A stretch of 64,000 bases of DNA from contig CAWHFW010000005.1 of assembly GCA_963828735.1 (NCBI GenBank), positions 1,824,001 through 1,888,000 of the forward strand, given 5' to 3'. The position numbers were made by a program, and so were the translations under genes. Under the pieces are notes generated by a model that did not search any database, had not been told where the DNA came from, and worked only from the letters and a program-made list of their open reading frames with translations. Positions 1-64,000 of this stretch are shown piece after piece (the stretch's first letter is position 1; every line of letters begins with the position of its first letter). The stretch is from an uncultured Gemmatimonadales bacterium. Its GTDB lineage: Bacteria; Gemmatimonadota; Gemmatimonadetes; Gemmatimonadales; GWC2-71-9.

Positions 1-1
1 C

Positions 2-493
2 CACCTGACGCCCGCGGGCGAGGAGCTCCGGCCGATCGTGGACGCGCTCGGCCAGTGGGCGAGGAAGTGGGTCACGCGCGATTATCACTCGTACGAGCTG
101 GATCCGGGCGTGCTCATGTGGTCGCTCCGGCGGCACGTCGTGACCGAGCAGTTCCCGCCCGGCCGGACCGTGGTGCACATCGAGCTCGAGGGCGAGCCCC
201 GGCTCCGGCGTTACTGGTGGATCGTGGTGCAGCGCGGCGACGAGGAGGACGTGGACGTCTGCATGACGGACCCTGGCCACCCGGTGTCCATCACCGTGCG
301 CGCGAAGCTCAGGACGCTGGTGGACGTGCTGATGGGCAATGAGAGGCTGGCGGACATGTTGCGCCGGGGGATGATGGTGCTGGAAGGCGACCGCGAGCTG
401 GCGCGGAGGTTCGAGACGCTGTTCGAGTTCGAGGCGGGGGCGCACTCCTATGCGGGGGGCGGGGTGGAGGACGTGCAGCTCGCGGTCGGCTAG
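2..493 (+). CDS. HxlR-family winged-helix regulator with C-terminal SCP2-like domain (5' partial)
   Basis: Frame is open from the window start: HLTPAGEELRPIVDALGQW is the typical end of an HxlR wHTH, followed by an SCP2-like region (VDVCMTDPG...LEGDRELARRF). Confidence 0.75.
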   Translation, partial: HLTPAGEELRPIVDALGQWARKWVTRDYHSYELDPGVLMWSLRRHVVTEQFPPGRTVVHIELEGEPRLRRYWWIVVQRGDEEDVDVCMTDPGHPVSITVRAKLRTLVDVLMGNERLADMLRRGMMVLEGDRELARRFETLFEFEAGAHSYAGGGVEDVQLAVG

Positions 494-1263
494 CTGGGAC
501 GAGTCATCGCCGGGACCACGCGCCGCCGACTCAACCCCAGCGTGGCACCGACCGCCGCAGTGACGATGAGCGGTGAGGTGACGCGCGGGTCCCAGTGTGA
601 GCCCCCATTGGGAAACAGCTGCCAGCAGAAATTGCCGATGGCGTGGTACAGCGCGACAGCGAACACGCTCTTCCCCGCGCTGTCGTAGATCCAGACCATC
701 AGGACCCGTGTTCCCACCGTGCCGAGGCACCACCAGGCGATCCAGCTCCCAGAACGATGCGCCTGCGTGAGCGGCAGAACGTGCCACGCCGCCCAGACCG
801 CGCCCAGCACGACGCCCGCGCCGAGAGCGCCCAACCGCCGCTGCAGGGGCTCGAGGGCGTAGCCGGTCCAGCCCAGCTCCTCGCCGATCCCCATCACCAA
901 GAACGGAACGAACATGATGGCCGCCGCCCCGAGCGAAATCCGGGGCGCAGGCATCGGCACCTGCATCAGGCGCATCAGCCAATACGAGAGGGCCGTCAGG
1001 CAGGGCATCAGCAACACGATGACCGCGTACCAGCCGCCCGGCTGGATCCGCTTCCCATCGAAGGCCCGGCGCAGCAGCGCCACCACAGCCGGCGACCCGC
1101 GCTCCCGGTAGACCAGGAGCGAGGCCGCGAGGGAGGGGCAGATGGCCTGGAGCGCGCTGACCGGCAGACCTGGCAACAGCTCCAACGGTCGGACCGCTCC
1201 CAGGTACCAGAACGGGAGGGCGAGGGTGAACACCAGGACATAGAACGCGACCGGTCCCGTCAT
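490..1263 (-). CDS. CPBP (CAAX/Abi) family intramembrane glutamic endopeptidase
   Basis: Multi-TM protein with GEELGWTGY, WAAWH and LYHAIGN motifs; ATG at 1263 overlaps the upstream gene's stop. Confidence 0.85.
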   Translation of the reverse strand: MTGPVAFYVLVFTLALPFWYLGAVRPLELLPGLPVSALQAICPSLAASLLVYRERGSPAVVALLRRAFDGKRIQPGGWYAVIVLLMPCLTALSYWLMRLMQVPMPAPRISLGAAAIMFVPFLVMGIGEELGWTGYALEPLQRRLGALGAGVVLGAVWAAWHVLPLTQAHRSGSWIAWWCLGTVGTRVLMVWIYDSAGKSVFAVALYHAIGNFCWQLFPNGGSHWDPRVTSPLIVTAAVGATLGLSRRRVVPAMTRPS

Positions 1264-1988
1264 GGCGGCCCTTCCGCCAGGTCCACAACCAGCGCCGAGT
1301 GATCCGACAGGCGGCGCTCGCGCACCGCATGATCGTATCGGCAGGCGCGCATCCGCTCGGCGAGTCCGGCGCTCGCGAACGCGTGGTCGATGCGGAACCC
1401 GCGGCCCCGGCCGCCTCCGGGGAGATAGCTGAACCACGTGTGCTCCCGCCGCTCTCCATGCTGGCAGCGCCAGAGATCGACCAGGCCCGCGCCGGAGAGC
1501 GCCGCGAAGGCCGGTCCCGCCTTGAATCGGTAGCCGTCGGCATCGACGCCGGACGCACCGGCGTTGTAGTCACCCAGCATGAGAAACGGTCCTGCCATCC
1601 GGCGGCCAAGCCAGGCGGCGGCGGCGTTCCAGAAGGCGGGCACCTCGGGGCCCGCGGGCGGGCCGTAGACCGCCCCGAGCCGAAAGCCCGCGACCTCGAT
1701 CTCCAGCCACCCGCGAGGGTAGATCGCCGCATGAGGCGGGCGCGGCCCGCACCGCCGGCGGATGGGTCGGCGCGAGAGCACGCACATGCCGCGCTCCGTC
1801 GGGCCCCGCGGCGCGCTGGCGCAGAATTCGTAGCCCGCGCTTCTCAGCACGTGACACAGGTCGGGCCCGCGCGCCGGCAGCGTCTCCTGCAGCACGAGCA
1901 CGTCCGCCTCGTAGCGCCGGAGTGTGTCGACCAGCGCCGCGCATCGGCCGCCGCCGCCGGCCATGATGTTCCACGAGACCAGGCGCAT
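1260..1988 (-). CDS. Endonuclease/exonuclease/phosphatase (Xth/AP endonuclease-like)
   Basis: SWNI, LQET, GDYN, RIDHAF and SDH catalytic motifs. Confidence 0.85.
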   Translation of the reverse strand: MRLVSWNIMAGGGGRCAALVDTLRRYEADVLVLQETLPARGPDLCHVLRSAGYEFCASAPRGPTERGMCVLSRRPIRRRCGPRPPHAAIYPRGWLEIEVAGFRLGAVYGPPAGPEVPAFWNAAAAWLGRRMAGPFLMLGDYNAGASGVDADGYRFKAGPAFAALSGAGLVDLWRCQHGERREHTWFSYLPGGGRGRGFRIDHAFASAGLAERMRACRYDHAVRERRLSDHSALVVDLAEGPP

Positions 1989-2506
1989 CAGACGCCGGTG
2001 GCACGTCCGCGCGCCGCGCGCTTGAGCAAACCGATCTGTCCCGCGTGATACAGCGTGTGCTGCAGGACGCCGTGCAGCAGGACGTATTTCGTGTACGTCT
2101 GCCCGGACACCGGTCCATCCAGATCGTCCTCATCGAGCCGGCGCACGGCCGCGAGCAGGCGGTCGTGACTCGCCTGCAGGGCCGCGAGGGCCTCGGCCCA
2201 TGCCGCCGCCGTCGGCCGTGGGGCCGGCGGCCAGTCCTCGTCGTGCAGCGGCTCGACGGGCTCGCCGCCGAGCCGGCGCCCGGCGGCATCGAGCCAGTAG
2301 GTGACGTGGGTGACGAGCTCCCAGATGCTGTGGGCTCCAGCCACGGGATGCGCCGCGGCGAGCGTGGCGTCGACGTCGTTCAGCACCGCGCGCACGGGTG
2401 CGCCGAGCCACGCGTCGCCGTCATAGGCGCGCTCGAGCTGGTCGAGGAGCCGGGTGATCTCTCGCGAGCCGGCCGTGGCGCGGCTCGCCGCCTGCTTCGC
2501 TGGCAT
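1988..2506 (-). CDS. DinB family protein
   Basis: HSIWELVTH and QHTLYHAGQI motifs. Confidence 0.88.
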   Translation of the reverse strand: MPAKQAASRATAGSREITRLLDQLERAYDGDAWLGAPVRAVLNDVDATLAAAHPVAGAHSIWELVTHVTYWLDAAGRRLGGEPVEPLHDEDWPPAPRPTAAAWAEALAALQASHDRLLAAVRRLDEDDLDGPVSGQTYTKYVLLHGVLQHTLYHAGQIGLLKRAARGRATGV

Positions 2507-2743
2507 ATGGTCCCCCTCGTTGCGTATGAATGGCCCCGGCGCCGTGCCCGTTCAAGCGGAGAGCTCGAGCCAGAAGGTGCCGAAAGGCCAATCCGTCTCA
2601 CCGTACTCCTGGCCGACTCTCACTTAAGTCGGTGCCGCGACCTGTCGAATGGCGGATGTTTCGACGTTGGTCGCGATCGATATTCTCCGCACGAGCCGAG
2701 GAACAGCCTCGGCTTTGCTATTTCCCTTGACGCGGAGCAGGCC

Positions 2744-3106
2744 ATGTTGACCCGCACGACCAGATTCAGACTCGCGATGCTCACCGGCGTCCTGATGGCC
2801 TACGGCTGCGGCTCCAGCGGGAGCGACATCACCGCACCGCCCGCGTCGGGGGGCAGCACGGTTTCGGCGACCCCCTCGCTGACGTTCACCCCGGCGTCCA
2901 TCACCGTGCACACCGGCGACGCGGTCACGTTCGCGTTCGGCTCGGTGGGGCACAACGTCTTCTTCGCGGCGCAGGCCGGTGCCCCGACCGACATCGACGG
3001 CACCAACGCGAACGTCTCCGTTCCGCGGACGTTCGCGACGGCCGGGACCTTTCAGTACACGTGTCACATCCATCCGTCCATGCACGGCACGGTGGTCGTG
3101 CAATGA
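2744..3106 (+). CDS. Plastocyanin/azurin-like blue copper (cupredoxin) lipoprotein
   Basis: Signal peptide with AYGC lipobox-like site, GHNV and C-x2-H-x2-M type 1 copper ligands (YTCHIHPSM). Confidence 0.85.
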   Translation: MLTRTTRFRLAMLTGVLMAYGCGSSGSDITAPPASGGSTVSATPSLTFTPASITVHTGDAVTFAFGSVGHNVFFAAQAGAPTDIDGTNANVSVPRTFATAGTFQYTCHIHPSMHGTVVVQ

Positions 3107-3321
3107 CGGTTAGCAGCTCCCCGGCGTGCGCCCGGCCACGAGATGCAGACGGCCACGGCGCCGGCGAGGACGTCGGTGAAGCGCGAGCGGCGGAGGGTCT
3201 GTTCGCCGCCGGCTTCACGGTCGCTACCTCGGGATGGCAGGAGCTTCATCATGATGCGGCCGATCGAGGAGAACCGGGCGGGTCGTGATGGTCGTGAACT
3301 GGATCGCGGGTCGTGCGGCGT

Positions 3322-3718
3322 CTATCGGCTCCGCGGGATCGGCTGCAGCATGCTCACCCGGTTGCCCTCCGGGTCCACGAATGACACGTATTGTCCGACG
3401 CCCGGAATGTCCCACGGCTCGCCGAGGACCTTGCCTCCCGCGGAGGTGACCTTGGCGGTCGATCGCTTGAGGTTGTCCACCGCGATCACGACCGACGGGT
3501 ACTGCATTGGAAAGTCGGGCTTCTTGCCGTAGAAGCCCGCCGTTGATGGCGCCGGGCTTGGTGGGCCCGGCATCGGTGCTCTCGGTCGTGACGGCAAGGA
3601 CGTAGTTGCCCATGTCCTCGCCCAGCATCTGGGTTTGCCAGCCGAACGCCGACTGATAGAACTTGGCCATCCGCTCGCGATTCTCGTACGGCATCTCGAA
3701 GTGCACGACGCTATCCAT
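3322..3718 (-). pseudogene. VOC/glyoxalase family protein with a +1 frameshift near 3537 (real pseudogene or sequencing error)
   Basis: N-half MDSVVHFEMP...AINGG and C-half FYGKKP...FVDPEGNRVSMLQP lie in adjacent frames; removing one base of the C-run at 3536-3538 joins them. Confidence 0.8.
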
Positions 3719-4075
3719 CGGTCCATCCTCCCTGTCGCGTTACCATGCCTCCCCGAGCGACACCCGCCCGGACGCACGCCATCCGTGGAAATCGTACCCT
3801 GGGTCCTCGATGTCAGCAATCGCCGCCGTTTTCGCTCTTACCTGGGTCGGCTCCTGTCGTGCTCACACGCTCCCGCGCGGCCACGGCCGGCGGACGTGCC
3901 CTCCGTCGGTTGCACCTCCGCTTCGTTTACGCCGTTGTACAGCACAACCCCCGCGCACCGGGCGGGTGCGCGGGGGCTGGAGAGAGCCCCGGCGTCCGGC
4001 GTCCGTCGGCTACGGCTTCCACGACGGCTCCGGCCAACCGGTGCCGTCGTGCGGTCAGCCCGCGACGATCGATCG

Positions 4076-4468
4076 CTACTTCGGAACGCCAACGAACAAG
4101 GCGCCCGTCAATCGGCCATCGTCGCTGGTGAGCGGTGCGTAGTCGGCGTCGTACTTCCGACCGAACACCTCGGCCTCCCCGACGTACGAGTGCTTCTTGA
4201 CCAGGGCCTTGTAGGCCGGCGAGGCATGATCGAGTTTGGTGTCGACCGCGGACTTTCCATCCTCCGTGACCAGCGTGGTCCGAGTCCGGGTGAAATCCTT
4301 GCCATCATAGGAAAGGATGCTGGCCTCCATACTCCCCGGGCCCTGGACCGCCTCCCGGGAACGGCTCCCTACGACGGTCCACGCCATCAGGGCGACCGAG
4401 ACGGTCAACACCAGAGCGACAACGATCCCCTGTCCAATACGAGCCGGTATCCGCTGACGTGCACGCAT
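4076..4468 (-). CDS. Stand-alone Cache (Cache_3/Cache_2-like) sensor domain protein with N-terminal TM/signal
   Basis: DFTRTRTTL..DGKSAVDTKLD..SPAYKAL..SYVGEAEVFGRKY..DYAPL..GALFVG resembles the Cache_3-Cache_2 pattern. Confidence 0.72.
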   Translation of the reverse strand: MRARQRIPARIGQGIVVALVLTVSVALMAWTVVGSRSREAVQGPGSMEASILSYDGKDFTRTRTTLVTEDGKSAVDTKLDHASPAYKALVKKHSYVGEAEVFGRKYDADYAPLTSDDGRLTGALFVGVPK

Positions 4469-4775
4469 GGCTTACCCCCCTGTGTGAAGGACGGCTGCTT
4501 GGTGCCACTGCGAGGAACCGATCGGTAATACTGAAGGTGCGGTCGGCGGTGATCGCCGGCGGTGATGGGCGGGTGGGGGATCGAGCGTGGCCAAGGCCGG
4601 CCCTGACCAACTCAGGGCGGCGGCCGGCACAGCAGATAGAGGGGACGCCTGAATGGCGGCCTCCCTCATCCTGGAGGAGCTTCGACTTCGACGGCACCCA
4701 CGTGGAGCGACCCTAACCTGAAGCCCGGTACAACGGGGGTCAAGTCGGCACACACGGTGGTGCCGGCGAGCGAGC

Positions 4776-5912
4776 CTACCGCTTCAAGGCGCCCCGCCCT
4801 TCGAGGATCCGGACGACCTCCGCGACCGGCAGTGCCTCGACCGTCCCGTCCCTCGCGGTCACGGTCGTTGCCGTGAACAGGGAATTGTAGATCGCCTCCT
4901 CGGTCGCCTCGGCGACGCCCTGGAAGAGACCGGTCATCTCGTCGTTCCCGATCTCGGTCGTCGCGAGGCGCGCAGCGCCGTATCGGCGTCGGACGTCCGG
5001 ATGCGTCGAGAAGGCGATCACGTAGTCGCCCGAGCCGTTGCCCATCGCCGAGCCGGTGCGGCCGAGGCCGACGAGCGCGCGGGCGGCGAGGCGGTGGAGG
5101 TTCCGATCGGAGAGCGGCGCGTCCGTCGCCACGACCATCATGATGGATCCCTTGGCGCCCTGGGTGTCCTCGGCGCGACGCACGCCTTCGCGGCCGAGCG
5201 CGCGCCCGACCGGTACACCGAGGACGAGCAGGTCGCCGCCGAAGTTCGACTGCACGAGCACACCAACGGTCCAGGTGCTGTCGGCTGCGGCGACGCGGCG
5301 AGACGACGTGCCGATCCCGCCCTTCCAGCCGAACGCCACCGTTCCGGTCCCCGCGCCGACGCTCCCTTCCTCGACCGCGCCGCTGCGCGCGCCCTCGAGC
5401 GCCGCCCGCACGTCACGCTCGGTGATGGGCCGGCTCCGGATGGCGTTGAGCACATAGCCGTCGTTGGTCTCGCCGACCACCGGATTGATCGACCGTACGT
5501 CGGCCATGCCGGGTTGCGCCAGGAGCCACCCGACCATCGCATCGGCCGCCTTCCACACGCAGAGGGTGCAGGTGAGCAGGATCGGCGTCTCGAGCTCGCC
5601 CAGCTCCGCGACCTGGGTCACGCCGAGCAGCTTGCCGAATCCGTTGCCGACATGGATGGCCGCGGGGACGCGATCGAGGAAGATGTTGCCGGGATGGGGC
5701 AGGATGGCGGTGACGCCGGTCCGGACGGAGTCGCCCAGGCGGACGGTGGTCTGGCCGACCCGCACACCGGCGACATCGGTGATCGCGTTCAGCGGTCCCG
5801 GTGGGAGCGTGCCGGGGACGATGCCGAGATCGCGGGCCCGCGCGGCGTGCTGGGCGTTCGCCGACGCGGGCACGAGCAGGGAAAGCAGGAGGAACACCGT
5901 ATCGCGGCGCAT
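4776..5912 (-). CDS. dmpA: P1/S58 family aminopeptidase (DmpA-like), secreted
   Basis: NAITDVAGVRVG, GSVGAGTG, KGGIGTSSR and the G|SIMMVVATDAPL autocleavage site; signal peptide. Confidence 0.9.
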   Translation of the reverse strand: MRRDTVFLLLSLLVPASANAQHAARARDLGIVPGTLPPGPLNAITDVAGVRVGQTTVRLGDSVRTGVTAILPHPGNIFLDRVPAAIHVGNGFGKLLGVTQVAELGELETPILLTCTLCVWKAADAMVGWLLAQPGMADVRSINPVVGETNDGYVLNAIRSRPITERDVRAALEGARSGAVEEGSVGAGTGTVAFGWKGGIGTSSRRVAAADSTWTVGVLVQSNFGGDLLVLGVPVGRALGREGVRRAEDTQGAKGSIMMVVATDAPLSDRNLHRLAARALVGLGRTGSAMGNGSGDYVIAFSTHPDVRRRYGAARLATTEIGNDEMTGLFQGVAEATEEAIYNSLFTATTVTARDGTVEALPVAEVVRILEGRGALKR

Positions 5913-6085
5913 GGGGTCCGTATGGAAGAGGGAAGAAGCTATGATCCCGGCAACGGATCGAACAAGCCCTTGCCATCGCGGGCCAGTGCCGCAGCTTCGA
6001 TGGAGATCGCTAAGGGAATCGGGTCGTGGCGCCTCATGAGGATTGCCGCCGCCCGCATCCGGTCGACTCGGCGGAGGAAGGTACC

Positions 6086-7051
6086 ATGGCGCTCTTGGAC
6101 ACCAGCACCGGCTCTCCGGCGTGGCCCGCGCTGCCGTACGAGGAGTGGAAAGACACGCTGGCCACGCTTCACCTGTGGACCCAGGTCGTCGGGAAGGTTC
6201 GCCTGGTTCAGACGCCGTGGGTCAATCACTCGTGGCACGTCGCGCTCTATGTCACGGCGCGCGGCCTCACGACGTCGCCGATTCCCTACGGTCAGCGCAC
6301 GTTCGAGATCGCGTTCGACTTCCTCGATCACGAGCTCCGGATCCAGGCCAGCGATGGCGCGGTCGCGTCCGTCCAGCTCGCCCCTCGCACGGTGGCCGAC
6401 TTCTACCAGGACGTGATGGGCCGCCTCCAGTCGCTCGGACTCGACGTCAGGATCCGCACGATGCCGTGCGAGATCCCCGACTGCATCCCGTTCGACCTGG
6501 ACCGACTCCATCGGACCTACGACGCGGCTCAGGCCACGCGATTCTGGCGAGTGCTTGCGCAGGCCGACCGGGTGCTCAAGGCGTTTCGCGCTCGGTTCCT
6601 GGGGAAGTCCAGTCCGGTGCACTTCTTCTGGGGCGGCTTCGACCTGGCCGTGACGAGGTTCTCCGGCCGGCGCGCCCCACCGCATCCGGGCGGAGTTCCG
6701 AACTTGCCCGATTGGGTGGCACGTGAGGCGTACTCCCACGAAGTGAGCAGCTGTGGGTTCTGGCCTGGTGGCGAGATGGCGCCCGCGGCCGTGTTCTACG
6801 CCTACGCCTATCCCGAGCCCGAAGGCTTCAAGGCGGCCGCGGTGCGGCCGGAGGCCGCGCGATACAGCGCTGAGTTGGGCGAGTTCATCCTTCCCTATGA
6901 CGAGGTGCGTCGTGCGGCCTCGCCGGACGCCACGCTCCTGGACTTCCTTCAGACGACGTACGAAGCGGCCGCAGACCGCGCCGGCTGGGATCGCGCAGGG
7001 TTGGAGCGCGGATCGGAGCCGACGGCCGGGTCGATACCCGGGGGCTCCTGA
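6086..7051 (+). CDS. DUF5996 (Ava_C0101-like) family protein
   Basis: TLHLWTQVVGKVRL, NHSWHV, SPVHFFWGGFDLAVTRFSGR and EAYSHEVSSCGFWPG; GGAGGA RBS upstream. Confidence 0.85.
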   Translation: MALLDTSTGSPAWPALPYEEWKDTLATLHLWTQVVGKVRLVQTPWVNHSWHVALYVTARGLTTSPIPYGQRTFEIAFDFLDHELRIQASDGAVASVQLAPRTVADFYQDVMGRLQSLGLDVRIRTMPCEIPDCIPFDLDRLHRTYDAAQATRFWRVLAQADRVLKAFRARFLGKSSPVHFFWGGFDLAVTRFSGRRAPPHPGGVPNLPDWVAREAYSHEVSSCGFWPGGEMAPAAVFYAYAYPEPEGFKAAAVRPEAARYSAELGEFILPYDEVRRAASPDATLLDFLQTTYEAAADRAGWDRAGLERGSEPTAGSIPGGS

Positions 7052-7088
7052 GGGGAGGTCCCGCCGTCATTCCCGCAGAAATCGACGC

Positions 7089-7439
7089 TCATTCCGCAGG
7101 TCGGTCCGATGCCAGGCATCTCTCGGGTACCCAGCCATCGTTTCCGCCGGCATCGGACACCCAGACCCAACCGTTCATGCTCCGATGGCGGACGACCTCC
7201 GCTCCTGCGCGGACGCTGAGCTCCCGGGCGGTGTAGTCCTCCAGCATGATGGCTTCCGTGGCGGTCCGCTGCAGCAGTTGCTCCGGTACCCATCCGCCCC
7301 GCTGATCGGGGCCCGTGCACCATAGCCAGCCAGGGAATTCCGGGTCGCCCGGTCCGACATGGACCCGGTCCCCCGCTCGTACGGTGATGGGGTCCGCATA
7401 TTGGGCGGAGTAGTGGTGCGCCACGCGTATCGTCGCCAC
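7089..7439 (-). CDS. Tandem SH3-domain protein
   Basis: Two repeats of (I/L)xVRAG...GW(L/V)W...GWVPE; GTG at 7439 preceded by AGGAGA. Confidence 0.75.
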   Translation of the reverse strand: MATIRVAHHYSAQYADPITVRAGDRVHVGPGDPEFPGWLWCTGPDQRGGWVPEQLLQRTATEAIMLEDYTARELSVRAGAEVVRHRSMNGWVWVSDAGGNDGWVPERCLASDRPAE

Positions 7440-7595
7440 GTCTCCTGCCTGGTGGATGGCTGGGTCCCTGGTCGAGCTCCGGGGAGACCAGCCAGATCGA
7501 GGATCGTCCGTCGTGGCCACGACGCTGTGTGCGGGGCCGCGGGCCGCGCGGAAGCTGGTGGACCTGATGATAGGGTACGGTGGCGCGGAGGCACG

Positions 7596-8411
7596 TCAAG
7601 AGCGTGATGGCTTCTCGGCCAGATAGGCGTAGCGCGACATGCGCCGCTCGACCGAGAGAGTGCGCACGCAGCGCAGGAACCTCTGCAGGCCCTCGAAGTT
7701 GGCCTCGCCTTCTCTCGCCACGAGCGGCTCGCGGTGGTGCGCCCGCGCGTCGTGCCAGCGGGCCGCGACCTCGGCCGCGCTCGCCGTCACGTCCTCGACC
7801 GCGAGGACCGTGAAGCCCGCCGCTCGCAACATCTCCTCGTTCGCGCCGGGCGGCACGAAGAGGTAGAAGCCGATCGAGCTTCGCGTCGCGAGCTCCTCGT
7901 GGGAGACGATGCCCGTGAGGATCATCGCGTCGGTGAACAGCACGCGGCCACCCGGCCGCACGAGCCGGTACCAGTCGCGGAGCACCTCCGGCCGGTTCGG
8001 GAGGTGGCATATTGCGTCGTTCGAGACGATGGCATCGAAGTGTCCCCCTCCGAAGGGCAACGGCCGGCTCGCGTCCACGGCCTCGAAGCGGGCCCGTCCG
8101 GCGAGACCGCGCGCCTCGGCGAGCGCACGCGCGTTCCGAACGCCATGCTCGTTGACGTCGACGCCCGTCACCCGACACTGACGCGAGGCGGCGAGGTAGA
8201 CCGCCGGTCCGCCCGAGCCGCTCCCGACCTCCAGGACCTCGGAGTCGGGGCCGACGCCCAGCTGGTCCGCGAACGCGAGCCACTCGCGGGCCGTGAGCCA
8301 GCTGCTCTGGCCCAGGTCCTCGCCGTAGGTCTCCCGCCGCACGGCCGCTTCGGCGCTGCTCGCGAAGTCGCCATAGACATTGTCATACAGATTGACGGAA
8401 TCGGTGGACAT
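7596..8411 (-). CDS. Class I SAM-dependent methyltransferase
   Basis: VLEVGSGSGG motif I, FDAIVS and VRPGGRV; AGGAGG RBS. Confidence 0.9.
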   Translation of the reverse strand: MSTDSVNLYDNVYGDFASSAEAAVRRETYGEDLGQSSWLTAREWLAFADQLGVGPDSEVLEVGSGSGGPAVYLAASRQCRVTGVDVNEHGVRNARALAEARGLAGRARFEAVDASRPLPFGGGHFDAIVSNDAICHLPNRPEVLRDWYRLVRPGGRVLFTDAMILTGIVSHEELATRSSIGFYLFVPPGANEEMLRAAGFTVLAVEDVTASAAEVAARWHDARAHHREPLVAREGEANFEGLQRFLRCVRTLSVERRMSRYAYLAEKPSRS

Positions 8412-8630
8412 GCGACTTCCTCCTTCTGGCTTCCCCTGACCATTGTCGGCGTCGACCCGCCACTCACGGCCGAACTGGACACCTCCGGATTGACGCCCTC
8501 CACATACACGATCGTGACGCAGCGTTGCCACATTGCTGCCTCACTGCACGCGGCACCGCAAGGCCGGGCTGTTGCCCCCGGAGGTGGTCCTCTCCCGGGG
8601 TAGCCTGATCCGACTCGGGCTGCGTGCCTC

Positions 8631-9041
8631 ATGCGAGGCTACATGTCCCGGATGCACCCAGGCCGCACCATCCTCCTCGTCGACGATGACGCCGCCGTCC
8701 TGATGATGCTGGCCCGGCAGCTTCGGCTGCTGGGTTATGGCGTGCACACCGCAGGCACCGCCGTTGCCGCCCTCAAGCTGATGGAGCATGCCGGCAGGTT
8801 CGACCTGGTGCTCATCGACATCATCATGCCCGGGATGAACGGCACCGAGCTCGCCGGGCTCCTCCTCGACCGTGCTCCACATCAGTCGATCGTGCTCATG
8901 TCCGCCTACGCCCCGAGCGGGCTCGCCGAGGTCAGGGCCGGCACCAACCTGATCCCGGTGCTCAAGAAGCCGATCGATGCGCACGAGCTGACCCGACTGC
9001 TGGATCTGGCCCTGAGCGACGCCGGAACGCCCGCCCTATGA
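8631..9041 (+). CDS. Single-domain response regulator (receiver)
   Basis: LLVDDD, LIDIIMPGMNG, LMS and KKP motifs. Confidence 0.85.
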   Translation: MRGYMSRMHPGRTILLVDDDAAVLMMLARQLRLLGYGVHTAGTAVAALKLMEHAGRFDLVLIDIIMPGMNGTELAGLLLDRAPHQSIVLMSAYAPSGLAEVRAGTNLIPVLKKPIDAHELTRLLDLALSDAGTPAL

Positions 9042-9442
9042 CCACCTGCGAGCGCTACCTCCGGCCTGCCGCCGTCGCCCCGGAATCTCGCAGCAAGCCC
9101 GTCGTGCTCGTCGTGGACGACGAGCCGATGGTCCGCCGGGTCATGGTGGCGGCCCTGCGCGAGCGCTACCTCGTCCTCGAAGCCGCGAACGGTCGGGAGG
9201 CGTTGGCGCTGGTGGAGGTCGCGGGCGATGGGGTGTCGATCGTGGTGACGGACGTGCGGATGCCGACCATGGACGGTCCGGCGCTCGCCGGGGCGCTGGC
9301 GCGGCGGGAGCGCCCGCCCGCCATCCTGTTCGTGTCGGGGTTCGCGGGCGACGGCGAGCTCCCAGGACCGCTGCTCCAGAAACCCTTCCTGCCGCTCGAT
9401 CTGCTCGCGGCGGTCGCGCGGCTCGCGGCCGCTCCGCGCTAG
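9038..9442 (+). CDS. Single-domain response regulator (receiver)
   Basis: VVDDE, TDVRMPTMDG, VSG and QKPF; ATGA overlap with the previous gene. Confidence 0.85.
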   Translation: MTTCERYLRPAAVAPESRSKPVVLVVDDEPMVRRVMVAALRERYLVLEAANGREALALVEVAGDGVSIVVTDVRMPTMDGPALAGALARRERPPAILFVSGFAGDGELPGPLLQKPFLPLDLLAAVARLAAAPR

Positions 9443-9448
9443 GGCTCG

Positions 9449-11812
9449 TCAGCTCGTCGTCCACCGCCAGTCGCGAATCTCCGGCAGGTCGTCGCCGTGC
9501 TCCTCGACATAGCGCGTGTGCTCGACCAGCCTGTCGCGGAGCGCCTGCTTCGCCTGCGCCGCGGTGGCGCTGAGCTTCGGCACCCGGTCGAACACGTCAG
9601 CCGCCAGGTGGAAGCGATCGAGCTGGTTCCGGACGGCCATGTCGAACGGCGTGGTGGTCGTCCCTTCCTCCTTGTACCCTCGAACGTGAAGGTTCGCGTG
9701 GTTCGTCCGCCGGTAGGTCAGCCGGTGGATGAGCCATGGGTAGCCATGGAACGCGAAGACGATGGGCTTGTCCGTCGTGAAGAGCGCGTCGAAGTCGCGA
9801 TCCGAGAGGCCGTGGGGATGCGCCGCGGCCGGCTGGAGCCGCATGAGATCGACCACGTTGATGACCCGTATCTTGAGCTCCGGCGCACGCTCGCGCAGGA
9901 GGCTTACCGCCGCCAGAGTCTCGAGCGTCGGCACGTCGCCCGCGCACGCCATGACCACGTCCGGGTCCCCGCCGCGGTCGTTGCTCGCCCATGCCCAGAT
10001 GCCGATGCCGGCGGCGCAGTGCTCGAGGGCGGCGCTCATGTCGAGATACTGGAGCTGGGGCTGCTTGCCGGCCACGATCACGTTCACGTAGTTGCGGCTC
10101 CGCAGGCAGTGATCCGCGACGGACAGCAGGGTGTTGGCGTCCGGCGGCAGATAGACCCGGATCACGTCCGCTTTCTTGTTGACGACGTGATCGATGAACC
10201 CGGGGTCCTGATGCGAGAACCCGTTGTGGTCCTGCCGCCAGACGTGGGACGTCAGCAGGTAGTTGAGGGACGCGATGGGCTGCCGCCAGGGAATCTCCCG
10301 GGTCACCTTGAGCCACTTCGCGTGCTGGTTGAACATCGAGGCCACGACGTGGACGAACGCCTCGTAGCAGGAGAAGAAGCCGTGCCGCCCAGTGAGGAGG
10401 TACCCCTCGAGCCATCCCTGGCACGTATGCTCGCTCAGTATCTCCATCACCCGGCCGTCGGGGCTCAGCTGTTCGTCATCGGGGACGCGATCGGCCATCC
10501 AGGTTCGGTCGGTGACCTCGAACAGCGCGTCGAGGCGGTTGGACGTGGTCTCGTCGGGCCCGAACACGCGGAAGTTCCGCCGCTCGAGATTGCCTTGCAT
10601 CACGTCCCGCAGGAACCTGCCGAGAACCCGCGTGGCCTCCCCGACGACCGTCCCGGGGCTCGGGACGGTGACGGCGTAGTCCTCGAAGCTCGGCAGGGCG
10701 AGATCCTGTAGCAGCAGGCCGCCGTTGGCATGCGCATTGGCGCTCATGCGCCGCGGGCCCTCGGGAGCCAATCGCGCCAGGTCCGGCACGAGGGCTCCGC
10801 GCTCGTCGAACAGCTCCTCCGCCCGATAGCTCTTCATCCATTGCTCGAGCAGCCTCACGTGGTCCGGCCGCTTGGCCATCTCCGCGAGCGGCACCTGGTG
10901 CGAACGCCAGGATCCTTCGGTCTTCTTGCCGTCCACCTCCTTCGGTCCGGTCCACCCCTTGGGGCTGCGCAGGATGATCATCGGCCACCGGGGGCGCGTG
11001 GCCTGGCCGGTCGAGCGTGCTTTCGCCTGGATCGCGCGGATGTCCCCGAGGACGGCGTCCATCGTCTCCGCCATCGCCTGGTGCATCGCCTCGGGCTCCG
11101 AGCCTTCGACGACGTACGGGCGGTACCCGTAGCCAACGACCAGGCTCATCAGCTCCTGGCGGCTGATTCGGGCGAGTATGGTCGGGCTGGCGATCTTGTA
11201 CCCGTTGAGGTGCAGGATCGGCAGCACCGCGCCATCGGTGACCGGATCGAGGAACTTGTTGCCGTGCCACCCTGTCGCCAGCGGCCCGGTCTCGGCCTCA
11301 CCGTCCCCCACCACGCAGGCCACGATGAGGCCCGGGTTGTCGAAGGCCGCGCCGAACGCGTGGGCCAGCGAGTAGCCCAGCTCTCCGCCCTCGTGAATGG
11401 AGCCGGGCGTCTCCGGCGCGGCGTGGCTCGGAATGCCGCCTGGGAACGAGAACTGCTTGAACAGCCGCTGGAGTCCGGCGAGGTCACGCGACACCTCGGG
11501 ATACAGCTCGCTGTACGTCCCTTCCAGATAGGTGTTCGCGACCACGCCGGGCCCGCCGTGGCCCGGTCCGGCGATGAAGATCATGTCCAGGTCGTCCCGC
11601 CGGATGACGCGGTTGAGGTGCGCGTAGATGAAGTTGAGCCCCGGCGTCGTGCCCCAATGCCCCAGCAGGCGGGGCTTGATGTGCTCCAGCGTCAGCGGCC
11701 GCCGGAGGAGGGGATTGTCCAGCAGATAAATCTGTCCGACGGAGAGGTAGTTCGCGGCGCGCCAGTAGGCGTCGATGGCGTGCAGCTCGGCGGGTGAAAG
11801 CGGTTGGTTCAT
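9449..11812 (-). CDS. xfp: Xylulose-5-P/fructose-6-P phosphoketolase
   Basis: [35 protein letters not shown] and [12 protein letters not shown]. Confidence 0.97.
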
Positions 11813-11986
11813 CCTTCGCTCCTGGCATTCGTGGCCCACCGGACGTCGCCGACGGGACCTACGAAGCAAGGTAGCCCCCCCTTGGGACCAGGTCATGGGT
11901 TCCGCCGGTTCCGCGCGGCCGGCGTCCGCGGTAAGTCTTAGGGGGAAAATGCCGGCGATGGTGACCGTAGCTCGGGGTGGGCAACG

Positions 11987-13048
11987 ATGCGCGTTCTGGT
12001 GATCAACTGCGGGAGCACGACGCTCAAGTACAAGCTATTCGAGGATAACGGCGGCGAGCTCGCGCAACTGGCGGGCGCCACGGTAGAGACCACAGCCGGA
12101 TTCCGCGCCGCGGTCGATCGAGCCATGGCGGCGCTTCCCTCGCAGCCGGACGTCATCGCCCATCGAGTCGTGCACGGCGGCGGGCGTATGCCGGACGTGG
12201 TCCGGATAAATGCCGAGGTGCTTCGCATGCTCCGCGAGGTCTCGCGACTCGCGCCGCTGCACAACGGGCCGGCGCTCGAGGGGATCGAGACCACCCTCGG
12301 CCTCGGCGTTCCCCTGATCGCCGCGCTGGATACGGCCTTTCACGATACGCTTCCGCCTCGGGCCTGGCGGTATGCCGTCCCCGAGATGGACGGCGTGCGC
12401 CGGTACGGGTTCCATGGCTGGTCGCACCGGTACGTCACCGAGCGCTACGCGGCGCTGACCGGCTCGCCCGAGCCCACGATCATCACGCTGCACCTTGGCG
12501 GCGGCTGCTCCGCGGCCGCCATCCAACGCGGACGCTCGGTGGATACGTCCATGGGCTACTCGCCGCTCGAAGGCCTGGTCATGGGTACGCGCGCGGGAGA
12601 CCTCGACCCCGGTATCCTGACCCATCTGCTGTACGAGGGCATGTCTCTGAAGCAGCTCGAGCACCTGCTGCACCACGGGAGCGGTCTGAAGGCGCTGGCG
12701 GGCACCGCCGACGTACGGGAGCTGCTCAAGCGCGATGACGCGGTGGCGGAGCTGGCGCTCGACGTCTTCTGCTATCGGGTCCAGAAATACGTCGGAGCGT
12801 ACCTCGCCGTCCTCGAAGGCGCGGAGGCGATCGTGTTCACCGGCGGCATCGGAGAGCACGCGCCGGAGATCCGGCGGCGGGTGTGCACGGGGTTCGGTTG
12901 GGCCGGCCTGACGCTGGACGTCGAGCGCAACCAGGGCAACGAGCTTCGGATCTCGACCGACGGGTCGCGCCTTGCGGCGTACGCGATCCCCACCGACGAG
13001 GAATACCTCATTGCCCGAGAGACGCTCACGCTGATGTCCGCGCCCTAG
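11987..13048 (+). CDS. ackA: Acetate/propionate kinase
   Basis: [41 protein letters not shown] and FTGGIGE. Confidence 0.95.
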
Positions 13049-14613
13049 GGCTCGCGCCACTTCGCGCCTTCCCGTGCGATGAATTCGTCCGCCACGGCCG
13101 GCCCCCACATCCCCGCGGCGTAGTTGGGAAAGTGGTCGGGGCGCTTGTTGGCCCAGAAGTCGATGATGGGATCCACCACCGCCCACGCCGCCTCGACCTC
13201 GTCGCTCCGGGTGAAGAGCGTGGCGTCGCCCAGCATGCAATCCAGCAGCAGCGTCTCGTAGGCATCGTGCTCCAGCTCGCCGAACGCCTCGGCATAGCTG
13301 AAATCCATGTCGACCGACCCCATCTCGACGTCCGGCCCCGGAACCTTCACGTCGAACCGCAGCGCGATGCCTTCCTGTGGCTGTACCCGGATGGCCAGCG
13401 TGTTGGGCTCGATGACCTGCCCTTCGGACAACGGGAACATGACGTGCGGCGGCTTCCGGAACTGGATGGCGATCTCGGACACCCGCCTCGGCAATCGCTT
13501 GCCGGAGCGGAGGTAGAACGGGACGTCGTGCCAGCGCCAGTTGTCGATCATGAAGCGGATGGCGCAGTACGTCGGCGTGCTGCTGTCGCGCGCGACGTTG
13601 GGCTCCTCCCGATACCCCGGGACGGGCTTCCCGTTGATCATGCCGGGCCCGTACTGGCCTCGCACCGCGTAGTCATGCATCACCGCGGGCGTGACGGGTC
13701 GGATGGCTCGGAGCACCTTCACCTTCTCGTCACGCACCGCGTCCGCGGAGAAGGTGACCGGCGGCTCCATCGCTACCATGGTGAGGAGCTGCAGCAGATG
13801 GTTCTGGAACATGTCCCGCACGACACCGGCTTCCTCGTAGTACTTGCCCCGATGCTCGACGCCGACGCTTTCGGCGACGGTGATCTGCACGTGGTGCACG
13901 TGTTGGCGGTTGCACACCGGCTCGAAGATGGAGTTGGCGAACCGGAAGACCAGGAGGTTCTGGACCGTCTCCTTGCCCAGGTAGTGGTCGATCCGGTACA
14001 CCTGGTGCTCGGCGAAGGCCCGGCGGACGCACGCGTTGAGCGCGCCCGCGCTGCCCAGGCTCTGACCGAACGGTTTCTCGATGATGATCCGGACCCAGGG
14101 ACGTTGCTTGGGGTCGGGTATCCGGGTGGCGATGCCCGATTCGGCCAGCCGGTTGACGGTCTCCTCGTACAGGCTGGGCGGAATGGCGAGGTAGAACAGG
14201 CGCCCGCTTCCGCCCGGCAGCTTTGTGTCGGTCTCCGCCAGGCGCTCCCGGATGGTGTCATAGGTGCCGGGATCATCCAGCCCTCCGGAGATGTAGTTGA
14301 GCCGCGCCGCAAATCGCTCCCAGGCCTTCGGCTCGAAATCGGCGTGATCCGGTAGGAAGGTCTTGAGCGCGTCTCCCACCTTGGCTTTGAAGGACGTGTC
14401 GTTCATCGGCTCGCGGGCGACGGTGATGATGGTGAACTCTTCGGGCAGGAGGCCGTCCAGCATCAGGTGATACAGCGACGGCATCAGCTTCCGGTGCAGG
14501 AGATCGCCGGCGCCGAAGATGACGAGGGTGCACGGCTCCGGTCGGTGCAGGTGCTGCGCGGCCTTCGGCGGAGTTTCCGGGGCGGCGACGGTCATCGAGG
14601 CTCTGGTCGTCAT
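13045..14613 (-). CDS. zwf: Glucose-6-phosphate 1-dehydrogenase
   Basis: GAGDL, IEKPFG, RIDHYLGKE and RDMFQNHLLQ. Confidence 0.97.
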   Translation of the reverse strand: MTTRASMTVAAPETPPKAAQHLHRPEPCTLVIFGAGDLLHRKLMPSLYHLMLDGLLPEEFTIITVAREPMNDTSFKAKVGDALKTFLPDHADFEPKAWERFAARLNYISGGLDDPGTYDTIRERLAETDTKLPGGSGRLFYLAIPPSLYEETVNRLAESGIATRIPDPKQRPWVRIIIEKPFGQSLGSAGALNACVRRAFAEHQVYRIDHYLGKETVQNLLVFRFANSIFEPVCNRQHVHHVQITVAESVGVEHRGKYYEEAGVVRDMFQNHLLQLLTMVAMEPPVTFSADAVRDEKVKVLRAIRPVTPAVMHDYAVRGQYGPGMINGKPVPGYREEPNVARDSSTPTYCAIRFMIDNWRWHDVPFYLRSGKRLPRRVSEIAIQFRKPPHVMFPLSEGQVIEPNTLAIRVQPQEGIALRFDVKVPGPDVEMGSVDMDFSYAEAFGELEHDAYETLLLDCMLGDATLFTRSDEVEAAWAVVDPIIDFWANKRPDHFPNYAAGMWGPAVADEFIAREGAKWREP

Positions 14614-15509
14614 GTGGTCTTCACCGCGTGGCCGCCGAATTCGTTCCGAAGTGCCGCGATGACCTTGGCCCCGAAGGAGTCGGCTTGCCGGGAGCGGAAC
14701 CGCGTGAGGAGCGACAGGGTGATCACCGGCGCCGGCACGTCGAGGTCGATCGCCTCCTGCACCGTCCAGCGGCCCTCGCCGGAGTCTTCCACGTAACCCT
14801 TCAATGCCGACAGGGCCGCGTCCTTCGCGAAGGCACGCTCGGCCAGCTCGTTGAGCCAGGAGCGGACCACGCTGCCCCGGTTCCAGACCGCCGCGATCTG
14901 ATGGAGGTCGAGATCGTAATCCTTGGACGCGTGCAGAATCTCGTAGCCCTCGGCATAGGCCTGGAGCATGCCGTACTCTATGCCGTTGTGGATCATCTTG
15001 ACGTAGTGACCGGCGCCCGGAGCGCCGACGTGTGCGTAGCCGTCCGGCGGCGCCAACGTACGGAAGATCGGCTCGCACTGCCGGAAGGCCTCGGCCGAGG
15101 CCCCGATCATCAGGCAGTACCCAACCGTCAGCCCCCAGATGCCGCCGCTGGTGCCGGCATCGATGAACTCCAGCCCCTTCTCCCGGAGCTTGGCGGCGCG
15201 GCGCTGGGAGTCGTGGAAGTTCGAGTTGCCGCCGTCGATGATGATGTCTCCCTTCGACAGCGCGGGCACCAGCTCGTCGATGGTGCTCTCGACCGGCGCG
15301 CCGGCGGGCACCATCACCCAGGCCACGCGAGGCGGGCGAAGCTGGCGGCACACGTCGGCCAGGTCCTTCGCGGCCGTGGCGCCCATCGCGACGTGCTGCT
15401 GCACGACGTCCGTGCTCCGGTCGAACACCACCAGCTCATGGCCGCCCTTCAACAGGCGCTGCACCATGTTGCCGCCCATGCGGCCCAGGCCGATCATGGC
15501 GAGCTGCAT
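14610..15509 (-). CDS. gnd: 6-phosphogluconate dehydrogenase, decarboxylating (short type)
   Basis: GLGRMG, IDGGNS, GHYVKMIHNGIEYG, DSGEGRWT and RNEFGGH. Confidence 0.95.
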   Translation of the reverse strand: MQLAMIGLGRMGGNMVQRLLKGGHELVVFDRSTDVVQQHVAMGATAAKDLADVCRQLRPPRVAWVMVPAGAPVESTIDELVPALSKGDIIIDGGNSNFHDSQRRAAKLREKGLEFIDAGTSGGIWGLTVGYCLMIGASAEAFRQCEPIFRTLAPPDGYAHVGAPGAGHYVKMIHNGIEYGMLQAYAEGYEILHASKDYDLDLHQIAAVWNRGSVVRSWLNELAERAFAKDAALSALKGYVEDSGEGRWTVQEAIDLDVPAPVITLSLLTRFRSRQADSFGAKVIAALRNEFGGHAVKTT

Positions 15510-15523
15510 CGAATGACCTCCTA

Positions 15524-16132
15524 TCAGGTGTGCACGCCCAGGCCCGCCAGCTCCTGGCGCAGTCGGACAGCGTCGGTGAAACGAATGGTCTTCATCCCGA
15601 GGGCGGAAGCCGGCGGGAGGTTCTGTTCCCGGTCGTCGACGAATACCGAGGCGGCCGGGTCGGACTGGGACATCGCGAGCGCAACCTCGTAGATCCGCCG
15701 GACGGGCTTCAGAATCCCCACCCAGCAGGACGAGAAAAACGTCGTGAAGATGTCGCGCAGGCCGAACGCCTCGAGCCGGTGCTGGTTCAGCTCCGCCGAC
15801 TCGTTGTTGATGGTCATGAGTCGATACTGCCCGGTCCGCGCCAGGGAGCGGGCCAGGTCGATGGTCTCCGGAAACGGCCTGCTTTGCGCCAGCATGAAGG
15901 TCCTGAACTCCTCCATGGCGAAGGGCCGCGGCCGGTGGAAGACCACGCACCGCAGATAGTCCTCCAGCGTCATCCGGCCCTGCTCCAGCATCGCGAACGT
16001 CTCGGCGTGAAGGTCCTCGAGCTCCGCGGGGTCGAGGCCGAAGTGCTGCACGGCCGCGCCGCGCTGATCCCGATCCCAGCCGTTGGTGCCGAGCACCCCG
16101 CCGATGTCGAAGAAGACCCTGGTGATTGTCAC
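15524..16132 (-). CDS. HAD family phosphatase
   Basis: FFDIGGVL motif I, KP and FVDD. Confidence 0.85.
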   Translation of the reverse strand: MTITRVFFDIGGVLGTNGWDRDQRGAAVQHFGLDPAELEDLHAETFAMLEQGRMTLEDYLRCVVFHRPRPFAMEEFRTFMLAQSRPFPETIDLARSLARTGQYRLMTINNESAELNQHRLEAFGLRDIFTTFFSSCWVGILKPVRRIYEVALAMSQSDPAASVFVDDREQNLPPASALGMKTIRFTDAVRLRQELAGLGVHT

Positions 16133-18816
16133 CGCTCGAGCAACCCGAGATCGGCCACGCGGATGGCCGGCCGGCCTCGACTCCTCAACGCGAGCAGGTC
16201 CCCCTCCGCCTGGGCCGCCTCCAGCCTGGCGAAGCCGAACGACTCGCCGGGAATCGGCAGGTCTTTCTCCGACCGTCCGGTGATCTGTAGGAAGTGTCCG
16301 ACGGGCCTCCCACCCTTGTGGAGCTGGCCGGTGGAGTGAAGGAACCTGGGTCCGTATCCCAGCGTGGTGGCGACTTTCAGGCGGTCGCGCAGCCGGAGTC
16401 GGATCGAGGCGAGGCGGCGGTCGTTCTCCGGCGTGGGCGGCAGATACGCCATGATGGCGAGGTAGTCGCCCGACTTGATGTCACCGAGGAACCGCTCCAG
16501 CTCCGCGGCCGAAGCGGCCGGCGACGGCGCGGTCTTCTTCGCCAGCACCGTCTTCGTGTTCGCCTTGCTCTCGGCCACGTTGGGCTGGTCGAACGGATTG
16601 ATGCGGAGCACGGCGCCCGCCACGGCGGTGGCGAACTCCCAGCGGAAGAACTCCTGTCCCAGGTCGTAGCGGTCATCCAGCCGGAGATGGACCACGGGAT
16701 GGCCGGCGGCCTCCAGCGCGGACAGGCGGGCCTCCGTTTCCGCGACGTCGTCGCCGGCCAGGGCCATCGAGACGAAGATCCGGTCGGCGCCATAGACCTC
16801 GGGCCCGCCGAGCGGCTCGTCGGCCACCGGCAGGACGCCCTTGCCTTCCTTGCCAGTGCTCTCGGCGATCAGCTGTTCCGCCCACAGACCGAAGCTCGCG
16901 ATGGCCGGCGAGAGGACGAACGTCGCCTTGTCGCGCCCGGCCAACGCCGCCTCGCCCAGAATGGCGCCGAGCCAGGCGGCTGGATTCTCCAGGGTCGGCA
17001 CACAGGCGGCGCAGGCCTCGGCCATTCGATGCGCGCGATGCAGCAGGGTCTCGACGTCGATCCCGATCAGGGCGGCCGGCACCAGGCCGAAATAGGAGAG
17101 CGCGGAGTAGCGGCCGCCGATGTCCGATGGATTGAGAAACACGCGGCGGAACCCACGCTCGCCGGCGAGCCGCTCGAGCGGCGTCCCGGGATCGGTGATC
17201 GCGACGAACTGCTGGCCGCGACCGCCCGAGCGCTCCCAGAAGTAGCGGAAGAAACTGTCGCTCTCCTGGGTAGTTCCCGACTTGCTCGAGATGATGAAGA
17301 GCGTCTTCGCCAGGTCGCTCCGTTCCGCCTGCCGTACGGCGTCGGGATCGGTGCTGTCGAGAACGTGAAGCGAGGGGTACTTCGGCGCGGCGCCGAAGGT
17401 GCGCCACAGCACCTCCGGCGCAAGGCTCGAGCCGCCCATGCCGCAGAGCACCACGCGATCGAACCCGGCACGCACCTCGTCGGCGAACGCCGTGAGGGCC
17501 TTCACCTGCTGGGCCATCGCCTTGCCCACGGTGAGCCAGCCGAGCCGATCGCGGATCTCCGGTGTGCTCGGGTCGTCGGTCCACACCGTCGGATCGTGGG
17601 CCCAGATGCGCCTGGTGGCCTGCGCCGCGCCCAGGGCGTCGAGCCGCTGCGAGACTCTGGCGTCGACGACGGGGAACACCGCGGAATGGCCGGGCGGCGC
17701 CTGGGAGGCGAGCGCCTGGCGCTTGGTCCGGATCACACCGAGCAGTGCCTCGAACGACTTGGCGAACTTCTCGATGCCGTCGTCCTCGAGCACGCGGGTG
17801 ACGTCGGCGAGGTCCACTCCACCGGCCGCCAGCCGCTCCAGGAGCAGGTGGGCGTCGCTGGCATCGTCCGTGAGCGTGCGGCGCACGGCCCCGTGATCCT
17901 CGAAGAGGCGGAGCGTTGCGGGGGGCATGGTATTGATCGTATCGGAGCCGATGAGCGAGTCCACGTAGAGGACGTCAGAGTAGCGCGTGTCCTTGGTGCC
18001 GGTGCTGGCCCACAGGAGCCGTTGAGGCCTGGCGCCGGCGGCGGCCAACCGCTGCCAGGCCGGGCTCGACAGATGGTCGCGAAACCAGGCGTAGGCCAGG
18101 CGCGCGTTGGCGATCGCGATCTTGCCGCGGAGATTGAGCAGCGGGCCGCCGATGGCGTCGATGCGGCGATCCGTCTCCGTGTCCACCCGACTCACGAAGA
18201 ACGAGGCGACGGAGGCGAGCCGATCGATCGGCTGCCCCGCGCGCTGCCGGGCCTCGAGCGCGCGGACGTAGGCTTCCGCCACTTCGCGGTAGTGGTCGAG
18301 CGAGAACAGCAACGTGACGTTGACGTTGATCCCGCCCGCGAGGAGCCGCTCGATCGCCGGCCACCCTTCCTTGGTGCCGGGCACCTTGATCATCAGGTTG
18401 GGCCGGTCCACCGCCGACCACAGCCGCCGCGCCTCGGCGATCGTTCCTTCGGTGTCGCGGGCAAGCGTGGGCGAGACCTCGAGGGACACGAAGCCGTCCT
18501 GCCCCGCGGTGCCGTCGTACACCGGCCGGAAGAGGTCCGCGGCGTGGCGAACGTCGTCCACGGCGAGCCGCTCGAAGATCTCCAGGTCGCTCTTCGGGGA
18601 CTTCGCCAGCGTCATCAGCTCGTCGTCGTAGTCACTGCTCCCGCCGATGGCGTGCTCGAAGATGGTCGGATTCGAGGTCATGCCCCGGAGACCGTCGTCG
18701 ATCAGCTCCTGCAGCTCCCCGGACCGGAACATCCCGCGGCGCAGGTAGTCCAGCCATACGCTCTGCCCGAGCTCGAGCAGGGCCTGCATGGCGGTACGTG
18801 TCGTTGAAGCGGTCAT
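16129..18816 (-). CDS. tal-pgi: Bifunctional transaldolase / glucose-6-phosphate isomerase
   Basis: N-terminal GMTSNPTIF, MIKVP, NVTLLFS and ASFFVSRVD; C-terminal GMGGSS, SSKSGTT, GGRYS, EQLIAESTGK and LHSTGQLHKGG. Confidence 0.95.
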   Translation of the reverse strand: MTASTTRTAMQALLELGQSVWLDYLRRGMFRSGELQELIDDGLRGMTSNPTIFEHAIGGSSDYDDELMTLAKSPKSDLEIFERLAVDDVRHAADLFRPVYDGTAGQDGFVSLEVSPTLARDTEGTIAEARRLWSAVDRPNLMIKVPGTKEGWPAIERLLAGGINVNVTLLFSLDHYREVAEAYVRALEARQRAGQPIDRLASVASFFVSRVDTETDRRIDAIGGPLLNLRGKIAIANARLAYAWFRDHLSSPAWQRLAAAGARPQRLLWASTGTKDTRYSDVLYVDSLIGSDTINTMPPATLRLFEDHGAVRRTLTDDASDAHLLLERLAAGGVDLADVTRVLEDDGIEKFAKSFEALLGVIRTKRQALASQAPPGHSAVFPVVDARVSQRLDALGAAQATRRIWAHDPTVWTDDPSTPEIRDRLGWLTVGKAMAQQVKALTAFADEVRAGFDRVVLCGMGGSSLAPEVLWRTFGAAPKYPSLHVLDSTDPDAVRQAERSDLAKTLFIISSKSGTTQESDSFFRYFWERSGGRGQQFVAITDPGTPLERLAGERGFRRVFLNPSDIGGRYSALSYFGLVPAALIGIDVETLLHRAHRMAEACAACVPTLENPAAWLGAILGEAALAGRDKATFVLSPAIASFGLWAEQLIAESTGKEGKGVLPVADEPLGGPEVYGADRIFVSMALAGDDVAETEARLSALEAAGHPVVHLRLDDRYDLGQEFFRWEFATAVAGAVLRINPFDQPNVAESKANTKTVLAKKTAPSPAASAAELERFLGDIKSGDYLAIMAYLPPTPENDRRLASIRLRLRDRLKVATTLGYGPRFLHSTGQLHKGGRPVGHFLQITGRSEKDLPIPGESFGFARLEAAQAEGDLLALRSRGRPAIRVADLGLLER

Positions 18817-19811
18817 ACCAGTTCCTTTCGCAGATCCATCGAGGCGCCGAAGGCCGCCGCCCCGAGCAAGCCGACGTTCGGATTCATGATGACGTGAATG
18901 GGAATGCGCGAGAGCATGCTGGACATCCGGCCCTTGTCCCGGAACGCGCGGAGGAATGCTCCGCTCCTCAGCCGCTCGACGAATCGAGGGGCGAGCCCTC
19001 CGGAGAGGTACACCCCGCCGGTCGCGACCACCGAGAGCGCCAGATTCCCTGCCTCGGCGCCGAGGACTTCGCAGAAGAGATCGAGGGCCTGATCGGAAAG
19101 GGAGTCGGACTTGTCGAGTGCATGCCGGACGATCACGACCGCCGGCGGCTCCACGTCCATCTCGGCCCGCACCGCGGGCTGCTCCGGTCCGTCGCCGGAC
19201 GAGGCGAGGTACCGATAGGCGTTCAGGAGCCCGGGCCCCGACAGGAGCCGCTCCCAGGAGACCCGGCCGAACTGTTGCGCGAGGAACTCGAGCAGCTCAC
19301 TCTGCTGCTTGCCGCGAGGGGCGAAATCGGCGTGGCCGCCTTCCGAGGGCAGGACCAGATAGTGCCCGTTGTCCCACACCAGAAATCCCTGCCCGAGGCC
19401 GGTTCCGGCACCGATCAGGCCGATCGGCCCCTGCGGCGTCGGGCTTCCTTCCTGGAGGGTCGCCAGATCGGACGGTCCCAGCAGCTCGATGGCATGCCCG
19501 ACCGCGACGAGATCGTTGATGATGGTGGTGCGCGGTATCTCGATCTCGGCGGCCAGCGTCGAGGCGCTCACCTTCCAGGGAAGATTGGGGGCGGTGCACT
19601 CACTGTCGATCACGGGACAGGCGATCGCGATACAGGCGCGCTCGGGCCTGGTGGCCGCAGTCTCGCAGAAGGCGCGGACGATCGGCGCGAGCCCCGGGTA
19701 GCCGCGGCTCGGATAGGTCTTCTGCTGCACGAAGCTGGCGCGCAGGCCATTCATCTCCACGATGGCGAGCCGCGCGTTGGTGCCGCCGATATCGCCCGCC
19801 AGGAGTGTCAC
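18813..19811 (-). CDS. glk: Glucokinase
   Basis: GDIGGTNARL, IINDL, GAGTGLG and SEGGH; GTG start overlaps the pgl stop. Confidence 0.93.
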   Translation of the reverse strand: MTLLAGDIGGTNARLAIVEMNGLRASFVQQKTYPSRGYPGLAPIVRAFCETAATRPERACIAIACPVIDSECTAPNLPWKVSASTLAAEIEIPRTTIINDLVAVGHAIELLGPSDLATLQEGSPTPQGPIGLIGAGTGLGQGFLVWDNGHYLVLPSEGGHADFAPRGKQQSELLEFLAQQFGRVSWERLLSGPGLLNAYRYLASSGDGPEQPAVRAEMDVEPPAVVIVRHALDKSDSLSDQALDLFCEVLGAEAGNLALSVVATGGVYLSGGLAPRFVERLRSGAFLRAFRDKGRMSSMLSRIPIHVIMNPNVGLLGAAAFGASMDLRKELV

Positions 19812-20530
19812 GACGTGGCACTCCGGCTGGTGAGCAGCGCCGCGGCCGCGAGATCGAGAAACCACGTGCCCCGCCGCGCGAGCTGCACCGGGACGGCGTT
19901 CGGCGTGAGCGGCCCTTCAATGGCCCGCGCGACGGCCGGCGCCTTGTCCTCGCCGGTCGCGATCACGGCCACAACCCGCGCCTCCTCGATCACCGGCGGC
20001 GTAATGGTCAGCCGTTCGGCCGGAAGCTTGTTCCCGAGCACCGCCACGACCCGCCGCCGGCGCTCGTCGAGCGCGGCGGAGCCCGGAAAGAGCGACGCCG
20101 TGTGGCCGTCCGCCCCCATGCCGAGCACGAGCACGTCGAGCCGCGGCGGCAATAGCCGCTCGTAGTCGCGCGCGGCGGCATCCCGGTCGGGCCGCTCGGC
20201 CTCCATGCGGTGGATCCGGCCGGCGAGACTCGGCACCCGGGTGAGCAGGGTCGCGCACACCATGCGATAGTTGCTGTCGGGATGATCGGGTGGAACGCCG
20301 CGCTCGTCACCGAAGTAGACGTCGACCTTGCTCCAATCGATGCCCCGGCCGGACGCCAGCTGGCGATAGACCGGCTCGGGCGTCCGCCCTCCCGCGAGAC
20401 ACAGCGAGCACCGGTCTCGCTCGGCGATCGCCCGAGTGATCTCGCCGTCCAGCCACTCGGCCGTCGGCCGTGCCAGCGCGGCGAGATCGGCCGACACGTT
20501 CACCTGCGTCGTCCCGAGGTCACGTGTCAC
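19808..20530 (-). CDS. pgl: 6-phosphogluconolactonase
   Basis: [23 protein letters not shown] and [13 protein letters not shown]. Confidence 0.95.
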
Positions 20531-20981
20531 CGCGACGCTGCTCCTCCTCGATCGCCCGGATCTTGCCGAGCCGGCGCTCGTGGCGCTCCTCGTGCGTGAA
20601 GCGGGCCGCGAGGAATGCCCGCACCAGCTCGCGCGCCAGCTCGAGGCCGATCACGCGGGCGCCGAGCACCAGGACGTTCATGTCGTCGTGCTCGACGCCC
20701 TGATGGGCCGAGTAGGTGTCGTGACACAGGCCGGCCCGGATGCCGGAAAACCGGTTGGCGGCGACGGACGCGCCGACGCCGCTCCCGCAGATCAGGATGC
20801 CCCGCTCGGCTTCGCCGGCGAGCACCGCGCGGGCCAGCCGCGCGGCCACGTCCGGATAGTCCACCGGCTCGGGACGGTAGGTCCCGAGGTCCTCCACCGT
20901 GTGCCCGAGCGCGCGGAGAGAAGGGATCAGCTCCTGCTTGAGCGCGAATCCCGCGTGGTCGGCGGCGATGCCGATCGTCAT
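20520..20981 (-). CDS. rpiB: Ribose-5-phosphate isomerase B
   Basis: ADHAG, DYPD, CGSGVG, HDDMNVL and RHERR. Confidence 0.93.
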
Positions 20982-23062
20982 CGGGCGGACATGGCCGCGG
21001 GCCGCGGCTCGAGCTGGGCGTGGGCGGCTTCGACGACGCGTTCGACGGTGAACCCGAACTTCTTCTGCAGCTCCTTGAGCGGCGCCGACGCGCCGAAGGT
21101 CTCCATCCCGATCGTCGCCCCCGAGGGGCCGACGTACCGTTCCCACCCGAACGTACTGGCCTGTTCGACGGAAACCCGCGCCGTCACCTCCGGCGGGAGC
21201 ACACCGTCACGGTACTCCTGGCTCTGCTGCTCGAACAGCTCCCACGACGGCATGCTCACCACCCTGGTCCGAATGCCCTCGGCCGTGAGCCGCGCGTGAG
21301 CCTCGACGCAGAGCGACACCTCGCTTCCGCTCGCGACCAGGATCAGCTCCGGCTTTCCGCCCTCGGCGTCGGCGAGGACGTAGGCGCCCTTCGCCACGCC
21401 ACGCTCGGAGGCGTACTTGCGCCGGTCGAGGGTGGGGAGCGCCTGCCGCGAGAGGACGAGCACCGCCGGCTCGTGCTGGAGCCGCATGATGACCCGCCAG
21501 GCTTCGACGACTTCGCTCGCGTCGGCCGGGCGGATCGTGATCAGGCCGGGGATCGCGCGGAGCGAGGGCAGCTGCTCGATCGGCTGGTGGGTGGGGCCAT
21601 CCTCGCCCACGCCGATGGAGTCGTGGGTGAAGACGTGGATGGTCGGGATCTCCATGATCGCGCTCAGGCGAACGGAGGGGCGAGCATAGTCGCTGAAGAT
21701 CAGGAAGCTGGACCCGAACGCCCGAACCTTGGAGAGTGAGAGCCCGTTCACGACGGCAGCCATCGCGTGCTCACGCACACCGAAGTGCATATTCCGGCCG
21801 CCGGGGTTCTGGGCGGTCAGGTCGCCGGCCCCCTCGAAGACGAGCCGCGTCTTGGTGGAGGGAGCGAGGTCCGCCGCGCCGCCGATGAGCCAGGGGACAT
21901 TCTTCGCGATCGCGTTCAGCACCTTGCCCGACGAGTCGCGGCTGGCGATGCCTTTCGGATCCGCGGGGAACTGGGGAAGATCGCGATCCCATCCGTCGGG
22001 CAGGCGGCGTCGCTGCATCCGGTCGAGATGGTCGGCCAGCTCGGGATGGAGGCTGCCGTACTCCTCGAACCGCGCCTCCCAGGCCTCGCGCAGCTCGTGC
22101 CCGCGGCGGCCGACCCCGTCCCGCAGGTGTTCGCGGACACCGTCGGGCACCAGGAACTTGGCGTCCTCCGGCCAGCCGTAGAACCGCTTGGTGAGACGAA
22201 TCTCCTCCTCGCCCAGCGGCTCGCCGTGGGCGGCGCCGGTGTCCTGCTTGTTGGGCGCGCCGTATGCGATGTGGCTGTCCACGATGATGAGGGTCGGGCG
22301 GTTCGTGGTGTTCTTGAAGACGTGCAGGGCGCGACGCAACATCTCGAGATCATTGGCGTCTCCCACCCGGGTCACGTTCCAGCCGTAGCCGATGAAGCGC
22401 GTCGCGGTGTCGTCGGAGAAGGCCCAATCGGTGTGACCCTCGATCGTGATCTTGTTGTTGTCATAGATCCAGCAGAGGTTGGACAGCTCGAGGTGTCCGG
22501 CCAGCGAGGCGGCTTCCCCGGTGATCCCTTCCATCATGTCGCCGTCGCCGCACAACGCGTAGACGTTGTAGTCGAACAGATCGAACCCTTCGCGGTTGAA
22601 GTGAGCCGCCTGCCAGCGCCCGGCGATCGCCATTCCCACGCTGGTCGCGACCCCCTGGCCGAGCGGCCCGGTGGTGGTCTCGACCCCGGAGGTCAGGCGG
22701 TATTCCGGGTGGCCGGGGCATTTGCTGTCGAGTTGCCGGAATCGCTTGATGTCGTCGAGGGTGACCGAAAGCTCGCCGAGCCGCTCGTACTGCGGGTTCA
22801 CCGCCTTGACGCCGGTGAGATGGAGCATGGAGTAAAGCAGCATCGAGGCGTGACCGTTGGACAGCACGAAGCGGTCGCGATTGGGCCAGATGGGGTCGTC
22901 CGGGTCGAACCGGAGGAAATCCTGCCAGAGGCAATACACGACCGGCGCCAGGGCCATCGGGGTGCCGGGATGGCCGGAGTTGGCGGCCTGCACGGCGTCC
23001 ATGGCGAGGGTGCGGATGGTGTTGATCGTCAGGAGGGGGAGGTCTTGCGGCTTCGCTGGCAT
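20978..23062 (-). CDS. tkt: Transketolase
   Basis: [29 protein letters not shown] and [16 protein letters not shown]. Confidence 0.97.
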
Positions 23063-23353
23063 GGCGGGCTATCCCTTCGATGGCGCACTCTGTACGGGCA
23101 ACGACTTCAGGCGGGCCGGTTCCGCGGCCCGCAACTGCCGACCCGGAAAAATGGGGCGTCCGGCAGCCTTCTGGAACATACCCTGGCCCGCTGGTGGGCA
23201 GTCGGTTACCGGATCGTGACGACCGAGCCCGACCGAGGCCGTTACCGACGTCACTGTGGATCGACTGGCCGAGAGCTATACTGAGGCCTTCGCCCGCCCG
23301 TTACGCATTCGGTCGTGGGCGGCGCCTGTTCCGCTCAGCCCGGAGGTCAATCC

Positions 23354-24766
23354 ATGAGCCCTCCACCTGACCTTCCCAACCTGCACGTCGGCGAAGGCGC
23401 GAGGCGTCTGGCGCTGAAGCTGCTCGACGATGCCACCGCGCCCCGCTCTCGACTCTCGAATCCCTCGGACGCGGAGGCCTTGCATGACTATCGGGTGGCC
23501 CTTCGGCGACTGCGGAGCTGCCTGAGGGCGTACCGTAAATTTCTCCGGTCGACCTTAAAGGCGAAAACGGAGACCCGTTTGCGCCGGCTGGCCCGTGCGA
23601 CGAACCGAAGTCGCGATCTGGAGGTCCACCTCGCCTGGCTGAGCGAACAGCGCAACCGGGTTGCCGAGAGGGACAGGCAGGGTGTCGCCTGGATGGTCGA
23701 GCGCCTGACCGCCGAGCAGGACCTCGCTCGGGAGAAGATGCTGGATCTCGATGAGCGACTGTTCCCAAAGGTGCAGCCGCAGCTTGTCCGCCAGCTCAAC
23801 CGGTTTCGCGCGACGATCCATCTGGACACCGGCTCGCGCCGGTGGTCGACTGCCGCAGTCACGGCGCGGCGCGTCCGCACGGAGGCCGCGCGCCTCAAGG
23901 AGCGCCTCCGGTCGATTCGAGGCTACACGAGTGTTGAGGCCATTCATCGCGCTCGGATCGCCGCCAAGCATCTCCGGTATCTGCTGGAGCCGTTCGCCAA
24001 GGGGATTGGCGGTGGGCAGGAGGTCGTCGACCGCCTCAAGGGGCTGCAGGATGGCTTCGGCGATGTCCATGACGCCCAGGTCTTCGCCGTCGAGCTCGAG
24101 GGGGCCCTCCCCGAGGCCGACGGCACTCCAGCCGCCGGCACCGGGCTCATCCCCGGTCTCGAGTCCGTGATGGCTGTCCTGCGAGCCCGTGGGCTCCGGG
24201 CATACGAGCAGACCGCCCGCGATTGGCTGGGTGACTCGGCCGATCCGTTCTTCGGCCAGGTCGATGCCCTGTCCGACGCGATTGCCGGGCTGGCCGACCG
24301 CGATCAGGAGATCGAGCGGAAGTTTCTCCTGACCGGGCTTCCATCTCTCGAAAAGGCGGGGCGGCCGGTCGAGATCGAGCAAGGATACCTGCCGGGGGAG
24401 CGGCTCGTCGAGCGCGTGCGCCGCATCGCATCCGAGGACGGCGTGCAGTTGGTCCGGACCGTGAAGGAGGGCTCCGGTCTCACGCGCCTCGAGGTCGAGG
24501 AGGCACTGACACCGGAGGTATTCGACAGCCTCTGGCCACTCACCCAGGGTCGGCGACTGCGGAAACGGCGATATCGGGTCCCTGACGGAGACATGACGTG
24601 GGAGATCGACGAGTTCATGGACCGGGATCTCGTGCTGGCCGAGGTCGAGCTGTCCCCGGGCTCGTCGACCGACGTCGAGTTGCCAGCGTGGCTCCGACCA
24701 CACGTGGAGCGAGAGGTGACGGAGGACGAAGCGTACAGCAACCTCAGGCTCGCATCGGGCTCCTGA
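23354..24766 (+). CDS. CHAD domain + CYTH (triphosphate tunnel) fusion protein
   Basis: CHAD: LHDYRVALRRLRS, IHRARIAAKHLRY, LQDGFGDVHD. CYTH: EIERKFL, IEQGYL, RKRRY, WEIDEF, AEVEL, YSN. Confidence 0.88.
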   Translation: MSPPPDLPNLHVGEGARRLALKLLDDATAPRSRLSNPSDAEALHDYRVALRRLRSCLRAYRKFLRSTLKAKTETRLRRLARATNRSRDLEVHLAWLSEQRNRVAERDRQGVAWMVERLTAEQDLAREKMLDLDERLFPKVQPQLVRQLNRFRATIHLDTGSRRWSTAAVTARRVRTEAARLKERLRSIRGYTSVEAIHRARIAAKHLRYLLEPFAKGIGGGQEVVDRLKGLQDGFGDVHDAQVFAVELEGALPEADGTPAAGTGLIPGLESVMAVLRARGLRAYEQTARDWLGDSADPFFGQVDALSDAIAGLADRDQEIERKFLLTGLPSLEKAGRPVEIEQGYLPGERLVERVRRIASEDGVQLVRTVKEGSGLTRLEVEEALTPEVFDSLWPLTQGRRLRKRRYRVPDGDMTWEIDEFMDRDLVLAEVELSPGSSTDVELPAWLRPHVEREVTEDEAYSNLRLASGS

Positions 24767-24958
24767 GGTCGCCCCCCGCGGGACCGTCGCCACCTCGCCA
24801 TCGCACAGCCACAGGGCGCCTCGCGGTAGTTCGGCGGCTGAACCCGGGGCACCGCACGCTCGGGCTATACTTTCAGTAGCATCTCCACCATCGCGCTTGG
24901 CAGCCCGACCACGGTCGCGTTCACCGCCATAGCCTCAACCAAGAGAGCAAGAACACTC

Positions 24959-25888
24959 ATGGACGCACGCCTGTTCAGAGCGATTGTCCTTGCACCGGCG
25001 ATGGCGGCCTCACTCAATACCCATCCCGCCACGGCCCAGGTGGCGCCATTTCCTGCAACCTTTCACGCGCGACGGATCGCCACCAACGGCACGACCCTCT
25101 ATGTACGGATGGGCGGCACGGGTCCGGCGGTCGTGCTGCTCCATGGTTACGGCGAAACCGGGGACATGTGGTCGCCGCTGGCCGCGAGGCTGGCGACCAG
25201 CCACACGGTCATCGTGCCCGATCTGCGGGGGATGGGGCTTTCCGCGAAGCCCAGCGGCGGCTATGACAAGAAGACGCAGGGGCAGGATATCGCGGGCGTG
25301 CTGGCGGCGCTCAAGATCGACAAGGCCGACCTGGTCACGCACGACATCGGCAACATGGTGGGCTATGCCTTCGCCGCCGAGCATCCCGGGATGGTGACGA
25401 GGTTCGTCATCATCGACGCGCCGCTGCCCGGCGTCGGTCCGTGGGACGACATCGTCCGCAGCCATGCGCTCTGGCACTTCTCGTTCTGGGGCCCGGACGC
25501 CGAGCGGCTCGTCGCCGGCCGCGAGCGAATCTATCTCGACCGATTCTGGAACGAGTTTTCGGCCGACCCGAAGAAGTTCTCTGAGGCCTCGCGCGTGCAT
25601 TACGCCAAGCTCTACGCCCAACCGGGTGCGATGCACGCCGGCTTCGAGCAGTTCAAGGCGTTCGACCAGGACGCGATCGACGACAAGGCGTTCGTCGCGA
25701 AGGGCAAGCTGGCGATGCCGGTGCTCGCGGTAGGCGGGGAGAAGTCGTTCGGGCCCAAGATGGCCGAGGTCATGCGCTTCGCCGCGACCAACGTGGAGCA
25801 GGCCGTGGTGCCAAACTCCGGCCACTGGGTGATGGAGGAGAATCCGGCCGCCACGATCTCGCTCGTGACCGGTTTCCTCGCGAAGTGA
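24959..25888 (+). CDS. Secreted alpha/beta hydrolase (epoxide hydrolase/haloacetate dehalogenase-like)
   Basis: LLHGY, THDIG (Asp nucleophile) and GHWVMEE; signal peptide. Confidence 0.88.
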   Translation: MDARLFRAIVLAPAMAASLNTHPATAQVAPFPATFHARRIATNGTTLYVRMGGTGPAVVLLHGYGETGDMWSPLAARLATSHTVIVPDLRGMGLSAKPSGGYDKKTQGQDIAGVLAALKIDKADLVTHDIGNMVGYAFAAEHPGMVTRFVIIDAPLPGVGPWDDIVRSHALWHFSFWGPDAERLVAGRERIYLDRFWNEFSADPKKFSEASRVHYAKLYAQPGAMHAGFEQFKAFDQDAIDDKAFVAKGKLAMPVLAVGGEKSFGPKMAEVMRFAATNVEQAVVPNSGHWVMEENPAATISLVTGFLAK

Positions 25889-26871
25889 CTCCGGAGAATG
25901 GCGAGCAGTTCCATAACCCTTGGCCCGACAGCGAGCCGCACGGTTGGCGCGACGTGCTCCGAATGCTCGCTCAGCGCCGGTCGGTCGCCCGGGCCGCGAC
26001 GCCGCGGCGCGGCGCCTTCCCGTCGACCACGCCGATGATCGCCTACCCGCGCGCGGGTGAGGGCGAATTCACTGCGACGTGGATCGGGCATTCTACCGTG
26101 CTGCTGCAACTCGGCGGCATCAATGTGCTGACCGACCCGGTCTTCAGCCAGCGAGCCTTTCCAGTGCAATGGATCGGACCGCGACGCGTCATGGATCCCG
26201 GGCTGCCCATCGACGCCCTTCCCCCGATCGACATCGTCGTCCTCTCGCACAACCACTACGATCACCTCGACAAGCCTGCCGTGAAGCGCCTCGCCGCGGC
26301 ACACCCGAAGAGTCGGTGGATCGTGCCGCTGCGACTCGGGGCCTACCTTCGACCCTGGGGTGTCCACGACATCATGGAGCTGGACTGGTGGCAGCACCTC
26401 GAGGTCAAAGGTGTTCGGATCACGGCGACTCCGGCACGGCATTTCAGCGGCCGGGGCCTGCGGGATCGGAACAGGTCTCTCTGGTGCGGGTTCGCGCTCG
26501 CCGTAAACGGGGCGCGCGCGTTCTTCGCCGGTGACACGGCCTATCATCCGGAGTTCGGGGCAATCGGCTCGAGATGCGGCCCGTTCGACTTCGTGATGAT
26601 CCCGATCGGCGCATACGACCCCCGCTGGTTCATGCGGATCGTGCACGCGGACCCGGAAGAGGCGGTGCAGATCTACGAGGACCTGGTCGCGCCGCATCGT
26701 GATCAGCCGCTTCCCGTCATGCTCGGTATCCACTGGGGGTGCTTTCGGCTGACCGACGAGCCGATGGACGAGCCGCCACGACGGACGGGTGCGCGCTGGC
26801 GTGCCGCTGGGTTGGATGAGGACCGACTCTGGATCGCCCGCCTCGGTGAGACGCGGCGCCTGAAGAGGTAA
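25885..26871 (+). CDS. MBL-fold metallohydrolase, NAPE-PLD/RomA-like
   Basis: WIGHST, LTDPVF, SHNHYDHLD, FAGDT, PIGAY and IHWG. Confidence 0.9.
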   Translation: MTPENGEQFHNPWPDSEPHGWRDVLRMLAQRRSVARAATPRRGAFPSTTPMIAYPRAGEGEFTATWIGHSTVLLQLGGINVLTDPVFSQRAFPVQWIGPRRVMDPGLPIDALPPIDIVVLSHNHYDHLDKPAVKRLAAAHPKSRWIVPLRLGAYLRPWGVHDIMELDWWQHLEVKGVRITATPARHFSGRGLRDRNRSLWCGFALAVNGARAFFAGDTAYHPEFGAIGSRCGPFDFVMIPIGAYDPRWFMRIVHADPEEAVQIYEDLVAPHRDQPLPVMLGIHWGCFRLTDEPMDEPPRRTGARWRAAGLDEDRLWIARLGETRRLKR

Positions 26872-26967
26872 GGCGACTAGGAAGAGCTCCGTCGGAGAGC
26901 GCGACGACTCGGGCTGCGTGACCGTCGCCGCAACGCGTCGTCCAGCCCTCGGCGTGAAGGACGTTCC

Positions 26968-27243
26968 TCAAACGTCATGCCCTCGCCCACCGATCGCCAG
27001 GAACGCCTCTACCAGCACCCGCCGCTCCGATGGCAATGTCTCCAGCCAGTCGTCCAGGTCGCCGAGGAGGGTGACCCGCTGGTTCTTGAGATCCGCCATC
27101 TCCCGCTGCATCAGCTCAGCCGTCGCTTCGTCATCGAGATGGTGGAGGCGCTCCTTGAGAAACGCGTACTCGGCGTCGAGGCGTCGGATCTGGCGGACCA
27201 GCCGATCGATGTGGACGGGAAGATCGTCGTCGGATCGGGCCAC
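26968..27243 (-). CDS. Hypothetical small coiled-coil protein
   Basis: Protein-like helical heptad composition; starts 1 nt after the upstream gene's stop. Confidence 0.6.
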   Translation of the reverse strand: MARSDDDLPVHIDRLVRQIRRLDAEYAFLKERLHHLDDEATAELMQREMADLKNQRVTLLGDLDDWLETLPSERRVLVEAFLAIGGRGHDV

Positions 27244-27244
27244 C

Positions 27245-27511
27245 CTACGCGGGGCTCTCGGGCCGACTGAGCGCCGCGAGGCTGGCCCGGCCGGCCGACG
27301 TGAGTCTGGCGGAGAAGGCGACGGGTCCCTGAGGATTTCCCCGCGTCTGGACGACGCGGACGCTTACGATCAAGCCTTGGGCCTGCAGCTTTTCCAGGCT
27401 CGCGATCAGGGTCTCCATCGAGGTGTGTGCCTCCCGGAGCCCGGCCCGCGGCACGATCAGGCCCGCGGGCGACTCCGCGATCCGCCGCAGGAGGTCGAGA
27501 TGATCGGGCAT
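27245..27511 (-). CDS. Hypothetical protein, possible winged-helix fold
   Basis: LEKLQAQGLIV...ARLTSAGRASL resembles a wHTH wing and terminal helix. Confidence 0.55.
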   Translation of the reverse strand: MPDHLDLLRRIAESPAGLIVPRAGLREAHTSMETLIASLEKLQAQGLIVSVRVVQTRGNPQGPVAFSARLTSAGRASLAALSRPESPA

Positions 27512-27586
27512 GGTAGAGGATTCGGCTGGAGACCGGGGATACGATACGGACGCGGGGTGGGCTCGGTGAGAAGGCGTCCGTAACAA

Positions 27587-28057
27587 TCAGGTATCTGGCC
27601 GTGCACCGGGCCCGAAGGCACCGATCCGCGGGAGTGCCGCCCCGTCGTCCTCGCCGAATTCCCGCCAGTCCTCGGCGTCGTCGGCCGGCGATGGATCCTC
27701 GACGACGAGCAGGCGCGTCACGAGCCCATCCCGGAGGTCGAACAGGAGCGCGAACTCGCTCTGGGCCACCAGCCCGCTCGGCTCGAGGGCAAAGCGCTCG
27801 TCGATCAGGACGAGCACTCGCCTGTTGCGGGACGCGTAGGTCACCCGCCAGAATGCGAACAGCTCGCGCAGGGCCTCGAAGTAGTCCACGACCGCGGTCC
27901 TGCCGGTCCCCTCATGCCTCTCCGGGCCATCGGGCGTGGCTACGGCCAACACGACGTCGTCGGCGAGGCTCTCCAGCAGCGGCTCGAGGTCACCCGACGC
28001 GAGCACGCGGTCAAGAATGTCCTTCACCAGGGCCAGATCGTCGGTCATCGTCGGCAT
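27587..28057 (-). CDS. SnoaL/NTF2-like family protein
   Basis: GDLEPLLESLADDVV, GRTAVVDYF and FDLRDGLVTR; GAGGTG RBS. Confidence 0.75.
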   Translation of the reverse strand: MPTMTDDLALVKDILDRVLASGDLEPLLESLADDVVLAVATPDGPERHEGTGRTAVVDYFEALRELFAFWRVTYASRNRRVLVLIDERFALEPSGLVAQSEFALLFDLRDGLVTRLLVVEDPSPADDAEDWREFGEDDGAALPRIGAFGPGARPDT

Positions 28058-28090
28058 CGAGTCCACCTCGTTCGGTCGTGATACTAGGTA

Positions 28091-28117
28091 GTCGAACAGG
28101 GTGGTCCGATTTCGACA
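28091..28117 (-). promoter_or_regulatory. ECF42-type promoter TGTCGA-N17-CGAC upstream of the SnoaL gene
   Basis: Minus strand reads TGTCGA aatcggaccaccctgtt CGAC, 33 nt before the start codon. Confidence 0.55.
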
Positions 28118-28349
28118 AGCCCAGGGTCGGCCGGCGAGCCTCGATCGCCACGTCATAGGACAACAATCCCTTCATTTACTTGGATTACGACGGCCAAGGC
28201 GGGCGTCTGCTTCGTGTCGAAGCGGCCGCCCACCCCCTCAGGAGCGTGCCGTCCTTCACGAGGACGTGCTCGAACGTAGGATGGTAGTGCGGGGCATCCG
28301 GTCGCCGTCCGGCATCGCGAGTTGGATCGTGGATTGTCCGGGCCCTGTG

Positions 28350-29087
28350 CTATGGACGGCTGCCCGCCGCAATCGTCTGTCGCGCCGTGGCGACGCGGTG
28401 GCGCAGGGCGGGCACCGCGGACGCGGTCGCCGGGTTCGCTGCCAGCTTGCCAAGGGCGAGGTCCACGGCGTCGAGGCCGAGGTTCGCGCCGAACCGGGTG
28501 GATGCCCGGCTGAGCGCGCTCTGGAACCGGGGATCGGCCGCCAGCTCGGTCTCGCCGAGTGCCTGTGCCTTGGCGACGATGTCGGAGAGAGCGGCGAACG
28601 CACGCTTGGCGGTTTCGGGAGAGGAGAGGTTGCCGCCGGCGAACTGCGCGACTTCGGGCAGGCTGGTGGCGAAGCGCTGCATCGCGGCGGCCTGCTGCGC
28701 GTTGCGCGGGTGATTCTGGTGCATCACCGCCTGGGCGGCGCCCATGATGGTGAACGGCGCCATGGCGGCGTGGGTCAGCAACGGTGTCCCGGAGACGACG
28801 CCGGCGAGCGGCAGGCCGACGAGCGCCAGACTGCCCAGCGCGTGGACGAGGTGCAGCGTGCGGCCCGTGAGGCCGAACACGACCCGGAGCACATCGCGCA
28901 CCGGCACGAAGCCGAAGATCGCCGCGGCGATCAGACTCACGAGCGCCGCGTCCGGCTGCTGCTCGACCTTGAAGTGCTCGTATGCCGCGAGACAGCCGAG
29001 GGCAATCACCAAACAGGCGACGTGCAGCAGGATCCTGCGCGCGATCGAGCGCCGCGGGGCGGGTGGCATCATGTTCGGTTGTCGCAT
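28350..29087 (-). CDS. Hypothetical membrane protein (about 4 TM segments plus a helical C-terminal domain)
   Basis: Hydrophobic segments and protein-like composition; no family recognised. Confidence 0.65.
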   Translation of the reverse strand: MRQPNMMPPAPRRSIARRILLHVACLVIALGCLAAYEHFKVEQQPDAALVSLIAAAIFGFVPVRDVLRVVFGLTGRTLHLVHALGSLALVGLPLAGVVSGTPLLTHAAMAPFTIMGAAQAVMHQNHPRNAQQAAAMQRFATSLPEVAQFAGGNLSSPETAKRAFAALSDIVAKAQALGETELAADPRFQSALSRASTRFGANLGLDAVDLALGKLAANPATASAVPALRHRVATARQTIAAGSRP

Positions 29088-29365
29088 GGGCGCTCCCGGA
29101 CTGGGCGTCGGCTGCGGACCTGGCGCTGCCACACCCGCGTGCCTCACACGGAGAATCTGGATGTCGGAACCCACTGACGCCAGCGAGGGACCCGTCACGC
29201 GCGACGACCGGCTCGTCGGTAACGCGCGCGGGTGGGCAGGGAACCGGCCGGGCCGTCCTGGCCACGATCCCTCATGAGCCGATTTTCCCGTCGGCGGCGT
29301 ATTACTCAGTGGCGGCACTCATCCCGAGGCGCTCGCCGGTCCTGTTGCCCTGGAGGGTGTCGGCC

Positions 29366-29479
29366 ATGCGCACTCCCGTCTTTGGTCTCAGCACCACGCC
29401 GGTGATGGACATCAAGTCCGAGCTGCGCCTGCTGCTCGAGCGAGAGATGTTGGCGCTCGTGTACCGGACTCCCCGCTAG
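29366..29479 (+). CDS. Putative 37-aa small protein
   Basis: GGAGGG RBS, ATG and amphipathic helix (MRTPVFGLSTTPVMDIKSELRLLLEREMLALVYRTPR), followed by a GC hairpin. Confidence 0.35.
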   Translation: MRTPVFGLSTTPVMDIKSELRLLLEREMLALVYRTPR

Positions 29480-29628
29480 TGCGGAGGACCCGCCGGCCGC
29501 CGCAGGCTTCCGGCGGCGCTTCCCGTGGTGCAGCGAGCCGTAGGCGGGAATGACACCGCCACCGGCCGCCGCCACCGGAGGGCGCGCACCGGAAGTCTGC
29601 CATGATCCACTCCCACCCGCCGCCGGCC

Positions 29629-29904
29629 CTACACCCCCGCGGCGAACGCCGCCAGCCCCCGATTGAACGCCACAGGATCATCCCAGAACGCCGCGTGCCC
29701 CGCATTCGGGATCATCTGGACCTGCGCGTGCGCCAGGCCGGCCTTGTGCCGGTCGACCGCGATGGGCCTGACCACCGCATCGTCGGCGCCGTGCGTGATC
29801 AGCACTGGCTTCCGGATCGTCGGCAGGAGGTCGTTGTTGTCGAAGGCACGGGAGAAGAGGCCCTGGCGGACGTAGGGCGGCACCGACACGCCGTACCCGA
29901 GCAT
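29629..29904 (-). pseudogene. C-terminal fragment of an alpha/beta hydrolase
   Basis: PVLITHGADDAVV and AGHAAFWDDP are present; the nucleophile half is missing and an in-frame TAG lies just upstream. Confidence 0.7.
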
Positions 29905-29922
29905 GAGATACAGCTAGCGCTG

Positions 29923-32900
29923 CTATATGTGCTTTGAACCTCCCGACGAGGCCCGGGCGAGCGCATCGCGTACGGTCGCGACCAGGACGTCGAGGTCGGT
30001 GGGCTTCGTGAGGATCGGATGCCCCATATCAGTCTGGGCGGTCTCGAACGTGGAGTCGCTCGGGTGTCCCGACATCCACACCAGCGGCAGGTCGGGATGC
30101 GTCGCGGCAAGCCGCGCGGCGAGCTCCTTCCCACCCATGACCGGCATGACGATGTCCGTCAGCACCAATGCCACTCGATCTCCGTGCTGCTCGAGCAACG
30201 CCAGCGCCTCCTTGCCATGCCCCGCCTGGAGCGTCTCGTATCCTTCGTCGGCCAGGATGCGGGCCAGGAGCTCGCGCACGGAGACTTCGTCCTCCACGAT
30301 CAGCACCGTCGGTGACGGGGAGGCGGCCCCGGCGCCGGCCCTCGTGGAAGCGCTTGCCCCCGCGGGCGCCGTCGCCGCGGGGAGCAGCACCGTGAAGCAG
30401 CTCCCGCGCCCCGTCGCCGTCTCGGCGTAGACGTAGCCCTGGCTCTGTGCGACGATGCCGTGCACCGTCGAGAGGCCGAGTCCGGTGCCCTTGCCGACCT
30501 CCTTGGTCGTGAAGAACGGCTCGAAGATGTGCGCCAGATGGTCGGGCGCGATGCCGCTCCCGGTGTCCGCCACGGCGAGCTCCACGTACCGGCCCGCCGG
30601 GATGGTCGTCCCCAGATTCGGCACTTGCATCGCCTGGGCGACGTCGCGGGTCTCGGTGCGAATCTCCAGCCGCCCGCCCTCGGGCATCGCGTCCCTCGCG
30701 TTGATGCACAGGTTCATCAGCACCTGCTGGATCTGGGTGCGATCGGCGTGCACCCACTTGGCGCCGGGGCCGCGGTCTATCCGGAACTCGACCTGGCTCC
30801 CGATCAGCCGGCGCAGCAGCTCCAGGCCTTCGCCCACGGCTTCGTCCATGTCGAGGAGCTCCGGCTGCAGGATCTGCTGCCGACTGAACGCGAGGAGCTG
30901 GCGTGTCAGGTCGGCGAGCCGGGTCGCCGCCGTCTGCACCTGATCGAGGTCCTGGCGCGCTCGCGGGCCGATCCCGGGATCCAGGGATGCATAGCGCGCG
31001 AAGCCCGTCAGCGCCTGGAGCTGGTTGTTGAAGTCGTGCGCCAGCCCGCCCGCCAGCCGCCCCACCGCTTCCATCTTGGCGGATTGTCGGAGTCGCTCCT
31101 GGGTCTCCGCCATCGCAGCCCGGGCGGATACCTGCGCCGAGATGTCGCGGAACCAGCAGACGACGCCGTAGCGGCCGTCGGGCAGCGGAATCCGGTTGAT
31201 CCACCACTCGTAGTACTCCGTGACGTCGGTATCCAGCCGCTGCTCGATGCGCTCGGGAGTCGCGTACGGCGCGCCGGTCTCGAGGGTGTGGCGGAACAGG
31301 CGGACGACCTCGTCCGCATACGGCGCGCGCCACAAGCGGTGCATCACCTCGTCGAAATCGCGCCCGATGAGGTCGGGGATGCCGCCGAAGGCCGGGCGCG
31401 CGGGCCGATTGACTTCGCGGATTCGGAACGCGTCGTCCACCAGGTACACGCCCAGCGGCGCCTCGGCCACGAGCGTCTCGAACTGGGCCGTGCGCTGGCG
31501 GAGCGCCTCCTCGCTCCCGCGGAGCGACGCGGCGGCGTCCCGGCGGACGCGGGCCAGCTCGAGCGCCGCCCCGACCCGCGCCACCAGCTCGCGCGCGGAG
31601 AACGGCTTCACGATGTAGTCGTCCGCGCCGGCCTCGAGTCCCTCGACGCGCGCCTCCTCGCCGGCACGCGCGGAGAGCAGGATCACGGGCGTTTCCCGCG
31701 TCGCCGGATCCGCGCGCACGGCGCGCAGGAGGCCGAAGCCGTCGAGCCCAGGCATCATCACGTCGGCCAGCACCAGGTCCGGCGTCGTTTCCCGGATCCG
31801 CTCGAGTGCCGCCGCCCCGTCGGGCACCAGCTCGACGCTCCAGCGTCCGCCGAGCAGCCGGGCCGCGTACGCGCGCATGTCGGCGTTGTCATCGGCCACG
31901 AGCACGCGGGCGCTGGGCGTTCCGGAGGGGGTGTCGCGCCGATCCGCGGCCACCACACGGTGCTCGGCCGTGGCGAGCGGAAGCTGGGCCTCTTCGGAGA
32001 CCCGCGGCGCATCGGGCAGCCAGCGCAGCGCCTCCTCGACATACGGCGCGGCCGCGCCCGCCACGGCGCGCGGAGCGTACCCGGCAGTGATGTGCTCCGG
32101 CGGCAGGTGGGCCGTGCCCGCCGGAATCGAGACCGTGAACCTCGAGCCCACATCCTCCTCGCTCGCGACCTCGACCTTGCCGCCATGCAGCCGGACGAGC
32201 TCCTGCACCAATGCCAGCCCGATGCCGGTGCCCTCGTGGGTCCGCGAGCGGGCGTGCGGCACGCGATAGAACCGCTCGAAAAGATGGGGTACCTGCGCGG
32301 CCGGGATGCCGACACCGGTGTCGCGCACCTCGAGGACGAACTTATTGCGCGACCGGCGGACCGAGACGGCGATCTCTCCGGCGAACGTATGCTTGAACGC
32401 GTTGGAGATCAGGTTGAGGACGATCTTCTCCCACATGTCGCGATCCACGTACGCGGGCTCCGCGAGCCGGGCGCAGTCCACCCGGAGCGCGAGGCCGGCG
32501 CGCTCGATTGCCGAACGAAACGTTCCGGCGAGCTCCGCGGTGAACGAGGCGAGGTCCACCGGCGCGTAGGCCGCCTCCACCCTCCCGGCTTCGATCCGCG
32601 AGAAGTCGAGCAGTGTATTGACCAGCTTGAGCAGGCGGAGCGCATTCCGGTGCGCCACCGTGAGGTTCTCGCGCATGTCCGTCGCGGCGTCGGCGCTCCG
32701 CGTGGCCAACGCCTCCTCCAGCGGGCCGAGCAGCAGCGTGAGCGGCGTTCGGAACTCGTGGCTCACGTTGGAGAAGAACGCGGTCTTGGCCCGATCGATT
32801 TCGGTCAGCGCCTCCGCGCGCCGCCGCTCCTCCTCGTAGGCGCCAGCGTTCGCGATCGCCGTGGCCGCCTGCGCGGCGATCAGCTCGGCGAAGACGACGT

Positions 32901-33852
32901 ACGCCTCGTCCAGGGCGATGCGCGCGCTCACCCCGAAGACGAGGAGGCCGGCGAGGCGGTGTGGCACGTTCGACGGGATGGGCAGGACCAGCGCCTGGCG
33001 CGGCGGGTCCGACCACGGTCCCGGCGGGATGTTCGAGAGGCGGGTGGCGAGATCCTCCACGACCTCCAACCGCTCGCCGCGGAAGGCCGCACCGACGGGC
33101 CATCCGCGCCCGCCATCCCCTTCGAGAGACACCTCCAGCGGCGCCGATGCCGCGCCGCGCTCGACGCCCGCGGCACCCGCGAGGCGGGCCGTCGAGGCGT
33201 CCGCCTCGACGAGGTACACCAGTGCAAAGGGGACGTCCTTGGAATGGCGGCTCAGGACCTCGGCGACGACGCCGCACGCTTCCTCCGCGGTCTTCGCCTC
33301 GGCGGAGCGGGCGCCCAGCTCGCCCAGCGCCGCGAGGCGCCGCTCCTGGATGACCTGCTGGGTGGTCTCGTGGATGGTGGCGAGCACGCCGCCGATCCCG
33401 CGCGGCGCGGCTTCGTCGGGCACGGGGCTGTAGGCGATGGTGAAGTGAGTCTCCTCGAGGAACCCGTGCCGGTGTATCTCGAGAAGGATGTCGTCCATCC
33501 AGGTCGCGGGCCCGCCGTTGAAGGGCGTCTCGACCAGCGGACCTATGATGTGCCAGATCTCCGGCCAGCACTCGGGGCCGGCCTGTCCCAGGGCCTTCGG
33601 GTGCTTGGTCCCCGGGACCGGGATGTAGGCATCGTTGTAGAGCTGGATGAGCTCCGGTCCCCACCAGAGGAGGTGGGGGAACCGGTTGGCCAGCATGAGG
33701 CGGACCGTGGCCCGCAGGGTGGGCGACCACCGGTCGATCGGGCCGAGGGGCGTGGCTGACCAGTCCATGGCCCGGATCCGCTGGGCCATCTCACCATCCC
33801 CCAACGAGGGGATGGAGGGGACGACAGGGGAGCCGCTCATGGTGGTCGCCAT
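29923..33852 (-). CDS. Cytoplasmic hybrid histidine kinase: PAS-like/GAF-HisKA-HATPase-REC-PAS-HisKA-HATPase-REC
   Basis: SHEFRTPL and AHDFNNQL H-boxes, two G-box sets, receivers ADVMMP and TDIVMP; no TM segment. Confidence 0.92.
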
Positions 33853-34073
33853 GTCAGTGTGCCGTTGATGTAGGTCGGGTGCCGCCCATGGGGCGGCGAA
33901 GAGCGGGTGGGTGCCCGACGGCCGGATAGGCACCGACTCATACTTTAGCCTGCCGGAGTCAACTGGCCAGTGATGCGCCGCACACACTGGGGCCCAGGGT
34001 TTTGGCTGGGTGGGGTGTTGGGCGCCGTCGAGGGAAGCGGATTCCGCCTCCGGCGGGCGCCAGCGGTGTCGCG

Positions 34074-34715
34074 CTACGGCCTCACGAACTTGAAATGGGT
34101 CACCAGCGGCGCGCACACGGTCTCCGCGAGCTCCAGTGCCGGGAGGGTGCCGACGCCGTCGAACAGCCGCTCGCCGCCACCCAGGAGGATGGGCGCGAGC
34201 GAGATCACCATCTCGTCCACCAGGCCGGCGCGCAGGTACGCGCGGCTGATGCTCGCGCCACCCGCCAACGCCACGTCCTGGCCCTTCGCCGTCCCGCGCG
34301 CCTGCTCGAGCGCCGCCTCGATGCCGCCGGTGACGAACGTGAACGTCGTGCCACCCTCGAGCGCCAGCGGCGTCCGGGCATAGTGCGTCAGCACGAACAC
34401 CGGGTGATGAAACGGAGGATTGGTTCCCCACCATCCGTTCCAGGGACTCGCCGGATTCCACGGCCCCGGATGCCCGCCGAACATGTTCCGGCCCATGATC
34501 GTGGCCCCGATGCCGGCGAGGAGGTCCTCGAGCACCGCGGTGCTCGCGTTCACCTCGCCGCCCTCGAGTCCGTGCGGCTGCCGCCACGCGGCGAGCTCGA
34601 ACGCCCACTCGTGCAGGGCCTCGCCGCCAATGCCCAGCGGATTCTCGACGCTCTGCTCCGGGGCGGAGGTATAGCCATCGAGGGACATCGCGATTCGGAA
34701 GCGCAACTTCGACAC
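34074..34715 (-). CDS. Dihydrofolate reductase / RibD C-terminal family protein
   Basis: MSLDGY, IMGRNMF, VFVLTH, AGG, GLVDE and GERLF. Confidence 0.9.
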   Translation of the reverse strand: MSKLRFRIAMSLDGYTSAPEQSVENPLGIGGEALHEWAFELAAWRQPHGLEGGEVNASTAVLEDLLAGIGATIMGRNMFGGHPGPWNPASPWNGWWGTNPPFHHPVFVLTHYARTPLALEGGTTFTFVTGGIEAALEQARGTAKGQDVALAGGASISRAYLRAGLVDEMVISLAPILLGGGERLFDGVGTLPALELAETVCAPLVTHFKFVRP

Positions 34716-34858
34716 GCCGGTGCCTCCTGACAGGGCTCGAGGGAAGGTATAAACGGGAGTCGTGGCTGGGGAAACCGGGCTATCCTCTCACAGCTCGGGC
34801 GCGGATGTGGACGTGATGTCGCATGTACTCTGCGGCCCCAATCTGTGGGACTCGAAAA

Positions 34859-35617
34859 TCAGGACGCCCGCGCGCCCGTGCCCTGCTCATCCGGACCCAC
34901 GGCGCCCACGGTTTCCGACAGCGCCTTCTCGTCCGTCAGGTCGAGCCGAAGCGGCGTGAGCGAGATCCAGCCGTGTTCCACCGCCCACCGGTCAGTCCCT
35001 TCGTCCGGCGCTTCGAGCGGCATCGTGGTGATCCAGAAGTGCGGCCGACCGCGGGGATCGTGCCCCGGCACGACCCGGCCATCATAGTGCCGGACGGATT
35101 GGCGGGTCCAGCGGAGCCCGCGAGGCTTCAAGGGAAAATTGACGTTGACCAATGGGCAGCGCTCCTGCGTGATCAGGAGCTCGAGTACCTGCTCGACCCA
35201 CGGGGCGAGCGCGGCGAAATCCGGCTGATCGTCGGCCGTCGGGGTGCTGAGCGCGATCCCGCGAAGGCCCAGGAGCGGAGCCTGCTTGGCCGCCGCGAGC
35301 GTCCCCGAGTGCCAGATCGAATTGCCGAGGTTCGAGCCCAGATTGATGCCTGACAGCACGACGTCCACCCCCTCCCATTCCGCGACACCGACCGTGACGC
35401 AGTCGGCGGGTGTGCCGTTCACCCGGAACGCCTGGTGGTCGCCGATCACAGTGGCCTTGACGGTGAGGGGCCTAGAGTGGGTGATGGCGTGCCCCATCGA
35501 GGACTGCTCGACGTCGGGCGCCACGATCCGTACCTCACCGAACCGGCGTGCCACGTCGGCCAGGGCGCGGAGGCCGGGACTGTAGATGCCGTCGTCGTTG
35601 GCGATCAGGATTTTCAT
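34859..35617 (-). CDS. surE: 5'/3'-nucleotidase SurE
   Basis: ANDDG, QSSMGH, GTPADCV, SGINLGSN and SGT; GAGGAGG RBS. Confidence 0.93.
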   Translation of the reverse strand: MKILIANDDGIYSPGLRALADVARRFGEVRIVAPDVEQSSMGHAITHSRPLTVKATVIGDHQAFRVNGTPADCVTVGVAEWEGVDVVLSGINLGSNLGNSIWHSGTLAAAKQAPLLGLRGIALSTPTADDQPDFAALAPWVEQVLELLITQERCPLVNVNFPLKPRGLRWTRQSVRHYDGRVVPGHDPRGRPHFWITTMPLEAPDEGTDRWAVEHGWISLTPLRLDLTDEKALSETVGAVGPDEQGTGARAS

Positions 35618-35639
35618 CGCACCTCCTCGGTGAAGCGAT

Positions 35640-36500
35640 ATGCGGATCACGCTCGTGCTCAACCCGGACGCCGGCAACGGCGAGACGCCTGCCACGGAGC
35701 TCCGGCGGATCATCGAGGCCGCGGGACACGACGTGCGGGTCCGCCGGGTCCGGAAGTCCAGCACGGCCGACGAGCTCCTCGATCCGGGCGACCTCGTCGC
35801 CGTGGCCGGCGGGGATGGGACGGTGGGCCGGGTGATGAAAGCATTGGCCGGCGGGCCCGTTCCCATGGCCATCCTGCCCACGGGCACCGCCAACAACATC
35901 GCCACGTCGCTCGGGATCCTCGGTGATCCAGGCAAGATCGTGGCGGGGTGGGCCGGTCACGAGGTCCGCCAGGTGGACGTGGGGTCGGCGCGGGGACCAT
36001 GGGGTGTCACGCGGTTCGTGGAATCCGTGGGCGTGGGGCTCCTCGCCCACCTGATGACGCCGGCGGTGTCGGAGAAGCTGGAGGGCGTGGACGACGCGCG
36101 CACCGCGGCCCGTCGCGCGGCCCGCACGCTGCCGGCGCCCGAGCGGCGGGTCGAGCTCGACGGCCGGGACCTCAGCGGCAACTACCTGCTGCTCGAAGCG
36201 ATGAACATCCGCTGCGCCGGCCCCAACCTGTGGTTGGCCGACCAGGCCAGGGCGGGGGACGGGAAGCTCGAGATCGTTCGCGCGCTGGAGCGCGATCGGG
36301 CCGCGGTGGTGGCCTTGGCCGATACCTTCGGGACCTCTCGTCCCACGCTGCCCACGGAGCGCGGCACGCGCCTTCGGGTCTGGTGCGAGGCGGACGAGCT
36401 CCATGTGGACGACGCCCACGGGGCCGAGCTGGGGCAGTGGATGGGGCAGGCGGAGGTGGAGGTGTCGCTCGGCGAGTGGAGGGTTGGTGTGCTGAGGTGA
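35640..36500 (+). CDS. Diacylglycerol kinase family (DAGK_cat) lipid kinase
   Basis: NPDAG, AGGDGTV, PTGTANNIA and HVDD. Confidence 0.85.
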   Translation: MRITLVLNPDAGNGETPATELRRIIEAAGHDVRVRRVRKSSTADELLDPGDLVAVAGGDGTVGRVMKALAGGPVPMAILPTGTANNIATSLGILGDPGKIVAGWAGHEVRQVDVGSARGPWGVTRFVESVGVGLLAHLMTPAVSEKLEGVDDARTAARRAARTLPAPERRVELDGRDLSGNYLLLEAMNIRCAGPNLWLADQARAGDGKLEIVRALERDRAAVVALADTFGTSRPTLPTERGTRLRVWCEADELHVDDAHGAELGQWMGQAEVEVSLGEWRVGVLR

Positions 36501-36528
36501 GGCGGCACGTGAAGGGACCGCTTGGCGC

Positions 36529-37260
36529 TCACGGTGATTTGGCTTCCGCGCGAACGCCGATCGCATGGATCTCGAACGTCACCCGATCCGCGACTTTCAC
36601 CGTGCCGCCGGGGCCACCGCTGTAGGGCTTGATGCCAAAGTCCGTCTGCTTGACGGAAAACGTGGACGTAGCCTCGAGCGTATCCACCCCGATCCGCACG
36701 GCGATATCGATCGGGACCTCGCGCGTCTGGCCCACCAGCGTGAGCGCGCCGACCAGGTGAAAGCCATTCGCCCTCGGCGTGACCTGCCGGGACGCCAGCC
36801 TGATCTCGTGGTATTCCGCCGTTCGCAGGACCTCTTCGCGCATTGCCGCCGTGACCTTGCGGATCTCGGCCGTATCCGGTGGAGTCAGGACTTCGAGGCT
36901 GTCGGCGACCACCGTGATGTCCAGGTGGGAGCTCGAGGGGGTTTTCGGGTAGTAGACGACCTGGCCGTGGAAGGCACGGGCGCGGATGACGTGGCTGTGG
37001 CCGGCGAACCCGAACAGTCCGGACTTTCCCGTCTGGACCTGCAGGCGGCTACCGGGCGCCAGCCGATAGGTGACGGAGTCAGCTTCCTTGACGCGCTCAT
37101 CCACCTGACCGGACAGGTCGGCGCGCTCGGCCTCTGCCGCGGACCGCGCCTCGGAGTCCGATCGGCCGCCCCCGAACGGATCGGGTTGCTGGGCGCGTGA
37201 CGCGGTGACGCAGAGGCTCAGAACGAGCGCGATGACGATCGACCGTGCGTCGTGACGCAT
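36529..37260 (-). CDS. YceI family polyisoprenoid-binding protein
   Basis: Signal peptide, GALTLVGQTREV, QTDFGIKP and KVADRV. Confidence 0.8.
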   Translation of the reverse strand: MRHDARSIVIALVLSLCVTASRAQQPDPFGGGRSDSEARSAAEAERADLSGQVDERVKEADSVTYRLAPGSRLQVQTGKSGLFGFAGHSHVIRARAFHGQVVYYPKTPSSSHLDITVVADSLEVLTPPDTAEIRKVTAAMREEVLRTAEYHEIRLASRQVTPRANGFHLVGALTLVGQTREVPIDIAVRIGVDTLEATSTFSVKQTDFGIKPYSGGPGGTVKVADRVTFEIHAIGVRAEAKSP

Positions 37261-37353
37261 CGGTTCACTCCTCGGACCATGGTGCCCCTGGAAACATACG
37301 GCACGGAGGGCTCGTGAATCCAGCGACTCCAGTTCGGGGTGGTGTCTCTGACC

Positions 37354-38946
37354 TCACGCGCTGCCGCCGGCCGCCGCGTGCAGCGTCCACCACTCCCGCG
37401 CCCGTGACTCGCTCCAGGGCTCGGGCACTTCCGCTTCCTCCAGCCTCCGCGCCAACTCGCGCGCGGTCTGCGGCCGATCCGCCGGATCCTTCGCCAGGCA
37501 CGCGAGCACGATCCGCTCGAGCGTCGGTGGAATCGGTCGCCCGCTGCGGATCGACGGCGGGACCGGCTCCGTACTCACGTGATGCATCAGGATCGCCATC
37601 GGCGTATCGCCCGTGAACACGTACTCGCCCGTCAGCAGCCAGTACGCCACGCAGCCGGTGGCGTAGATGTCCGCCCGCCCGTCCACCCGCACGCCGCCCA
37701 ACGCCTGCTCCGGTGCGATGAAGGCGGGCGTTCCCTGAACGAGGTTCTCCGCCGTAAGGTCCGGCGCCGGCGTCGCGCCGCCGTCGAGGCCTTTCACCAA
37801 CCCGAAGTCCAACACCTTGACGAAGTCGTGATCCTCGCCATACCGGCAGAGGAAGATGTTGGCTGGCTTGATGTCGCGATGCACGAGCCCGCAGGACTCG
37901 GCTTCACTCAGCGAATGGCACACTTGCCGCAGGACGAATACGGCGCGCTCGCTCGGCAGCGGGCCGTGCCTCCGCACCAGCGCGTCGGCGTCGAGGCCGT
38001 CCAGGAGCTCCATCACGAAGTAGAACGCGCCGTCGGTGGCTACACCGTAGTCGAACAGCTCTACCGTGTGAGGCGAGCGGAGACGCGCGATGGCCTGCGC
38101 CTCCTGCTCGAAGCGGCGCTGCTGCTCCTCCGACGCGGCGCCGCCGCCGACCGGCCGGCGGATGAGCTTGATGGCCGCGGGGCGCGCCAGCATCCGATGC
38201 CGGGCGCGCCAGACCTCGCCCATCCCACCCTGGCCCAGCCGCTCCTCCAGCCGGTAGCTCCCCATCTCGCGCGCCGCCGCCACCTGTCGGCCGAGACCGT
38301 AGATGACGCGTGCCCCGATGTAGGCGAACCCGACGCCCAGGGCGGGGGCGAGCACGGACTGGAAGTATGCATCGAGGCTCGCGGTGACCTTGCCCCAGCG
38401 CTCGAGCAGCAGGAGCGCGAGCGGCGACATGGCCGCCGCGACGATGGCGGCGGCGAGCATCCGCCGGGGCGGGCCCGGCATGATGAGGGGGAACAGCACG
38501 ATGACGGTTGGCACCCAGGTGAGCGGCGGGATGACGCCGTGGTCGATGTACCACTCCCACATGGTGGTGAACGCGATCGTGAAGCACACCACGACCTCGT
38601 AGATCAGCATCAGGCTGAGCAGCCGGGAGGGAGACCCATCGCGCCGACGGGCGGTCCGCCAGATGACCCCGGACGCCACCGCGACCGCCGCGTCCGCCAG
38701 GACGAATCCCGCCCTGTCGTAGAACTCCGGCGGCGGCTGGTCGCCCAGGAGCACACCCACGAGCCAGCTGAGCGCGAAGAGGACGGGCCCGACGGAGAAG
38801 GCGCAGACGAGGAGGAGCGAGAGCAGGCGCACGCGCCCGCGGACCTGGTCCAGGAGGTCCTGTGGCAGTGCTGAGATCCTGGAGGAGCCGACCGAAGGCG
38901 CTTGAGGCCCCAGGAGCGTGACGTGCTGGTCCGTGCGATTCATCAC
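37354..38946 (-). CDS. Ser/Thr protein kinase with N-terminal multi-TM domain
   Basis: GQGGMGEV, AIK, HRDIKPAN, DFG and APE; several TM helices precede the kinase. Confidence 0.92.
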   Translation of the reverse strand: MMNRTDQHVTLLGPQAPSVGSSRISALPQDLLDQVRGRVRLLSLLLVCAFSVGPVLFALSWLVGVLLGDQPPPEFYDRAGFVLADAAVAVASGVIWRTARRRDGSPSRLLSLMLIYEVVVCFTIAFTTMWEWYIDHGVIPPLTWVPTVIVLFPLIMPGPPRRMLAAAIVAAAMSPLALLLLERWGKVTASLDAYFQSVLAPALGVGFAYIGARVIYGLGRQVAAAREMGSYRLEERLGQGGMGEVWRARHRMLARPAAIKLIRRPVGGGAASEEQQRRFEQEAQAIARLRSPHTVELFDYGVATDGAFYFVMELLDGLDADALVRRHGPLPSERAVFVLRQVCHSLSEAESCGLVHRDIKPANIFLCRYGEDHDFVKVLDFGLVKGLDGGATPAPDLTAENLVQGTPAFIAPEQALGGVRVDGRADIYATGCVAYWLLTGEYVFTGDTPMAILMHHVSTEPVPPSIRSGRPIPPTLERIVLACLAKDPADRPQTARELARRLEEAEVPEPWSESRAREWWTLHAAAGGSA

Positions 38947-39200
38947 CTATCCATGCGAGACGCGAGCGTCGTGGAGCTCGCGTGCCGACTCCGCAGCGCT
39001 GGAGGGACTGTTCCCACTGTGGGTGATAGTGCCCCCTCGGGGGTACACAGCGCCAGTCCACACAGCGGCGCGGACCCCGCGAACTCTCGATACCGCGGGC
39101 TCACCGCTGTGACCGGGGAACTGCCTACGTCACGGCGGCCGGACCATATGGTCGAGGCTCACGCAGTCTGACAGCGGCAGCGCTTTTCGAGACCCAGGCC

Positions 39201-39227
39201 TGTCACAAACCGACCGCCTTCCGTGTC
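39201..39227 (+). promoter_or_regulatory. ECF41-type promoter (autoregulatory) TGTCACA-N16-TGTC
   Basis: Matches the ECF41 consensus TGTCACA-N16-CGTC; ends 12 nt before the sigma ATG. Confidence 0.75.
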
Positions 39228-39239
39228 ATCTTCAGACGG

Positions 39240-40106
39240 ATGGAAACGCGCGAATCGGTGTTCGCCTCGACGAGGCCGATGCTCTTCGCCATAGCCTACC
39301 GGATGCTCGGTAGCGTGATGGATGCCGAAGACCTGGTCCAGGACGCCTGGCTCCGCTGGCAGGAGGCGCCCGAGGTCGAGGTGCGCTCGCCGCGCGCGTA
39401 TCTGACAACCATCGTCACGCGGCTCGCCATCAACCGGCTGCGGGCGGCCCGCACGAAGCGGGAAACGTACGTCGGACCCTGGCTTCCGGAGCCGCTGGTG
39501 ACCCAAGACACTCCCGATGCTGTGGAGCTGGCGGAGTCGCTCTCGATGGCGTTCCTGGTTCTCCTCGAGCGGCTGTCGCCGATCGAGCGTGCGGTGTTCC
39601 TGCTGCACGAGGTGTTCGACTTCGAGTACGCCGAGATCGCGCGGGTGGTGGACAAGACCGAGGCCAACTGCCGGCAGCTCCTCGCGCGGGCGAAGCAGCG
39701 GGTGGGCGCGGCGCGCACCCGCTTCGAGGCCGATCCGGACCAGGCCCGGCGGCTGACCGAGCGCTTCACGGAAGCCTCGGTCGCCGGTGATCTGGACGGC
39801 CTGCTGACGGTGCTGGCGGAAGACATCACCCTGTGGGCGGACGGCGGGGGCAAGGCCAAGGGCGCGGCACTCAAGCCAGTGCACGGCGCGACACCTGTGG
39901 CCCGATTCATCCTCGGCATCATGCGGAATGTGGTTCCGGTGGGAACCGCCTTCCACGCCGCGCGGATCAACGGACAGCCGGGCTTCATCGCCTACCTGAG
40001 CGGCCGGCCGCTGTCCGCGCTCATCTTCGACATCCATGACGGGCGCATTCACACGATCTACGCCGTCGGCAACCCCGACAAACTGCAGGCCCTCCCGGCG
40101 TCCTAG
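39240..40106 (+). CDS. sigJ: ECF41/SigJ RNA polymerase sigma factor with SnoaL-like C-terminal extension
   Basis: AYRMLGS, YVGPWLPEP, ADGGGK, INGQPG and NPDKL signatures. Confidence 0.92.
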   Translation: METRESVFASTRPMLFAIAYRMLGSVMDAEDLVQDAWLRWQEAPEVEVRSPRAYLTTIVTRLAINRLRAARTKRETYVGPWLPEPLVTQDTPDAVELAESLSMAFLVLLERLSPIERAVFLLHEVFDFEYAEIARVVDKTEANCRQLLARAKQRVGAARTRFEADPDQARRLTERFTEASVAGDLDGLLTVLAEDITLWADGGGKAKGAALKPVHGATPVARFILGIMRNVVPVGTAFHAARINGQPGFIAYLSGRPLSALIFDIHDGRIHTIYAVGNPDKLQALPAS

Positions 40107-40114
40107 CTCCCCGC

Positions 40115-40141
40115 TGTCACAAACCGGCCGTCCACGTTGTC
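40115..40141 (+). promoter_or_regulatory. Second ECF41-type promoter TGTCACA-N16-TGTC, upstream of the oxidoreductase
   Basis: Shares TGTCACAAACCG and identical spacing with the site at 39201. Confidence 0.75.
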
Positions 40142-40171
40142 ATGATCGTGGTGATGCTTCGCAGCCACGAG

Positions 40172-40234
40172 GCGTCCCGAGCGAGGCGAAGGAGCCATGC
40201 GCAGGGCACGCCCCTTCGCTTCGCTGAGAATGAC
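40172..40234. repeat. REP-like palindromic element (degenerate GTCATxCTxAGCGAAGCGAAGG type)
   Basis: Arms GAGCGAGGCGAAGG and CCTTCGCTTCGCTGAGAATGAC form an imperfect hairpin; the reverse frame reads VILSEAK. Confidence 0.6.
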
Positions 40235-40326
40235 TTCGCAAGGAGGGAAAGCCAGTGTCGGTGGACTCTTATCTCGCTCGTTCCGCACATCCCTCACCAT
40301 TCGCCGATCGTGGCGGGGTGCGAACG

Positions 40327-41001
40327 TTGAAGCTCACGATCTTCGGCGCGACCGGAGGCATCGGCGGTCAGCTCCTCGAGCAGGCGGTCGCCGCGGGTTA
40401 CGAGGTCACCGCCGTCGTGCGCGACCCGAGCAGCCTCGCGCCGAGCCGGAACGGCGTGCGGGTCGTCACGGCCGATCTGGCGGAGGCGGAGCCGGGAGTC
40501 CTCGAGTCGGCCGTGCGCGGCGCGGATGCGGTGCTGTCCGGCGTGGGACCGAGGGCGATGACGAAGGCCGGTGTGGCGGAGCAGGGGACGCGGGCGATCG
40601 TCCACGCGATGGACGCGACCGGCGCCCGGCGGCTCGTCGTGGTCAGCGCGGCGCCGATCTCGACGATGCCATCGCCGCGGCGGCCGCATCCGCCACGCCG
40701 CGATCCGGGTGAGGGGTTCTTCATGCGCACCATGCTCACCCCGTTCGCCCATGCCGTGATGCGCGAGCGGTACGCCGACCTGGCTCAGATGGAGGACGCG
40801 CTACGGGAGAGCGACCTGGACTGGACGATCTTCCGGCCACCGCGGCTCACGAATGGACGGCTGACCGGCTCGTACCGGACGGCGCTCGGGAGGAACCTGC
40901 GAGGAGGCCTGGTCGTCTCGCGGGCGGACGTCGCGCACGCGATGCTGGCCGCGGTGGGCCAGGCCGACACGATCAGACGCGAGGTGGGGATCGCCCGCTG
41001 A
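40327..41001 (+). CDS. NAD(P)H-binding oxidoreductase (atypical SDR, biliverdin/flavin reductase-like)
   Basis: IFGATGGIG, WTIFRPPRL and SRADVA; start is TTG at 40327 or GTG at 40318. Confidence 0.88.
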   Translation: MKLTIFGATGGIGGQLLEQAVAAGYEVTAVVRDPSSLAPSRNGVRVVTADLAEAEPGVLESAVRGADAVLSGVGPRAMTKAGVAEQGTRAIVHAMDATGARRLVVVSAAPISTMPSPRRPHPPRRDPGEGFFMRTMLTPFAHAVMRERYADLAQMEDALRESDLDWTIFRPPRLTNGRLTGSYRTALGRNLRGGLVVSRADVAHAMLAAVGQADTIRREVGIAR

Positions 41002-41135
41002 TCGCTGACCGCGGTCGCAGGGCGTTCAGCTCGCCCGTCTCACGCGCACGGGCCGGGAATACGATGGAACCTGCGCCGTCGGGTTCTGCAACGACCGGCG
41101 ACGGAAGGCGCGTCACCTCAGGGTGCATGCCGGGC

Positions 41136-42487
41136 TCAGGGAAACGGCCGCGGCCTCGGCTCGGGCCATGGCCAGGGATCCACATCGCTGTCCCGTCCCG
41201 CCACGCCGCGGATCGCCGCGGCACGCACCTCCGGGTCCTTCGACTCGAGCAGCTCCGTGAGCCGCTCGCTCCGCTCGCCCGAATGGATCAGCGCCCGCAC
41301 CTGCGCCTTCCGCGCGTCCGCGTCCTGCTCCTTGGCGAGCGCGGCGCGGAGGGCCGGGATGGCGGCCGCCGTCGCCGATCTCCGAGAGCGCCCACGCCGC
41401 TCTCGTGCGCACGTCGGTGTTCGCGTCGTCGACGGCGGCGATCAGGCCCTTCGGCGCCGAGCTCAGGTCGAACTGCCCCAGCGCCCACGCAGCGGTGCCG
41501 CGCACCTCGGCGTTCTTCTCCATCGCCAGCAGCTCGCCGAGCGCGCCCGCGGCCGATGCGTCGCCGTGCTCGCCGAGGGCCCAGACCGCGGTCTCGCGCA
41601 CGCTGTCGTTCGCGTCGTTCCTCGCCGCGGCGAGGAGCGCGTCGGCGCCGCGCTTCGTGTCCATCTCGCCCAGCGCCCAAGCGCACATCTCTCTTACCTC
41701 GGCGTCCTTGTCGGCACGGAGCGCGGCGGCGAGCGCGTCGGCGGCGTCGGCGGCCTCGAGCTGACCCAGCGCCCACGCGGCCGTGCGCCGCACCTCGGCG
41801 ACGGGATCGGTCTTGAGGATCCGAAGTAGGGCGGGGATGGCGCTGGTCGAGTCGAGGTGGCCCAGCGCGCCGGCAGCGGCCTCGCGCACGAGCGACGAGC
41901 TATCGCCGAGCGCGTCGGTCACCGGATGCACGGCGCGGCCGTCGCTCATGCGGCCAAGGGCCCAGATGGCGTTCGCCTTGGTGCCGGCGGAGGGGTCACG
42001 CACGGCGCGGACGAGGGGATCCACCGCGCTCGGCGTCTCGGCCAGGCCGAGGCCGAGCGCCGCGACGCTCCGCATCGCCGAGTCGGGTGACGCGAGGCGC
42101 TGCAGCAGTCCGGGGCCGACCTCATCCCCGCCCTGCGTGCCGAGCAGCCGCACGGCGATCTCGCGGACGCAGGCGTCGCGCGTGGAGAGGCTCTCGAGCA
42201 GGAAGCGCACGTCGTCGGCGGACATGTCGTAGCGGCGATGGCCGCGCGAATGGCGCGGGAGGCGGTGCGTCGCCGAGCGGCGTCACGGGCGCGTCGCTCG
42301 CGCCGCCGCCCCAGCCGTTGCCTACCGCGTCGGCTGCGAGGCCACAGACCTCGGCGGGCGCACCCTGCGCGGCGGCGATGAGGTCGCGGATGTTGTCGGC
42401 CGCGGCGCTCACGATCGTCGAGCCCCAGGGCTCCTTCCACAGCATGCCGAGAATGGCGAAGAGGGCGAAGCCGGCGTTGCGGAGCAT
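41136..42487 (-). CDS. Exported HEAT-repeat protein with PWPWPEPRPRPFP tail (two +1 frameshifts, near 42250 and 41370)
   Basis: Signal-like N-terminus after a GGAGA RBS; about 10 VRxxA(A/V)WALG repeats; removing 2 nt gives a 449-aa ORF. Confidence 0.8.
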
Positions 42488-42496
42488 AGGGTCTCC

Positions 42497-42516
42497 AGTG
42501 GTGAAATTTCAGCACT
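42497..42516. promoter_or_regulatory. Palindromic operator candidate AGTGGTGAAATTTCAGCACT
   Basis: 20-bp near-perfect palindrome directly upstream of the RBS of the HEAT gene; a second copy lies at 45149. Confidence 0.7.
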
Positions 42517-42573
42517 CATGATCATGCGCCGCCGGCGCCGCGAGACCGACATCGTCACGCGGCGGCCGGCAGA

Positions 42574-44694
42574 CTACTCGCGCTCGTGCTCGTCAGGGAA
42601 CGGTCGAGGCTCGGGGCGGGGCCAGGGCCAGGGTCCGGAGGCGCCGCCGCCCGCGAGCTCGGCGACCGCGGTGGCGCGGACCGCGGTATCGGACGAGGTG
42701 ACCAGCCGCTGGAGGACGTCCACCGCGCGGTCACCCATCGCGCCGAGTGCCCGGATGAGGCCGATCCGCACCTCCGCGTCGGTCTCGCGCTTGTAGGCGG
42801 CCTCGATCGCGGCGGTCGCATCGGAGTCGCCGATGTTGTAGAGCGCCCAGGCGGTCGAGAGGCGGACGTCGCGATCGCGATCGCCGAGGGCGGTCAGCAG
42901 GGCGGCGGGCGCCTTCGACGGCTCGCAGCTTCCGATGGACCACGCGGCCACTTCGCGGGTCTCGGCGTTCGCGTCGGTCAGGAGACCGGCCAGCGCCTCG
43001 ACCGCGCTCGCGTCGCCCACCTCGCCCAGCGCCCAGGTCGCAGTCCTGCGCACACTGGAATCCTTGTCCTGGCGCAGCGCCTTCGTCAGCGCGCCGGCGG
43101 CCGCGGAGCTCTCCTCGGCCTCGGCGAGCGACCACGCGGCCATCTCGCGGACGTCGGCGCTCGCGTCGCCAGCCAGAGCCGCGACCAGCGCGTCGACCGC
43201 GACGCGGATATCGCCGTAGTTATGCAGTCCCCACGCGGCGACGCGACGAACTTCGGCGCTCGAGTCGGTGCGAAGCATCTTCGCCAGCACCTCGGCGCGC
43301 TGGTCGGCGTGCGCCGCCGTGTCGGCCGCGAGCGACCGGAGGGTGCCTGCCGCGTCACGCATGGCCTTGTGCACGGGCGCGACGCTCGTCTGGGCTCTGG
43401 TCAGAGCGTTGCTGGCCTCGCGAAGCGACTCGCGCGTCGGTGCGGACAAGGCGCGAGCGCTGGTGGAGTGAACGATGCCGGTGTCGGGATCGGCGGCGTC
43501 GGGATTGGGATCCACGTCGGCGCCGGGCAGCCCGTCGGCGTGCGACGGCCCCGCCGTCGCCTCGGCGCTCGAATCCGCGGCCAGCCCCTGCACGGTGGGC
43601 TCGGAGATGCGCGCCACCGGCGCGGCCGCGCCGACGACGAGCGCCAGCGCGGCGAGCCCGCCGACCAACGCCGCGGTCTGCGCGCGGCCGAGGCTCCGGC
43701 GGCGGAGCTCCGGGTTGAGGATCGCCAGCATGCGTCCCTCGAACTCACGGCGGTGCGCCATGGCGAGCGCGACGGCGGGCGTGTTGTGATCGCGGACGCA
43801 GGTGACGATGTCGAGCAGGTGCTCCGCGTAGTCGCTCGGCCGGGCGCCGAAGATCAGCGCCAGGTCGTCGCACGCGCGCTCGCTCTCCGCGCGGAGGCGG
43901 CGGGCGGCAGTCCAGACGAGGGGATGGAACCAGTAGAGCGCGCAGGCCACGCGGCCGAGCGTGTGGCCGATGAGGTCCCGCCGGCGCACGTGGCCCAGCT
44001 CGTGGATCAGCACGGCGCTGCGGCGCTCGGCGCTCCACTCGTCGCTTTCGGCGGGGAGCACGATGGTCGAGGAGAGGAGGCCGGCGGCGAACGGCATCTT
44101 CACGTCGTCGCTTCGGAGGAGCCGGGGCGCGGCGTCGAGCCCGAGGCGATCGGCGATCTCGTAGAGCGGCGCCCGCCACGACGGGTCGTCGAGCGGACGC
44201 GCGCGGGCGACGATGCGGCGGACGGACCACGCGCCCCAAGCAAGATGGAGTGCGAGCGCCAGGGCGACGGCGGCCCAGACGGCGGCGAGGACGGTGTGCG
44301 GTGAGCGGTCCAGCGGTGAGCGGGTGGTACGCTCGGGCGCGGCCGCGAGCGGGCCTGCGACCGGCGCGTCGGTCGTTGCCGGGGTGCTGACGGAGGAAGG
44401 CGGTGGGTCTGACACAGACGTTCGGACGTCAGCCTCAGCGAAGCGAAGGTGCGAAGCCTCGGCTCCAGACAGGCCCGCCACTTCCTGCGGCAGCACCGGC
44501 AGCGGCAGCGGTGCCCACGCCGCCACGGCCGGCAGCGCCAGTAGCCCGATCAGCGCCACGAGCCACACGAGATGCCGCGAGCCTGCGGAGGCGCGCTGCA
44601 GGAGGAGCGACGCGGCGAGGGCCACGACGAGCAGGCAGGTCGCCTTGAGCAGCAGAACCAGCGCCGGGAACGCGGACGACAGCGTGATGTCCAT
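42574..44694 (-). CDS. BlaR1/MecR1-type M56 metallopeptidase with C-terminal HEAT repeats and PWPWPRPEPRPFP tail
   Basis: TM helices, HELGH zinc motif, YWFHPLVW and ESERACDD, then a TM helix, a low-complexity linker and HEAT repeats. Confidence 0.92.
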   Translation of the reverse strand: MDITLSSAFPALVLLLKATCLLVVALAASLLLQRASAGSRHLVWLVALIGLLALPAVAAWAPLPLPVLPQEVAGLSGAEASHLRFAEADVRTSVSDPPPSSVSTPATTDAPVAGPLAAAPERTTRSPLDRSPHTVLAAVWAAVALALALHLAWGAWSVRRIVARARPLDDPSWRAPLYEIADRLGLDAAPRLLRSDDVKMPFAAGLLSSTIVLPAESDEWSAERRSAVLIHELGHVRRRDLIGHTLGRVACALYWFHPLVWTAARRLRAESERACDDLALIFGARPSDYAEHLLDIVTCVRDHNTPAVALAMAHRREFEGRMLAILNPELRRRSLGRAQTAALVGGLAALALVVGAAAPVARISEPTVQGLAADSSAEATAGPSHADGLPGADVDPNPDAADPDTGIVHSTSARALSAPTRESLREASNALTRAQTSVAPVHKAMRDAAGTLRSLAADTAAHADQRAEVLAKMLRTDSSAEVRRVAAWGLHNYGDIRVAVDALVAALAGDASADVREMAAWSLAEAEESSAAAGALTKALRQDKDSSVRRTATWALGEVGDASAVEALAGLLTDANAETREVAAWSIGSCEPSKAPAALLTALGDRDRDVRLSTAWALYNIGDSDATAAIEAAYKRETDAEVRIGLIRALGAMGDRAVDVLQRLVTSSDTAVRATAVAELAGGGASGPWPWPRPEPRPFPDEHERE

Positions 44695-44702
44695 GACGTC
44701 CT

Positions 44703-45095
44703 CTACCTCCCGCTCAGCCGCGCGCGCCGGATCTTGTCGCGCAAGCGGGCGAGCTCGGCGTCATCCATGTCGGCGTCCGAGAGCCGGAGGAGGGCGGTGA
44801 CGGCCTGCTCGGTGGACCCGGCGAAGTAGGTGTGGACGACGTGGGCGAGCACGTCGTCGCGGGCCTTGTCGGTCGGCTTCGCGGGGGCGTAGACGTAGCG
44901 CGGGCCGTCCTCCTTGTGCGCGATCAGGCCCTTCTCGCCGAGGATCCGGAGGATGGAGCGGACGGCGGAATAGGTCGGCGGGTCGGGGAGCGCCTGCAGG
45001 ATCTCGGCAACGGTGGACTCGCCGCGGCGGTGGAGGATCTCCATGACCTGGCGCTCGCGGCGGCTCAAGTCTTCGGTGGGTGGGCGCTTGGGCAT
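44703..45095 (-). CDS. BlaI/MecI/CopY family transcriptional repressor
   Basis: LSRRERQVMEIL, TYSAVRSILRILGEKG, RYVYAP and YFAGS. Confidence 0.92.
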   Translation of the reverse strand: MPKRPPTEDLSRRERQVMEILHRRGESTVAEILQALPDPPTYSAVRSILRILGEKGLIAHKEDGPRYVYAPAKPTDKARDDVLAHVVHTYFAGSTEQAVTALLRLSDADMDDAELARLRDKIRRARLSGR

Positions 45096-45148
45096 GGTCG
45101 CTGACCGTCTCGGGACGTTGTGATTCATGGCCGGCAGGGGCCGACTCG

Positions 45149-45184
45149 TGTGCTGATATTTCAACACTCAAGAGGAAATGTCAA
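45149..45184 (-). promoter_or_regulatory. Sigma70-type promoter (TTGACA -35) with palindromic operator over the -10 region
   Basis: Minus strand reads TTGACA tttcctcttg AGTGTTGAAATATCAGCACA. Confidence 0.7.
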
Positions 45185-45325
45185 GAGTCCGAGCGGGAGG
45201 TCTGATCCTTCAATCGAATTTGTGCGAGCTCGCGGATTGTTCTCAAAGCCTTCGCGCACATGGCTCCCACGCGGCCTTCCGTCATGGACTGGAGCGGCAT
45301 GAGACCTGGGCCGGGCCGCGCAGGG

Positions 45326-45811
45326 TCATCGGCTCCGGCCGCCCGGCGGCGTGGGCCGGTCTGCGTCGCGCCGCCGCGGATCGACCACGCGCGTTGGCTC
45401 CGACTGGTCCCGGCGACTCGTCGGCCACGAGATCGGCGCGGGTGGCAACGGCGGCGCGCCCTCGGCAGCTCCGCTGCTCACCGAACCGTGCGCCAGCTCC
45501 CCAGCGGCCTCGACCTCGCGGCTCCAGCGCCAGGTGAGCGCCAGCAGCAGCGGCGGACCCGCCACCCACATGACGAGCGCGACGAGCGACGTGCTGCCGG
45601 ACCACAGCACCTTGGCGTCCTGCGCGATCGTCAGGTGCAGCATCAGGTCCTGCAGGCCGGCGGAAATGGCACCGTGCCCGGGCGGCAGGCGGCTCACCCA
45701 CCATGCGGCGAGGACGGCGGAGCCGAGCTTGACGGCGGCGAGACCGAGCCAGTACGCCGCGTTCAGCAACGCGATGTGAAGCGGCCGGAGCCGCGAGAGT
45801 GACCAGCGCAT
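45326..45811 (-). CDS. Hypothetical membrane protein
   Basis: 2-3 hydrophobic helices; GGAGG RBS before the ATG at 45811. Confidence 0.55.
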   Translation of the reverse strand: MRWSLSRLRPLHIALLNAAYWLGLAAVKLGSAVLAAWWVSRLPPGHGAISAGLQDLMLHLTIAQDAKVLWSGSTSLVALVMWVAGPPLLLALTWRWSREVEAAGELAHGSVSSGAAEGAPPLPPAPISWPTSRRDQSEPTRVVDPRRRDADRPTPPGGRSR

Positions 45812-45957
45812 GGAGCCTCCCTGCATTCTTCAAACCTGTCGCCTTGGGCCAGGCGGGTACGATGCGGCGCCGAAACCTCCAGGCAACATACGAGGCCAGC
45901 CCGCAGGGAGTTCTGCCTATGCCGCTGTCAGGACGCCACGAGCGCCGCCCGACACCA

Positions 45958-47637
45958 TCAACGGGTGCCCGCCGGTCCGATGTCCGACAGATATCGCGTC
46001 AGAGCATCGGTGGACAGCGGCTGCCCAGTGGCGCGCCGAATCTTCTCCGGCCACGGGATCGACGCCCCCGGCGCGTAGAAATGCTGGGTAAGCCACCCCG
46101 CCACTCGCGGCTCCTGTGTGAGATCCTCGACCCCGAACTGCTTTCGCATCGCCTCGCGGAGCTGGGCGGCGATCATGTCGGCGTACAGGTACGACTGGAA
46201 GTAGAGCGGCGTCGTCGCAAGCATGTCGCGCGTGCCGACGAAGTCGCCCGGCGGGAGATCGACGCCGACGAACCGACGGTAGGTCGCCGCGTACAACGAA
46301 TCGAGATCGGCGCCCGGCCGCTGGTAGTGCGTGACCTCGAAATAGGCGTTGAGCGCGATGGTGCGGCGAAGCCAGAGAAGGAGCTGCATCTTGCCAACGC
46401 GCTCGAGCGCGGCCGCGCGGTCCGCCGGCTGGTGGGCCGCCCGCTCAAGCCAGTGACGGTCATAGGCCAGGTGGCCCAGCGTTTCGGCCAGCCCCTCGCT
46501 GAGTGGGGTCTCATCGCCGCGGAGGAACGCGGCCGGCAGGTCCGGCCGCATGAGCACCGCATTCGCGGCATGGCCGTACTCGTGGAAGAGCGTCGCGTAG
46601 AAATGGGAGCCGTTGAACGGGTTGGTCAGCAGGCGCGCCTCGAACGCCGGTCGAACCGGGAAGGTGACACCGCCGGTCGGCACGTCCCACACCTTGACGT
46701 CGATCGGCAGACTGTCGTACGCGTACCCGATGCCGCGCATCAGATCCCGCAGGCGCGCCAGGCCCTCCGCCTTGGGCCAGGCGTCCGTGCCCGCGGCCTC
46801 CTCCTGGCGGTGCAGCCAGTAGTCGATGTCCCACGGCTCGAGGCGCTCGACGCCGAGATCCCGGCGCGCCCGGTCGAGCAGCGCGAGATACGAGGCGCGC
46901 GTGGACTGCTCGAAGGCGTCCAGGTCCCTGAGGACCTGGCCCGACTCGAGGCTCGAATTGACCAGCCCCGCCGCTGCACCGTTGGCGAAGCCCTCCGACC
47001 GCCCGATCCGATCGTAGAGTCCCATCGTCTTCACCATCGCGGCGCGGGTGTGCGCGGAGACCTGCGGCCGCGCCCGGAAGGCCGCCTCACGGAGCGAGCG
47101 GTCGGCACTGCTGTCGATGAGCCCGGTGAGCGCCGTGACCGTGAGCTGCGTGCCGCGGAACTCGAAGCGGAAGGCGGTCACGGTGTCCTGCAGCGCGGCC
47201 TGCTGGTCCACCAGCGCGAGCGCGAGGCGGGGATCCGCCCGCGAGACCAGGAAGTCGCGATGGTGCAGCTCGAGCCGTCGCGCGAGGGTGCTGTCGGCCA
47301 CCTTGCCGCGCCACCGGTCGATTACGGCAGCGTAGTCGCGCCGGGTCAGCACGTCCGTCACGAGGCGTGCGAAGGGCGCCGCGTAGTGGTGCGCCTCGCC
47401 CTTCCACTGGTAGTAAGCCTCAAGGACGTTCGCCTCGAAGAGCATCAGCTCCTGCGCCTCCAGCTCGTCGAGGAAGCGGCCCAGCTGGGGCTCGGTTCGG
47501 ACGGCTGGCGGCGGCCCGCCGAGGGTCAGCCGGGCCGGCGAGGTCGCGGGAACCTGGGCGGCGACCCGGCCGACCAAGCCGGCCATCGCAAGAAGGGCGC
47601 ACGAGAACGAGAGCCGAAGCGGACGGCTATGGGGCAT
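45958..47637 (-). CDS. Secreted gluzincin metallopeptidase (M3/M2/M32-like)
   Basis: HEYGH plus downstream SEGLAE, PWDIDY and YFQSYLYA; signal peptide. Confidence 0.82.
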   Translation of the reverse strand: MPHSRPLRLSFSCALLAMAGLVGRVAAQVPATSPARLTLGGPPPAVRTEPQLGRFLDELEAQELMLFEANVLEAYYQWKGEAHHYAAPFARLVTDVLTRRDYAAVIDRWRGKVADSTLARRLELHHRDFLVSRADPRLALALVDQQAALQDTVTAFRFEFRGTQLTVTALTGLIDSSADRSLREAAFRARPQVSAHTRAAMVKTMGLYDRIGRSEGFANGAAAGLVNSSLESGQVLRDLDAFEQSTRASYLALLDRARRDLGVERLEPWDIDYWLHRQEEAAGTDAWPKAEGLARLRDLMRGIGYAYDSLPIDVKVWDVPTGGVTFPVRPAFEARLLTNPFNGSHFYATLFHEYGHAANAVLMRPDLPAAFLRGDETPLSEGLAETLGHLAYDRHWLERAAHQPADRAAALERVGKMQLLLWLRRTIALNAYFEVTHYQRPGADLDSLYAATYRRFVGVDLPPGDFVGTRDMLATTPLYFQSYLYADMIAAQLREAMRKQFGVEDLTQEPRVAGWLTQHFYAPGASIPWPEKIRRATGQPLSTDALTRYLSDIGPAGTR

Positions 47638-47766
47638 GAAGGCGCTCTGTGGTCGATGGGGGACTGGTAGTATCACATGCTGACGGACGCCTGTCGAGCG
47701 ACCGGAGGCACCACCTGCACATCACCGCCGCCAGCGCCTGAGCCAATGCCTGTGCACCTCGCACCG

Positions 47767-49038
47767 TCAAGGTTGCGCCTGTGCCGCGGCGATTCCCGCG
47801 GCGCGCCCCGTCGCCCAGGCCCAGAGGAAGTTGTACCCGCCGATGGGCCCGAACGCGTCGAGCACCTCGCCGCAGATGTAGAGGGCGGAGGATCGGCGAC
47901 TCTCCAGCGTCCGCGGGTCCACCTCTGCCAGGCTGACCCCACCACCCGTCACCTCCGCCTTCTTGTATCCCTCGTCGCCGGACCAGGGCAGCTCGCCCAT
48001 CGTGAGCGTCTCGACCAGGCGGTTTCGCTCTTCCCTGCGGAGTTGGGCGAGCGTGGTCGCCGGCGCCACGCCTGCGGCCGCCATTAGGGCGTCGGCCAGC
48101 CGCTCCGGAAGCGCACGTCGGATCACGCCGCCCACGCTTCGTGTCCCCTCGGCGCGGAGCGCCCGGGCCCACCCGTCCTCGTCGAGCGCGGACCACTTGA
48201 CCCTGAGCCGCGCCGAGCGTGGCCCGGTTTCGCCATCCCGTGTGATCACGTGCGAGACGTCGAGCACCGAGGGACCGCTGTAGCCGTGGTGGGTGAACAG
48301 GAAGCCGCCGGTCGCGGTGGCGTGTCGCGCGTCCGAGCGCGCGGTGACCGTTACGGGTAGCGAAACGCCGGCAAGCGACGCGAACACGCCTGCGGCGTCC
48401 GTGACCGGCGTCAGCGCGGCGTAGGTCGGGTGCAGAACGTGGCCGAGGCGCCGGAGGATCGCGAGCCCGGTCCCGTCGCTACCGGTCTTCGGCACCGAGA
48501 GCCCGCCGGCCGCCATGACGACGGCGTCCACCTCCAGCGGAGCGGCACCGTCCGAGAGCACCCGCCAGCCGTTCTCGCTCGGGAGCAGATCGGTGACCAG
48601 CATGTTCGGCAGAAATCGGGCGCCCCGCCGCGCGGCGAGGGTCAGCAAGCCGTCCCGCACGTCGCGAGCGCGGTTCGAGGCCGGGAAGAGCTTCGCGGTC
48701 TCCTCTTCCTCGACCAACCGCATCCCCAGCTCGCGCTCGAAGAAGGCGATCTGCTCGGCGAGCGGCCACGACCGGAGGATCTTGCGGAGGGAGTTCGGGG
48801 ACGAGTCGGTGACGAAGCGGCGCTCGTCCACGCGCGCCGGGAGGATGTTGCAGCGGCCGCCGCCGCTGATGAGGATCTTCCGGCCGCCGTCGGCGGTGCG
48901 CTCGAGGAGCAGGGTTTCCGCGCCGTGGGTCGCGGCGAAGATCGCGGCGAGGGTTCCGGCGGCGCCCGCGCCGATGACGGCGACGCGTCGGCGCGTCGCG
49001 GCCGCGTGAGAGCCCCGGCCTGTGACGTGCTCGTGCAT
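47767..49038 (-). CDS. HI0933/BaiN family FAD-dependent oxidoreductase
   Basis: GAGAAG, KILISGGGRCN, FTHHGYSGP, VTGGGV and GPIGGYN. Confidence 0.92.
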   Translation of the reverse strand: MHEHVTGRGSHAAATRRRVAVIGAGAAGTLAAIFAATHGAETLLLERTADGGRKILISGGGRCNILPARVDERRFVTDSSPNSLRKILRSWPLAEQIAFFERELGMRLVEEEETAKLFPASNRARDVRDGLLTLAARRGARFLPNMLVTDLLPSENGWRVLSDGAAPLEVDAVVMAAGGLSVPKTGSDGTGLAILRRLGHVLHPTYAALTPVTDAAGVFASLAGVSLPVTVTARSDARHATATGGFLFTHHGYSGPSVLDVSHVITRDGETGPRSARLRVKWSALDEDGWARALRAEGTRSVGGVIRRALPERLADALMAAAGVAPATTLAQLRREERNRLVETLTMGELPWSGDEGYKKAEVTGGGVSLAEVDPRTLESRRSSALYICGEVLDAFGPIGGYNFLWAWATGRAAGIAAAQAQP

Positions 49039-49053
49039 GCGAGGCGGCCCGGC

Positions 49054-49422
49054 TCAGCCGCTGCCCGGCACGTCTTCCAGCCTGGAGAAGACTGCCAACC
49101 CGCGATCCCGGGCGATGCGCACCATCAGGTCGGCTCCCTGCGACGCGCCGCCGACCCGGAGCACAGCGTCGCACCGGGCCAACAGCCGCTCCGCGATCGG
49201 GTGGAAGATCTCGTCGAACGCGGCGTCTCCCACCCGCTGCGAGCCCGCCAGCGTGACGAGCGGGAGGGCGAGCCATTCGCCGACGACCGGAACATGCCCG
49301 GCCCGAAACAGCGGAAGCGCGACGGCCTCCATCGCGCGCAGATTCTCCGCCAGCCTGGCCGGATCATCGCCGGTGCCCGAGCGGTATGGTCCCGCCACGA
49401 GAATCATGAGGGATGCTTGCAT
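49054..49422 (-). CDS. DUF4406-like protein (nucleoside deoxyribosyltransferase-like fold)
   Basis: ILVAGPYRSG, GHVPVVGEW and CDAVLRVGGASQGAD. Confidence 0.7.
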   Translation of the reverse strand: MQASLMILVAGPYRSGTGDDPARLAENLRAMEAVALPLFRAGHVPVVGEWLALPLVTLAGSQRVGDAAFDEIFHPIAERLLARCDAVLRVGGASQGADLMVRIARDRGLAVFSRLEDVPGSG

Positions 49423-49462
49423 GGTATCGCCGGGACCTCGTGGTCGCGCAGGTTGTGAGCCA

Positions 49463-50395
49463 TCAGCGGGCCATTCGGGACGCATGGGTGGCGGAGCCGA
49501 TCGTGCCGGCGCCACAGCTCTCGAGAAACGATTCCACCGCCGGGGATAGTGGCCCGTCGGCGGTACACAGCGCCAGCCCATACTCGGGTGCCGCCCCCGT
49601 CAGCTCCCGATACCGCACTCGAGGGAAGCGCAGCCGGCTGACGCCGGCCGGCGCGATGGCCACCCCGATTCCGGCAGCCACCAGGCTGATCGCCGCCTGC
49701 CACGAGCCCGCCTCGGCCACGATCGAGAGGCTTACGCCCGCCGCCTGCACGTCGCGCATCATCTGGTCGTACATGTCGGCCGCGGACCACCGGACCACCG
49801 ACACGACGGGCTCCCGGGCCAGCTCGCGCAGCCGGATCTTCCGCATCTTCGCCAGCGGGTGGTCGGTCGGCAGCGCTGCGACGAAGGGCTCACGCCAGGT
49901 TCGGTGGATCCGCAGGCCGGGCTCGGTCACGGGCTCGCTGAGGAAGCCGACGTCGAAATCGCCGTGCCGGAGCTGGGACGCGCCGGGCACGGTAGAGATC
50001 TCGTGCAGCGAGAGGCGCACGCGGGGGTACTCCGACCGGAAGGTCTTCAGCAGGTCCGGCACGACCATCAGCATCCCGATCATCGCATAGCCGATATCGA
50101 TCGTGCCCAGCTCTCCGCGGCCGAGCGCGTGGACCCGGTGCACTCCGCGCTGGAGCTCGCCCAGGGTCTTCCGGGCGGACTCGAGGAACGCGGCGCCGGC
50201 CTCGGTCAGCTCGACGCGGCGGCTGGTGCGGAGGAAGAGCGGCGAGCCGACGACTTCCTCCAAGGCCTTGATCTTCTGGCTCAGGAACGGCTGCGCGATG
50301 CCGAGGCGAGTGGCCGCGCGCCCGAAGTGCAGCTCCTCGGCGAGGGTCGCGAAGTAGCGGAGGGCGCTGAGGCCTAGGCGATCGGCGATATCCAT
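49463..50395 (-). CDS. LysR family transcriptional regulator
   Basis: LRYFATLAEELHFGRAATRLGIAQPFLSQKIKALE; divergent from the transporter across an AT-rich gap. Confidence 0.93.
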   Translation of the reverse strand: MDIADRLGLSALRYFATLAEELHFGRAATRLGIAQPFLSQKIKALEEVVGSPLFLRTSRRVELTEAGAAFLESARKTLGELQRGVHRVHALGRGELGTIDIGYAMIGMLMVVPDLLKTFRSEYPRVRLSLHEISTVPGASQLRHGDFDVGFLSEPVTEPGLRIHRTWREPFVAALPTDHPLAKMRKIRLRELAREPVVSVVRWSAADMYDQMMRDVQAAGVSLSIVAEAGSWQAAISLVAAGIGVAIAPAGVSRLRFPRVRYRELTGAAPEYGLALCTADGPLSPAVESFLESCGAGTIGSATHASRMAR

Positions 50396-50437
50396 ACCGC
50401 TATTGATACATAGTAACTGAGTATTGGACAAGAATGG

Positions 50438-51886
50438 GTGCTCGTTGCCATGTTGTCGGCTCGCCGGAACGCGCCGGCGAGTCCGACCACCGCCACCGGA
50501 GCGCCAGCACCCGTCATGACCGCCGCGGTCACCGCCGTCCCCTCTCAGCCGCTCCAGGCGCAGCCGCTTCCGGCTCGGCCGCTTCCCGGTCGAATCGGCC
50601 CGAGCCGCCGGATCGCGCTCGCCATGCTCGTGGGCGTCGGCCTCGGTCTCTGCTTCCCCGACCGCGCGCAGGGCGACTTCTTCCATGCGACCGATCTGCA
50701 GGTCCTGTCGGCGCTGTTCCTCCGGATGATCTCGATGACGATCGTCCCGCTGCTGTTCGCCACGCTGGTGGTGGGGATCGCCGCGCACGGCGACGACTTG
50801 AAGCGCATGGGCCGGCTCGCCGTGCGGTCGCTGCTCTACTTCGAGGTCGTCACCACGCTCGCCCTCGGCGTGGGGCTCCTGGCCGTGAACCTCGTGCGGC
50901 CGGGCGTCGGCGTGAGCCTGGACACAGGAGGCGGGGTTGTCGCCACCCTGCCGGCGACAGCGACGCCCACCTTCGCCGCGGTGCTGGAGCACAGCGTGCC
51001 GCGGAGCGTATTCGAGGCCGCCGCGGGCAATGAATCGCTGCCGATCGTGGTGTTCACGATCGCCTTCGCCGTCGCGCTGACTGGGGTCGCGGGGCCGGCG
51101 CGGGCGTTCATGCTGTCGTTCTGCGAGAGCCTGAGCCAGGTGATGTTCCGGCTGGTCGCGATGGTCATGACCTTCGCGCCGGTAGGCGTGGGCGCCGCCG
51201 TCGCGGTGACGGTGGGCCGGAACGGACTCGGCGCCCTGGCGCGGCTCGGCGTACTCGTGCTCACCCTCTATGGCGCGCTGCTCGCCTTCGCGGCCCTCGT
51301 GCTGCTGCCCATCGCGCTCGCCTGGAAGGTGCCGATCCGGCGTTTCTGGGCGGCGACAAGGGAGCCCTGGCTGCTCGCATTCTCCACGGCCTCGTCTGAG
51401 TGCGCGCTGCCGCTCGCCTTCCGGAACCTGGAGCGGCTCGGCGTGCCGCGACGGATCGTGTCGTTCGTCCTGCCGGCCGGCTACACGTTCAACATGGACG
51501 GCACCACTCTCTACCTCAGCCTGGCCTCGGTATTCGTGGCGCAGGCGGCCGGTGTCGACATGCCGCTGTCCCGGCAGCTGCTCATGATGCTGACGCTGAT
51601 GCTCACCAGCAAAGGCCTGGCCGCGGTGCCACGGGCATCGCTGGTGATTCTCGCGGGCACGGCGGCGCAGTTCGGGCTGCCGCTCGAGGGCGTGGCCGTC
51701 ATTCTCGGCGTGGACGCGCTGATGGACATGGCGCGCACCTCCCTCAACGTCGTCGGGAACTGCCTCGCGAGCGTGGTGATGGCGCGCTGGGAGGGAGAGT
51801 TCGACGCGGCGCCGGACGCGACCGCGGAGAGATCGTCGGGCGGGGCGCCGCTCCACGGCACCTATCGAACGGAACCGTCACTATGA
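50438..51886 (+). CDS. Dicarboxylate/amino acid:cation symporter (DAACS, GltP/DctA-like); start uncertain
   Basis: FSTASSE, GYTFNMDG, TSKG and DMARTSLNVVGN. Confidence 0.92.
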   Translation: MLVAMLSARRNAPASPTTATGAPAPVMTAAVTAVPSQPLQAQPLPARPLPGRIGPSRRIALAMLVGVGLGLCFPDRAQGDFFHATDLQVLSALFLRMISMTIVPLLFATLVVGIAAHGDDLKRMGRLAVRSLLYFEVVTTLALGVGLLAVNLVRPGVGVSLDTGGGVVATLPATATPTFAAVLEHSVPRSVFEAAAGNESLPIVVFTIAFAVALTGVAGPARAFMLSFCESLSQVMFRLVAMVMTFAPVGVGAAVAVTVGRNGLGALARLGVLVLTLYGALLAFAALVLLPIALAWKVPIRRFWAATREPWLLAFSTASSECALPLAFRNLERLGVPRRIVSFVLPAGYTFNMDGTTLYLSLASVFVAQAAGVDMPLSRQLLMMLTLMLTSKGLAAVPRASLVILAGTAAQFGLPLEGVAVILGVDALMDMARTSLNVVGNCLASVVMARWEGEFDAAPDATAERSSGGAPLHGTYRTEPSL

Positions 51887-52416
51887 CGCTCGCCGTGATG
51901 CCGCCGCGGGTGGGTCCCATCGCCTCGACACAGCTCGACGACCTGGGGCCGGCGCTGGTGGAGTTGCTGCTCGAGACGGTGAACGGCGGGGAGCCGCTCG
52001 GGTTCCTGCCGCCGGTAACGCCGCACGAATGCCGGAACTACTGGCTGTCACTCCGATCCGAGCTGCGCGGCGGGTCGCGGCTGCTGTTCGGCATCTGGGT
52101 GGCGGATCGCCTGGCCGGGTCCGGGCAGCTCGCGCTGCCGCGCTGGCCCAACGCGCGTCACCGGGTGGAGGTGAACAAACTGCTTGTTGCCCCCGCGCTC
52201 AGGGGACAGGGCATCGGGCGATGCCTGCTCGAGGCCATGCACGAGGCGGCCCGCCAGCGCGGGCGGACACTGGTGGTGCTGAACACGCGGCGCGGCGGCC
52301 ACGGCGAGGCGTTCTATCGCGCGCTGGGGTACCGTGAGGCGGGGCTGATTCCGGGGTATGCCGTCGGGCCGGGAGGAGAAGTGTACGACAGCCTGCTGCT
52401 GTATCAGTGCCTGTGA
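51883..52416 (+). CDS. GNAT family N-acetyltransferase
   Basis: HRVEVNKLLV, RGQGIG and FYRALGY; ATGA overlap with the transporter. Confidence 0.88.
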   Translation: MTLAVMPPRVGPIASTQLDDLGPALVELLLETVNGGEPLGFLPPVTPHECRNYWLSLRSELRGGSRLLFGIWVADRLAGSGQLALPRWPNARHRVEVNKLLVAPALRGQGIGRCLLEAMHEAARQRGRTLVVLNTRRGGHGEAFYRALGYREAGLIPGYAVGPGGEVYDSLLLYQCL

Positions 52417-52489
52417 TCGGCGGAGCCGGATCCGGCGTAGCGTGCCGGCAGCTCCTGCCTGGCTCGAGGGACGACTGCCGCTCGGGGCG

Positions 52490-52945
52490 TCACGAACCGC
52501 CGCCCACATGCAGCGTCGCCATCTGTATCGGGCTACATGCCACCGGATCCTGATTGTCGGCACAGGCTGAGAAGACGAGATCCGCCTGCCCGGCGGCCTG
52601 CGCCGGTGTCACGGTCCAGACGACGGTCGCGAGGCCGTTCGCGCCGCTCGTGGCCGTCGTGTCGGACAGGTCGCCAGCCGACACGGCGTACCTGAGGCTG
52701 GCGCCGATCACGTGTCCGACGTCGGTGTCCACGACCAGGTCGATCGTGATGACCGCGGCCCCGTCGTCTCGCATGACGGCCTCCGGCTGACCCACCAGGC
52801 TCACGTTATAGCTCTGGATGTCGACGCCCGTGTTGTCGCCACATGCGGCGAGGGTGGCCGTAGTGGCCACCGCGACGGTCCACGCCGTCCGACGGAACAG
52901 CGTGCGATGACCGCTCGACGGCGCGGCGGCTTCGGTGGGACGCAT
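52490..52945 (-). CDS. Lipoprotein with Ig-like (Big_1-like) domain
   Basis: LAAC lipobox; TATSGANGLATVVWT. Confidence 0.65.
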   Translation of the reverse strand: MRPTEAAAPSSGHRTLFRRTAWTVAVATTATLAACGDNTGVDIQSYNVSLVGQPEAVMRDDGAAVITIDLVVDTDVGHVIGASLRYAVSAGDLSDTTATSGANGLATVVWTVTPAQAAGQADLVFSACADNQDPVACSPIQMATLHVGGGS

Positions 52946-53056
52946 CTGGCATCGATCTCCGGTGGCTCGATCCCGGCGCTGGCGCTGGTCGCCGCGGCAT
53001 GGCTCGAGGCCGATAGATGACGTCCGGCGCTACCGCGGGCGCACGTCCGCGGCTTC

Positions 53057-54127
53057 CTACGGCGCGTACACCTCGGTCGGGTTGGGCTTGACGCCGGGGT
53101 CCCAGTGGATCCCGCCGACACCGAGGAGCAACGACTTCCGGCCCCAGGTGATCGGGACGATCTCGGGGTGATCCCAGCGCGGCGCGGCTCTCGAGGTCCA
53201 CCTGTTCGTCGCGGGATCGTACGCGTAGGCCCGACGGACAAAGGTCGCGCTGCTGGTGCTGACCTGGACGACCACGTACAGCTTGCCCTGCAGAACGGCC
53301 CCACGGGCCGACCCGGCCGACGGCAGTGGCGCGAGCGTCTTCCAGCTGTTGGTCGCCGGATCGTACCGGTCGAGCGCTGCCACGGGGTGGTCGAGACTGT
53401 CCCGGCCGCCGACCGCGTAGAACCTGCCGCCGATCACGCCGCCGGCGCCGAATGAATGAAAGTGCGGCGACGACTTCTTGGTGCCCCACATGTTCGTGGA
53501 GGGGTCATAGCGGAAGAGGCGGCGGAACGCCAGGTGATCGCAACCTGCGGGGGGATCGACGTCCGTGCTGCAGGTCCCGGGAAGGACGTACAGCTTGCCG
53601 TCGATGACGCCGGTGATCCCATCCGCCGTGGGCTTCGGGGGCATGGGTTTCTCGGTGAGCGTGTTGGTTGCGGGATCGTAGGCCCGAAAGCCCCCCTCGA
53701 TGAAGCTGAAGTCCGTGGAGAAAGCCACCCCGCCGGAGATGTAGAGCGTGTTCCCGATTCTCCCCACCCCGTTCGATCTGAACACGTTGACCCGCGGCTC
53801 GAGGCTCGGCACCGACCAGGTGTTCGTCCCGATCCGGTAGGTCGCCACGCTGGCGCCGGATCCTCCGTCCTCGTCCCGGCCGCCGAGCAGGTAGACCACG
53901 GATTGCCCGGACGCGTCGGGCACCACGCCGGCCGAGAGCTGGTTCACGAACAGGAAGTTCGGCGGCGCGGCCTTGAGGGTCCAGGTATTCGAGGCGAGGG
54001 CCTCGGCGAGCGGCGCGGCCGGTGCGGGCGCCGCGGATTCGGGCTGCGTCGGGGTCCGGTCCTCGCCGCATCCGGCGACGCCAAGGGCAAAGAGGGCGAG
54101 CACCAGTCGAACGGACGCGCGGGGCAT
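53057..54127 (-). CDS. Kelch-repeat beta-propeller lipoprotein
   Basis: VAGC lipobox; about six Y-x-x-GG...YDPxTNxW repeats. Confidence 0.88.
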   Translation of the reverse strand: MPRASVRLVLALFALGVAGCGEDRTPTQPESAAPAPAAPLAEALASNTWTLKAAPPNFLFVNQLSAGVVPDASGQSVVYLLGGRDEDGGSGASVATYRIGTNTWSVPSLEPRVNVFRSNGVGRIGNTLYISGGVAFSTDFSFIEGGFRAYDPATNTLTEKPMPPKPTADGITGVIDGKLYVLPGTCSTDVDPPAGCDHLAFRRLFRYDPSTNMWGTKKSSPHFHSFGAGGVIGGRFYAVGGRDSLDHPVAALDRYDPATNSWKTLAPLPSAGSARGAVLQGKLYVVVQVSTSSATFVRRAYAYDPATNRWTSRAAPRWDHPEIVPITWGRKSLLLGVGGIHWDPGVKPNPTEVYAP

Positions 54128-54280
54128 GGGGGCCTCCTGATGGGACCGGCCAAGATACAGGAGGCTTTCAAGTAGATCTCAAGGCGGGCTGGAACGGCAA
54201 GGAAGGCAATAGACGCGCGCCGCGGCCGATCGGGCCGTGCGTCAACCTGAAAAGGAAGGATTCCACCAACGCGGTATGAC

Positions 54281-55225
54281 TTACGCGGCTCCCTCCAGCA
54301 GCTGCCGGAACCGCGGGTCGTTGCGCAGCGGATCGAAGGTGGGATCGATCCGAAGCCAACTTGGGGAGATGTAGAAGGGCACCCGGAGCAGCGGCTCGAG
54401 CTGGTCCAGCGCCTTCTCCCGCTCGCCGAGCAGCAGGTAGATACGCACCATCTGGAGCTGGATGTACGGGCCGAAGTAGCCGTCCCGGCTGATCGGCATC
54501 AGCTCCATGCCCCGCCGTCCCTCGCGCAGCGCGTCCGCCCTTCGTCCCAGGTAGGCCAGGGTCAGACCGAGCAACACGTGGCCGGCGAACGGCGGCTCGC
54601 CGGCCAGCATCTCGTAGAGCGTCGCCGAGGGGGCGTAGAGGTCCGACCGGGCGTCGATCTCCTCCTCGTCGATCTGCTCGGGGCTCATGTAGGCCGGCGT
54701 GCCGATTGGACTGCCGCTTCGCGTGATGCCCTCGTCGACGCCGGTCGCGCGGGCGATCCCGAAATCGGCGACGAGGGTGGTGCCGTCGCGCGTGAGCAGG
54801 ATGTTCTCCGGCTTGACGTCGCGGTGGATGACGCCCTGCTGGTGCGCGTAGTCCAACGCGCGGGCTGCCTCCGTCGTGATGCGGAGCGCGTCCTCCAGCG
54901 GCAGCCGGCGCTCTCGTCGCAACCGCTCTCGGAGCGACTCGCCCTCGACGAAAGGCATGATATACCACAGCTCGCCGGTGCTGCCGGAGTCGAGCACGGT
55001 CAGGATGTGCGGGTGCTGGAGCCGGGCGGCGAAGTGGATCTCGCGCTGGAACCGTTCGGGCGCGGACCTGGCGGTGAGCTCGGGCAGGAGGATCTTGAGG
55101 GCGACCGGACGGTCGTATCGGAGGTCGTGCGCGAGGTAGACCACGCCCATGCCGCTACGGCCGAGCTCGCGCTCGATCGTGTAGCGCTCGGCCAGCGCCT
55201 CGCGAACCTTGTCCGGCACGTCCAT
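54281..55225 (-). pseudogene. Ser/Thr kinase with an in-frame internal deletion, fused to a TPR-type C-terminal tail
   Basis: The kinase stops after LAGEPPFAG and runs into HVLLGLTLAYLG...DPTFDPLRNDPRF; degenerate GRSG and DLYAPSA motifs. Confidence 0.7.
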
Positions 55226-55448
55226 GCGACGGCTCCGGGAGAGAGCTCCGGTGGAGGACCGCGACCCTAAGTAAGCGGGCGGCGAGGGGCCACGCCAGCA
55301 GCGCGGCAGCCGTGCGCCGACGATTCGTAGCCGCGGGCCCCGCGGGGAAACTCCAGTGCGGACGACGACGTAAATTGCCGTGGGAACGCCGCGCGGGCAG
55401 TGCCGCGGCCGCGCCCGTTCCCGCCACCCCGACCACGAGCTGACACGC

Positions 55449-57785
55449 GTGCTCGTACTCCTGATGCTCCTCCAAACGACGGCCTCGGGTCCTCCACCGA
55501 CCCCGGGAGACTCCGGTGTACCCGCGGGTTTGGTCGCGAACGCCGGCGGGCAGGGTCTCGCGGTGGACGGTAAAGGCTCGCCCACGGCCGCCATTCCGCG
55601 CATCGAGACCGCCGCCGAGGTCCGCGTGGACGGCATCCTCGACGAGCCGGCCTGGCAGCAGGCGACCCGTCTCACCGGCTTCTGGCAGTACCAACCGGTA
55701 GACGGCCGCGCCGCGGAGGAGGCCACGGAGGTGCTGGTCTGGTACGCGCCGGACGCGATCTGGTTCGGCATCGTGGCCCACGACAAGGTGCCGGGCTCGA
55801 TCCGGGCCACCGTGGCCGACCGCGACAACATCGACAACGACGACAACATCGTCCTCGACATCGACACGTTCCACGACCGGCGCCGGGCCTTCCAGTTCGG
55901 CGTGAACCCACTCGGCGTGCAGAGCGACGGGGTGCGGAGCGAGGGCGCGGGCCAGGTGTCGAGCCTCATCCCTGGAAGCGTCGATCTGAATCCCGACTTC
56001 ACCTGGGAGTCCAAAGGCCGGATCACCAGCCAGGGGTACACGGTGGAGATCCGCATCCCGTTCAAGAGTCTGCGCTACCCCGGCGGCGTACAGCAGAGCT
56101 GGGGCTTCAACGTGACGCGCGTCGTGCAGCGCACCGGCTACACCGATACCTGGACCGACGTGCGCCGCGCGAGTGCCAGCTTCATCGGCCAGGAGGGGGC
56201 GATCGGGGGTCTCCACGACCTGAAGCGGGGCGTCGCCGTCGAGGCCCAGCCGTTCGTGACCGCCACCGCCAACGGCGCTCGCGACGACGCCACCGGCAGC
56301 TTCGAGCGAGACGACGTCAATCCCGACGCGGGCCTCAACTTCCGGCTCGGCTTCACCAGCTACTCGCTCGACGCGACCATCAACCCCGACTTCAGCCAGG
56401 TGGAGAGCGACGCGGGGCAGGTGACCGTGAACGAGCGCTTCGCCCTGTTCTATCCCGAGAAGCGGCCGTTCTTCCTCGAGGGGATCGAGCTGTTCGGGAC
56501 GCCGAACACCCTGGTCTACACCCGCCGGATCGTGGACCCGAAGGCCGGCGCCAAGTTCACCGGGAAGTTCGGCCAGCTCGGCGTCGCCTACCTCGCCGCC
56601 GTGGACCAGACCGAGGCTGGCGACGCCTGGTTCAACATCGCCCGGCTCCGGCGCGACTTCGGCCGCAACTCGATCGCGGGCGTCACCTTCGCCAACCGCG
56701 ACCAGGGCGACCTGCACAACCGGGTGCTCGCCGGCGACTTCCGCTACGTATGGGGACTCTACTATGCCCAGGCCCAGCTCGGCGGCTCCTACACCAGTGA
56801 TGCGGCCGGCAGCCGCACCGCGCCCATCTGGCAGGCCGAATGGGACCGCACGGGCCGCTCGTGGGGCTTCAACTATCTATTGAAGGGCCTGGGGAACGGG
56901 TTCGACGACCAGGCCGGCTTCGTCAATCGGCTCCGGAGCAACGTCGTCAACGGCCACTTCTTCAACCGGCTCAGCGCCTACGGCGCCCGCGGCGCGGTGT
57001 TCGAGAATCTCAACGTGTTCTTTGGTCCGGACCGCACGTGGGCCTACGACCAGTTCGGGTTCAAACCAGCGCTCGAGGGGTTCGACCAGGTGGACGCCAC
57101 GGTCCAGCTCCGCGGCGGCTGGGAGCTGAATGGCCACGTCCAGCGCGATTTCGTGGACTTCCAGGACTCGACCTACACCGGCTACACGGTCGGAAGCGCC
57201 GGCGGCCCGGTCTACCAGCCGGCCGAGGACTTCTCCGGCTTCTGGTGGCAGACGCAGGTGACCACGCCGACCTGGCAGCAGTTCGGCGGCTTCCTGCAGT
57301 ATCGGAACGGGCGGGCGGCGATCTTCCAGGAAGGCGGAACCGGCAACTATTGGCAGCTCACCGGCGAGCTCGACTTCCGGCCGGTGTCCACGGTGCGGAT
57401 GGCGCTCACGGGGATCGTGTTCCGGCTCGACCGGCTCGACGGCCGCGAGTTCGCGCGCTCCACCATCCCACGTCTCAAGATCGAGTACCAACCCAGGCGC
57501 GAGCTGTTCTTCCGGGCGATCGGCGAATACCGCTCCGACCACACGGCGGCGCTGGAGGACCCGGTGACGGGGGCGCCGCTCTTCATCGGCGGGGTGGCGC
57601 AGCCGGCCGCCGAGTTCAACGGGATGCGCGTGGACCTTCTCGCCTCGTTCGAACCGACGCCGGGGACGGTGGCGTTCCTCGGCTACGGCAGCTCGCTCGA
57701 GACCGACGAGGCGTTCAACTGGTCGCGGCTCTCGCGAACCACCGACGGGTTCTTCGTGAAGCTGGCGTACCAGATCCGGCGGTAG
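55449..57785 (+). CDS. DUF5916 / CBM9-like outer membrane beta-barrel protein; start uncertain
   Basis: VDGILDEPAW, EIRIPFKSLRY, INPDFSQVESD and PEKRPFFLE; C-terminal FFVKLAY strand. Confidence 0.85.
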   Translation: MLVLLMLLQTTASGPPPTPGDSGVPAGLVANAGGQGLAVDGKGSPTAAIPRIETAAEVRVDGILDEPAWQQATRLTGFWQYQPVDGRAAEEATEVLVWYAPDAIWFGIVAHDKVPGSIRATVADRDNIDNDDNIVLDIDTFHDRRRAFQFGVNPLGVQSDGVRSEGAGQVSSLIPGSVDLNPDFTWESKGRITSQGYTVEIRIPFKSLRYPGGVQQSWGFNVTRVVQRTGYTDTWTDVRRASASFIGQEGAIGGLHDLKRGVAVEAQPFVTATANGARDDATGSFERDDVNPDAGLNFRLGFTSYSLDATINPDFSQVESDAGQVTVNERFALFYPEKRPFFLEGIELFGTPNTLVYTRRIVDPKAGAKFTGKFGQLGVAYLAAVDQTEAGDAWFNIARLRRDFGRNSIAGVTFANRDQGDLHNRVLAGDFRYVWGLYYAQAQLGGSYTSDAAGSRTAPIWQAEWDRTGRSWGFNYLLKGLGNGFDDQAGFVNRLRSNVVNGHFFNRLSAYGARGAVFENLNVFFGPDRTWAYDQFGFKPALEGFDQVDATVQLRGGWELNGHVQRDFVDFQDSTYTGYTVGSAGGPVYQPAEDFSGFWWQTQVTTPTWQQFGGFLQYRNGRAAIFQEGGTGNYWQLTGELDFRPVSTVRMALTGIVFRLDRLDGREFARSTIPRLKIEYQPRRELFFRAIGEYRSDHTAALEDPVTGAPLFIGGVAQPAAEFNGMRVDLLASFEPTPGTVAFLGYGSSLETDEAFNWSRLSRTTDGFFVKLAYQIRR

Positions 57786-57859
57786 CTCGGCCTGCTCTAG
57801 TGCCCATCCCGCTCGAATTCAGCAGCGTTCGCGGCGGCCCCGGGCAAGATCCCTCGCGT

Positions 57860-57889
57860 TGGGCGCGGTCCCCGGAGGAGCCGCGCCCC
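57860..57889. terminator. GC hairpin between convergent genes
   Basis: GGGCGCGG...CCGCGCCC stem; no clear U-tract. Confidence 0.4.
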
Positions 57890-57904
57890 ACCGCGCCTTC
57901 GACG

Positions 57905-59080
57905 TCAGGTCGTCGCGTCGGGCGCCGTGATCGTTGGATAGGCCGCCACGAACAGGGCGTGGAACTCGTCGGCCGTGAGGATGTGGCCCTGCTTCTGGGC
58001 CTGGTCGGCCACCTCGAACCCGAACTCTGCCGAGCGCATCCGCTGGTTGGGCGTGCCATGGTGGCCAGGGTTGTCGAACGCGCAGTCGCCGATGTTGAAG
58101 AAGACCTGCAGGAACTCGGCGACCCGCTTCTGGTTCAGCGCCGCGCCCCGACTGTGCGTCAGGTAGTAGGCGGAGAATGCATCCGCCATGAGCTCGGTGT
58201 ACCGGGTCTGCTCGGCCGGGGAGCCGTTGGTGGCGAGCGGGTCGTTGAAGTAGCCCCGCTGGAACTGGATGTGGTGTCCGAACTCGTGGGCGTAGACCGC
58301 CTGGGGCGCCACATCGTCGAAGCCGATCACCTTGTAGCTCTCCAGGACGCCGTCGCCCACCACGATCTTGTTCGGTCTTGCCGCGCCGTCGCCGGGAACG
58401 GCGAATGCGTTGAACGTCCACAGCGGGTAGTTGCCGCCGTCCATCGTGGTGGACGCGGCCAGCGCGTCATGCACGGTCTGGGCGAAGAAGACCGCCAGGT
58501 CGTGAGAGATCGGCGATCCGCCCACGGTGAAGGCGGCCTCGTACACTCGCGCCACCCGATCGACGTCCAGCAGCATGGTCCCGTGCATGGCGACGAGCTG
58601 GATATCGTCCGAATCGATGTCCCAGAACCGTTTCACGTCCCGCTCGACCTTGGTCATCGTGTGGTCGTATTCACCGGTGTAGCCGAAGAACTGGGGCGTG
58701 GCCTCGGTGGTGAACAGGATCCCGTCCACGCTGGGCACCTGGTCCGCCGCGAGGTTGACGAGGGTGAAGAAGATGTCGGGCTCGACGGCGATGGAATGGT
58801 CGATCGTCTCGTTCAGGTAGTCGATGAGTGGGGTGGACGGCGGGCAAACGAACTGGGTGGAGTCGATGACCCGGCGCGTGAGATCGGAGTACTGCGTCTC
58901 CATCTTCTGTGCCGACGCCGGGAGCCTGAGATTGTCCCGGTCCACCTTTGGCTTCGTCGATTGTTGAGCGAATGCGGGGTCGCCCGAGGATGGGGCCGTC
59001 GGCTCGAGCTTCTGATCTTCGCACCCGGCCGTGCCAAGGGCTGCAGCCAGGAGTGCACCGAGGAAAATGTGCCTTCGCAT
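57905..59080 (-). CDS. Neutral zinc metallopeptidase lipoprotein
   Basis: TAGC lipobox, NAFA, HEFGH, ELMAD and HHGT; AGGAG RBS. Confidence 0.82.
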   Translation of the reverse strand: MRRHIFLGALLAAALGTAGCEDQKLEPTAPSSGDPAFAQQSTKPKVDRDNLRLPASAQKMETQYSDLTRRVIDSTQFVCPPSTPLIDYLNETIDHSIAVEPDIFFTLVNLAADQVPSVDGILFTTEATPQFFGYTGEYDHTMTKVERDVKRFWDIDSDDIQLVAMHGTMLLDVDRVARVYEAAFTVGGSPISHDLAVFFAQTVHDALAASTTMDGGNYPLWTFNAFAVPGDGAARPNKIVVGDGVLESYKVIGFDDVAPQAVYAHEFGHHIQFQRGYFNDPLATNGSPAEQTRYTELMADAFSAYYLTHSRGAALNQKRVAEFLQVFFNIGDCAFDNPGHHGTPNQRMRSAEFGFEVADQAQKQGHILTADEFHALFVAAYPTITAPDATT

Positions 59081-59374
59081 AGATCGTGATCTCCTGCAGA
59101 ACAATTGCGGTGGGACCAGCTGCCAACGCGGAAGTGGTACAGCGTGCCCGAAGGCCGAGGCGGCCCGTCTCGGCGGAGCGATTTTAGTCTAGGGAGAGTG
59201 ATTGTCGATGGCAACAACGCCCGGCGGGCAGACGAGACGTTCTGCAAGTACTTGCAGGATCGCGCATAGTTATTCCGATGGCATTCTCTCTCGGCAGAAC
59301 GTTCCTTTCGCCGTCAATCCGCCCGCGAAATACCATCCGGTCGTTGCGAGCATGCGGACCCCGGCCTCATTCAC

Positions 59375-59977
59375 CTATCGGCGAAAGGCCCCGAGCCAGC
59401 GCTCGCCGGTGCCGGTGAAATCCCAGCGCATGGTGGACGCGGGCGCCGGATGCTCGGTGCGCATGATCGAATGCCCCACGTACGCCGTCGAGTCCGCCTC
59501 GATCGTCTCCGCGCCGAGCGAGACCATCTCGCGTGAGTGCAGCCCGGCGCGGCGCAAGGTCGCGACCATGTCGGCGGCCGAGATGGTTGCTTGGCCACGC
59601 GCCCGCAGCCAGCGGGGCGTGAAAATGCCAAGCCATCCGTCGCGCCTGCCGGCGCTCACGCCGTAGACGAACACGCCGCCGGCCTTGAGCCGGCGCGCCG
59701 CGCGTCCGACCACCTCCTGCCAGTCGTCCACCCGCTCGAGCACCTCACGGCAGACGACCGCGTCGAAGTGCTTGCTCTGTCCGGCAAGCCGCTCGCTCAC
59801 GGTCTCGAGCGACGAGTCCTCGAGCGCGATGCGGGTGACGCGGTAGCCGACTCGCGCCAGCTCCGCCGCGATCCCATCGCCCCGGCGGCTGATGTCGAGC
59901 AGCGTCGGGGTCGGCCCCGGGGCGGTGGTCCACTGGTTGGCGAGCACGCGGAGGATGTACCGGTCAACGGTCCGCAT
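59375..59977 (-). CDS. UbiG-like methyltransferase-fold protein with degenerate SAM motif I
   Basis: FDAVVCREVLERV and LKAGGVF are retained; motif I reads LLDISRRGDG. Confidence 0.65.
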   Translation of the reverse strand: MRTVDRYILRVLANQWTTAPGPTPTLLDISRRGDGIAAELARVGYRVTRIALEDSSLETVSERLAGQSKHFDAVVCREVLERVDDWQEVVGRAARRLKAGGVFVYGVSAGRRDGWLGIFTPRWLRARGQATISAADMVATLRRAGLHSREMVSLGAETIEADSTAYVGHSIMRTEHPAPASTMRWDFTGTGERWLGAFRR

Positions 59978-60260
59978 GGGCCGCTTCCCCTTGAGACAGG
60001 AAGTCGCGGAACTGCTGCTGCGCGTCGCCCCACCTGGTCCGGCCCATCGCGATCACGCCGATGCCGGCGCCCCCGGCCATGAGGTAGACTGCCCGCTCCG
60101 TGAGCGCGAGGACGGTGGCCGACAGCCAGCGCTCACCGTTGGTCAGGATGATCTCCGTGCCGGGCGCCGCCGCCGTAACGGGTCCGAACGCCTCGTCGAT
60201 CTCCTTCCGCGAGGCGGGGAGAATCCGCTCGAACTCTCCGTCACAAATCCTGAGTCGCAT
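59964..60260 (-). CDS. Hypothetical protein (98 aa)
   Basis: GAGGA RBS, overlap with the downstream gene, protein-like composition. Confidence 0.6.
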   Translation of the reverse strand: MRLRICDGEFERILPASRKEIDEAFGPVTAAAPGTEIILTNGERWLSATVLALTERAVYLMAGGAGIGVIAMGRTRWGDAQQQFRDFLSQGEAAHADR

Positions 60261-60460
60261 GGTCCTCTTGCTCCTGGCTCCGAAGTCGGTCGCAATATTG
60301 GGATTTGGCGGACGTCGACCCATCCGGCACCCGGCCGGACTTCGGCCCCACGTTCGCTGGCCGTTTCCCTGCCTCGAGACAGGGGTGCTCCCCCGACTTC
60401 GGTCACGGGCCGGTCGGCGGGCTTGCGGCGCGTGGGGACGGGTGCCAAGATCGAGGTTAC

Positions 60461-62218
60461 ATGCCGAGGGACATCTCGCCGGCGGCGCCGGCGTCGGAGT
60501 CGAGCACCGGCCAGCTCCGGCGGCTTCTGCGGCAGCAGGAGACCGTGCGGGAGGTGGTCGAGACCATCAGTGGTGAGCTGGAGCTGCAGCCGCTGCTGGA
60601 GAGTATCCTCCGTCACGCCTGCGAGTTGATCGGCGCGGAGCACGGCACCATCGGCCTGGTGGACTCGGAGCGCGATCTCATCGTGACCGCCGCCGGATAC
60701 CGGATGCCACCAGGCGAGGCCGGAGCCGAGATGCCGCGCGGCGTCGGGCTCGCGGGCATGGTGCTCGAGCGCGGCGAGCCGGTGGTGCTCGAGCGCTACG
60801 GCGACCTGGCGCACCCCACCCAGCCCGATTTCGCCAACCACTCCGTCATCGGCATGCCCATCCGGTGGGAAGGCCGGATGATCGGCTTCCTGGGCGTGGG
60901 CACCGGCACGGCCCGGCTCGGGAAGGAGGAGGCGGAGACGCTGGCGCTGTTCGCGCCGTCGGCGGCCATCGCGATCGCCAACGCGCAGCGCTACCAGGAC
61001 GAGCGCGACCGCGGCGACCGGATGGCCCTGGTGGCGCGCGTCGCCCGGCTGGTGACCGCCGATCTCCGCCTCGACGAGCTGCTGCAGCGGGCCGCAGACG
61101 CGGTCCACGAGTTGCTCGGCTTTCCCAACCTCGCCATCCCGCTGATCGACCCCGAGCAGCCCGCCATGCTGGTGCTCACCGTGAAAGGCGGCCACTACAA
61201 GCACCTCATCCCGGGAGAGTACCGCATCCCGATCACGCAGGGCCTGATGGGCGAGGCGGTGCGCACGCGGAGCATGGTGCTGGTGAACGATGTGACCGAC
61301 GATCCACGCTACCTGACGACGCCGGGCGGCTCGCCTGCGCGTGCCGAGCTCGCCGTGCCCATCCTGCTCGGTGACCGCGTGCTCGGCGTGGTGAACGTCG
61401 AGCGCGACGAGCCGTTCTGCGAGGAGGACGGGGCGATCGTGGGGATCATCGCCGACCAGCTCGCCGTGGCCATCGAGAACGCGCGCCTCTACGCCAGCGC
61501 GCAGCAGGTGGCGGTGCTCGAGGAGCGTCAGCGGCTCGCGCGGGAGCTGCACGACGCGGTGACGCAACATCTCTCGAGCCTCACGCTGATCGCGCAGACA
61601 CTGGGGCCGGCCTATGCGCGGAGCCGCGAGGAGGGCGAGGGGCGCGCGCGGCGGGTGGTCGAGCTGACCCAGGTGGCGCTGGACGAAATGCGGGTGCTGC
61701 TCGCCGAGCTGCGGCCGCGCAAGTGGCGGCGGAGCGGGAGCGCCAACGGCGGCCCCGGCGAGGACGCGCCGGCGGGCTCGGCGCGGGCGCGGCTCCGGCA
61801 TCACGGGCTCGCCGAGGCGCTGGGGCTGCTTGCGGCCGACGTCTCGCGCGACGGGCTGCCGGTGGACGCGGACGTGTCGGGCTACCATCCACGGCCGCTC
61901 GCGGAGGAAGAGGCGCTCTACCGGATCGCGCAGGAGGGACTGAACAACGTGGTCAAGCACGCGGGGGCGTCGCGGGCGCGGCTCCGGCTCGCAACCGACG
62001 GAGGGGCGACAGTGCTGAGCATCGCGGATGACGGCGGCGGTTTTACCACATCGATCGAGCGCACCGGCGAGCACGCGGTGCAGATGGGCGGCCTGGGCCT
62101 GCTCACCATGCGCGAGCGCGCGACGGCGATCGGCGGGACGATCCGCATCGACTCGTCCGCGGCCGAAGGGACGTCCATCGAGGTCGTCGTGCCGCTCGAC
62201 GCGGAGCCCAGGCCATGA
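60461..62218 (+). CDS. Cytoplasmic GAF-GAF HisKA_3 sensor histidine kinase
   Basis: Two GAF domains, ERQRLARELHD, QEGLNNVVKHA, DDGGGF and GLLTMRERA. Confidence 0.92.
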   Translation: MPRDISPAAPASESSTGQLRRLLRQQETVREVVETISGELELQPLLESILRHACELIGAEHGTIGLVDSERDLIVTAAGYRMPPGEAGAEMPRGVGLAGMVLERGEPVVLERYGDLAHPTQPDFANHSVIGMPIRWEGRMIGFLGVGTGTARLGKEEAETLALFAPSAAIAIANAQRYQDERDRGDRMALVARVARLVTADLRLDELLQRAADAVHELLGFPNLAIPLIDPEQPAMLVLTVKGGHYKHLIPGEYRIPITQGLMGEAVRTRSMVLVNDVTDDPRYLTTPGGSPARAELAVPILLGDRVLGVVNVERDEPFCEEDGAIVGIIADQLAVAIENARLYASAQQVAVLEERQRLARELHDAVTQHLSSLTLIAQTLGPAYARSREEGEGRARRVVELTQVALDEMRVLLAELRPRKWRRSGSANGGPGEDAPAGSARARLRHHGLAEALGLLAADVSRDGLPVDADVSGYHPRPLAEEEALYRIAQEGLNNVVKHAGASRARLRLATDGGATVLSIADDGGGFTTSIERTGEHAVQMGGLGLLTMRERATAIGGTIRIDSSAAEGTSIEVVVPLDAEPRP

Positions 62219-62889
62219 CGACCGATCGGGGCGAGCGGCATCGCGGCACAGTGCGGGTGCTCATCGCGGATGATCACCAGGTGGTGCGCGAGGGGCTGCG
62301 CATGATTCTGTCCGAGGAGCGCGAGACGATCGAGATCGTGGGCGAGGCGGCCGACGGGCACGAGGCAGTGCGACTCGCCGAGCGGCTCCAGCCGGACGTG
62401 GTGTTGATGGACTTGCTCATGCCCGGACTCGACGGCGTCGCGGCCACCCAGCGGCTTCGCGCCGGCGGGAAGGGACCGCGCGTCCTCATCTTCACGACCT
62501 ACGCCGACGACGAGCGGGTGCGCGACGCGATCCGCGCGGGGGCGACGGGATACCTGCTCAAGGACGTGCTCCGCACGCAGCTCGTTCAGGCGATCCATGC
62601 CGCCGCGCTCGGCGTGCCGACCCTCGATCCGCGGGCGCAGCAGCATCTCATGCGGCAGGTGTCGGCGCCGCCGACGCCGTCACCGTTCGCGGGGCTCACA
62701 CCGCGGGAGCTCGACGTGCTGCGCCTCGTGGCGCGGGGCATGGGGAACAAGCAGATCGCCGCGGCGCTCAACCTGAGCGTGGGCACCGTGAAAGGCTACG
62801 TGAGCGCGATCCTGCCGAAAATCAACGCGGGCGACCGGACGCAGGCGGCGCTGTTCGCGGTGAAGCACGGGTTGGAGGGCGGGGCGTAG
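62215..62889 (+). CDS. NarL/LuxR family response regulator
   Basis: ADDH, MDLLMP, LLK and LTPRELDVL...TVKGYV. Confidence 0.94.
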   Translation: MTTDRGERHRGTVRVLIADDHQVVREGLRMILSEERETIEIVGEAADGHEAVRLAERLQPDVVLMDLLMPGLDGVAATQRLRAGGKGPRVLIFTTYADDERVRDAIRAGATGYLLKDVLRTQLVQAIHAAALGVPTLDPRAQQHLMRQVSAPPTPSPFAGLTPRELDVLRLVARGMGNKQIAAALNLSVGTVKGYVSAILPKINAGDRTQAALFAVKHGLEGGA

Positions 62890-62890
62890 C

Positions 62891-64000
62891 GTGACCGACC
62901 TGGGCCTCACGTCCGACACCACCAGCCCGACCGATGCACTCGCCCGCGCCCGCGCCGCGTACGCCGAGGGCGCCTGGACCGATGCCTTCGAACGTCTCGC
63001 CGCCGCCGACCGCGCATCCCCGCTCGACCCCGCCGATCTCGAGCAGCTTGCCACCGCCGCGCGGCTCATCGGCAAAGATGCCGAAAGCGGCGACCTCTGG
63101 GCCCGCGCGCACCAGCAGTACCTCGCCCGCGGGGACGACGCCCGCGCCGCGCGCTGCGCCTTCTGGCTGGCGATCCGCCTCCTGTTCGACAACGAGCCCG
63201 CGCGCGCCGGTGGCTGGATCGCGCGCGGACGGCGACTGCTCGACGACGGCCGGCGGGACTGCGTCGAGCTGGGATACATGCTGCTGCCCGCCGGCCTCCG
63301 GGCCGGTCTCGAGGGTCACCGGGAGACGAGCCAGGGGATCTTCGAGCAGATCGTCGCGATCGGCGAGCGCTTCGGCGACCGCGACCTCGTCACCTTCGGC
63401 CGGCTCGGCCTGGGCCGCGCGCTGATCGCGCTCGGCGAGGTCGCTCGCGGGGCCACGCTGCTCGACGAAGCGATGGTCGCCGTGACCGCTGGTGACGTGT
63501 CGCCGGTCTTCGTCGGCGACATGTACTGCGGGGTGATCGACGCGTGCCACGAGATCTTCGACCTGCGGCGGGCGCAGGAATGGACGGCGGCGCTGGCGCA
63601 CTGGTGCGAGTCGCAGCCGGATCTCGCGCCGTACCGCGGCCACTGCATGATCCGCCGCTCCGAGATCATGCAGGTGCACGGGGCATGGCCCGACGCACTC
63701 GACGAGGCCGAGCGCGCCCGCGAGCGGCTCTCGCGTCCCCCTGCAGGGCGCGGCACGGGGCAGGCGTACTACGCGCTCGGCGAGCTCCACCGTCTCCGCG
63801 GCGAGCTCGAGTCGGCTGAGGAGTGCTACCAGGAGGGCAATCGGTACGGGCGCAGTCCGCATCCTGGGCTCGCGCTGCTGCGGCTGGCACAGGGCAGGGT
63901 GGGGGCCGCGGCATCGGCGATGCGGCGCGTGTTCGAGGAGGCCGCGGACCGGCGGAGCCGCTCGCGAGCGCTTGGCCCCCATGTCGAGGTCATGCTCGCC
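62891..64000 (+). CDS. TPR-like protein, probably a LuxR-family regulator (3' partial; absent from the ORF track)
   Basis: GTG at 62891, frame open to the window end: ALARARAAYAEGAWTDAFERL, LLDEAMVAV, YCGVIDACHEIFDLRRAQEWT. The HTH would lie beyond the window. Confidence 0.8.
   Translation, partial: MTDLGLTSDTTSPTDALARARAAYAEGAWTDAFERLAAADRASPLDPADLEQLATAARLIGKDAESGDLWARAHQQYLARGDDARAARCAFWLAIRLLFDNEPARAGGWIARGRRLLDDGRRDCVELGYMLLPAGLRAGLEGHRETSQGIFEQIVAIGERFGDRDLVTFGRLGLGRALIALGEVARGATLLDEAMVAVTAGDVSPVFVGDMYCGVIDACHEIFDLRRAQEWTAALAHWCESQPDLAPYRGHCMIRRSEIMQVHGAWPDALDEAERARERLSRPPAGRGTGQAYYALGELHRLRGELESAEECYQEGNRYGRSPHPGLALLRLAQGRVGAAASAMRRVFEEAADRRSRSRALGPHVEVMLA

Follow-up and report, generated by a model that had tools for sequence, protein, structure and literature searches.

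Layout and conservation of the locus

Within the window, that is, the whole stretch of 64,000 nucleotides that was analyzed, positions 41136 to 45184 carry three genes on the minus strand in the order blaI, an M56-HEAT protease (hereafter the sensor), and an exported HEAT paralogue (hereafter gene 3). The features of the locus are as follows.

45179-45184, minus: TTGACA, a -35-like hexamer of the blaI promoter (sequence; TTGAC precedes the operator in many relatives)
45151-45166, unstranded: operator 1, palindrome TGTTGAAATATCAGCA, overlapping the probable -10 region (64 of 69 blaI promoters have the motif; best site in the genome)
44703-45095, minus: BlaI/MecI/CopY-family repressor, 130 aa, cysteine-free (PF03965, 83.7 bits; cut-off 22.6)
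42574-44694, minus: sensor, an M56 zinc protease with a HEAT domain, 706 aa (Pfam; AlphaFold2 mean pLDDT 79.4; Foldseek matches to alphaRep and to BlaR1 8EXT and 8EXQ)
43621-44664, minus: membrane part, four predicted helices (residues 11-29, 42-60, 135-153, and 340-358) around the cytoplasmic protease domain (family-mean hydropathy)
43990-44004, minus: HELGH zinc motif (H231, E232, H235)
43867-43881, minus: ERACD motif (E272, D276)
43759-43770, minus: putative autocleavage loop ALAM, M312 being aligned to BlaR1 F284 by a weak phmmer match to 8EXP (E 0.25)
43309-43614, minus: periplasmic linker, unconserved (0.22) and probably disordered (pLDDT <50), spanning 55-174 residues in the family
42649-43308, minus: HEAT solenoid of the sensor, about seven alphaRep-like repeats with Trp at variable position 26 (AlphaFold2 model, repeat analysis, Foldseek)
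42595-42639, minus: Pro/Trp tail of the sensor, SGPWPWPRPEPRPFP (conservation 0.80 among tail-bearing homologues)
42516-42580, minus: GC-rich hairpin past the sensor stop, -35.6 kcal/mol, with no clear U-run (folding; relatives compared)
42499-42514, unstranded: operator 2, palindrome TGCTGAAATTTCACCA, upstream of gene 3 (motif at 50 of 56 gene-3 promoters; second-best site in the genome)
42273-42487, minus: first piece of gene 3, with a GGAG ribosome site, a signal-peptide-like start, and the first cap half including Cys48 (42344-42346) (cap profile, E 2.7e-12)
41369-42272, minus: middle piece of gene 3, which contains the other cysteine of the cap (42169-42171) and the majority of the HEAT repeats (sequence, Pfam, cap profile)
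41136-41368, minus: last piece of gene 3, with the final repeats, the tail VDPWPWPEPRPRPFP, and the stop at 41136-41138 (sequence)

The three-gene module is real and conserved. Gene 3 lies after the protease gene in 56 of 57 informative Gemmatimonadota-type loci and the reciprocal count was 48 of 50, so the synteny proposed in the initial annotation is borne out. The module is patchily distributed (105 of 401 genomes), and no conserved fourth gene was found at these loci, whose flanks differ. M56-HEAT clusters also occur in Acidobacteriota. A 1244-aa fusion of sensor and gene 3 (P0178) was rejected as a natural fusion and treated as a lost stop, because its frame runs through the intergenic operator. 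In the literature that we searched for a HEAT-bearing BlaI/M56 module, only general or unrelated BlaIR papers and no relevant one were found; the module may thus be called undescribed in that literature, but its signaling design is already known from BlaI/BlaR1.

The repressor has the winged-helix Penicillinase_R domain and starts at the same Met as its relatives. It scores 36 bits with the CopY/TcrY equivalog model, whose cut-off is 122, and contains none of the cysteines of that group. In the sensor, PF05569 covers residues 18-323 and HEAT_2 is above its cut-off, while the HEXXH and EXXXD gluzincin motifs are intact, all five residues being invariant in the 55 aligned sequences. Hydropathy peaks, enrichment of Lys and Arg after TM1, after TM3, and before TM4, and the structural model, which matches BlaR1 8EXT at E 1.1e-5, together predict an N-out/C-out protein with four helices and a cytoplasm-facing protease. 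M312 in the putative autocleavage loop is conserved at 90% or more in the family alignment, and R321, a candidate equivalent of Arg294, is invariant and spaced as expected. A penicillin-binding sensor domain (SXXK) was not found in the sensor, the C-terminal domain of which is HEAT, and the blaR1_generic score was 81 bits against a cut-off of 400. The system is of BlaI/BlaR1-type signaling design, yet its sensor is not a BlaR1.

The outer domain is a HEAT solenoid, as the initial annotation had stated. HEAT_2 scores were 107.6 and 169.8 bits, and Foldseek supports a 31-residue helical repeat fold, with a TM-score of 0.91 by target length and an rmsd of 2.2 A against alphaRep 6BZX. The xxWALG-type motif is clear in five sensor repeats and in five repeats of the middle piece of gene 3. 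Trp occupies alphaRep position 26 in 76% of sensor repeats and 72% of gene-3 repeats, compared with 1 of 13 in other HEAT proteins of the same genome. In alphaRep, this is a variable position on the concave face (PMC3754942, PMC4613692), although it is mostly unused in the bGFP-A/EGFP complex described there (PMC4613692). The position-26 Trp is lost jointly by sensor and gene 3 in subfamily C, whereas in subfamily B the Trp ladder is kept despite an absent tail.

Both HEAT proteins end in PWPWP-x-PRPFP, and this shared tail is the best conserved part of each (conservation 0.80 and 0.87), in contrast to the first extracellular loop, EL1, of the sensor (0.23, span 54-110 residues). Neither protein has the tail in subfamily C or in most of subfamily B, and at two further loci (L119 and L213) the sensor alone lacks it, with the three-gene layout unchanged throughout; the tail is thus an add-on. 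Since the AlphaFold2 pLDDT of the tails is about 60, their docking is not confident. A narrow, back-translated pattern of the sensor-type tail had 41 exact matches in metagenome contigs, all of them at the ends of proteins of the HEAT module family, and no convincing carrier of the tail among other protein types was seen in the source genome.

Between the ATG at 42487 and its stop, gene 3 changes frame twice, by +1 near 42272 and again by +1 near 41368, so that in the window it is spread over three frames; the initial annotation did not mention this break. That annotation described its product as made almost entirely of xxWALG repeats and as a protease-less copy of the sensor domain. The repeats are there, but about 85 residues behind the signal peptide form a family-specific cap, whose two cysteines, C48 and C105, are invariant in 131 gene-3 sequences and which is retained in tail-less subfamilies. 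The product is a paralogous HEAT protein, but an old and longer one, the DNA of the two genes being 67% alike over the best 171 bases; recent gene conversion between them was considered and no sign of it was seen, a quick tree giving zero supported same-locus pairs. A signal-peptide-like start occurs in 43 of 51 gene-3 proteins with a ribosome site and in 11 of 380 internal controls, which, together with the predicted topology of the sensor, agrees with HEAT domains that face outward.

The frameshifts are probably assembly errors, while gene 3 may be truly broken in the source strain. We consider it unlikely that gene 3 is a genuine pseudogene here, in a module that is decaying in this strain though intact in relatives. 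Gene 3 has two shifts within 1.35 kb, which is above the background level (of 84 genes tested, about 89 kb, 4 were frameshifted), and a single frame-restoring contig, with a depth of 4.9, spans the 42272 site. However, two near-identical contigs (X5 and X7) are one base shorter at 41368, where a third (X1) has a frame-restoring +14, and X7 is also one base shorter at 42272. Both shifts are +1, as are two background shifts, both operators are intact, and similar breaks occur in other long-contig assemblies (L052, L108, L205, and L206). A pseudogene would be compatible with any of the mechanisms discussed below.

Operators and regulon

The promoter palindrome noticed in the initial annotation is a 16-bp operator, TGYTGA-W4-TCAVCA, and its occurrence at both promoters is far beyond chance. 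Strict matches to the motif numbered 176 in 713 kb from 80 loci, and 174 of them were at promoters of these two types. In a scan of the whole 4.78-Mb genome, the two module sites scored 29.5 and 25.8, the third site scored 21.4 with no promoter context seen, and column-shuffled motifs gave 0-1 sites above 20. Because the only two strong sites of the source genome are thus at the blaI and gene-3 promoters, gene 3 appears to be the regulated output, as had been proposed, and no regulated beta-lactamase or PBP was found in this genome. In one relative (G307), an unlinked gene 3 bears the same variant palindrome as the distant blaI promoter of that genome. Distant subfamily C has TACANNTGTA-type boxes instead. 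A strict sigma-70 promoter and terminator scan of 40900-45400 found neither; a hairpin with a T-rich run follows the sensor gene in 34 of 50 relatives.

We found 17 extra operator sites in 56 relatives, which are kin and not independent. CBM9/DUF5916 proteins are the commonest extra target (6 sites, four genera), and in 8 of 80 loci gene 3 is immediately followed by a CBM9/DUF5916 gene. Hydrolases stand behind another 6 sites: three PF00144 proteins, which are beta-lactamase-fold serine hydrolases far under class C beta-lactamase cut-offs, an amidohydrolase, and an M1-like and a prolyl-aminopeptidase-like protein, the last two labels falling under curated cut-offs. One module with the same operator (L349) has a different ectodomain, and a propeller ectodomain matched an operator-preceded propeller at E 0.03 only.

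Proposed mechanism and alternatives

We propose, with slightly less than even confidence in the whole, that the module is a switch of the BlaI/BlaR1 type that responds to a periplasmic peptide or protein. By analogy with its family, a BlaI dimer would bind the operators at its own promoter and at gene 3, and the M56 protein is predicted to cross the inner membrane four times, with the protease inside and the HEAT solenoid outside on a long flexible linker. These two steps together with the induction of gene 3 are very probable. An extended peptide may be bound on the concave, Trp-lined, mildly acidic face of the solenoid, and in the tail-bearing subfamily the Pro/Trp/Arg tail might act as a tethered mimic that fills the groove of its own or a partner chain, in a role like that of BlaR1 loop EL1. 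If BlaR1 is a guide, the ligand would oust the tail and alter the partner or oligomer state, the autocleavage loop would leave the active site, and BlaI would be cut. The induced gene-3 product, exported, probably disulphide-capped, and with the same groove chemistry, could then bind the ligand and/or the sensor and damp the response, with CBM9/DUF5916 proteins and exported peptidases apparently added in some lineages. Since an exported relative of the receptor and, in some related bacteria, peptide-cutting enzymes appear to be switched on, and since extra operators precede serine hydrolases, other peptidases, and CBM9/DUF5916 genes, we rather favor a peptide or protein ligand; that the tail mimics it is possible, and we lean against it. 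BlaR1-style rigid coupling through a flexible linker of 55-174 residues is unlikely, and what replaces it in our scheme is a guess. It also speaks against the scheme that alphaRep surfaces are described as suited to large patches on folded proteins (PMC4613692).

That gene 3 and the HEAT domain of the sensor form a complex, for which the initial annotation had suggested a structure prediction, is weakly indicated. The proteins of one relative (L054) scored 0.32, while the best of three controls scored 0.00; the benchmark comprised 157 solved complexes, of which 116 attained the mark, and 215 mismatches, of which 2 did, scores of at most 0.60 coming from only 18 of the solved complexes and from both of these mismatches. 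The runs, based on alignments that we built, agreed in at least 72% of contacts with partner pLDDT of at least 81. Resemblance to alphaRep-alphaRep pairs of known structure may account for the score, 8AW4 and 4JW2 being among the matches.

The prominence of CBM9/DUF5916 suggests glycans as readily as peptides. In a nutrient-scavenging system, a polymer fragment (glycan, glycopeptide, or peptide) would be sensed, the gene-3 product would be a binding protein of the periplasm, and the substrate would be imported and degraded by the hydrolases and CBM9/DUF5916 proteins. The recurrence of CBM9/DUF5916 behind extra operators, after gene 3, and in the L349 module fits this idea, as does the fact that Trp rows can stack on sugars. 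However, none of the five DUF5916 matches in the source genome has an operator, no glycoside hydrolase was found among the 17 extra targets, and DUF5916 is a domain of unknown function with no PDB sequence match; we consider this explanation rather unlikely. Somewhat less likely still is a response to envelope protein-folding stress, in which the solenoids would bind unfolded or stalled periplasmic proteins, gene 3 would serve as chaperone and brake in the manner of CpxP/Spy, and the Trp/Arg tail would be a membrane-interface anchor or sorting signal, not a ligand mimic. An exported, autoregulated partner, the weak complex prediction, and the undocked tails of the AlphaFold2 models are in line with it, and so are alphaRep folds, which are general protein binders. 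Against it, no DegP- or Skp-type protease or chaperone gene was found among the 17 extra targets, and the patchy distribution of the module is easier to reconcile with a specific signal than with a housekeeping role. It is very improbable that the two invariant cysteines sense redox state or a metal, with gene 3 as a co-receptor upstream of the protease. The cysteines are invariant, the cap persists in tail-less subfamilies, and the TACANNTGTA box of subfamily C is common to BlaI/MecI and CopY, but the simplest reading of two cysteines in an exported protein is a structural disulphide, the repressor is cysteine-free and far below the CopY cut-off, and no metal or redox gene was found among the extra targets.

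Our peptide-switch proposal has a bolder form, which we consider unlikely: a clade of BlaI/M56 switches would combine a swappable ectodomain on the protease with an induced, exported free copy of it, the HEAT tails mimicking a proline-rich peptide ligand. Such a peptide could come from plants, animals, or microbes. If true, this would be a receptor-and-sponge system dedicated to such peptides, with exported peptidases and a DUF5916 protein in support; the function of the latter could then be tested.

Comparison with known systems

In CpxA/CpxP and RsiV/sigma-V, an induced periplasmic partner damps its own sensor or a receptor also sequesters the ligand. This is analogy only, as the proteins are unrelated and the output there is a kinase or a sigma factor. 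The repeats share the 31-residue length and fold of alphaRep/HEAT_PBS-like repeats (MTH187 family), but, unlike alphaRep as reported, they are natural and exported, Trp is fixed at position 26, and they are accompanied by a two-cysteine N-cap and a Pro/Trp tail (PMC3754942, PMC4613692). As described for BlaI/BlaR1 and MecI/MecR1 of Staphylococcus aureus and Bacillus licheniformis (PMC9834060, PMC1935004), a winged-helix repressor adjoins an M56 gluzincin with four membrane helices, N-out/C-out (here predicted), and HEXXH and EXXXD motifs; autoregulation, a palindromic operator, and a common fold of sensor and regulated product are further likenesses. In contrast, a HEAT solenoid replaces the penicillin-binding domain, the linker is long and flexible, and EL1, which in BlaR1 is conserved and occupies the sensor groove, is unconserved (PMC9834060, PMC1935004). 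The operator differs from the TACANNTGTA core reported for BlaI/MecI (PMC1935004), and the target is an exported HEAT paralogue in a diderm host. This soil bacterium has a switch built like the staphylococcal penicillin sensor, except that a receptor of helical repeats stands where the penicillin-binding part would be. To our knowledge, BlaR1-type proteases have been understood solely as beta-lactam sensors. Atypical BlaIR systems, namely PvmSR of Pseudomonas aeruginosa PA14, Rv1845c/Rv1846c, and MAB_2414c/2415c, likewise pair M56 and BlaI without a beta-lactam sensor; unlike these, in which the sensor domain is described as wholly absent, the present system combines a defined ectodomain with an exported target that is a paralogue (bioRxiv 10.64898/2026.08.03.742534). 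In the HEAT family the receptor fold is defined, the operator is precise, the regulon is very small, and the tail is a candidate for a ligand mimic carried by the receptor itself, so that the signals of non-beta-lactam M56 sensors can be tested by a reporter and purified domains, as can signal passage across a long flexible linker. Its operator ties DUF5916 to a regulator and gives a handle on the envelope biology of Gemmatimonadota, a poorly studied soil phylum.

The three-gene module and its distribution

The module comprises three genes in the window (G000:C5:1824001-1888000):

45095-44703, minus strand: blaI (PF03965)
44694-42574, minus strand: the sensor, an M56-HEAT protein of 706 aa
42487-41136, minus strand: gene 3, a HEAT paralogue of the sensor, split over three frames by +1 shifts near 42272 and 41368

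The PF03965 match bears out the BlaI repressor named in the initial annotation. We surveyed the 80 best of the 528 confirmed loci; 57 were informative, as their sensor end was complete and 800 bases or more followed it. The synteny proposed for the third gene held, as it directly followed the sensor in 56 of these 57 loci; in the remaining one (L078), a proline-iminopeptidase-like hydrolase was inserted between the two. Nearly all relatives with names were Gemmatimonadota MAGs, and the loci counted here are kin and not independent. The N-terminal two-cysteine region of gene 3 (the cap) had profile matches in 105 of the 401 genomes of the phylum, a tally that, like that of the operator below, counts in the unpublished genomes G003 or G087, on which the other claims do not depend. 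In a reciprocal test on 70 of the 125 cap-profile match rows (the 30 best and 40 hand-picked on long contigs), a HEAT sensor lay upstream of gene 3 in 48 of 50 strong and 16 of 20 weaker matches. The weaker matches form subfamilies B and C, labels given after viewing. The Trp ladder persists in subfamily B, where the Pro/Trp-rich C-terminal tail (PWPWP-x-PRPFP) common to both proteins is mostly absent, and C has neither ladder nor tail in sensor and gene 3 alike. Because tail-poor B and tail-less C keep the core, this core is the repressor, the protease-HEAT protein and the capped exported HEAT protein, and the tail is an add-on. Sensors clustered with sensors in a quick tree built on the C-terminal 150 residues, with no supported same-locus pairs, and Acidobacteriota were the commonest taxon in some M56-HEAT clusters.

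Capped HEAT proteins at L226, L227 and L234 had no blaI/M56 nearby and no palindrome was noticed there, while a gene-3-type protein at L220 was unlinked to blaI/M56 yet had B-type palindromes. G000, the genome of the window, has a second, tail-less BlaI/M56-HEAT pair (L043:4023-7169; G000:C5:1354022-1357168), after which a gene for an exported cytochrome P460 (PF16694) takes the place of the capped HEAT gene. At L032:3815-6696, and also at L064, L092 and L121, the module was directly preceded by a further BlaI/M56 pair, whose ectodomain is unclassified. Just upstream of blaI in the window, on the same strand, are an exported M3/M32-like metallopeptidase (45958-47676, minus) and a small membrane protein without a Pfam match (45326-45826, minus); this pair had no operator and was not seen as a conserved neighbor of the module in relatives. 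On the plus strand, two ordinary genes (39240-41001) converge on the gene-3 end; one encodes an ECF sigma factor that carries a SnoaL-like tail, the other an NAD(P)-binding protein.

The frameshifts of gene 3 are probably assembly errors. Background frameshifts were present in the G000 assembly, in 4 of 84 genes compared with same-genus proteins (173 of 339 ORFs were kept by a composition filter, and 6 more rows with in-frame stops were not scored as shifts), a rate that two shifts in 1.35 kb exceed. Contigs from 4 of the 20 listed sequencing runs were aligned to the region. One base fewer restored the frame at 41368 in X5 and X7 contigs and at 42272 in one X7 contig (depth 4.9), and 14 additional bases restored it at 41368 in X1 contigs. 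This short in-frame duplication in X1 (41367-41368), at the second frameshift, implies that strains vary there. Folding was done on L054, a relative with an intact gene 3 (same contig as G013:C5).

Predicted architecture of the sensor and gene 3

The residues H231, E232, H235, E272, D276, Y289 and R321 were invariant in the window protein and 54 of 58 full-length homologues (tail-less L049, L051 and L119 and the near-duplicate L105 were left out); the first five confirm the intact M56 zinc motifs claimed earlier. M312 lies opposite the BlaR1 autocleavage residue F284 in a weak alignment to 8EXP (E 0.25). By family-mean hydropathy the sensor has four helices, and its basic residues are concentrated behind TM1 and TM3 and ahead of TM4. 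According to PMC9834060, BlaR1 has an N-out/C-out layout and its signalling begins with extracellular loop 1 (EL1) displaced from the sensor groove. Because the helices and basic clusters match this layout, the sensor is predicted to be N-out/C-out with a periplasmic HEAT domain, in agreement with the outward-facing domain of the initial annotation. As EL1 is unconserved (conservation 0.23) and an unconserved linker of 55-174 residues separates TM4 from the solenoid, the rigid coupling of BlaR1 should not be assumed here.

The gene-3 product is predicted to be exported. By a heuristic, a basic-then-hydrophobic start was present in 43 of 51 homologues with a ribosome site versus 11 of 380 internal windows; a ribosome-site start was absent from 5 of 56. 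In the homologues at L114:4100 and L117:6973, the first ATG overlaps the operator and the usual leader is absent, and their start is uncertain. The start region is followed by the cap, 85 residues long, in which C48 and C105 are invariant across 131 sequences (L054, 110 of the 120 matches listed and 20 loci). The predicted L054 fold (pLDDT 88.6) matched alphaRep solenoids (TM 0.91, rmsd 2.2 Å), and the conserved Trp of both proteins corresponds to alphaRep position 26, which PMC3754942 and PMC4613692 place among the variable positions of the concave face. In the window's subfamily, this Trp occurs in 76% of the sensor repeats (n = 122) and 72% of those in gene 3 (n = 229), and in just 1 of 13 repeats of other HEAT proteins in G000. 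In both proteins, conservation is highest in the tail (0.80 in the sensor, from a tail-bearing selection, and 0.87 in gene 3), which has a pLDDT of about 60 in both predicted models.

Operator and regulon

The palindrome noted earlier at both promoters, here given the consensus TGYTGA-W4-TCAVCA, was found at 64 of 69 blaI and 50 of 56 gene-3 promoters, often doubled, and 174 of 176 strict matches in the 713 kb searched lay at such promoters. Just the two module sites stand out in G000, which at the level of sequence establishes a two-promoter regulon. The subfamily B operator is TGCTAG-N4-CTAGCA, and subfamily C boxes are of TACANNTGTA type, the known BlaI/MecI operator core (PMC1935004). In G307, one variant palindrome was shared by blaI, a gene 3 not linked to it, and a PadR/ADOP-permease gene pair.

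The exact pattern was sought in 56 genomes that had matched the cap or the sensor (G385 among them); 5 of these had no operator match, and a reversed-pattern control gave one match in total. After removal of module promoters, among them those of contig-split modules and of an additional gene 3 in G022, 17 extra site clusters remained.

Targets of the 17 extra operator site clusters
CBM9/DUF5916 proteins: 6 (one broken, assigned by eye)
PF00144 serine hydrolases: 3
M1-like peptidase: 1
Prolyl-aminopeptidase-like protein: 1
Amidohydrolase: 1
Unclassified proteins: 2
Other blaI genes: 3

A DUF5916 gene lay immediately 3' of gene 3 in 8 of 80 loci, and the operator was absent from all 5 DUF5916 matches of G000. 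A DUF5916-related protein without an operator is encoded 10 kb from the module (55380-57785, plus).

The operator occurred in 114 of 401 genomes, many without a cap match. Among 20 regions taken from operator-bearing genomes, 11 had a blaI gene, mostly adjoining an M56 gene with a non-HEAT ectodomain. At L349:602-6744 (G135), the order is blaI, M56, operator, small exported protein and DUF5916, and the small protein matched the M56 end with 31% identity over 58 residues (E 1e-7); as judged from its sequence, this locus is the same design with a different ectodomain. At L318, L319, L346, L347, L348, L350 and L353, the operator stood ahead of genes for six-bladed propellers, and in the same clade some M56 proteins terminate in a propeller of this kind.

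Proposed mechanism and comparison with BlaR1

We propose that a peptide or protein ligand would bind the Trp-lined solenoid face, for which the tail would be a tethered mimic, that the autocleavage loop would then be released and BlaI cleaved, and that gene 3 would act as a sink or brake. Possible analogies are the autoinhibition of importin-alpha, CpxP, RsiV and proline-rich antimicrobial peptides. The main rival explanations are nutrient scavenging, which we consider unlikely, and folding stress, which we judge less probable still.

The sensor/gene-3 complex was predicted from gene 3 residues 28-447 and sensor HEAT domain residues 450-687, both of L054. The pairing suggested in the initial annotation scored 0.32 against 0.00 for the best of 3 controls, with at least 72% contact agreement between runs and partner pLDDT of at least 81, and so stood above the controls while supporting a complex weakly. 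In the benchmark, 116 of the 157 solved complexes attained this mark, as did 2 of the 215 mismatches; only 18 of the 157, but both mismatches, did so with a score of 0.60 or below. Because solved alphaRep pairs exist, memory of solved structures may contribute to the score.

A literature search that covered few subscription journals returned no relevant paper on BlaR1/BlaI/M56 with HEAT repeats or in Gemmatimonadota, or on PWPWP; the BlaIR literature found was a PvmSR preprint and general papers. The HEAT module resembles BlaI/BlaR1 in its way of working, but it departs from BlaR1 in the defining tests of sensor, EL1, operator and effector, and the M56-HEAT system is therefore not a BlaR1.
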